Shown: positions 1 through 30,301 of the stretch, one piece after another
Numbering within the stretch: position 1 is the stretch's first letter
How the letters are laid out: every line of letters starts with the position of its first letter
Origin: Candidatus Hadarchaeum sp.
GTDB taxonomy: Archaea > Hadarchaeota > Hadarchaeia > Hadarchaeales > Hadarchaeaceae
DNA length: 30,301 bases
Direction of reading: 5' to 3'
NCBI RefSeq assembly: GCF_049969415.1
Contig: NZ_JBMFOX010000014.1
Location: 1-30,301 of the forward strand
Translations under genes and position numbers: made by a program
Notes under the pieces: generated by a model
What the model was told of the DNA's origin: nothing
The model's database searches: none
Seen by the model: only the letters and a program-made list of their open reading frames with translations

Positions 1-135
1 GGCGTGGCCGTGGACTTACTCGCGGTTGCCCCGTCTTCTGCCGAAAAGACCTACGAGCTCGTCGGGCACGTTTACGAGGACGGGAGCGGGGAGGTTAGGC
101 TCGTCGGATTGTCCACCTCAAAGAAAAAGGTTTAA
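1..135 (+). CDS. 3' end of a gene entering from the left edge (hypothetical protein, ...GVAVDLLAVAPSSAEKTYELVGHVYEDGSGEVRLVGLSTSKKKV*)
   Basis: Frame 1 is open from base 1 to TAA 133-135 with GC-rich third positions like the other genes; too short to identify. Confidence 0.5.
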   Translation, partial: GVAVDLLAVAPSSAEKTYELVGHVYEDGSGEVRLVGLSTSKKKV

Positions 136-137
136 TA
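122..137 (+). promoter_or_regulatory. Putative archaeal BRE/TATA promoter
   Basis: AGAAAAAGG-TTTAATA about 24 nt upstream of GGAG at 161. Confidence 0.5.
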
Positions 138-160
138 CTGTTTCCACTGTATTTCCCTGT

Positions 161-282
161 GGAGTTCGACACCCACACGGGATCGACTCTCCAATGTGGC
201 ACAGCGGCGGGACTCGAACCGTTAGATCGGTGGAAGTATGGGACTCACACCTAATTAAGTGCAAATCCCGCCCGGTCCACCA
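161..282 (+). ncRNA. tRNA-Ala-like element (tRNA 3' fragment, pseudo-tRNA or split-tRNA candidate)
   Basis: 259-282 GTGCAAATCCCGC-CCGGTCC-A-CCA matches the T-loop, 3' T-stem, acceptor 3' strand (U70, A73) and CCA of archaeal tRNA-Ala. A T-tract follows and a TATA box precedes. No complete cloverleaf can be drawn. Confidence 0.45.
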
Positions 283-434
283 CGAGTTTTTATGCCTTTT
301 GGGGTCAAGGAGTTTCCACCATGCGGAAAGGAATAAGGCTTTGAAGTTTAATTTTTGATGGGGGCAGGGACCTGGCGGTAATTCCCAAGAAGGGCCGCAG
401 ATCGCGCGGGACAGCCGATGTCAAGAGGGGCGTA

Positions 435-854
435 TTGATTTTCTTGGTTTTCTTGGGACTGTCGGTAATTATCCACGAGACGTTCCATCTGGTCGTGGCC
501 CGGGCCCTTGGCTACAGCGCGGATATTTTCTATGGTATGAGTTTTTTCAACTTATATGGATACGTTCGGATCGATCCACCACCCCAGCACCCCCTTCATA
601 CCGTGATTATGTTTTCCGCTGGTGGTCTTGGCACTGCGGCCGTGTTCTTCGTCCTTTGGTCTGCCATCGAGGACATCGTGGCCAAGCTCTTGCTGTCCTT
701 CTTCACCTCGATGCAGCTGACCTACGGCTTGCTTGAGACCCTCTACGGGCTTGGAATAATTAAACTCGAAGTTTTGGGCCTGTGGCCGATCCTCGTCGGA
801 ATAGCAACGATGCTGGTCTTCAGGGTGATCTACTGGAGGTTGGGCTGGTGGTGA
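435..854 (+). CDS. Small membrane protein with HExxH motif (M50/site-2-protease-like zinc metallopeptidase)
   Basis: IIHETFHLVVARALG in a hydrophobic helix, an FSAGG segment, about 4 hydrophobic stretches. Start uncertain: the frame is open back to 345. Confidence 0.55.
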   Translation: MIFLVFLGLSVIIHETFHLVVARALGYSADIFYGMSFFNLYGYVRIDPPPQHPLHTVIMFSAGGLGTAAVFFVLWSAIEDIVAKLLLSFFTSMQLTYGLLETLYGLGIIKLEVLGLWPILVGIATMLVFRVIYWRLGWW

Positions 855-921
855 AGGAAAAAAGGTAGCTTTTGGGTGAACTAATCGATTGGATTTTATA
901 TTGTTCAACGTAGTTCTATTG

Positions 922-996
922 GGGCCTGTAGTCTAGAGGTATGACGTCACCCTGACACGGTGAAGGTCGAGGGTTCGAATCCCTCCGGGCCCACCA
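922..996 (+). tRNA. tRNA-Val(GAC)
   Basis: Full cloverleaf: GGGCCTG/CGGGCCC acceptor, TCACC-CTGACAC-GGTGA anticodon arm, GAGGG-TTCGAAT-CCCTC T arm, encoded CCA; TTTTATA box at about 894-900. Confidence 0.97.
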
Positions 997-1238
997 CAAC
1001 CCTTTCTTCACAATTGGTTACTATACAATCGCCTCAACATTGTTAGAGATTGTCTGATGATAAAGTTGAACAGAAACGGGAAAAACCACAGACCTTAATG
1101 ATAATCAAGCGGACAGACTCCCCCATGATGAAATTTAGATGACGTTATAGTTTATGGCAATCAGGTTAAGCAAAAGTTTTTAGTAGCTAGCAACAATCGT
1201 TAGACCGGTTAGTTTTTAATAAGGGACGGAGTTTTTCG

Positions 1239-2030
1239 ATGAAGCTGATACTGGCCTCGGAAAAGGACCCCGCGGCGATGAACATCGTCTCGCGGCTGCT
1301 GGAGCTTTACGACCATGAAAGGACGACCGATGAAAGGCATTTTCAGATGGGAGAGGATCTTTCAATGGAGGTCATAAAGGAGGAGTCTACCGAAATAACT
1401 GCTTTGAGCCAACAGGCCGACGAGGTAATAGTTGCCTCGAGACATGCGAGCGACTCGGGCAGGCCTTCGCTCACCGTGCACGCTCCCGGATTTCTCGAAA
1501 GAGGCGAGCTGGCGCTGGCCTCTCCCAGGACCATAAAGCTGGCTCTCGCGGCACTAAAGGCCGAAGTAGAGTCGCTCGGGCTTCAGTTTGAAGTTTCTCT
1601 GGAGGCTACCCATCACGGTCCTGCGGGGCTGGGTGTTCCGGTAACCTTTGTTGAGATTGGCAGCGGGCCGGAACAGTGGGCGGACAGGAGAGCCGGTGAG
1701 GCTGTAGCGCACGCGATAATGAAAGCGGCGACCTCAGACGTGAAATGCCTGAACGCGGCTGGTCTGGGCGGGCCGCATTATGCGCCGAGGCATACCGAGG
1801 TCACGTTGAACACGGAAGTTGGTGTGGGCCACATCCTGCCCAAGTACGTCAATTTTGATGCCGGACTGGTGGAGCTGGCGGTTCGACGCACCAGCGGCGG
1901 GGTAAATCTGCTGCTGCTCGACTGGAAGGGCTTGAGCGAGCCGCAGAGGAAGGTCTGCCTGAGGGCGGCGGAAGTTCTCGGGATCCGGGTAGAACGCGCG
2001 GGGGAGATTGCCCGGCGTAAAAAGCTTTAA
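1239..2030 (+). CDS. dtdA: D-aminoacyl-tRNA deacylase (archaeal DTD2/GEK1 family)
   Basis: Motifs SRH-S..G.PSLTVH, EATHHGP, FVEIGS, GGPHYAP; conserved position upstream of ftsZ. Confidence 0.93.
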   Translation: MKLILASEKDPAAMNIVSRLLELYDHERTTDERHFQMGEDLSMEVIKEESTEITALSQQADEVIVASRHASDSGRPSLTVHAPGFLERGELALASPRTIKLALAALKAEVESLGLQFEVSLEATHHGPAGLGVPVTFVEIGSGPEQWADRRAGEAVAHAIMKAATSDVKCLNAAGLGGPHYAPRHTEVTLNTEVGVGHILPKYVNFDAGLVELAVRRTSGGVNLLLLDWKGLSEPQRKVCLRAAEVLGIRVERAGEIARRKKL

Positions 2031-2069
2031 ATCAATACGGGCGAAACTCAACAACGAAAAACAACGGAA

Positions 2070-3215
2070 GTGAATGGCTTGACCAGGATCGAGAATGCGG
2101 TTTACTCACCGGAGACAGGGTTTTCGCCTCTGACCAAGGCCGTTCTCGCGGCGCCGGAGAAACCCAAGAGCAGCGAGGTGAAGACGATCACCACCGAGGA
2201 ACTGGAGCAAATTCTGCAGCGCGCCAAGGCGAGGATAATTGCCGTCGGGTGCGGCGGCGCTGGTTGCAACACAATCTCGCGCATGATGGGCGTCGGTATC
2301 CGCGGTGCCCAGACGATAGCAATAAACACCGACGCTCAGGACCTGCTGTACACCACGGCCGACCGAAAGATACTGATCGGTAAGGACATAACCGGAGGCC
2401 TTGGTGCGGGCAACGATCCAGAAAGGGGCGAGGCGGCGGCGCGGGAGGACGAGGCGGTCATAAAGGATCACATTTATGGAGCTGATTTGGTTTTCGTCAC
2501 CTGTGGCCTGGGCGGTGGCACCGGAACCGGCTCCGCGCCCGTGGTCGCGGAAATCGCCAAAAAGCTGGGCGCGCTCACCGTTTCAGTGGTCACCCTGCCC
2601 TTCACGGTTGAGGGAACGCGGAGAAGGCGAAATGCCGAGATGGGTTTGGCCAAGCTCCGAGCCGTTTCGGACACGGTGGTGGTAATACCCAATGACAAGC
2701 TGATGCAGCTGGCGCCCGACCTGCCGATAGGCGCGGCCTTCAAGGTCTCGGATCAGCTGTTGATAGACGCGATAAAGGGCATCACGGAGATGGTGACGGT
2801 ACCGGGCCTGATCAATCTAGACTTCGCCGATATTCGCACGATATTGAAAAACGGTGGTGTGGCCATGATTGGGATTGGCGAGTCAGACGTTGCCAACAGA
2901 AGTGAGGAGGCGGTAGAAGAGGCCCTTAACAGCCCGCTCCTCGATGTGGATATCACTGGGGCGAAAGGCGCGTTAATCAACATCGTGGGGAGCCCGGATC
3001 TCACGCTTGAGGAAGCCCAAAAGATCGTGGCCAAGGTCGCCGAGGCGCTGGATTCAGACGCCCACATAATCTGGGGGGCGCAGATTTCTCAGGAAATGAA
3101 GAACTCGGTGAGGGTGATGGTTGTACTCTCGGGCGTTCATTCCCCGTATGTTGCCGGGATAGAGAAACCGGCTAAACCGGGTGAACCCATAGATTTAGGA
3201 CTGGGGTACTTATAA
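2070..3215 (+). CDS. ftsZ: Cell division protein FtsZ (FtsZ1 type)
   Basis: [24 protein letters not shown] tubulin signature, [10 protein letters not shown]7 loop; ftsZ-secE-spt5 synteny. Exact start uncertain. Confidence 0.97.
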
Positions 3216-3388
3216 TGCGCAAGTTTTTTCACGAGGCCAAACGAGTCATTGCGGTAGCGAGAAAACCAGGCCGGGAGGAATACCTTCAGGTGGCGAAGGT
3301 GGCCGGTCTAGGGATCCTGGTATTTGGGCTGGTCGGTTTTGCCATCATGCTGATCAGCTATTTTATCCAAGGAATGTTGACTCCCTGA
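3215..3388 (+). CDS. secE: Protein translocase SecE/Sec61-gamma (57 aa; missing from the ORF track)
   Basis: Manual translation [57 protein letters not shown]: RKP..EEY motif plus C-terminal TM helix; ATG overlaps the ftsZ TAA (TAATG). Confidence 0.93.
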   Translation: MRKFFHEAKRVIAVARKPGREEYLQVAKVAGLGILVFGLVGFAIMLISYFIQGMLTP

Positions 3389-3397
3389 GGGGATATT

Positions 3398-3883
3398 ATG
3401 GAAGAGCCGCAAAAGCCAGCCATATTTGCCATCAGGACGACGATCGGTCAGGAGAAGAACACGGCCGACATGATTGCCTCCCGGGCGAAGAACTTTAAGT
3501 TGCCGATTAAGGCGGTGTTGGCGCCGACCGGAATCAGAGGTTACATCTTCGTCGAGGCGGTGGGAAAGACGACCATTGAGCGGGCCCGGATGGGGATAAA
3601 GCACGGCAAGGGCATGGTGGCGGGGGAGGTGCCCATCACCCAGATAGAGCAGTTCTTGATTCCCAAGGCGGCCGTGGTGGGCATGGAGATCGGTGACATC
3701 GTGGAGCTGATCTCTGGCCCCTTCCGCGGGGAGCGCGCTAGGATAATCAGGGTCGATGAGGGGAAGGAGGAAATAACGGTGGAGCTTTTTGAGGCCACCG
3801 TTCCCATCCCGGTGACCGTTCGCGGGGACTCGGTTAAGGTCCTGCAGAAGAAGGAGAAGGGGGGAGAGGGTGAAGGCAAGTGA
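3398..3883 (+). CDS. spt5: Transcription elongation factor Spt5 (NusG)
   Basis: NGN domain (RTTIGQE, GYIFVEA) and KOW motif GDIVELISGPFRGERA. Confidence 0.96.
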   Translation: MEEPQKPAIFAIRTTIGQEKNTADMIASRAKNFKLPIKAVLAPTGIRGYIFVEAVGKTTIERARMGIKHGKGMVAGEVPITQIEQFLIPKAAVVGMEIGDIVELISGPFRGERARIIRVDEGKEEITVELFEATVPIPVTVRGDSVKVLQKKEKGGEGEGK

Positions 3884-4160
3884 AGTGAGGCCGGACATGA
3901 GGAGAATCGACCTCGAACTGACCATTGTGGAGATGGAGGAGCCGCGGCCCTACACAAGGAGGGACGGCAGGGAGGGCCGCGTTGCCACCGCCACGGGTGA
4001 AGACGACTCAGGACGAGTAAAGATCTCGTTGTGGGATGCGGACGTTGAGCGGGTTAAGGTGGGCAGCAGGATCAAAATCACCAACGGCTATTCAAGGTTG
4101 TTCCGCGGCGAGGTCCACGTCAGTTCCGGCATTTACGGTAAGCTGGAAGTTTTGACCTAG
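3870..4160 (+). CDS. Single OB-fold ssDNA-binding protein (SSB/RPA-like)
   Basis: Pattern resembles Sulfolobus SSB and RPA OB folds (GEDDSGRVKISLW, G..IKI.NGY...F.GEV.VS.G); GTG start overlaps the spt5 end. Confidence 0.8.
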   Translation: MKASEVRPDMRRIDLELTIVEMEEPRPYTRRDGREGRVATATGEDDSGRVKISLWDADVERVKVGSRIKITNGYSRLFRGEVHVSSGIYGKLEVLT

Positions 4161-4248
4161 ATTCCTTTTCCCGGGGTGGCAAACAATAGGGTTTTTAACG
4201 TTCAAGGCTTATTTTTGAGGGAACGTTCGGTCAATTTGGGGTTGTTTC

Positions 4249-4725
4249 ATGGAGTCCAGGGTTAAGGTCATGGTGGAAGGGGGCAAGGCGAATCCGGGGC
4301 CGCCTCTGGGTCCAGCCTTAGGGCCCCTAGGGGTCAACGTGGCGCAGGTAGTTGCCAAGATAAACGAGGCCACCAGTTCCTTCGCCGGCATGAAGGTCCC
4401 CGTCACTGTAGTGGTGAAAAAGAAGACCAAAGAATTCTCAATCGAGGTGGGATCACCGCCGACCGCAGCCTTGATTAAAAAAGAGCTGGGGCTGGAAAAG
4501 GGCGCGAAGACGGCCGGGAAGGAAGTGGTCGGGAATCTCACCTTGGCGCAGGTGGTGAAGATTGCCAAGCTGAAGTCTGGAGCCAGCCTGGCCAAAACCC
4601 TGAAGTCGGCGGTCAAGGAGGTCCTGGGGACCTGCGTGAGCCTTGGCGTGACCGTAGACGGCAAGAACCCCAAGGAAGTTCAGAAGGAGATTGATGAGGG
4701 AAAACACGAAGAGGAGTTGAAGTGA
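4249..4725 (+). CDS. rpl11: 50S ribosomal protein L11 (uL11)
   Basis: [42 protein letters not shown]. Confidence 0.98.
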
Positions 4726-5379
4726 ATGGCGGAAAGGGCCAAGGATCTTTTGACGGCGGTGCGGATGGCGAGATCAGCCAGCCACAAGAAGTTCAGCCAG
4801 TCGTTTGAGATCCAGATAGCGCTCAAGGACATCGATCCCAAGAAGCCCGAGGGAAAAATTGCCGAAGAGGTGGTGCTGCCCCACTACCCCGGAGGGCCTA
4901 AGCGGGTGATCGTTTTCGCCGATGGTGAGCTTGCCCGGAGGGCGCGCGAGGCCGGCGCGGTTCAGGTGTTGGGCAGGGAGGAGATCGCGGAGCTGCAGAA
5001 GGACCGGAAGCAGGCGAAGAAGCTTGCGGAAACTTTCGATTTTTCAATTGCCCAGGCTGACCTGATGATCCTCATCGGGAAGGCCTTGGGGCCGGTGCTG
5101 GGAACGAGGGGCAAGATGCCGAAGCCCTTACCCCCGACGGCCGACCCTGCCCCGATCATCGAGAGGCTGAAGAGAAGCGTGAGGATTGCGACGAAAGAAC
5201 AGTTGGCGATAAATGCCAAGATCGGTGTCGAGTCCATGAGCGACGAGGAGATCGCCGCCAACGCGAGGGCGGTTCTGGAGGCGGTTGAGAGGAAGCTCGG
5301 TGGAGACCTCTCCAAAATTGCCTCGGTAAGGATAAAGACCACGATGGGAAAGCCAGTTGAGGTGGAGGTTCAGGCATGA
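4726..5379 (+). CDS. rpl1: 50S ribosomal protein L1 (uL1)
   Basis: KFSQSFEI, LGPVLGTRGKMPKP, KTTMGKPV. Confidence 0.97.
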   Translation: MAERAKDLLTAVRMARSASHKKFSQSFEIQIALKDIDPKKPEGKIAEEVVLPHYPGGPKRVIVFADGELARRAREAGAVQVLGREEIAELQKDRKQAKKLAETFDFSIAQADLMILIGKALGPVLGTRGKMPKPLPPTADPAPIIERLKRSVRIATKEQLAINAKIGVESMSDEEIAANARAVLEAVERKLGGDLSKIASVRIKTTMGKPVEVEVQA

Positions 5380-6305
5380 AAGGCAGAAAAAGGGAGATAC
5401 CTGCCTGGAAGCAGGAGGTCGTCGCCGAAATTAAAAGGCTCATTGAGAAGTACCCTGTCATTGGGGTCCTCGACATCTCGGATCTTCCCGCCAGCCAGTT
5501 CCAGCAGATGCGGCACAAGCTGCTGGGGCAGGCCGAGATCGTCGTGGCCAAGAACACCTTGGTCTGCCGGGCGCTCGAGGAGACGAAGGCCAAAAATCCA
5601 AAGCTCGTTGAATTGGCTTCCTTCCTCCGCGGGCAGACGGGAGTGATCTTCACCCAGATGAACCCCTTTAAGCTGAGCAAGCTGTTGCGCGAGAGCAAGA
5701 TCAGCGCACCAGCCAAGCCGGGATCGAAGTCGATGAAGGATGTCGTTATCCCGGCCGGAGAAACCGACTTCGCCCCGGGCCCCGTTGTGGGCGAGCTGCA
5801 GCGGGTGGGGATAAAGGCGCGCATCCAGGCGGGCAAGGTGGTGATCTTGGAGGACTGTCATCTCCTCAAGGCCGGGGACACCATCTCCAAGGAAATAGCG
5901 GATGTCCTAACCAAGTTCGGCATCATGCCGTTGGAGCTCGGTCTTAAGCTGCGCGCCGCCTATGAGGGGGGCATGATCTTTGCCGGTGGGGTTCTGGAAG
6001 TTGATGAGAAGAAGATTTTGGATGAGCTCAAGCTCGGCAGCCTGAACGCGTTCAACTTGGCTCTGAACATAAACTACCCGACCCCGCTCACCATCGGCTT
6101 GTTGATTGCCAAGGCGCGCGCCTCCGCTCAGAACTTGGCCGTGAATGCCCGCCTGCCGGTGGCCGAGGTCCTGCCGCTGTTGCTGGCGCGGGCCAATGCC
6201 GAAATGCTGGGCCTGGCCACAGTGATCGGGGGCAAGAATTTCCAGGCGCTGGACGAAGAGCTGAGGAACCTCGTTGGTCTGAGCACACCGCCCGCAGCGG
6301 CTTAG
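5376..6305 (+). CDS. rplP0: 50S ribosomal protein L10/P0 (uL10), lacking the C-terminal acidic tail
   Basis: IPAWK, KNTL, NPFKL, APAKPG, GETDFAPGP; ATGA overlap with rpl1. Confidence 0.96.
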   Translation: MKGRKREIPAWKQEVVAEIKRLIEKYPVIGVLDISDLPASQFQQMRHKLLGQAEIVVAKNTLVCRALEETKAKNPKLVELASFLRGQTGVIFTQMNPFKLSKLLRESKISAPAKPGSKSMKDVVIPAGETDFAPGPVVGELQRVGIKARIQAGKVVILEDCHLLKAGDTISKEIADVLTKFGIMPLELGLKLRAAYEGGMIFAGGVLEVDEKKILDELKLGSLNAFNLALNINYPTPLTIGLLIAKARASAQNLAVNARLPVAEVLPLLLARANAEMLGLATVIGGKNFQALDEELRNLVGLSTPPAAA

Positions 6306-6371
6306 CCTTCGATGGGTGGATTTTGATGGAAATTTTCGAAGAAGAGTTCCGTCTTGAGGGACAAAAGCTAA

Positions 6372-6389
6372 AAGGCAACAATTTATATT
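6372..6389 (+). promoter_or_regulatory. Putative internal promoter for rpl12
   Basis: AAGGCAACAA-TTTATATT about 32 nt upstream of ATG 6421 in a 115-bp gap. Confidence 0.5.
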
Positions 6390-6420
6390 GGTAGGTGCAC
6401 AAAGAAAAAGGGGTTTGAAA

Positions 6421-6723
6421 ATGGAATACGTTCACGCAGTTCTGCTGCTGCACAGCGCCAAACAACCCGTCAGCGAGGAAAACTTGAAGAAGGTAATTGC
6501 GGCTGCAGGGTTGCAGGTTGACGAGGCTAGGGTCAAGGCCATGGTCGCAGCGCTCGAGGGGGTCAACATCGACGAGGCGATCAAGAGCGCGGCTGTACCA
6601 GCAGTGGCCGCGCCAGCCGCTCCGGCGGCTGCTCCCGCCAAGCCAGAGGAGAAGAAAGAGGAGAAGGTCGAGGAGAAGAAGGAAGAGGAAGCCTTGGCCG
6701 GGCTCGGCGCGCTGTTCGGCTAG
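6421..6723 (+). CDS. rpl12: 50S ribosomal stalk protein P1/L12
   Basis: [12 protein letters not shown]-terminus, Ala/Pro hinge, [14 protein letters not shown]-terminus; true start is ATG 6421. Confidence 0.97.
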
Positions 6724-6850
6724 AGTGATTTATATCCGCGTTTGTTCGGCTCAGATCTTCGGCTCAGGACAGAGCAGGCACCAGCCCTGGCTTTCGACCC
6801 GGAGAAGACTTTTAACTTTGCCACTGATATTTGCTTGACGGAGTGGTATC

Positions 6851-9592
6851 GTGAAAGACATCTACCGGGTGAAACTCTTCAGACAGGAGGGCTTCGAGCG
6901 GAAGAAGTGCCCCAAGTGCGGCAGGATATTCTGGACTTTAGATCCGGAAAGGAGCACCTGCGGTGACACCCCCTGCGATGAATACTCCTTCATCGGCAAC
7001 CCGCCGACGAAGCGGAGGTACCGGCTGGCCGAGATGGAGCGGACCTTTCTCAGGTTCTTTGAGAAGCACGGCCACAAGATCATCAAGAGGTATCCAGTGG
7101 TCTCCCGTTGGCGCGACGACATCTTCCTGACGATAGCCTCGATCGCTAATTTTCAACCTTGGGTCACCAGCGGGTTGGTTCCCCCTCCGGCAAATCCCCT
7201 AGTGGTGAGCCAGCCCAGCATCCGCCTCAAGGACATCGATAACGTGGGACGCTCGGGAAGGCATCTGACCCTTTTCTTCATGGGGGGGCATCATGCCTTC
7301 AATTCAAGGCGGCAGAGGATCTACTGGACGGACGAGACGGTCGAGCTCTGCCACCAGTTCCTCAGCCGTGAACTCGGGATAAAACCCGGTGAAATTTCCT
7401 ACGTTCAGGATATCTGGGAAGGCGGTGGCAATGCTGGTGAGGACTTCGAGGTGATCGTGCGCGGGCTGGAGGTAGCGACGCTGGTTTTCATGCACTATGC
7501 TGGCGAGGGTGGAAAGTATCGCCCCCTCCCCCTGAAAATAGTGGACACGGGCTACGGGATGGAGCGCCTGACCTGGTTGTCGCAGGGCAGCCCCTCGAGT
7601 TACCAAGCCATCTTTTCTCCGATGATTGACCATCTCTCCCGTCTTGCCGGGGTGGTCATGCCTCCCGCCGAGCTGCTGCAGGAGAACTCGAGGCTGGCCG
7701 GGCTGATAGATATTGCGGGGGGCAGGGAACTCAGGCAGCTGCGTCTGAAGGTTGCCGAGCGGATGGGGATGAGCGTGGAAGAAGTGGACCGTTTGCTCGC
7801 GCCGCTGGAATCAATCTATGCCACCGCCGACCACCTCCGCTGTCTCGCCTTCATGTTTGGCGACGGGATAACCCCGAGCAACGTTCGCGAGGGATATCTT
7901 GCCCGGCTGGTGCTCAGACGGACTTTGGACTTGATCTGGAAATTGGGCATCCAGAAGCCGCTTTCCGAGCTCATGGACTTCTGTCTGGGAACGCTTTATG
8001 GCCAGTTCCCCGAGCTCAGGGAGCGCTCCGGCTACATTCTGGAGGTGGTTGAGCTGGAGGAGCAGCGCTACCGTGATGCCATCGCCAGAGGGACCCGGCT
8101 GGTGGAGAGGCTCGCTGCCGAACTGCGGGCCAAAAGCCAACCGCTGCCGCCGGAAAAGCTCATCGAGTTCTATGACAGCCACGGGCTCAGGCCGGAGATG
8201 GTGAAGGAGGTGGCCGAGAAATTTGGCGTTAGTGTGGAGATCCCCGACGATTTCGACATCAATGTCGCCAAGTCCCACAGCAGCAGACGGCACGTGCCGG
8301 AGCAGGTCATCCCGGTTCCAGCGGAGATGCTAAAGGGGCTGCCGCCGACGAAGCTGCTTTACTATGAGGACCAGTATCGGGTGGAGTTCTCGGCCCAGGT
8401 GCTGCGGGTCGTAGATGACTTTGTGGTGCTGGACCGCACCGCCTTCTATCCTGAGGGTGGCGGGCAGCCGAGCGACATAGGGGTGCTGGAGGCTGAAGGC
8501 GCGAAGGTCGAGGTCCATAACGTGTTGAAGGGCGGGGACATGGTTTTACACCATTGCAAGGGCGGCGTTCTCAGGCCCGGGCAGAGGGTGGTCGGCAAGG
8601 TGGACTGGGAGAGGCGGAGGGCGTTGATGGCCCATCACACCGGGACCCACATCCTCCTTGGCGCGGCTCGCCGTGTCTTGGGCCCGCACGTGTGGCAGCA
8701 GGGGGCCCAGAAAGGAGTCGAGCGCTCACGTTTGGACATCTCCCACCACAAGCGCATCGAGCCCCAGGACCTTCAGGAGATCGAGCGCTTGGCTAACGAG
8801 GTGGTCGTCCAGAACCGGGCGGTGAGAGTTGAGTGGATGAACCGCAATGAGGCGGAGCAGAGATACGGTTTTGACCTCTACCAGGGCGGGGTGGTCCCCG
8901 GAAAGTTGGTCCGGGTGGTGGACATCGAAGGGTGGAACACCCAGGCCTGCGCCGGCACCCACTTTCGAAGCACGGGCGAGGTTGGCTTTATCAAGGTCAT
9001 CCGCTCCGAGAGGATTCAGGATGGAATTGAGCGCTTGGAGTTTGCGGTCGGTGAGGCAGCGCTGAAGTTCGTCCAGTCGCTGGAGAGGCAGCTCGCCAGC
9101 GTGGCCGGGATATTGAAGGTTCCACCGGAGAAGGTCGCCTCTGCGGCGGAAAAGCTGTTCGAGGACTGGAAGGCTGCGGAGAAGGAGGTGGAGCGGCTGA
9201 GCCAGCGGCTTGCCGAACAGAGGCTGGCGGAGCTTCGGAGCAAGGCCGTGCCGCTGGGCAGGGTGAAGTTTCTTGCGGAAGAGATCGAGGGGGCAAGTTC
9301 CGCCGAGTTGGTTAAAGTTGGCAGCGCCCTGACGGCAGCGGACAGGTCTGTGGTGGCGGTCCTGGGCTCCGCGACCGACACGGCGAGGGTGATAGCGATG
9401 GCGGGTGAGGAAGCGGTGAAGGCGGGCGTGGACTGCGGGGCGATTGCCGCTGAGGCCGCGAGGATCCTCGGGGGCGGCGGCGGAGGTAAACCGGAGCTGG
9501 GGCAGGGTGGCGGTCCTAAGGTCGGTAGGTTGGCGGTTGCACTGAGGCGGGCGCGGGAGGTCTGCGAGCGGCAGCTGTCGCTGGTCTTATAA
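6851..9592 (+). CDS. alaS: Alanine--tRNA ligase (archaeal type)
   Basis: N-terminal CPKC..FWT..TCGD.PC, VVSRWRDD, VDTGYGMER, editing HHTGTH / CAGTH, C-Ala GGGGGK motif. Confidence 0.98.
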   Translation: MKDIYRVKLFRQEGFERKKCPKCGRIFWTLDPERSTCGDTPCDEYSFIGNPPTKRRYRLAEMERTFLRFFEKHGHKIIKRYPVVSRWRDDIFLTIASIANFQPWVTSGLVPPPANPLVVSQPSIRLKDIDNVGRSGRHLTLFFMGGHHAFNSRRQRIYWTDETVELCHQFLSRELGIKPGEISYVQDIWEGGGNAGEDFEVIVRGLEVATLVFMHYAGEGGKYRPLPLKIVDTGYGMERLTWLSQGSPSSYQAIFSPMIDHLSRLAGVVMPPAELLQENSRLAGLIDIAGGRELRQLRLKVAERMGMSVEEVDRLLAPLESIYATADHLRCLAFMFGDGITPSNVREGYLARLVLRRTLDLIWKLGIQKPLSELMDFCLGTLYGQFPELRERSGYILEVVELEEQRYRDAIARGTRLVERLAAELRAKSQPLPPEKLIEFYDSHGLRPEMVKEVAEKFGVSVEIPDDFDINVAKSHSSRRHVPEQVIPVPAEMLKGLPPTKLLYYEDQYRVEFSAQVLRVVDDFVVLDRTAFYPEGGGQPSDIGVLEAEGAKVEVHNVLKGGDMVLHHCKGGVLRPGQRVVGKVDWERRRALMAHHTGTHILLGAARRVLGPHVWQQGAQKGVERSRLDISHHKRIEPQDLQEIERLANEVVVQNRAVRVEWMNRNEAEQRYGFDLYQGGVVPGKLVRVVDIEGWNTQACAGTHFRSTGEVGFIKVIRSERIQDGIERLEFAVGEAALKFVQSLERQLASVAGILKVPPEKVASAAEKLFEDWKAAEKEVERLSQRLAEQRLAELRSKAVPLGRVKFLAEEIEGASSAELVKVGSALTAADRSVVAVLGSATDTARVIAMAGEEAVKAGVDCGAIAAEAARILGGGGGGKPELGQGGGPKVGRLAVALRRAREVCERQLSLVL

Positions 9593-9639
9593 ACCTAGTT
9601 ATGGAACCTTTGGATTGTTTAGTGGTAGGTGGCGGGAAA

Positions 9640-12528
9640 ATGGTGGACTGGGCGGAAATTGACGCCAAATGGCAGGCGGCGTGGCGTGAGGCGAGGCTTT
9701 TTGAGTCCGAGCCTAACGAGAAGCCGAAGTTTTATCTCACGGTTGCCTATCCCTACGTCTCGGGGCCGATGCACATAGGCCACGGGCGGACCTACACCGT
9801 TCCCGACGTGATTGCCCGCTACAAGCGCATGCGCGGCTACAACGTTTTGTTTCCCATGGCCTATCATTTCACCGGAACCCCAATCGTTGGGGCGACCAAG
9901 CGCGTCGCCCGGCGTGAGTCCGGTTTTGTTAAGGTCCTGACCGAGCGATACCGGATTCCGCCCGAGATGCTCAAGGAGTTCGAAGATCCGAAATTTTACG
10001 CCAACTACTTTGCCCGGGAGAGCGAGCTCAGCTACCGGAAGGGGATGGAGCGGCTCGGCTATTCCATCGACTGGCGCCGCGAGTTCACCACCATTGATCC
10101 CACCTACAGCAAGTTCATCACCTGGCAGTATCACAAGATCCAGAGCGCGGGACTGATTGTAAAGGGCAGGCACCCGGTCAAGTGGTGCCCCAATGACGGC
10201 AACCCCGTCACCGATCATGACTTGCTTGAGGGCGAAGGGGCGGAGATTGTCGAGTTCACGCTTCTGAAATACCGCTATGAGGATCAAATTCTGCCCGCCG
10301 CGACGCTGCGCCCGGAGACCGTCTTCGGCGTGACCAACCTGTGGCTCAATCCCGAGGTCAACTACGTCAGCGTCAGGGTTGGAAATGAGACCTGGATCGT
10401 CAGCGAGCCGGCTGTGGAGAAGCTACGCCAGCAGGGATTTGACGTCGGGGAGGCCAAGCCGGCGAAGATAGATTTCAGCAGAAAGGTCGAGGTGCCACTG
10501 ATCCACAAGAAGGTGCCGATCCTGCCCGCCAGCTTTGTGGACCCGGATAACGCCACGGGAGTTGTTGGCTCGGTGCCGGCGCATGCTCCCTACGACTACG
10601 TGGCGTTGCTGGAGCTGCAGCAGCATCCCGAGGTCCTGCGGCGCTGGGGCATAGACCCCCAGGAGGTCGCCGGGATTAAGCCGATATCGCTGATTGAGGT
10701 CGCCGGTTTCGGTGAGTCACCGGCCGTGGACGTCGTCGAGCGCATGGGGATCAAGCACCAGCGCGACCCTAGGCTGGAGGAGGCCACCGCCGAGGTCTAC
10801 CGGAACGAGTTTGCCAAGGGCCGGATGAGGGATTGGGTCCTGAGATATGCGGGAATGCCGGTTTCTCAGGCCAAGGTGGCGGTGCGGGAGGAGTTGCTGG
10901 CGACGAATGAAGGTGCCACTATGTTTGAGTTTTCCGCCAAGCCCGTGACCTGTCGCTGCGGCAGTCCTGTGGTGGTGAGGGTGGTTGAGGATCAGTGGTT
11001 TCTCAACTACGCGGACGAGGCATGGAAGGAAAAGGCCCGGGCCTGTCTCTCCCGGATGCACCTGGTACCGCCCGAGACCCGCCGGCAGTTCGAGCACACG
11101 ATTGACTGGCTCCGTGAGTGGCCCTGCACCCGCATCATCGGCATGGGGACTCCCGCTCCCTGGGCACCGGGCTGGATCATTGAGTCGCTCAGCGATTCCA
11201 CGATTTACATGGCCTACTACACCATCGCCCATATTCTGAAGACGGTCGACCCCGCTTCCCTGACTGATGAGATCTTTGACTATGTCTTCTACGGAAAGGG
11301 CGATCCCGGCGAGCTATCCCGGGCCACCAACATCGAGGTGGAGAAGCTGGAGCAGATGCGGCGGGAGTTCAGCTACTGGTATCCCCTTGACTACCGGATG
11401 TCGGCCAACGAGCTGATTCCCAATCACCTCACCTTCCACATCTTCCACCACGCGCTGCTGTTTCCTGACCTCTGTCCTAGGGGGATAGTGAGCTTCGGAA
11501 TCGCGGTGCTCGAGGGGCAGAAGATGTCGTCCTCAAAGGGAAACATCGTGGCGATAAATGAGGCGGTGGAGAGATATGGGGCGGACACCGTCAGGCTCTA
11601 CCTGATGTCGACCGTTGAACCCTGGCAGGACTTTGACTGGCGGGCCAACGAGGCGCTGGCCATGCAGAAGAACTTGGAACGTTTTGTTTCCCTGGCTGAG
11701 GAGATAATTTCCCTGCCTGATGAAGGGGTATCCGACCTCGACCAGCCGGCGAGGTGGATGCTCAGCCGGCTCCAGAGGCACGTTCAAGGGACGACGGAGG
11801 CGCTCGACAGCTTTGAGACCAGAAAGGCAACCCAGCATGCCTTCTTCATGATGATGCAGGACGTTCGCTGGTTCATGAGGCGGGAGGGCCGTCCTGAGAT
11901 GCGGGCTGCCGTGGTTAAGCGCGTGCTTGACGTGTGGCTCAGGCTGTTGGCGCCAGTGGTCCCGCACATCTGCGAGGAGCTCTGGAGGCGTCTGGGTAAA
12001 GGCGGTTTCGTCTCCACCGCGGAGTGGCCCCGGGTTGATGCCGGCTTGGTGGATGAGGATGCCGAGTTTGCCGAGAACTTTCTCCTCCGGGTCATCGATG
12101 ACGTCGGCAAAATAATCAAGGTGATGAAGAAAGAGCCAAGGAAGCTGTGCCTCTATGTCGCCCCAGAATGGAAGTGGCGGGCCTTTCGGATTGCCATCGA
12201 GCATTCCCGCGCCGGAGCGGTTGACCTGGGGGAGCTGATGAAGGAGGTGGAGAAAAGAATGGGGCTCCGCGGGCAGAGGGCGGAGCTGGCCAGGCTTCTC
12301 CAGCAGATGGTCCAGGAGATAAGGAAGATGGCGGAGCCGGAGTTCGAGATCATCTCATCGAAGATGCTGGACGAGCAGCGGATCCTGAAGGAGGCGACTG
12401 ATTTCATCCGGAGTGAGTTCGATCTAGGCGAGGTGCAGGTGTTCGGGGCCGAGGACCGGGCCCGCCATGACCCCTTGAACCGGGCGGCGATGGCGTTGCC
12501 CCTGAGGCCGGCCATCTATCTCGAGTGA
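9640..12528 (+). CDS. leuS: Leucine--tRNA ligase (archaeal/eukaryal type)
   Basis: AYPY.SGPMHIGH, ATLRPET, GVVGSVPAHAPYD, KMSSS. ATG 9640 is preferred (GGTGG SD upstream) over 9601. Confidence 0.97.
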   Translation: MVDWAEIDAKWQAAWREARLFESEPNEKPKFYLTVAYPYVSGPMHIGHGRTYTVPDVIARYKRMRGYNVLFPMAYHFTGTPIVGATKRVARRESGFVKVLTERYRIPPEMLKEFEDPKFYANYFARESELSYRKGMERLGYSIDWRREFTTIDPTYSKFITWQYHKIQSAGLIVKGRHPVKWCPNDGNPVTDHDLLEGEGAEIVEFTLLKYRYEDQILPAATLRPETVFGVTNLWLNPEVNYVSVRVGNETWIVSEPAVEKLRQQGFDVGEAKPAKIDFSRKVEVPLIHKKVPILPASFVDPDNATGVVGSVPAHAPYDYVALLELQQHPEVLRRWGIDPQEVAGIKPISLIEVAGFGESPAVDVVERMGIKHQRDPRLEEATAEVYRNEFAKGRMRDWVLRYAGMPVSQAKVAVREELLATNEGATMFEFSAKPVTCRCGSPVVVRVVEDQWFLNYADEAWKEKARACLSRMHLVPPETRRQFEHTIDWLREWPCTRIIGMGTPAPWAPGWIIESLSDSTIYMAYYTIAHILKTVDPASLTDEIFDYVFYGKGDPGELSRATNIEVEKLEQMRREFSYWYPLDYRMSANELIPNHLTFHIFHHALLFPDLCPRGIVSFGIAVLEGQKMSSSKGNIVAINEAVERYGADTVRLYLMSTVEPWQDFDWRANEALAMQKNLERFVSLAEEIISLPDEGVSDLDQPARWMLSRLQRHVQGTTEALDSFETRKATQHAFFMMMQDVRWFMRREGRPEMRAAVVKRVLDVWLRLLAPVVPHICEELWRRLGKGGFVSTAEWPRVDAGLVDEDAEFAENFLLRVIDDVGKIIKVMKKEPRKLCLYVAPEWKWRAFRIAIEHSRAGAVDLGELMKEVEKRMGLRGQRAELARLLQQMVQEIRKMAEPEFEIISSKMLDEQRILKEATDFIRSEFDLGEVQVFGAEDRARHDPLNRAAMALPLRPAIYLE

Positions 12529-13205
12529 GGATTCGGATGCTGAGGTTGAGAAGGGCCACCGTTGACCTGCTCTACCTTTTGGATCACGGTTACCCCCGTG
12601 ACTCGGCGGTCAACTTCGTCGCCAACCACTACCGGCTTCCCTTGGAGGAGAGACATTTGCTGGCGCGGTGTGTTTTTTCCCAGCGGGAGGCTGAGGAGCA
12701 CCGGCGCAAGTTGATCAGGATGAACGGCGTTAGGGGCAGGAGGCTGGGGGTGGACGGCTACAACGTGCTGATAACGGTCGAGAGCCTGCTGACGGGGAAA
12801 AGGGTCGTGCTGTGCAACGACGGTATCGTTAGGGACCTCAGGGCCATCTTCGGCAAATATCGGGCCGGGACAGCCACCCCTCGTGCAATCGCGGAGCTGG
12901 TGGAGGCGGTGGCGAGGGCCAAGCCCAGCGAGGTTGTTATTTTCTTTGACAAGCAGGTCAGCCGCAGCGGGGAGCTGGCGGCGGATTTCAGGAGAAGAAT
13001 TGAAGCCGCAGGGTTGCGCGGAGGGGCGCTTGCCGTGGGCGGGGTCGATAAAAAACTGGAAGGTTTCGAAGTGGTTGCTAGCAGCGATCGCGTCGTGATC
13101 CAGCGCGCGAGAAAGGTATGGGATATTCCTCAGGAGCTAATGTGGTCAAGGAGGAGCCACGTTCTGGATGTTAAAGAACTTATTAATAATACACTGGGCA
13201 AGTAG
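12525..13205 (+). CDS. DUF434-family protein (PIN/NYN-like nuclease fold)
   Basis: LLDHGYP...V.FVANHY.L, VDGYNVLIT, DG.VRD, FDKQVSRSG, SSD; GTGA overlap with the leuS stop (ATG 12537 is an alternative start). Confidence 0.8.
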   Translation: MRIRMLRLRRATVDLLYLLDHGYPRDSAVNFVANHYRLPLEERHLLARCVFSQREAEEHRRKLIRMNGVRGRRLGVDGYNVLITVESLLTGKRVVLCNDGIVRDLRAIFGKYRAGTATPRAIAELVEAVARAKPSEVVIFFDKQVSRSGELAADFRRRIEAAGLRGGALAVGGVDKKLEGFEVVASSDRVVIQRARKVWDIPQELMWSRRSHVLDVKELINNTLGK

Positions 13206-13225
13206 GAGAACGGAGGTGAGAATGG

Positions 13226-13870
13226 ATGCCCAAATTGTTTGATGTTAAAGAGCTTTCTGATTCTTATGTCAGGCTGGTGAAGAGCACGAAGGAACTTGAC
13301 GTTGAGGTTGAAGTTAGCTTGGAAAAGAAAAAGACCGAGATAGCCACAGGCCTAGCCTTTCTGGATCATATGCTGGAGACCATCGCTTGGGGGGCCTGTA
13401 TGAGCATAGGCGTTTCGGTAAATGTGAAAAGGAAGCTGACAGCCACGATAACGGAGGATGTGGGGATTACTCTGGGTGCGGCGCTGTCGCAACTGTTTGA
13501 ACTCAAGTCGAAATCAGGAATCGACGGAGCCGGGTCGGGCCTCTTTGCGCTTGACGATGCTTTGGCACGAGCGATGGTCAGCGTTGAGGGAAGAAGAAAT
13601 ATCTTCGTTGGACTGGATGCAGAAGGAGCAAAGTCTGAGCGGGTTGAAGATCTATATACCAGCGATTGTGTGGCGTTTTTTGAGGGACTTTCCCAGGGAT
13701 TGAAGGCAACCATCCACATCGATATCTTGAAGGGACAGGAACCACACCACTGCTGGGAAGCGGCTTCGCGCGCCTTTGGCGAGGCCATCAGGGGCGTGTT
13801 TAAGAAGAATCCCTGGCGTCCAGCCAGCGATAACCCATATTATGCGGAGGAAGGACTGGCCCTTCTGTGA
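13226..13870 (+). CDS. Imidazoleglycerol-phosphate dehydratase (HisB)-like protein with a degenerate first metal motif
   Basis: TKE..V.V, TGLAFLDHML, EDVGITLG.AL, LDDAL, HHCWEA..RAFGEA; GGAGGTG SD. Confidence 0.75.
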   Translation: MPKLFDVKELSDSYVRLVKSTKELDVEVEVSLEKKKTEIATGLAFLDHMLETIAWGACMSIGVSVNVKRKLTATITEDVGITLGAALSQLFELKSKSGIDGAGSGLFALDDALARAMVSVEGRRNIFVGLDAEGAKSERVEDLYTSDCVAFFEGLSQGLKATIHIDILKGQEPHHCWEAASRAFGEAIRGVFKKNPWRPASDNPYYAEEGLALL

Positions 13871-14104
13871 AGATTGAGGTTGGGCTGCCACCGTCCGAAT
13901 TGGGCAGATAAAACACGTTCCGGCAAGGGCGCGCAAGTTTTCAGGATAAAAAAATTGCCGAGAAAACAGTTGCGGGTTTCCGACAAGCCGGAAGTGGTTT
14001 CTTAGTATGCGTTGACCGGGGCTAATCTCAGAATAACCCGTGGAAATAATGTTCTGCCCGGAAACGAGGTTTAGCTGTAAAAGAATATCTGGTGTGCGCC
14101 GCCA

Positions 14105-15154
<1,050 letters not shown>

Positions 15155-16327
15155 TTAATCACCTCCGTAGAGATGGCAGTAGACGAGGTGGTTCTTTCTG
15201 ACCTCGACCGGACTCGGCGTTTCCTTGGAGCAGATCTTCATGGCCTTGGGGCACCGGGGATGGAACCGGCAGCCCGGAGGCGGGTTGACCAGGTTGGGCA
15301 CCGTCCCCTTGATGGAGACAAACCCCCGGCCCGGCCGCGGTATGGCTTGGAAGAGGGACCGGGTGTAGGGGTGCTTTTGCCTCTTGAAGAGCTCCTTTAC
15401 TTCGGCGACCTCACAGACCTGCCCGGCATACATTACCGCCACGCGGTCGCAGATCTCCGCCACCACCCCGAGGTTGTGGGTGATGTAGAGCACCGAGGAG
15501 CCAAATTCCTTCTTCAGCTCCCTGATGAGGTCGAGGATCTGCGCCTGAACGGTGACGTCCAGCGAGGTGGTCGGCTCGTCGGCGATGAGGAGCCTGGGAT
15601 GGCAGGCGATGGCCATGGCGATTACGGCGCGTTGCTGCATGCCGCCGCTTAGCTCGTGCGGGTAAAGGTCATAGACGCCCTCGGGGTTGGCGATCCTCAT
15701 CTCCTTCAAAAGTCCGACGACCTCTCGCCTCAGCACCGAGTCCAGCCGGCGCCGGTATCTCCTGAGAAACGGGATTTTTGAGGCCATCCTGACCTTCCAT
15801 GCCCGCTGGTTCTTCAGCAGGCTCTGGTAGATTCCGGCGTAGGTCCGGTAAACCCGGGCCCTGAATTTCAAGCCCTTTTTTTCCGCAGCTTCAATGTCCC
15901 TTCCCAGTTCCTGGAGCACGGTCTTGACCAGAGTCTCCGGCCGGTGCCTGAGCAGGACCTCCGATACCTGTTCGCCGATGGTATAAAGGGGGTTCAGCGC
16001 GGCGCTCGGCTCCTGCATAATCATCGAGATCTTGTGTCCACGGATGTCCTGCAGTTTCTCCTTAGGCAGCTTGAGGATGTTGATCAAACCGCCGTTGCTC
16101 TTCATCAGGATGTCGCCCTTTTCGATTTTTCCAGGCGGTGGCGGCAGGGCGATGATGGAGAAGGCGGTGACGCTTTTCCCGCAGCCGGTTTCGCCGACCA
16201 GCCCCAGAGTTTCCCCTTCCTTGATGTCTAGGTTGACGCCGCTCAGGGCCTTGACGACGCCTTCATAGGTGTAAAACCTTACCACGAGGTCCTTGACCTG
16301 AACCAGCGGTTGAGCTTCCTTCACCAT
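15155..16327 (-). CDS. dppD: Oligopeptide/dipeptide ABC transporter ATP-binding protein (DppD/OppD)
   Basis: GETGCGKS, LSGGMQQR, ADEPTTSLDVTVQAQ, GCRFHPRCP. Confidence 0.93.
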   Translation of the reverse strand: MVKEAQPLVQVKDLVVRFYTYEGVVKALSGVNLDIKEGETLGLVGETGCGKSVTAFSIIALPPPPGKIEKGDILMKSNGGLINILKLPKEKLQDIRGHKISMIMQEPSAALNPLYTIGEQVSEVLLRHRPETLVKTVLQELGRDIEAAEKKGLKFRARVYRTYAGIYQSLLKNQRAWKVRMASKIPFLRRYRRRLDSVLRREVVGLLKEMRIANPEGVYDLYPHELSGGMQQRAVIAMAIACHPRLLIADEPTTSLDVTVQAQILDLIRELKKEFGSSVLYITHNLGVVAEICDRVAVMYAGQVCEVAEVKELFKRQKHPYTRSLFQAIPRPGRGFVSIKGTVPNLVNPPPGCRFHPRCPKAMKICSKETPSPVEVRKNHLVYCHLYGGD

Positions 16328-17380
16328 CTACTTCCTCCTCAGCTTGGGATCTAGGATGTCCCGGACGGCGTCTCCGAGGAGGCTCCATCCGAGGACAAAG
16401 AAGAAGATGAAAAGACCGGGTATCAGCACCGTGTACCAGTAGAGGAACGGCTGTCCCGGCGGCCCCACGATCCAGTTACGGGAGAAGCTGATCATCTGCC
16501 CCCAGTCCGCGTAGCCCAGCGGTGCCCCCAATCCAATGAAGCTGAGCCCAGCGGCGGTGAGCACCACCGCGCCTAGGTCCAGGGAGGCCATCACCATGAC
16601 CGAGAACAGGGTGTTGGGGAGCACGTGCCGGGTGATGATCCTGAGGTTGGAGGCACCCATTGCCCGGGCCGCTTCCACGTAGATCTCCTGCTTGGCCTGC
16701 AGCACCTCGCCCCGGACCAGTCTGGCGTACACCGGCCACCAGACCAGTATCAGCGCCTTCATCACGCTGTCGAGGCCGGGGCCTATCGCGGTCACGAAGG
16801 CCATCGCCAGGATCAGGGCCGGCACGGCGAAGAAGACATCGGTGACCCTCATGATTATCTCATCGATTATCCCGCCGAAGTATCCCGCCAAGGCTCCCAG
16901 CACGATGCCCACCAGAATTGAGGCGCCCACCACCATCAGCCCCACGGTAAACGCCGTCCTGGTGCCCCAGATGACGCCGTAGTAGATGTCGAACTGCCCC
17001 TCGGTGGTTCCGAAGGGGTGGATTTCGCTGGGCGGTTTGGGCGTCTGGGAGAATCCATCACGGGGGATGTTGTAGGGCCGGTAGGGGTCGGCGGGAGGGG
17101 CCAGCACCGGGGCCAGCACCGCAATCACCGCGAAGAAGAGGATAATGGAAATTCCGGCCAGCGAGAGCGGGCTTTTCCTTATCCTCCGGAGAGAGAATTT
17201 CAGCTCCCGGACCTGCGGGCTCAGGTTGGCTTTGAAGTTCTGCCAGCGACTCGTCTTAACTCCAGAGCCTTTCCTGACGTTTTCCGATATCTTTGTCCTG
17301 CCCCTGCTGAGGAGAAATACCGGCAGTGACAGAATCGCCGAGAAGATGGCGGCGAGGAGCAGGAGCTGCAGTATCACCAC
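16328..17380 (-). CDS. dppC: Peptide ABC transporter permease (DppC/OppC)
   Basis: HPFGT..G.DI, EAA loop YVEAARAMGAS, RHVLPN, GDAVRDILDP. Confidence 0.93.
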   Translation of the reverse strand: MVILQLLLLAAIFSAILSLPVFLLSRGRTKISENVRKGSGVKTSRWQNFKANLSPQVRELKFSLRRIRKSPLSLAGISIILFFAVIAVLAPVLAPPADPYRPYNIPRDGFSQTPKPPSEIHPFGTTEGQFDIYYGVIWGTRTAFTVGLMVVGASILVGIVLGALAGYFGGIIDEIIMRVTDVFFAVPALILAMAFVTAIGPGLDSVMKALILVWWPVYARLVRGEVLQAKQEIYVEAARAMGASNLRIITRHVLPNTLFSVMVMASLDLGAVVLTAAGLSFIGLGAPLGYADWGQMISFSRNWIVGPPGQPFLYWYTVLIPGLFIFFFVLGWSLLGDAVRDILDPKLRRK

Positions 17381-17381
17381 A

Positions 17382-18416
17382 TCACCCCAGCCTGATTCTC
17401 GGGTCGATCTTGGCGTAGAGCAGATCGACGATTAGGTTGGTTATCACGATGACGGTGCCGATGAAGAGGACGAAACCGAGGACCGCAGGCATGTCCAGCT
17501 GGACCGCGGCGTTCACCGACCACCAGCCCAGACCCTTGTAGTTGAAGACGGTTTCTGTGAGCACGGCACCGGCCATCAGGGAGGCCACCAGATATCCCGC
17601 CACGGTCACCGCCGGGATCAGCGCGTTTCTCTTGGCGTGCTTGTTGATCACGGTCTTTTCATCGAGACCCTTGGCCCGGGCCATGGTGATGTAGTCCTTG
17701 TTCAGCGTCTCCAGCATGCTCGAGCGCATGATCCTCATGATGAAGGCCAGGTTGATGACGGTGAGCGTGGTGACGGGCAGCACCAGATGCCTCAGCGCAT
17801 CCAGAACTACGTCAAAGCGCAGGTTGAGGATGCCGTCGATGGTGTGGATGTTGGTGTAGTTTTGGAACGACGCCGAGCTCACAACCATTTCAGCGTCCAG
17901 CCCCAGCCTGCCCGGGGGGAAAAGCCCGGTGAAGAACCCGTAGAAGATCATCAGCAGCATCAGCCCCAGCCAGAAGGCGGGCAGGGAGTAGCCCGCGATG
18001 GCGAGGCCCCGGGTGACGTGGTCCACGGGCTTGTCCCTGTTGATGGCGGAGGTTATCCCCAGCTTGATCCCGATGAAGATGGTCAGGGGCACCGTGAAGA
18101 TCAGCAGCTCGAGCGTCGCCGGCAGGAACCTCAGCAGCGCCTCGGCAACGGGCATGTTGACCGACTTGGACCAGCCGAGGTTGCCGTTGAGGACCTCGCT
18201 GATCCAGTAGAAGAATTGCACGTAGACCGGCTCGTTCAGGTGGTACTTTTCGATTATCTGGTCGATGTTCCTGAACTGCTGCGGGCTCCTCACGTAGAGC
18301 GCCGCCCTTTGCACGGGGTTGAAGAACTGGAGCAGGGCAAAGATGATGATGATTACTCCAATTAGGACGGGTATCAGAAGAAGCAGCCTTCTCACGATAT
18401 AGGTTCTAAGTTCCAA
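17382..18416 (-). CDS. dppB: Peptide ABC transporter permease (DppB/OppB)
   Basis: YIVRRLL..IP, PATLEL, DYITMARAKGL, KHA.RNAL, VDLLYAKIDPRI. Confidence 0.93.
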   Translation of the reverse strand: MELRTYIVRRLLLLIPVLIGVIIIIFALLQFFNPVQRAALYVRSPQQFRNIDQIIEKYHLNEPVYVQFFYWISEVLNGNLGWSKSVNMPVAEALLRFLPATLELLIFTVPLTIFIGIKLGITSAINRDKPVDHVTRGLAIAGYSLPAFWLGLMLLMIFYGFFTGLFPPGRLGLDAEMVVSSASFQNYTNIHTIDGILNLRFDVVLDALRHLVLPVTTLTVINLAFIMRIMRSSMLETLNKDYITMARAKGLDEKTVINKHAKRNALIPAVTVAGYLVASLMAGAVLTETVFNYKGLGWWSVNAAVQLDMPAVLGFVLFIGTVIVITNLIVDLLYAKIDPRIRLG

Positions 18417-18448
18417 ACTGGTTCCCTTTTTTTAAGAGAGTATTGATG

Positions 18449-18462
18449 TTTAAAAAGCTTTC
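18449..18462 (-). promoter_or_regulatory. Putative internal promoter for dppBCDF
   Basis: Minus-strand GAAAGC-TTTTTAAA about 33 nt upstream of the dppB TTG. Confidence 0.45.
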
Positions 18463-18498
18463 AAAAAGAAAAGGGGAAAGGTTGGTTTTGACCTTTCC
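18463..18498 (-). terminator. Hairpin plus U-tract downstream of dppA
   Basis: Inverted repeat GGAAAGGT (18475-18482) / ACCTTTCC (18491-18498), followed on the minus strand by CC-TTTTCTTTTT. Confidence 0.7.
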
Positions 18499-18504
18499 TG
18501 GTAT

Positions 18505-20325
18505 TTATCCTTTCCACATCAGGTAGGGGTCACAAAGTGCCGGTTCGCCGGGCCAGATGGGGTTGTAGATCCAGCCGTGCACCCAATCCCTTTCGTAGTG
18601 GCGGCCGAGTGCCTGGTCGAGCGGGACGCTGGGTACATCGTCGTGGTAGATCTGCTGCAGCTCATAGTAGATCTGCTGTCTCCTGGCAGGGTCGATTTCG
18701 CTTATCCCCTGCATGATGAGGTCGTCCACGGTCGGGTTCGAGTAGCCCTGCCAGGCGGAGAAGGCGCCCGCGCTGTGCATGAATGGTTGGACGAAGTTGT
18801 GCGGGTCGGGGTAGTCGGCCATCCAGCCGATGATGTACAGGGGAAGTTTGCCGGCGACCATCTCGTGCAGGTAGGTGCCCCAGTCCCTAGCTGCTACTTC
18901 AATCGAGAACTTCGGGTTGAGGCTCTCGATGTTCTTCTTGAGGATTTCCGCGGCGATTCTCCTGGGCTCGTTTCCGGTGTTGTACAATATCGTCATCTTG
19001 AATCCCTTCTCCCAAAGCTCGCCGCCGAAAGCCTTCTTGAAGTATTCCTCAGCCTTAGCGAGGTCGAGGTGGTACTTCTCCTGGTTCGGGTTATGGTAGG
19101 GCAAGCCTTCGATCACCGGAGAGGCCGGCTGTATGGCTTCCCCTTGGTAGACGTCGCGCAGGAAGGTCTCGTAGTCGAAGGAGTAGGCGAAGGCGAGCCG
19201 GACGTTCTTGTCGGAGAAGAAGTTCGCCGGAATGCCGTTTCCGTCGAGCTGACCGCTGCCTATCCAGTCGCTGTTGGGGTCGATGTTCATGGTGAAGAAC
19301 ATGGCATCAACGGCCAGCATGGGCAGGTCCTTGGTGACACGAATGCCCTCGACGCCCTCCAGCTCGGCGATGTTCGGCCGGGGCACGTCCACGATGTCGG
19401 CGTCACCGGCGAGGAACATCAGCTTCCGGGTGGTCCACTCGGGAACCACCTGAATTACCACGTTTTTCAGCTTCGCCGGTCCACCCCAGTACTGGTCGTT
19501 TCTCGTCAGCACCGTTTGCACTCCGTGTTCCCAGCGGTCAAGCTTGAAGGGCCCGGTGCCGTTCATCACTTCCTGCAGTGGCGGGGTTTCGGGGTTGCGG
19601 TAGTTCTCCCAGGTCTCCGCCGTTCCCGGCCAGTCACCCTGGGCGATGCACCATTCCTTGTCAACAATCGAGGACCAAGACTGGGCTAGGATGGCTAGGA
19701 AAGGCGGGTAGGGCTGCGCGAGGTGGAAGACCACGTAGTCTCCCTCAACTTCAACCGCTTGGTCGATCTGCTCGAAGGTCAGCGGCTCGTAGGCGGCCTC
19801 GATGCCGATCAATGGCTCCAGAAGCATCCAGACCGGACCACCGTCACGGTTCTGCACCATCGCCCTCTCAAAGGAGTACTCGACATCTTCGGGGGTCAGG
19901 TCATCTCCGTTGTGGAACTTGACGCCGCTCCTTATCTTGAACTTATAGGTCAGTCCATCCGCGGAGATGCCGCCGTTGGCGACGGTGGGTACCTCGGTGG
20001 CCAGCTTGGGCACGAATCTGTCCGTGTGGGTGCCGTCGTAGGCGATCAGCGTTTCGTAAACCATCATGATGACTTCGCCGCTGGCGGTGTCGTAGGCCCA
20101 GGCTGGGTCCAAGGTCTCCTGTTCACCGATGGTGGCGTAGATCAGCGTGTCCGGATTTTTCACGGGCGTGGTGGTGGTCGTAGGCGTCGTGGTTGTGGTA
20201 GGCGTGGTGGTCGTCGTAGGCGCTGGCTGACCCAGCATCAAAACGGCTCCTGCGATTACTGCAACGACAACAATGACGATCACAATTACGGCAGATGTGG
20301 CCAATCCTTTTTTGCTTATATTCAC
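18505..20325 (-). CDS. dppA: Peptide/nickel-family ABC transporter substrate-binding protein (SBP family 5, DppA)
   Basis: TLDPA.AYD, YETL, VKFHNG..LT.EDV.YSF, GTGPFKL, GW.ADYPDP; N-terminal hydrophobic anchor and Thr linker; AGGAGG SD before GTG. Confidence 0.93.
   Translation of the reverse strand: MNISKKGLATSAVIVIVIVVVAVIAGAVLMLGQPAPTTTTTPTTTTTPTTTTTPVKNPDTLIYATIGEQETLDPAWAYDTASGEVIMMVYETLIAYDGTHTDRFVPKLATEVPTVANGGISADGLTYKFKIRSGVKFHNGDDLTPEDVEYSFERAMVQNRDGGPVWMLLEPLIGIEAAYEPLTFEQIDQAVEVEGDYVVFHLAQPYPPFLAILAQSWSSIVDKEWCIAQGDWPGTAETWENYRNPETPPLQEVMNGTGPFKLDRWEHGVQTVLTRNDQYWGGPAKLKNVVIQVVPEWTTRKLMFLAGDADIVDVPRPNIAELEGVEGIRVTKDLPMLAVDAMFFTMNIDPNSDWIGSGQLDGNGIPANFFSDKNVRLAFAYSFDYETFLRDVYQGEAIQPASPVIEGLPYHNPNQEKYHLDLAKAEEYFKKAFGGELWEKGFKMTILYNTGNEPRRIAAEILKKNIESLNPKFSIEVAARDWGTYLHEMVAGKLPLYIIGWMADYPDPHNFVQPFMHSAGAFSAWQGYSNPTVDDLIMQGISEIDPARRQQIYYELQQIYHDDVPSVPLDQALGRHYERDWVHGWIYNPIWPGEPALCDPYLMWKG
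20164..20222 (-). repeat. Three imperfect 18-bp tandem units encoding (PTTTTT)x3
   Basis: Translation PTTTTTPTTTTTPTTTTTP with synonymous variation between units. Confidence 0.85.
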
Positions 20326-20406
20326 ATCCTCCTTTTTGTTTTTAAGTTCAGATTCCGCGTTTAAATAGCCTCTGGATGGGCCGAAAGGAGCGGTCTCAGC
20401 GCGCGA

Positions 20407-20976
20407 TTAAATTGTCTTCAGCACCTCGGCGAGCTTGGCAAAGTCCTCCTTCAACTTCAGCCTCGTCTTGGCGCCGTAGAGGGCGGCGGCCGGGTGGTAG
20501 GTGAGAAAGATCGACAAGGTCAATCCCGCGAATCTGGCCTTCACCATCTTTCCGTGGTAGGCCGTTATGGGGATTTCTTTACCCAGCAGGGCCTTGGCCG
20601 CGATCCGGCCCAAAGCCACGATTAGCTCCGGTTTGATGAGTTTGACCTGCTTCTTCAGGTATTTTCCGGTGCAGATTTTGATCTCGTCGTCGAGGGGGGC
20701 ACGGTTCTGCGGAGGGCGGCACTTGACCGTGTTGGTGATGTAGACCTCCTCCCGTCTCAGGCCGGCGATTCCCAGGAGTTCGTCCAAGAATTTGCCCGCC
20801 GCCCCGCAGAAGGGGACGCCCCGGAGGTCCTCGTTTCTCCCCGGAGCCTCGCCCAGCAGCATCACGCGGGCGTCGTGGGGACCCTCTCCCGGCACGGCGT
20901 TTTTCCGGAGCCGGTGCAGCCTGCACAGGGTGCAGGTCTTTATTCTTCTCTCTAGGTCTTCCGTGGCGATCCCCAC
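20407..20976 (-). CDS. udg: Uracil-DNA glycosylase family 4 (4Fe-4S)
   Basis: CTLCRL, VPGEG, GEAPGRNED..G.PFCG.AG, TNTVKCRPP.NR, YHPAAALY. Start placed at GTG 20976; the longer ORF overlaps the upstream gene. Confidence 0.92.
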   Translation of the reverse strand: MGIATEDLERRIKTCTLCRLHRLRKNAVPGEGPHDARVMLLGEAPGRNEDLRGVPFCGAAGKFLDELLGIAGLRREEVYITNTVKCRPPQNRAPLDDEIKICTGKYLKKQVKLIKPELIVALGRIAAKALLGKEIPITAYHGKMVKARFAGLTLSIFLTYHPAAALYGAKTRLKLKEDFAKLAEVLKTI

Positions 20977-21503
20977 CCCGAGCGCTCGACCAGCGGCCGC
21001 AGCCGGTCGTGGATCAGCTTGAGCACTCGGACGTCCTCCCGGCAGTGCTCGACGATGAGCCGGCGCGACTCCAGGTCGCCGCGCTCCGCCAGCTTGAAAA
21101 GGGTCGGGATGTCGCCGCCGTGGACCTCCTTGAAGCCCCGTCCCGTGTTGAGGCCCAGAAATCGCACCACCGAGTCCAGGCTGTAACTGGAGAGCAGCAG
21201 CTTGGCCCGGGACCACTCGTAGAGGTCCAGCATCGGGGCCTCGGCCAGCTTGGACAGGTCCACGCCGTGCACCAGGGCCCGGCTGAGCAGGAAGGGGACG
21301 TCGAAGCCCGCGCCGAACCAGGTGACCAGCAGGTCGCAGTTCTCCAGCTTCTCCCGGAGCCACTCCAGAAGCCTCCGCTCCTCCTCGAAGGTGTCGGAGA
21401 ACCTGACCTCGGGTTCCCCCTCGGACATCACCCCAATGGCGATAACCATTCCCTCGTTGGCGTTCTTGGCGCTGGTCTCGATATCTAGGTAGAGCGCGGG
21501 CAT
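20952..21503 (-). CDS. RNase H-like DEDD 3'-5' exonuclease (YprB/RNase_H_2 family)
   Basis: LYLDIET, TW.G..FDVPFL, LDLY, YSLDSV..FLG, EHCREDV. Confidence 0.85.
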   Translation of the reverse strand: MPALYLDIETSAKNANEGMVIAIGVMSEGEPEVRFSDTFEEERRLLEWLREKLENCDLLVTWFGAGFDVPFLLSRALVHGVDLSKLAEAPMLDLYEWSRAKLLLSSYSLDSVVRFLGLNTGRGFKEVHGGDIPTLFKLAERGDLESRRLIVEHCREDVRVLKLIHDRLRPLVERSGWGSPRKT

Positions 21504-21914
21504 CTACTCACCCATCGCGAAGACCACCATTCTCCGGTTGCGGGGCCCGTCCGCCTCGATCAGGAGAAAGTTCTGCCAGGTCCCTCTCACCAGCCTGCCG
21601 TCGATGATGGGTAAGACTAGAGGGGAACTGAAGAGGGCCGACTTGAGGTGGGCGTGGGCGTTGTCGTCAATCCTGTCGTGCTGGTAGTTTCCCTGTTGGG
21701 GCACCAGGCCATCCAGCTTGTTGAGCAGATCCTGTTTCAGCCCGCCTTCATCCTCGTTGAGGACCAAGGTCGCGGTCGCGTGGGGCAGCAGCACCAGGAG
21801 CAGCCCGTTTCTGATTCCAGACTCCCGGACGGCCGCGAGCACCTTGTCGGTAACATCGACCACTTCGCAATGTTTTCGCGTGGAAACGTTGAATTCCCTG
21901 GACCAAGTTTTCAT
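21504..21914 (-). CDS. yjbQ: YjbQ/UPF0047 family protein
   Basis: DVTD.V, HATA.L.LNE, Y.HD..DDNAHAHLKSAL, GTWQ....E.DGPR. Confidence 0.92.
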   Translation of the reverse strand: MKTWSREFNVSTRKHCEVVDVTDKVLAAVRESGIRNGLLLVLLPHATATLVLNEDEGGLKQDLLNKLDGLVPQQGNYQHDRIDDNAHAHLKSALFSSPLVLPIIDGRLVRGTWQNFLLIEADGPRNRRMVVFAMGE

Positions 21915-21981
21915 GCCTCTCCCAAAGTTTGAATACGACTTCGGCTATTTTAACGTAGATGAAAATAGGGGTAGGGATAGG

Positions 21982-22917
21982 ATGAGGGTGCTGGTCACAG
22001 GGGGGGCGGGGTTCATCGGCTCCCATCTGGTCGACGCCCTGCTGGCCCGGGGCCACTCGGTCACGGTGCTGGACAACTTCTCCACCGGCTCGGAGGGAAA
22101 CATCGCCCATCACCTAGGTAACCGAGATTTCCGGCTGGTCCGGGGGGACGTCAGGGACCCGGCGGCGGTCAGGCGGGCGCTGGAGGGGGCCGAGGCCGTG
22201 GTACACTTGGCGGCCTTGATCAGCGTGCCGCTCTCAGTCAGGGATCCGGAGCTGACCAGCGAGGTGAACCTGGGGGGGACGCTCAACCTGCTCAGGGCCA
22301 GCCTCGAGGCCGGGGTCAACCGTTTTATCTTTGCCTCCTCCTGCGCCGTCTACGGGGAGGCGAAGCAGCTGCCGATAAAGGAGGAGACGCCACCGGAGCC
22401 GCTGTCGCCCTACGCCCGCTCCAAGCTCGAGGCGGAGAGGGCCTGCCGCGCCCTCTTCGAGGCCAACGCCTTCCCCGCGGTTTCACTCCGTTACTTCAAC
22501 GTCTACGGGCCCAGGCAGTCGGGGGGCGAGTATGCCGGGGTGATGCTGAGGTTCATCGAGCGCCTGCGGCAGAACCAGCCGCCGGTCATCTACGGCGACG
22601 GGGAGCAGACCCGCGACTTCATCTACGTGACCGACGTGGTGACGGCCACGCTGCTGGCACTGAAGTCCGGGGTCGAGGGTGAGGTGATCAACGTGGGTAC
22701 GATGAGGCGGACAAGCATCAACGAGCTCTGCGGGATCTTCCTCAAGCTCTCCGGGAAGACCAAGTTGAGGCCGGTATATGAGGCCGCCCGTCCCGGCGAC
22801 ATCAGGCACAGCCAGGCGGATATCTCCAAGGCGCGGGAGCGGCTCGGCTTCAGGCCAAAGGTGTCGCTGGAGAGCGGCGTCAAGATGCTGTTGCGGAGCC
22901 AGGGGGTCGGCAGGTGA
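21982..22917 (+). CDS. NAD-dependent nucleotide-sugar epimerase/dehydratase (GalE-like extended SDR)
   Basis: VTGGAGFIGSH, HLAA, ASSCAVYG, YARSK (YxxxK), RYFNVYGP, GDGEQTRDF. Start is ATG 21982. Confidence 0.93.
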   Translation: MRVLVTGGAGFIGSHLVDALLARGHSVTVLDNFSTGSEGNIAHHLGNRDFRLVRGDVRDPAAVRRALEGAEAVVHLAALISVPLSVRDPELTSEVNLGGTLNLLRASLEAGVNRFIFASSCAVYGEAKQLPIKEETPPEPLSPYARSKLEAERACRALFEANAFPAVSLRYFNVYGPRQSGGEYAGVMLRFIERLRQNQPPVIYGDGEQTRDFIYVTDVVTATLLALKSGVEGEVINVGTMRRTSINELCGIFLKLSGKTKLRPVYEAARPGDIRHSQADISKARERLGFRPKVSLESGVKMLLRSQGVGR

Positions 22918-22961
22918 AGGTCTGGATTATGACGCTAATGCGGGCCGAGGCGAGTGCCGTC
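22914..22961 (+). pseudogene. Decayed duplicate of the GT2 5' end (MKVWIMTLMRAEASAV)
   Basis: 31/47 nt identical to 24403-24449, first 13 nt exact; GTG overlaps the galE stop. Confidence 0.7.
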
Positions 22962-23076
22962 ATTTGGGCAACAGTCTGCACTGGGAGGGCGGGGGAGCGC
23001 CTTTTAAATACCTGTAATGGAGAAAATTAGTACACTATAGTAAACTATTTAAATGAAAATTGATACAGTAAAGTGT

Positions 23077-24405
23077 ATGATTAATGAGAATCTTCTGGGG
23101 ATAATGGAAGACTGGAACCTCTGGGCGAGGGATCAAAACACTGGGATTATGAGGGACGATTATCTCTCAAAGATGAGTTCCCTTTGGAATGCCCTTGGCA
23201 CCTGCACGGCCGTGGTTGGTGTGAGGAGGGCGGGGAAGACCTTCATCAGCAAGCAGTTCCTGAAGAAACTGATCGGGGAGGGGTGGCGAAGGGAGCAGAC
23301 CCTTTACGTTAACTTCGAGGATCCGGTGTTGAGGCCCATGCTCTCCGTGGGGCTTCTCCAGGACATCTACGAAACTTACAGGCACTTCCTGAACCAGACC
23401 GAGACGGCCGTGATAATCCTCGATGAGGTTCAGAATGTTCAGGGCTGGGAAAGCTGGGTCAGGTCGATGCTCGACAAGCAGGAGAAAGTGCGAATGATCA
23501 TAACCGGTTCCTCGTCCCAACTCCTCAGGGGGGAGCTTGCGAGCGCGCTGACAGGGAGGATCCTGACGCTGGAGGTCTTCCCCTTGGATTTCGGAGAGTT
23601 CCTGCGGTTCAAGGGTTTTGAAGGTGACCCACTTTTCAGGCGGAGAGAGGTCCTGAGCCTCCTCCGCGAGTATCTAGAATTTGGCGGATTCCCTCAGGCA
23701 GTCCTTGCTGAGGACAGGGATGTGAAGAGGGCGGTCCTGAAGGAGCTGTTTGAGGGCATCCTCACCCGGGACGTGGCCGAGAGGCACGGAGTGAGAGAAG
23801 TGGGCGACTTGAAGAGGCTAGCGGTTCTAACGGTTGGGAACTTTTCCTCCTACATCAGCGTCAAGAGGCTTTTGCATCTCTTCACCTCCATCACTAGGCG
23901 AAAGGTGTCTCCCTCGACCATCAACCAGTTTCTCAACCATTTCCGGGAGGCGTTCCTCTGCTTCTATGTGCCGATCTTCAGCTACAAGGTAAAGGATCAG
24001 CTCCTGTATCCGCGAAAGGTCTATCCGGTTGATGTGGGGTTGGTGAACGCGGTGGTTCCAAGGCCATTGGAGAACCTCGGCGGATTGGCGGAAAATGTGG
24101 TTGCGATTTCCCTGTTGAAAAAGTTCGGGGAGGAAAGTATCTTCTATTGGAAGGACAGGATAAGTGAGGTCGACTTTGTGGTGAAGGAGGGGATGCGGGT
24201 GAGGCAGCTCATCCAGGTGTGCTGGGACCCGACCGACGAGGAGACGAAGAAGCGGGAGGTCAAGGGGCTCCTGAGGGCGATGGAGGAGTTCCGGCTGAGG
24301 GAGGGGCTGGTGCTGACCGAGTACTTTGAAGAGGGGGAAGAGGTGGAGGGAAAGAGGATAATTTACAGGCCGCTATGGAAGTGGCTGCTGGAGGTGGGAT
24401 CATGA
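23077..24405 (+). CDS. AAA_14 ATPase with C-terminal DUF4143 (PD-(D/E)XK-like) domain
   Basis: GVRRAGKT, YVNFED, LDEVQ, TGSS, GGFP, KVYPVDVG, ENVV, EVDFV, LIQV. ATG 23077 is about 23 nt after TTTAAAT (probably leaderless); 23053 is an alternative start. Confidence 0.9.
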   Translation: MINENLLGIMEDWNLWARDQNTGIMRDDYLSKMSSLWNALGTCTAVVGVRRAGKTFISKQFLKKLIGEGWRREQTLYVNFEDPVLRPMLSVGLLQDIYETYRHFLNQTETAVIILDEVQNVQGWESWVRSMLDKQEKVRMIITGSSSQLLRGELASALTGRILTLEVFPLDFGEFLRFKGFEGDPLFRRREVLSLLREYLEFGGFPQAVLAEDRDVKRAVLKELFEGILTRDVAERHGVREVGDLKRLAVLTVGNFSSYISVKRLLHLFTSITRRKVSPSTINQFLNHFREAFLCFYVPIFSYKVKDQLLYPRKVYPVDVGLVNAVVPRPLENLGGLAENVVAISLLKKFGEESIFYWKDRISEVDFVVKEGMRVRQLIQVCWDPTDEETKKREVKGLLRAMEEFRLREGLVLTEYFEEGEEVEGKRIIYRPLWKWLLEVGS

Positions 24406-25061
24406 AGGTCTGGATCGTGATGCCGGCGCGGGATGAAGAATTCGCCATCGGTGGGGTGATCGACGGCCTGCAACGGGAGGGCTGGCGCGATATCATCGTG
24501 GTGGACGACGGGTCGAGGGATCGAACGGCGGAGATCGCCCGGGCGAAGGGCGCCGTGGTCGTCAGCCACCAGCGGAACCTCGGGCTGGGGGCGGCCCTGC
24601 GCACCGGCCTGGAGGAGGCCCGGAGGCGCGGGGCGGACTGCGCGGTGACCTTCGATGCCGACGGCCAGCACGACCCACGGGAGGTGAGGAAGCTGGTTGA
24701 GGCGATCGACGGGGCGGACCTCGTTATCGGGTCGAGACGATCCGTGAACATCCCGCTGAACAAGCGCTTCGGCAACTTCATGCTCAACCTGATCACGAGG
24801 CTGATGGGGGGACCGCTGCTGGACTCACAGTCGGGGCTGAGGGCCTTCAGCCGCCGGGCGCTGGAGGCCATCAGGATCCGGAGCGATCGCTATGAGGTCT
24901 CATCGGAGATCGTCATCAATGCCCGGCGCTTGGGGCTCAGGATCAGGGAGGTGCCGGTGAGCTGCTACTTCACCGACTACTCCAAGGCCCGGGGGACGAC
25001 GATCGCCAGTGGCCTGCGGATCTTTTTCCGACTGGTCAGGCTTCGGCTGCTCTACGGCTGA
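24402..25061 (+). CDS. Glycosyltransferase family 2 (dolichol-phosphate glycosyltransferase-like)
   Basis: VVDDGS.D.T, N.GLGAAL, DADGQHDP, VIGSR, DSQSGLRAF; ATGA overlap with the ATPase stop. Confidence 0.92.
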   Translation: MKVWIVMPARDEEFAIGGVIDGLQREGWRDIIVVDDGSRDRTAEIARAKGAVVVSHQRNLGLGAALRTGLEEARRRGADCAVTFDADGQHDPREVRKLVEAIDGADLVIGSRRSVNIPLNKRFGNFMLNLITRLMGGPLLDSQSGLRAFSRRALEAIRIRSDRYEVSSEIVINARRLGLRIREVPVSCYFTDYSKARGTTIASGLRIFFRLVRLRLLYG

Positions 25062-25111
25062 AATGGAGAACTTATTTAGCCTCCGGCTGATTTGAAAAAC
25101 TGTGGGTGGAA

Positions 25112-26062
25112 ATGGCCAAGGTCATCGCCGATTTCGGCCTGAATCACCGGGGGAGCTTGGAGACGCTGCGGGAGATGGTCCGGGCCGCGGCCGAGGCCGG
25201 GGCGGACTACGCTGAGATCCATTCCATGCGGGCGGACGACCTTGTCTATCGGGAGAGGTTTGAGGAGGGGAGGGTGGAAAAGGGGCAGGTGTCCGCCATC
25301 AAGCGCCCCTACCGGGAGGAGTATCAGCGGCTGAAGCAGTTCAACTTGGGTGACGAGGCCTACGGGGCCTTCATCGACGAGTGCCGGGCGGCGGGCCTGA
25401 AGCCGCTGGCGGCGGTCTACACCCGGTCGCGGATCCCCTTCTTGGCCAGCCTGCCCTGGCGGGAAGTAAGGGTCCTGGGCTATGACTGTGGCAGCTATCC
25501 CATGATCCGGGAGCTCTCGGAGCGTTTCGATCACCTCTTCATCTCCACCGAGGCGGCCGCTGACGAGGAGGTCGAGAGGACGGCCCGGATGCTAAAGGGG
25601 CGCAGCTTCACCCTGCTCCATTCCGTCGCCCTCTACCCCGCGCCGCTGGAGAGGATGAACCTGGACCGGATGGGCTACCTGAGGAGGTTCACCGGGAGCG
25701 TGGGGTTCAGCGACCACTGCTCCGTCGAGGGCGACGGCCTGAAGGCAGCGATCGCCGCGCTTTACCTGGGCGCCGAGGTTATCGAGAAGCCCTTCACCAT
25801 TCTGGAGCGGGGGCTGACGCCGGATGGGACCATGGCGGTCGACCCTGTCCAGCTGAAGGAGCTCGTCGGCTATGCCCGGATGGGGAAGGAGGAGCTGGGG
25901 GATCTCGTCGCCAGGATGCCCGAGTTCAAGGTGATGAAGGGGGTCAAGCATCCGGAGCTGAGTCCCGAGGAGCGGCTCAACCGGGACTACTACCGGGGCC
26001 GGTTCGCCAGCCGGGTCAAAGGACTGGTGGTGTTTAATTGGGAGGAGAAGAAGGTATTCTGA
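25112..26062 (+). CDS. NeuB-family (nonulosonic acid synthase-like) protein with divergent active site
   Basis: IADFGLNHRG, AAAEAGAD, LLHSVALYP, GFSDH, GAEVIEKPFT; no C-terminal SAF domain. Confidence 0.85.
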   Translation: MAKVIADFGLNHRGSLETLREMVRAAAEAGADYAEIHSMRADDLVYRERFEEGRVEKGQVSAIKRPYREEYQRLKQFNLGDEAYGAFIDECRAAGLKPLAAVYTRSRIPFLASLPWREVRVLGYDCGSYPMIRELSERFDHLFISTEAAADEEVERTARMLKGRSFTLLHSVALYPAPLERMNLDRMGYLRRFTGSVGFSDHCSVEGDGLKAAIAALYLGAEVIEKPFTILERGLTPDGTMAVDPVQLKELVGYARMGKEELGDLVARMPEFKVMKGVKHPELSPEERLNRDYYRGRFASRVKGLVVFNWEEKKVF

Positions 26063-26072
26063 GGCGGCCCGG

Positions 26073-26834
26073 ATGAAGAGGTACCGGATACTGGGCGTGA
26101 TACCGGCGCGGGGGGCGTCCCGGACGATTCCCAAGCTGAACATCAAAAAGCTGCTGGGCCGTCCCCTCCTCGCCTACACCATCGTCCCGGCCAGGGAAAG
26201 CAAGCTGCTCACCAGGGTGGTCGTCTCTTCTGAGGATGAGGAGGTCATCGAGGTGGCCCGCAACTACGGCGCCGATGTCGTCGTTCGGCCCAAGGAGCTC
26301 GCCGATGACCTCTCCCTGCTCACCGATGTGGTGAAGCATGCGGTGCTGGAGATGGAGCAGCGGGAGGGCAGGAAGTATGACTACGTGGCGGTGCTGCCGC
26401 CGACGACCCCGCTCCGGACCACGGCCGACATTGACCGGGCGCTGCGCAAGCTGATCGACACCGGGGCGGACTCGGTGATCTCGGTGACCAAGGTGGGGAT
26501 CTGTCACCCGATGCGGATGAAGAAGATCGTCCACGACCGGCTCATCGACTACGTGGAGGAGGAGGTGGAGAACATGCCCAAGAAGCTGCTGCCCCCGGTT
26601 TACCTGAGGAACGAGGCCATCTACGCGGTGAGGCGGGACGTGCTGTTGAACCAGGGCTCCTTCAAGGGCAGGATCAGCTGCCCCTACCTGATGCCGCCCG
26701 AGCGCTCGATTATCATCGACAGCCGGATGGACTTTTTGCTCGCGGAGGCGGTGATGAAGCGGATGAAGTGGAAGCATATCAAGCCGGTGGTCAGCCGGCG
26801 CCGCCTGCTGCTGAAGCTGATCCGGAAGAAATGA
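26073..26834 (+). CDS. NeuA-family acylneuraminate cytidylyltransferase-like protein with divergent active site
   Basis: GVIPARG.S, G.PLLAYTI, VVSSED, RPKELADD, PTTPLR, ADSVISV, IDS..DF. Confidence 0.85.
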   Translation: MKRYRILGVIPARGASRTIPKLNIKKLLGRPLLAYTIVPARESKLLTRVVVSSEDEEVIEVARNYGADVVVRPKELADDLSLLTDVVKHAVLEMEQREGRKYDYVAVLPPTTPLRTTADIDRALRKLIDTGADSVISVTKVGICHPMRMKKIVHDRLIDYVEEEVENMPKKLLPPVYLRNEAIYAVRRDVLLNQGSFKGRISCPYLMPPERSIIIDSRMDFLLAEAVMKRMKWKHIKPVVSRRRLLLKLIRKK

Positions 26835-26929
26835 ACGGTCCGGGCAGGGGTCGATTTACCTCATTTTCATGGTGTCTTAAGGGTTGGTAATATTTTTATG
26901 TGAAAAAGTAATATGTCACGGGGATCTAG

Positions 26930-28267
26930 TTGCTGCTGGACGCGCCGGCGCTGGGGGCCGTGAGCCGGAGGATCAGGAAGGCGTTTACCGCGGTGTTTCG
27001 GCGGGAGGCCGAGGCCAAGCTGCGGGAAAGCATCCATAGCAGCCTGACCAAGCGTGAGGTGGGAGTCTATGTTCACTTCCCTTTCTGTAAAAGCCTCTGT
27101 CCCGGTTGCCCCTACTTCAGGGAAATCGCTGAGGAAGAACGGGTGCAGGAGTACCTCTCTGCCCTGAGGGCCGAGATTGGGATGGTGGGTGGGCTGCTGA
27201 AGGACTTGGACCTGAAAATTTCGGACGTCCACGTCGGCGGCGGCACGCCGAGCTTGATCGGTGGGGGGTGGGGAGAAATCCGGCAGGCTTTCCAGGAAAA
27301 TTTCGAGGTGGCGGAGGACTGCCCGTTCGGTATCGAGGCCAACCCCAACGATCTGACGGAGGAGAGGGCCCATTCACTGGCTGAGGCCGGGGTGAACAAG
27401 ATAAGCATCGGGGTTCAATCCTTTTTCAGACCCAACCTGAAGATCCTGGGGAGGAACCACGGCCCCGAAAACTCCCTGGAGGCGATTGAAAATTGCAGGC
27501 GGGCCGGCCTGAGTTTCATCAACATCGACATGATGTATCTCCTGCCCCGTCAGAGCATTGAGGAATGGATTCACGACCTGAGGCTGGCAGCGGAACAGGG
27601 CGTGGATCAGATCACGTGTTATCCCCTGCTCGTGCCGCGTTACACCCGCCTTCACGAGCTGATGCTGGAGGGGAGGGTTCCCCAGCAGCCGGACCTGAAG
27701 ACGTTCCAGAGGATGTACTACGCCGCCATCGAGGTTCTGGGTGGTGAGGGGTATTCTCCGCTGAGGTACTATTCCTTCGGGAAGGGGAGGGAGGAGTACT
27801 CGACGGTGGAGCGGGAGATGGTCGGGCCCCTGCTGGGGTTCGGCAGCGGAGCCATCGGGTTTACCGGCGGTTATGAGTACGTGAACACCTGCTCGGTCCA
27901 GGAGTACATCAGGAGACTGAAGGCCGGCAAGATGCCGATTGCCGGGGGCAGGGAGGTGACCAAGGAGGAGAGGGTGGTGAGGTACGTTTCGGAGAGGTTG
28001 GGCACCCTAAGGCTGAGGATTGACGAGCTTGAGCGGGAATTCGGAGAGCCATTCTACAGTCTCATGAAGCGGAGCGGCTATGGTTCGGCCCTGCGGATGG
28101 GTCTCCTCCTGGGCAACCTGAAGAGGGAAGGCGGCGAGATCAGGGTGACCGATAAGGGGATGTGGCAGCGCAACCTCGGCGGCTGGGCCTTCGTCCTTCT
28201 GGTGCCCTGCCGGATTGTGGAGGAATACCTGAAGACCCCGTGGCCCCTAGAGGTCAAAGTTCCTTAG
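26930..28267 (+). CDS. HemN-like radical SAM protein
   Basis: YVHFPFCKSLCPGC (CxxxCxxC), VGGGTPS, IEANP, ISIGVQSF, NIDMMY.LP.Q, GFGSGA. Start uncertain (TTG 26930 or GTG 26960). Confidence 0.88.
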   Translation: MLLDAPALGAVSRRIRKAFTAVFRREAEAKLRESIHSSLTKREVGVYVHFPFCKSLCPGCPYFREIAEEERVQEYLSALRAEIGMVGGLLKDLDLKISDVHVGGGTPSLIGGGWGEIRQAFQENFEVAEDCPFGIEANPNDLTEERAHSLAEAGVNKISIGVQSFFRPNLKILGRNHGPENSLEAIENCRRAGLSFINIDMMYLLPRQSIEEWIHDLRLAAEQGVDQITCYPLLVPRYTRLHELMLEGRVPQQPDLKTFQRMYYAAIEVLGGEGYSPLRYYSFGKGREEYSTVEREMVGPLLGFGSGAIGFTGGYEYVNTCSVQEYIRRLKAGKMPIAGGREVTKEERVVRYVSERLGTLRLRIDELEREFGEPFYSLMKRSGYGSALRMGLLLGNLKREGGEIRVTDKGMWQRNLGGWAFVLLVPCRIVEEYLKTPWPLEVKVP

Positions 28268-28356
28268 TGAAATCCCAAAATGGTGAAGGCCCGACATTGC
28301 CGCGGTGCCCAGCATCCATGCGTTGCGAGCCTTGGGATTCCGAAATTCCTCGTTAG

Positions 28357-28389
28357 CGGGCCCTCTGGAGGTGGCGGCTTGAGGAGTGA
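28357..28389 (+). pseudogene. Possible tiny remnant of an AAA-DUF4143 3' end (RALWRWRLEE*)
   Basis: CTCTGGAGGTGGC is identical to 29690-29702; translation resembles RPLW[KR]WLL and ends at TGA. Confidence 0.4.
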
Positions 28390-28670
28390 ATGGAGGCACA
28401 TCTCGATGGCCCCGAACCCCGGCACTCACTATGCCTTAAAGGCGACCGCAAATCGTCACCTGCTCTGACTTGTTTTTTCAATGTGTCGGCAATTTAATCT
28501 TTGCACCATGAATGTAAAGATTTTGAAATAGTTTGAACTAATGATCTGAGGCGCATCCTGAGGGTCTCGGATCTCCTGTCCTTTTTGCTCAGCGGCGGGA
28601 AGGCGAATTTACAACTGCAAGGAGGTTGGCCCAAAAAACGAAACCCATATCCTCACTCGCGGTTATTTTA

Positions 28671-28708
28671 GATACATTTATATGGTATCGTATCGATTAA
28701 ATTGTATC
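28671..28708 (+). promoter_or_regulatory. Toxin-antitoxin promoter with palindromic operator
   Basis: GATAC-N9-GTATC (28671-28689) brackets TTTATAT; extra GTATC half-sites at 28690 and 28704. Confidence 0.6.
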
Positions 28709-28719
28709 TGGTGTCAAGA

Positions 28720-28998
28720 GTGAAGGTGCTCACAACCCGAGTTGAAGACGAACTCATGAAAGATCTCGAACTGATCGAGCGCGAGGAAAAAGCCGATCGA
28801 GCGGAAGTGGCCAGGAGATTGCTCGCCAAGGGAGTAAAGGATTGGAAGCTGAAAAAGGCCCTTGAAAGGATATCCGATGGCGCATGGACGGTGAGGAGGG
28901 CAGCGAAGTTTGCGGGGATAACCTACTATGAGATGATCGAAGAGATGGCCAAGCACGGAGTGGATTCCGGCCCCACGCTGGCAGACCTGAGGGAGTGA
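28720..28998 (+). CDS. Antitoxin, RHH + UPF0175-like HTH
   Basis: beta-alpha-alpha N-terminus (VLTTRV.DEL...DRAEVARRLL) and G..TVRRAAKFAGITYYEM; GTGA overlap with the PIN gene. Confidence 0.82.
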   Translation: MKVLTTRVEDELMKDLELIEREEKADRAEVARRLLAKGVKDWKLKKALERISDGAWTVRRAAKFAGITYYEMIEEMAKHGVDSGPTLADLRE

Positions 28999-29501
28999 AG
29001 TTGATAGTATCGGACTCATCGCCTCTCATCTATTTCGCCCGGGCTGGAAGGCTTGACGTTCTTCGTGAGGTCTATGGTGAGGTTTTCACGAGCGGAGGGG
29101 TTATCCGGGAGGTGATGGTCGAGGGAAAACCCGGGCTATCTCAATTTAGAGACGCCCTTTCAAAAGGGTGGTTGAGGGTTGAAAAGGTGAAGGTCGATTT
29201 CGATTATGCGGCTGAAGGCATCGAGAAGACCGATGCTGAGGTAATCTGCTTGGCCAAGTCACGAGGGTTGAAGCTTCTATCGAACGATCGGGCCCTGGTG
29301 AACTGCGCTAGAGCGCATGGGGTCGAGGGGCGCTGGCTAACGGAATCGTTGTTCGACGCGATTGAAAAAAATGTTTTAACGCCTCAGGGAGCTGAGGACT
29401 TGCTTATGGAGCTTGTGAATTCCGGCATGCGGGTGAGATCCGAAGTCCTCGCAAGGGTCCTGCGATCGATCAAGTCTGCCCGAAATAGCACCTCTCGCTA
29501 A
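28995..29501 (+). CDS. PIN-domain (VapC/DUF3368-like) toxin
   Basis: IVSDSSPLI, V..EV, DAEVICLA, LLSND acidic PIN residues. Confidence 0.85.
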   Translation: MKLIVSDSSPLIYFARAGRLDVLREVYGEVFTSGGVIREVMVEGKPGLSQFRDALSKGWLRVEKVKVDFDYAAEGIEKTDAEVICLAKSRGLKLLSNDRALVNCARAHGVEGRWLTESLFDAIEKNVLTPQGAEDLLMELVNSGMRVRSEVLARVLRSIKSARNSTSR

Positions 29502-29595
29502 TTTATAGGCTACAGGGAGATCGCTTGGGTGACAGAAGTCAACCTGCCGCCAATGCTATGGGTATTATTCTTATCGCCGGTAGTTACTGGTGGAT

Positions 29596-29716
29596 GCGAT
29601 GGAGGAGTTCCAGCTGAGGGAGGAGCTGGTGCTGACCGAGGATTTCGAGGGGGGAAGAGGTGGAGGGAAAGAGGATAGTTTTCCGACCGCTCTGGAGGTG
29701 GCTGCTCGGGGGATGA
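29596..29716 (+). pseudogene. Frameshifted 3' remnant of an AAA-DUF4143 gene (direct repeat of 24277-24389)
   Basis: Near-identical DNA (gcgatggaggagttcc..gctgagggagg.gctggtgctgaccgag...ggaagaggtggagggaaagaggata) with a 2-nt deletion near a G-run at about 29650; ends RPLWRWLLGG*. Confidence 0.88.
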
Positions 29717-29720
29717 GCTG

Positions 29721-29835
29721 GTGAGGATACTTTACATCACGGAAATTTATCCGGATTCAAAGCGCGGCTTGGGCGTCTGGGGGGAGGTGAGCGGTAATTC
29801 TACGAGATCTCTGCGGGGTGGCCAGATTTGCGCAC
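29721..29835 (+). pseudogene. N-terminal relic of a GT4-family glycosyltransferase
   Basis: MRILYITEIYPDSKRGLGVW, then with one G restored in the G-run GGGER*FYEIS, matching the GT4 'MRIL....YP....GG.ER..YE' pattern; contains a frameshift and a TAA. Confidence 0.65.
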
Positions 29836-29893
29836 ATGTGAACCAAATATCTAAATTTTCGAACCACATATGAATTATCATGATTTCCAGATA

Positions 29894-29951
29894 GTTTCCT
29901 TGAGGAAACAATATTTATAAGCAATCGTTTCCTAAAAGTAACAATAGGAAA
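29894..29951 (+). promoter_or_regulatory. Promoter with two palindromic operators
   Basis: GTTTCCT-TG-AGGAAAC (29894-29909), TTTATAA (29914-29920), TTTCCTA-N10-TAGGAAA (29928-29951). Confidence 0.65.
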
Positions 29952-29952
29952 A

Positions 29953-30301
29953 ATGCGAAGAGAGGATTTTAAAGCCGTTTTGGTGTGGTGGAAAAGGCTC
30001 AAGCTTCCAGAGATGGTCAGCCGGGAGCTTACCCTTCCTGCGTCCCCGGCCCAAGTAATCTCCGTCGTGGGTGTGAGGAGGTGCGGGAAGACTTACCTGC
30101 TCCTCAACACGATGAAGCAGTTGCTGGAGGAGCTGGGGAAGGATAACATCATCTACGTAAATTTCGAGCACGAGAGGCTGAGGAACCTGGAAGCAGGCGA
30201 CCTGGGAGAACTCCTCGTGGCTCATAGGGAGATCTTCGAGCCGGATGAGACGAAGCCGGTCTACATGTTTCTGGACGAGATCCAGAACGTCAGGGACTGG
30301 G
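29953..30301 (+). CDS. Second AAA_14(-DUF4143) ATPase, 5' part (runs off the window; not in the ORF track)
   Basis: Manual translation MRREDFKAVLVWW...VVGVRRCGKTYLL...IIYVNFEHERL...FLDEIQNVRDW. Confidence 0.9.
   Translation, partial: MRREDFKAVLVWWKRLKLPEMVSRELTLPASPAQVISVVGVRRCGKTYLLLNTMKQLLEELGKDNIIYVNFEHERLRNLEAGDLGELLVAHREIFEPDETKPVYMFLDEIQNVRDW

Follow-up and report, generated by a model that had tools for sequence, protein, structure and literature searches.

The gene family PDC-S01 (COG1373), which combines the domains AAA_14 and DUF4143, is a single-gene phage defence candidate in PADLOC. In the portion of the literature drawn on here (PMC12988326), the family stands fourth in abundance among prokaryotic defence candidates, was flagged through its embedding in defence loci, awaits validation, and is counted at roughly 10,000 copies in archaea and 29,000 in bacteria. 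The same portion treats its abundance and inter-domain transfers and contains no account of a discrete unit consisting of one gene, of duplicated targets, or of empty sites. Mobility of DUF4143, COG1373, AAA14, or PDC-S01 genes is likewise absent from the literature as represented mainly by titles and the opening lines of abstracts. DUF4143 itself is tabulated as a PD-(D/E)XK family in the part of PMC3424549 used here.

Elements that carry a tyrosine integrase and reside in tRNA or other conserved genes are flanked by direct repeats of the target, tens of bases in length, while the target gene stays intact, relatives hold the empty site, and several elements can form an array at one site. The PDC-S01 loci considered below are alike in these respects. 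However, the unit described here has no integrase in or near it, and PDC-S01 units consist of a single gene of 1.3-1.6 kb with varied targets (GT2, PheT, SepRS-like, and convergent gene ends). Typical features of insertion sequences and casposons are a transposase or Cas1, terminal inverted repeats, and short, fixed target duplications of a few to about 15 bp. They share with PDC-S01 a compact unit, defined ends, and a flanking target duplication, but the PDC-S01 duplications are variable and extend over 42-320 nt (~80 nt in our case), and the present unit lacks terminal inverted repeats, a Pfam transposase fold, and near-identical genomic copies. Free-standing homing endonuclease genes are also lone nuclease-bearing genes that sit wedged between or within host genes and occur as filled and empty alleles among relatives. 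In homing, the gene is copied through repair templated by a filled allele and the target is not duplicated, whereas duplication is the rule in the clear PDC-S01 cases and is present here.

We examined a stretch of 30,301 nt from a Candidatus Hadarchaeum genome (hereafter the window), in which a PDC-S01 gene separates galE from a GT2 glycosyltransferase gene (Table 1); all genomes analysed are draft MAGs. The galE gene is the upstream member of an ancestral galE-GT2 pair. Orthologues of galE that are 84% identical adjoin GT2 in genomes G007 and G001, and GT2 is 83-87% identical to orthologues in G007, G001, and G003. Among relatives, galE directly adjoins or overlaps GT2 at 17 of the 29 GT2 loci outside the window, and an ATPase gene lies between the two at none of the 29. 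Each of the four same-genus genomes in which the locus is present (G001, G003, G006, and G007) has the empty site, as do 13 further relatives, and two of the four same-genus sites possess a GTGA overlap identical to that of the window. An earlier note on this DNA had proposed that the ATPase gene inserted into galE-GT2 and that galE overlapping GT2 directly in related genomes would be its trace. These empty alleles, the repeat, and the recurrence of the anatomy in the family all support that proposal.

Table 1. Coordinates of the features discussed, numbered from the first base of the window.
Feature	Position	Strand	Evidence or remark
galE-type NAD-dependent sugar epimerase	21982..22917	+	Pfam Epimerase E 2.2e-73; NCBIfam galE E 5.5e-64, below curated cut-off
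Left copy of duplicated target	22915..22993	+	decayed GT2 codons 1-27; 56/84 identical to 24402-24489, one 4-nt indel
AT-rich left end of insert	22994..23052	+	GC 0.375-0.46
AAA_14 ATPase with winged helix and DUF4143 (PD-(D/E)XK), family PDC-S01	23053..24405	+	Pfam, PADLOC, AF2 model
GT2 glycosyltransferase, polyprenyl-phosphate / AglJ-like	24402..25061	+	Pfam Glycos_transf_2 4.7e-22; NCBIfam PpgS/AglJ matches below cut-off
Right copy of duplicated target	24403..24485	+	functioning GT2 5' end; begins with the ATPase stop codon
Remnant of another ATPase copy's 3' end, frameshifted	29596..29706	+	87.6% identical to 24277-24389
Second AAA_14 paralogue, 5' part, truncated by contig end	29953..30301	+	Pfam AAA_14 1.9e-17

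The start of GT2 is present on both sides of the insert. Positions 22914-22960 and 24402-24448 agree at 30 of 47 bases, one fewer than first counted, beginning with an exact run of 13 bases (TGAAGGTCTGGAT). The 17 mismatches consist of 13 transitions and 4 transversions, distributed 5/6/6 by codon position, in agreement with the exact first 13 bases and the many transitions noted earlier. A duplication of 47 nt was too short an estimate, as the real length is about 79-84 nt. Local alignment extends the repeat to 22901-22993 and 24389-24485 with one 4-nt gap, and a separate repeat search recovers both ends (22913-22927/24401-24415 at a spacing of 1488, and 22971-22993/24463-24485 at a spacing of 1492). 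The alignment score is 26 versus 11.6 +/- 1.9 for shuffled sequences, and under the same scoring at least 26 is attained by only two of the genome's 679 ORFs with a length of 250 aa or more, the ATPase being one of the two. The window repeat is old, with a JC distance of 0.44 compared with 0.38-0.69 at fourfold sites between species of the same genus.

The stop and start codons are arranged alike at the two copies, as had been described: the galE stop TGA (22915-22917) overlaps a GTG at 22914, and the ATPase stop TGA (24403-24405) overlaps the GT2 ATG at 24402. A GGAGGTG is located 6-12 nt upstream of that ATG, in the ATPase 3' end that was said to supply a Shine-Dalgarno sequence for GT2. From GTG 22914 the left copy can be read as an ORF of 38 codons that ends at TAG 23028-23030, in whose translation the conserved WIVMPA.NEE motif is disrupted. 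As at att-like sites, the direct repeat rebuilds the target gene and relatives hold the empty site.

Only the AT-rich stretch and the ATPase gene lie between the copies, and Pfam detects no transposase or integrase domain in the 31 ORFs of the window; both points agree with the earlier note. Within the unit, the Pfam domains above cut-off are AAA_14 (E 2.4e-34), DUF4143 (E 1.4e-18), and AAA_22 only, none of them a known transposase type, and no inverted pair links the ends of 22994-24402. The base composition of the insert is foreign to its surroundings, at ~0.55 GC overall versus ~0.66 (0.51-0.61 in the ATPase versus 0.63-0.745 in the flanks). Two TATA-like boxes (23002-23009 and 23046-23053) and a palindrome (23025-23050) lie in its left end. 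From 23030 on, the insert is homologous to the region upstream of a gene in G029 that is 67% identical to the ATPase, its nearest relative, and that occupies a different locus. Comparison with this gene argues that the ATPase probably starts at ATG 23077 and not, as first assigned, at 23053. An origin of the terminal ATPase codons (EVGS) in the galE 3' end (8/13 match) was also considered and rejected, since a remnant that precedes the G029 copy has the same tail.

The ATPase matches the PADLOC PDC-S01 profile PDLC04787 over its full length (E 4.9e-109, residues 25-447) and carries both domains of that family. Walker A and Walker B residues G56, G61, K62, D124, and E125 are invariant across 54 sequences, as are the putative nuclease residues D327, E347, and D374, with Q388 nearly so; the canonical lysine of the restriction-endonuclease-like core is not among the residues so assigned. 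A sequence search returned no solved structure for the ATPase, and an AF2 model (pLDDT 92.7) finds its best fold matches in SSO1545 / PAB2304 (ATPase_2 + DUF234), Orc1/Cdc6, and STAND NTPases (2fna with E 5.7e-10, 2qen, 2qby, and NB-ARC / CED-4). Identity to these proteins is only 11-16%, and the Orc/Cdc6 and STAND proteins are without the C-terminal DUF4143 of the ATPase.

The same anatomy recurs in the family. Strong flank-to-flank direct repeats (strict score of at least 29) occur at 11 of 61 usable homologue loci versus 2 of 1193 control ORFs of the Candidatus Hadarchaeum genome (1/657 long and 1/536 short). Neither control match is a flanking target copy: as candidate cassettes, C56 proved to be a distant 48-nt repeat and C52 paralogous signal-peptide regions, and a further candidate, C1:1007-2161, was rejected as a gapped noise alignment. 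The homologue repeats measure 42-320 nt and are copies of neighbouring gene ends, such as the 3' ends of a SepRS-like gene (100/104) and of PheT (46/54), a GT2 5' end (210/270), and, in two cases, convergent genes' 3' ends (65/69 and 74/82); all are housekeeping genes. At L102, the start of another GT2 gene is duplicated. In 6 of 12 cases the duplicated target begins -7 to +12 nt from the ATPase stop, and the recurrence spans at least two archaeal phylum-level samples. The earlier suggestion that other paralogues would display such duplications holds at about a fifth of the testable loci; a detectable repeat is absent at about four fifths of the testable homologue loci, including L004, the sole other paralogue of this genome with usable flanks. 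Among plasmids, 242 records hold homologues, and a clean flanking repeat was found at none of the eight homologues examined; an AT-rich gapped match at L133 was left out of this count.

At L043, the 317-nt repeat comprises an entire small gene of which multiple copies exist in the genus, and for this reason the repeat may be a partner gene and not a target duplication. The locus was kept among the 11 and flagged.

A second empty site is provided by the PheT gene of G026, which is followed after 25 nt by DNA that in G019 lies past a 1386-nt ATPase insert. In G033, the SepRS-like gene has no ATPase within 630 nt downstream, but this gives only partial empty-site support because the downstream DNA differs. 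A search of G080 (62% complete) for the flank of L113 gave no match.

The units themselves appear to have fixed ends. In 18 pairwise comparisons of elements from unrelated loci (69-89% nucleotide identity), the block of homology measures 1175-1398 nt and forms a single HSP in 17 of the 18. It starts at the promoter palindrome and, in 14 of 17 pairs, ends -6 to +25 nt from the last PLWKWLL codon. The C-terminal tails past WLL (0-22 residues) are not conserved. Conservation of the PLWKWLL codons at the DNA level was considered and rejected, as their synonymous sites vary. We infer that the family is a mobile unit delimited by the promoter palindrome and the PLWKWLL codons and flanked by target repeats of 42-320 nt.

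On this basis, we consider it probable that 22994-24402 is a discrete single-gene cassette inserted in GT2 and that the family is a mobile unit that integrates with long target repeats. The family seems to behave as a one-gene mobile element because relatives in other archaea share the duplication signature. The insertion as such is established, as are the empty site, the repeat, the foreign base composition, and the recurrence of this anatomy in the family. The cassette (~1.41 kb) would consist of an operator/TATA promoter and one ORF encoding an Orc/Cdc6-like AAA+ ATPase that also has winged-helix and PD-(D/E)XK domains. It probably entered the ancestral galE-GT2 operon ~80 nt inside GT2, so that the target segment (the shared TGA through GT2 codon 27) now flanks it as a direct repeat. 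A complete GT2 would have been restored by the downstream copy, with the first base of the ATG coming from the cassette, while the stop codon of the cassette ORF would have been supplied by the target. The upstream copy, no longer translated as GT2, would then have decayed. Long repeats of target gene ends may in this way let the gene that is hit survive.

How such a unit moves can be proposed only tentatively. We hold, with doubt slightly outweighing belief, that its own ATPase-nuclease makes or resolves the joints and that the repeats permit excision of a circle and targeted re-entry. In the first stage, the ATPase-nuclease would form or resolve joints at a new site, the repeats arising from widely staggered cuts with fill-in or from a homology-guided crossover. 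In the second, the repeats would mediate excision as a circle bearing one target copy, which may direct its entry into further genomes at that conserved gene end. A bolder reading, which we regard with somewhat more doubt than belief, is that PDC-S01, and probably also ATPase_2, represent a hitherto undescribed kind of one-gene mobile element that acts autonomously. The Orc/Cdc6-like ATPase with its PD-(D/E)XK domain would bind its own promoter palindrome and cut or resolve DNA at its own C-terminal codons. Integration would give long, variable duplications of conserved gene ends that serve as portable attachment sites between genomes.

Against a mobile unit that supplies its own activity stands the possibility, unlikely in our judgement and yet not negligible, that the cassette is passive and that a circle carrying the gene and a host-gene fragment is integrated by host recombination or by a recombinase encoded elsewhere. 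A Campbell-type single crossover would leave the common fragment on both sides, and the family would be encountered often only because, as an accessory or defence gene, it is exchanged at very high frequency. The repeats are compatible with this course: the strict cores are all at least 42 nt, sufficient for recombination, and identity along the window repeat is uneven, with 13/13 in an identical core followed by ~60% in a diverged arm. In G043:C30, an array of small gene, ATPase A, small gene, ATPase B, and small gene has identical repeat ends, and one element at a new locus keeps ~25 nt of its former target after the stop. Genes of the sister family ATPase_2 lie in or beside tRNA genes with repeats of 37-89 nt, like classical integrating elements. 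Moreover, in both G019 and G026 the same PheT 3' end is repeated on either side of a cassette without an ATPase, which encodes a DUF6036 nucleotidyltransferase. Strict autonomy is disfavoured because this cassette sits between the same PheT repeats; therefore, a trans-acting enzyme or host recombination could suffice. However, the equally sharp ends at unrelated loci in the 18 pairs go beyond host recombination alone. The 95%-complete MAG has a single tyrosine recombinase gene above cut-off (a Phage_integrase match on contig C50) and the window has none. Furthermore, the enrichment was seen in two related ATPase-nuclease families, with similar flanking repeats at 3 of 26 ATPase_2 loci in the same genomes and at none of 7 Mrr_cat loci.

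A one-off accident of replication or repair, in which a template switch or break repair inserted a foreign gene and re-copied ~80 nt while the family as such is immobile, is very improbable. Template switching can leave scars of duplication plus insertion, and the age and decay of the window repeat would suit a single past event, but the same anatomy and the same unit ends recur among the homologue loci at a frequency that the control ORFs do not approach. It is scarcely credible that the upstream copy is a chance similarity or the scar of a deleted second GT2 paralogue, unlinked to the insertion: several relatives' GT2 starts do score near the genome's own copy because the GT2 5' end is conserved, but none of 1000 shuffles reached the observed score, the best match of the upstream copy is the GT2 start of its own genome (56/84, score 24; runner-up 22), only one GT2 gene of this type exists in the genome, and the galE-GT2 interval is empty in the empty-site genomes. 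The closer match of 22914-22961 to a different GT2 paralogue, which the earlier note had named as evidence against insertion, was accordingly not found.

If the gene is a mobile unit, as we favour, then "guilt by embedding" in defence loci partly reads an insertion habit. A one-protein integration machine, composed of an ATPase and a restriction-like nuclease, would then represent a new route of DNA integration whose very long target duplications keep the hit gene alive, and the fixed ends (the promoter palindrome, and the PLWKWLL codons with a stop borrowed from the target) would be experimental handles. Were the autonomous-element reading true, selfish spread would account for much of the high rank of PDC-S01 among defence candidates. 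Even if the cassette is passive, these loci reveal the building of accessory gene arrays from cassettes and repeats at conserved archaeal gene ends.

At E<=1e-30, the ATPase is present in none of 7 same-genus genomes and in 22 of 61 genomes overall. A search for closer copies gave one distant bacterial locus (26%) in assembled genomes and 5 loci (31-47%) in metagenomes; neither source yielded a near-identical copy at a different site, and two short metagenome contigs that hold the gene alone showed no terminal overlap indicative of circularity. A blastn search of the unit against the 1.47 Mb draft assembly, where copies could be collapsed, recovered no near-identical second copy, returning the unit itself, one 69% match, and a 113-nt remnant (87.6%). 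This remnant is followed by ~13+ codons of a glycosyltransferase-like start, as judged by comparison with L096 and L098. Close to it, the second AAA_14 paralogue of the window is preceded by a palindrome/TATA promoter and is 92.9% identical to the metagenome locus L096.

It is established that the AAA_14/DUF4143 ATPase gene of the window, which is contig C14 of an archaeal MAG of 1.47 Mb in 138 contigs, was inserted into an empty galE-GT2 site with duplication of the target, and the overall reading of the earlier note is supported. A GT2 orthologue is present in 48 of the 61 genomes searched, a count that includes the window genome, and 29 fetched GT2 loci outside the window were inspected. 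The galE end meets or overlaps the GT2 start in 17 of them, including four genomes of the same genus (G001, G003, G006, and G007), two of which (G001 and G007) exhibit a GTGA overlap identical to that at 22914; an ATPase gene stands between galE and GT2 in none of the 29. The remaining 12 loci lack galE, have other genes in between, or offer too short a flank. With a cut-off of E ≤ 1e-30, the ATPase was detected in none of seven genomes of the same genus and in 22 of all 61; its nearest relative (67% identical) comes from a different genus, where the surrounding locus is something other than galE-GT2. The abutting genes in relatives and the distribution of the ATPase indicate that galE-GT2 is ancestral, as had been claimed, and that the ATPase gene was inserted on this lineage. 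A Pfam scan of the 31 window ORFs found neither a transposase nor an integrase, in agreement with the note.

Coordinates of the insertion site, related features, and flanking repeats (L, fetched locus; G, genome; C, contig; G000, window genome)
Locus	Feature	Position (nt)	Match between copies	Remark
Window	UPF0047 gene	21504-21914		minus strand
Window	galE	21982-22917
Window	open 38-codon frame	22914-23030		decayed GT2 start
Window	insert between repeat copies	22994-24402		1409 nt
Window	promoter palindrome	23025-23050
Window	AAA_14/DUF4143 ATPase	23053-24405
Window	GT2	24402-25061
Window	NeuB-like gene, then cytidylyltransferase			beyond GT2
Window	ATPase remnant and glycosyltransferase-like start	29596-29860
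Window	second AAA_14 paralogue	29953-30301		cut by contig end
G000:C7	broken ATPase copy	30255-31359
G000:C5	broken ATPase copy	36061-36465
L022	genes between galE and GT2	2217-3459
L023	gene between galE and GT2	2238-2729
L065	repeat, SepRS-like gene 3' end		100/104
L055	repeat, PheT 3' end		46/54
L102	repeat, 5' end of another GT2		210/270
L093	repeat, GT4-like start		74/89
L113	repeat, convergent gene 3' ends		65/69
L047	repeat, convergent gene 3' ends		74/82
L089 (G019:C24)	PheT 3'-end array	14130-16640		cas1 next
L084 (G043:C30)	membrane-protein gene and ATPase array	1-3530
L140	ATPase_2 repeats	1071-1127 / 2680-2736		tRNA-gene-fragment look; ARAGORN, tRNA-like gene at repeat
L142	ATPase_2 repeats	1196-1283 / 2832-2920		tRNA-gene-fragment look; ARAGORN, no tRNA called

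The decayed duplicate of the GT2 start that the note described after galE proves to be a real repeat. The galE stop TGA (22915-22917) shares bases with a GTG at 22914, and the GT2 ATG at 24402 shares bases with the ATPase stop TGA (24403-24405). Counted from these two overlaps, the left copy and the working GT2 5' end are identical at 30 of 47 positions, including 13 consecutive ones, and the repeat extends to 22993 and 24485, respectively, with one 4-nt indel. Its local score of 26 was reached by none of 1000 shuffles (11.6 ± 1.9), and a separate repeat-finding run recovered both repeat ends. When 679 long ORFs of the genome were scored in the same way, the ATPase ranked second, behind a gapped noise alignment. 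The mismatches (13 transitions and 4 transversions) are spread evenly over the codon positions (5/6/6), which matches the expectation for decay without selection. The GC content of the insert is ~0.38-0.61 versus 0.63-0.75 in the flanks. A better fit of 22914-22961 to a different GT2 paralogue, the alternative named in the note, was not found when the left copy was aligned to the opening 88 nt of each of 27 GT2 genes; the own-genome GT2, the only one of this type in the genome, fits best (56/84, score 24; next 22). The JC distance between the two copies is 0.44, comparable to the fourfold-site divergence from same-genus species (0.38-0.69); judged from these sequences, either the event would be old or the left copy would have diverged already on arrival. 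The left copy also opens a reading frame on the galE stop (GTGA), and translation by coupling may yield a junk peptide.

In L022 and L023, from two other genera, unrelated genes separate galE from GT2, namely an opposite-strand ORF of 163/164 aa and, in L022, an additional membrane protein. Three loci have GT2 without an adjoining galE. These arrangements indicate that remodelling of the junction occurred repeatedly in this family.

For each homologue, the 600 nt before the gene were aligned to the 600 nt after it under strict scoring with a threshold of at least 29; flanks were usable at 61 loci and unusable at 15. Repeats reached the threshold in 11 of the 61 (z 14 to 252); a twelfth repeat locus, L060 (40/44), whose flank is short, lies outside the strict-scored set. 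All 11 are archaeal, chromosomal or metagenomic, and represent two samples, one from the phylum of the window and one of relatives of G057, an unrelated archaeon; none of eight plasmid loci qualifies, and the single Bacilli locus likewise fails. Among ORFs of the window genome, the threshold was reached by 1 of 657 with 250 aa or more and by 1 of 536 with 90-249 aa, neither match representing flanking target copies; of seven Mrr_cat loci, none reached it. Each repeat copies the end of a neighbouring gene, one copy of the host gene stays intact every time, and the inner unit spans 1.36-1.93 kb. A second empty site was identified in G026, where PheT is followed by 25 nt and then by DNA that G019 carries past a 1386-nt ATPase insert. 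The expectation that other paralogues would carry flanking duplications was borne out in part, at these 11 loci but not at the window genome's other paralogue with usable flanks (L004, contig C110), where the repeat is absent.

All-against-all blastn yielded 18 element pairs at unrelated loci, 69-89% identical, in which homology is confined to one block of 1175-1398 nt (a single HSP in 17 of 18). This block ends -6 to +25 nt from the last codon of the C-terminal motif PLWKWLL in 14 of the 17 pairs with the motif located and 37-56 nt earlier in the other three; in two pairs viewed base by base, its start coincides with a palindrome that surrounds the TATA box. Such palindromes (window, L113, L127, L093, L115, L108, and L090/L096) vary by lineage and are preserved among close copies, as expected for self-regulation, in which the winged helix encoded by the gene would likely use the palindrome as its operator. 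The 0-22 residues after WLL are unconserved, and the duplicated target starts -7 to +12 nt from the stop codon in 6 of the 12 repeat-bearing cases, window included, so that the ORF often ends within target DNA. Sequence comparison lends good support to the view that the family would constitute a discrete one-gene mobile unit. In its accessible portions, the literature on long target site duplications and on DUF4143, COG1373, PDC-S01, and archaeal AAA14 describes no such behaviour, and supplements may hold context data.

The protein contains AAA_14 and DUF4143 domains and matches the profile of the PADLOC candidate PDC-S01 at E 4.9e-109; Walker A, Walker B, D327, E347, D374, and Q388 are conserved. 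In the accessible parts of two sources, DUF4143 is tabulated among PD-(D/E)XK families of unknown function (PMC3424549) and PDC-S01 ranks fourth in frequency among defence candidates, as an unvalidated one, at 9,986 copies in archaea and 29,494 in bacteria (PMC12988326). A sequence search matched no solved structure, and the best fold matches of an AlphaFold model from 54 homologues (pLDDT 92.7) are the archaeal AAA+ ATPases 2fna and 2qen, Orc1/Cdc6, and STAND NTPases. Judged against the G029 copy, ATG 23077, which lies 24-31 nt past a TATA-like box at 23046-23053, is the likely translation start.

Integration catalysed by the element itself, together with homology-guided spread, is the reading that we tentatively prefer, at somewhat under an even chance. 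Five facts are counted against autonomy. Copies of the PheT 3' end also bracket a DUF6036 nucleotidyltransferase cassette in both G019 and G026; the G019 array runs PheT, ATPase, repeat, nucleotidyltransferase, repeat, cas1, giving three copies (in the gene, after the ATPase, and after the cassette), and G026 (L179, contig C17) has the cassette and its repeat without the ATPase. Contig C30 of G043 carries a small membrane-protein gene, ATPase A (351 aa), the small gene, ATPase B (440 aa), and the small gene again. The two ATPases are very different from each other, and the three small-gene copies are 96-99% identical, with homology stopping at the same base each time and an internal 84-nt tandem expansion in the right copy; this gene is multi-copy in the genus, and the first 30 nt of the repeat are found again on five other contigs of the genome. 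ATPase_2 (PF01637), intended as a control, shows repeats at the threshold of at least 29 in 3 of 26 loci, and its repeat-bearing genes, from the same genome group, are single-gene units of ~1.55 kb; in two of the three (L140 and L142) the repeats resemble tRNA-gene fragments, the repeat of L151 and L159 is a cas4-like gene 5' end, and a weaker case, L156 (score 22), adjoins a tRNA-Leu gene. One element at a new locus retains ~25 nt of its former target. Finally, 3'-end remnants or tandem copies precede full copies in the window (29596-29706), L042, G029:C7, L115, and G057:C2. The same five facts fit circles with one repeat copy that re-enter by homology, a route that may act alongside or in place of the self-catalysed step. 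Integration driven purely by the host or in trans is possible, if rather doubtful, and other explanations are unlikely.

The window remnant, 111 nt from the 3' end of an ATPase gene with a frameshift, shows 87.6% identity to 24277-24389. After it comes a glycosyltransferase-like start in decay (RILYITEIYPD...), and the promoter of the second AAA_14 paralogue lies a short way downstream. To judge from the sequence, this arrangement resembles the left repeat of a second insertion, of greater age, where an ATPase already sat. The remainder of that paralogue is supplied by the metagenomic locus L096 (2686-3286), 92.9% identical over 29701-30301, in which merely ~13 codons of a GT4-like start, and no whole gene, follow the ATPase. 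More broken ATPase copies occur on two other contigs of the window genome; one carries TGA and TAG stops in frame and shares 78% nucleotide identity over 1109 nt with the copy of G009 (L093), a neighbour of GT2 in that genome.
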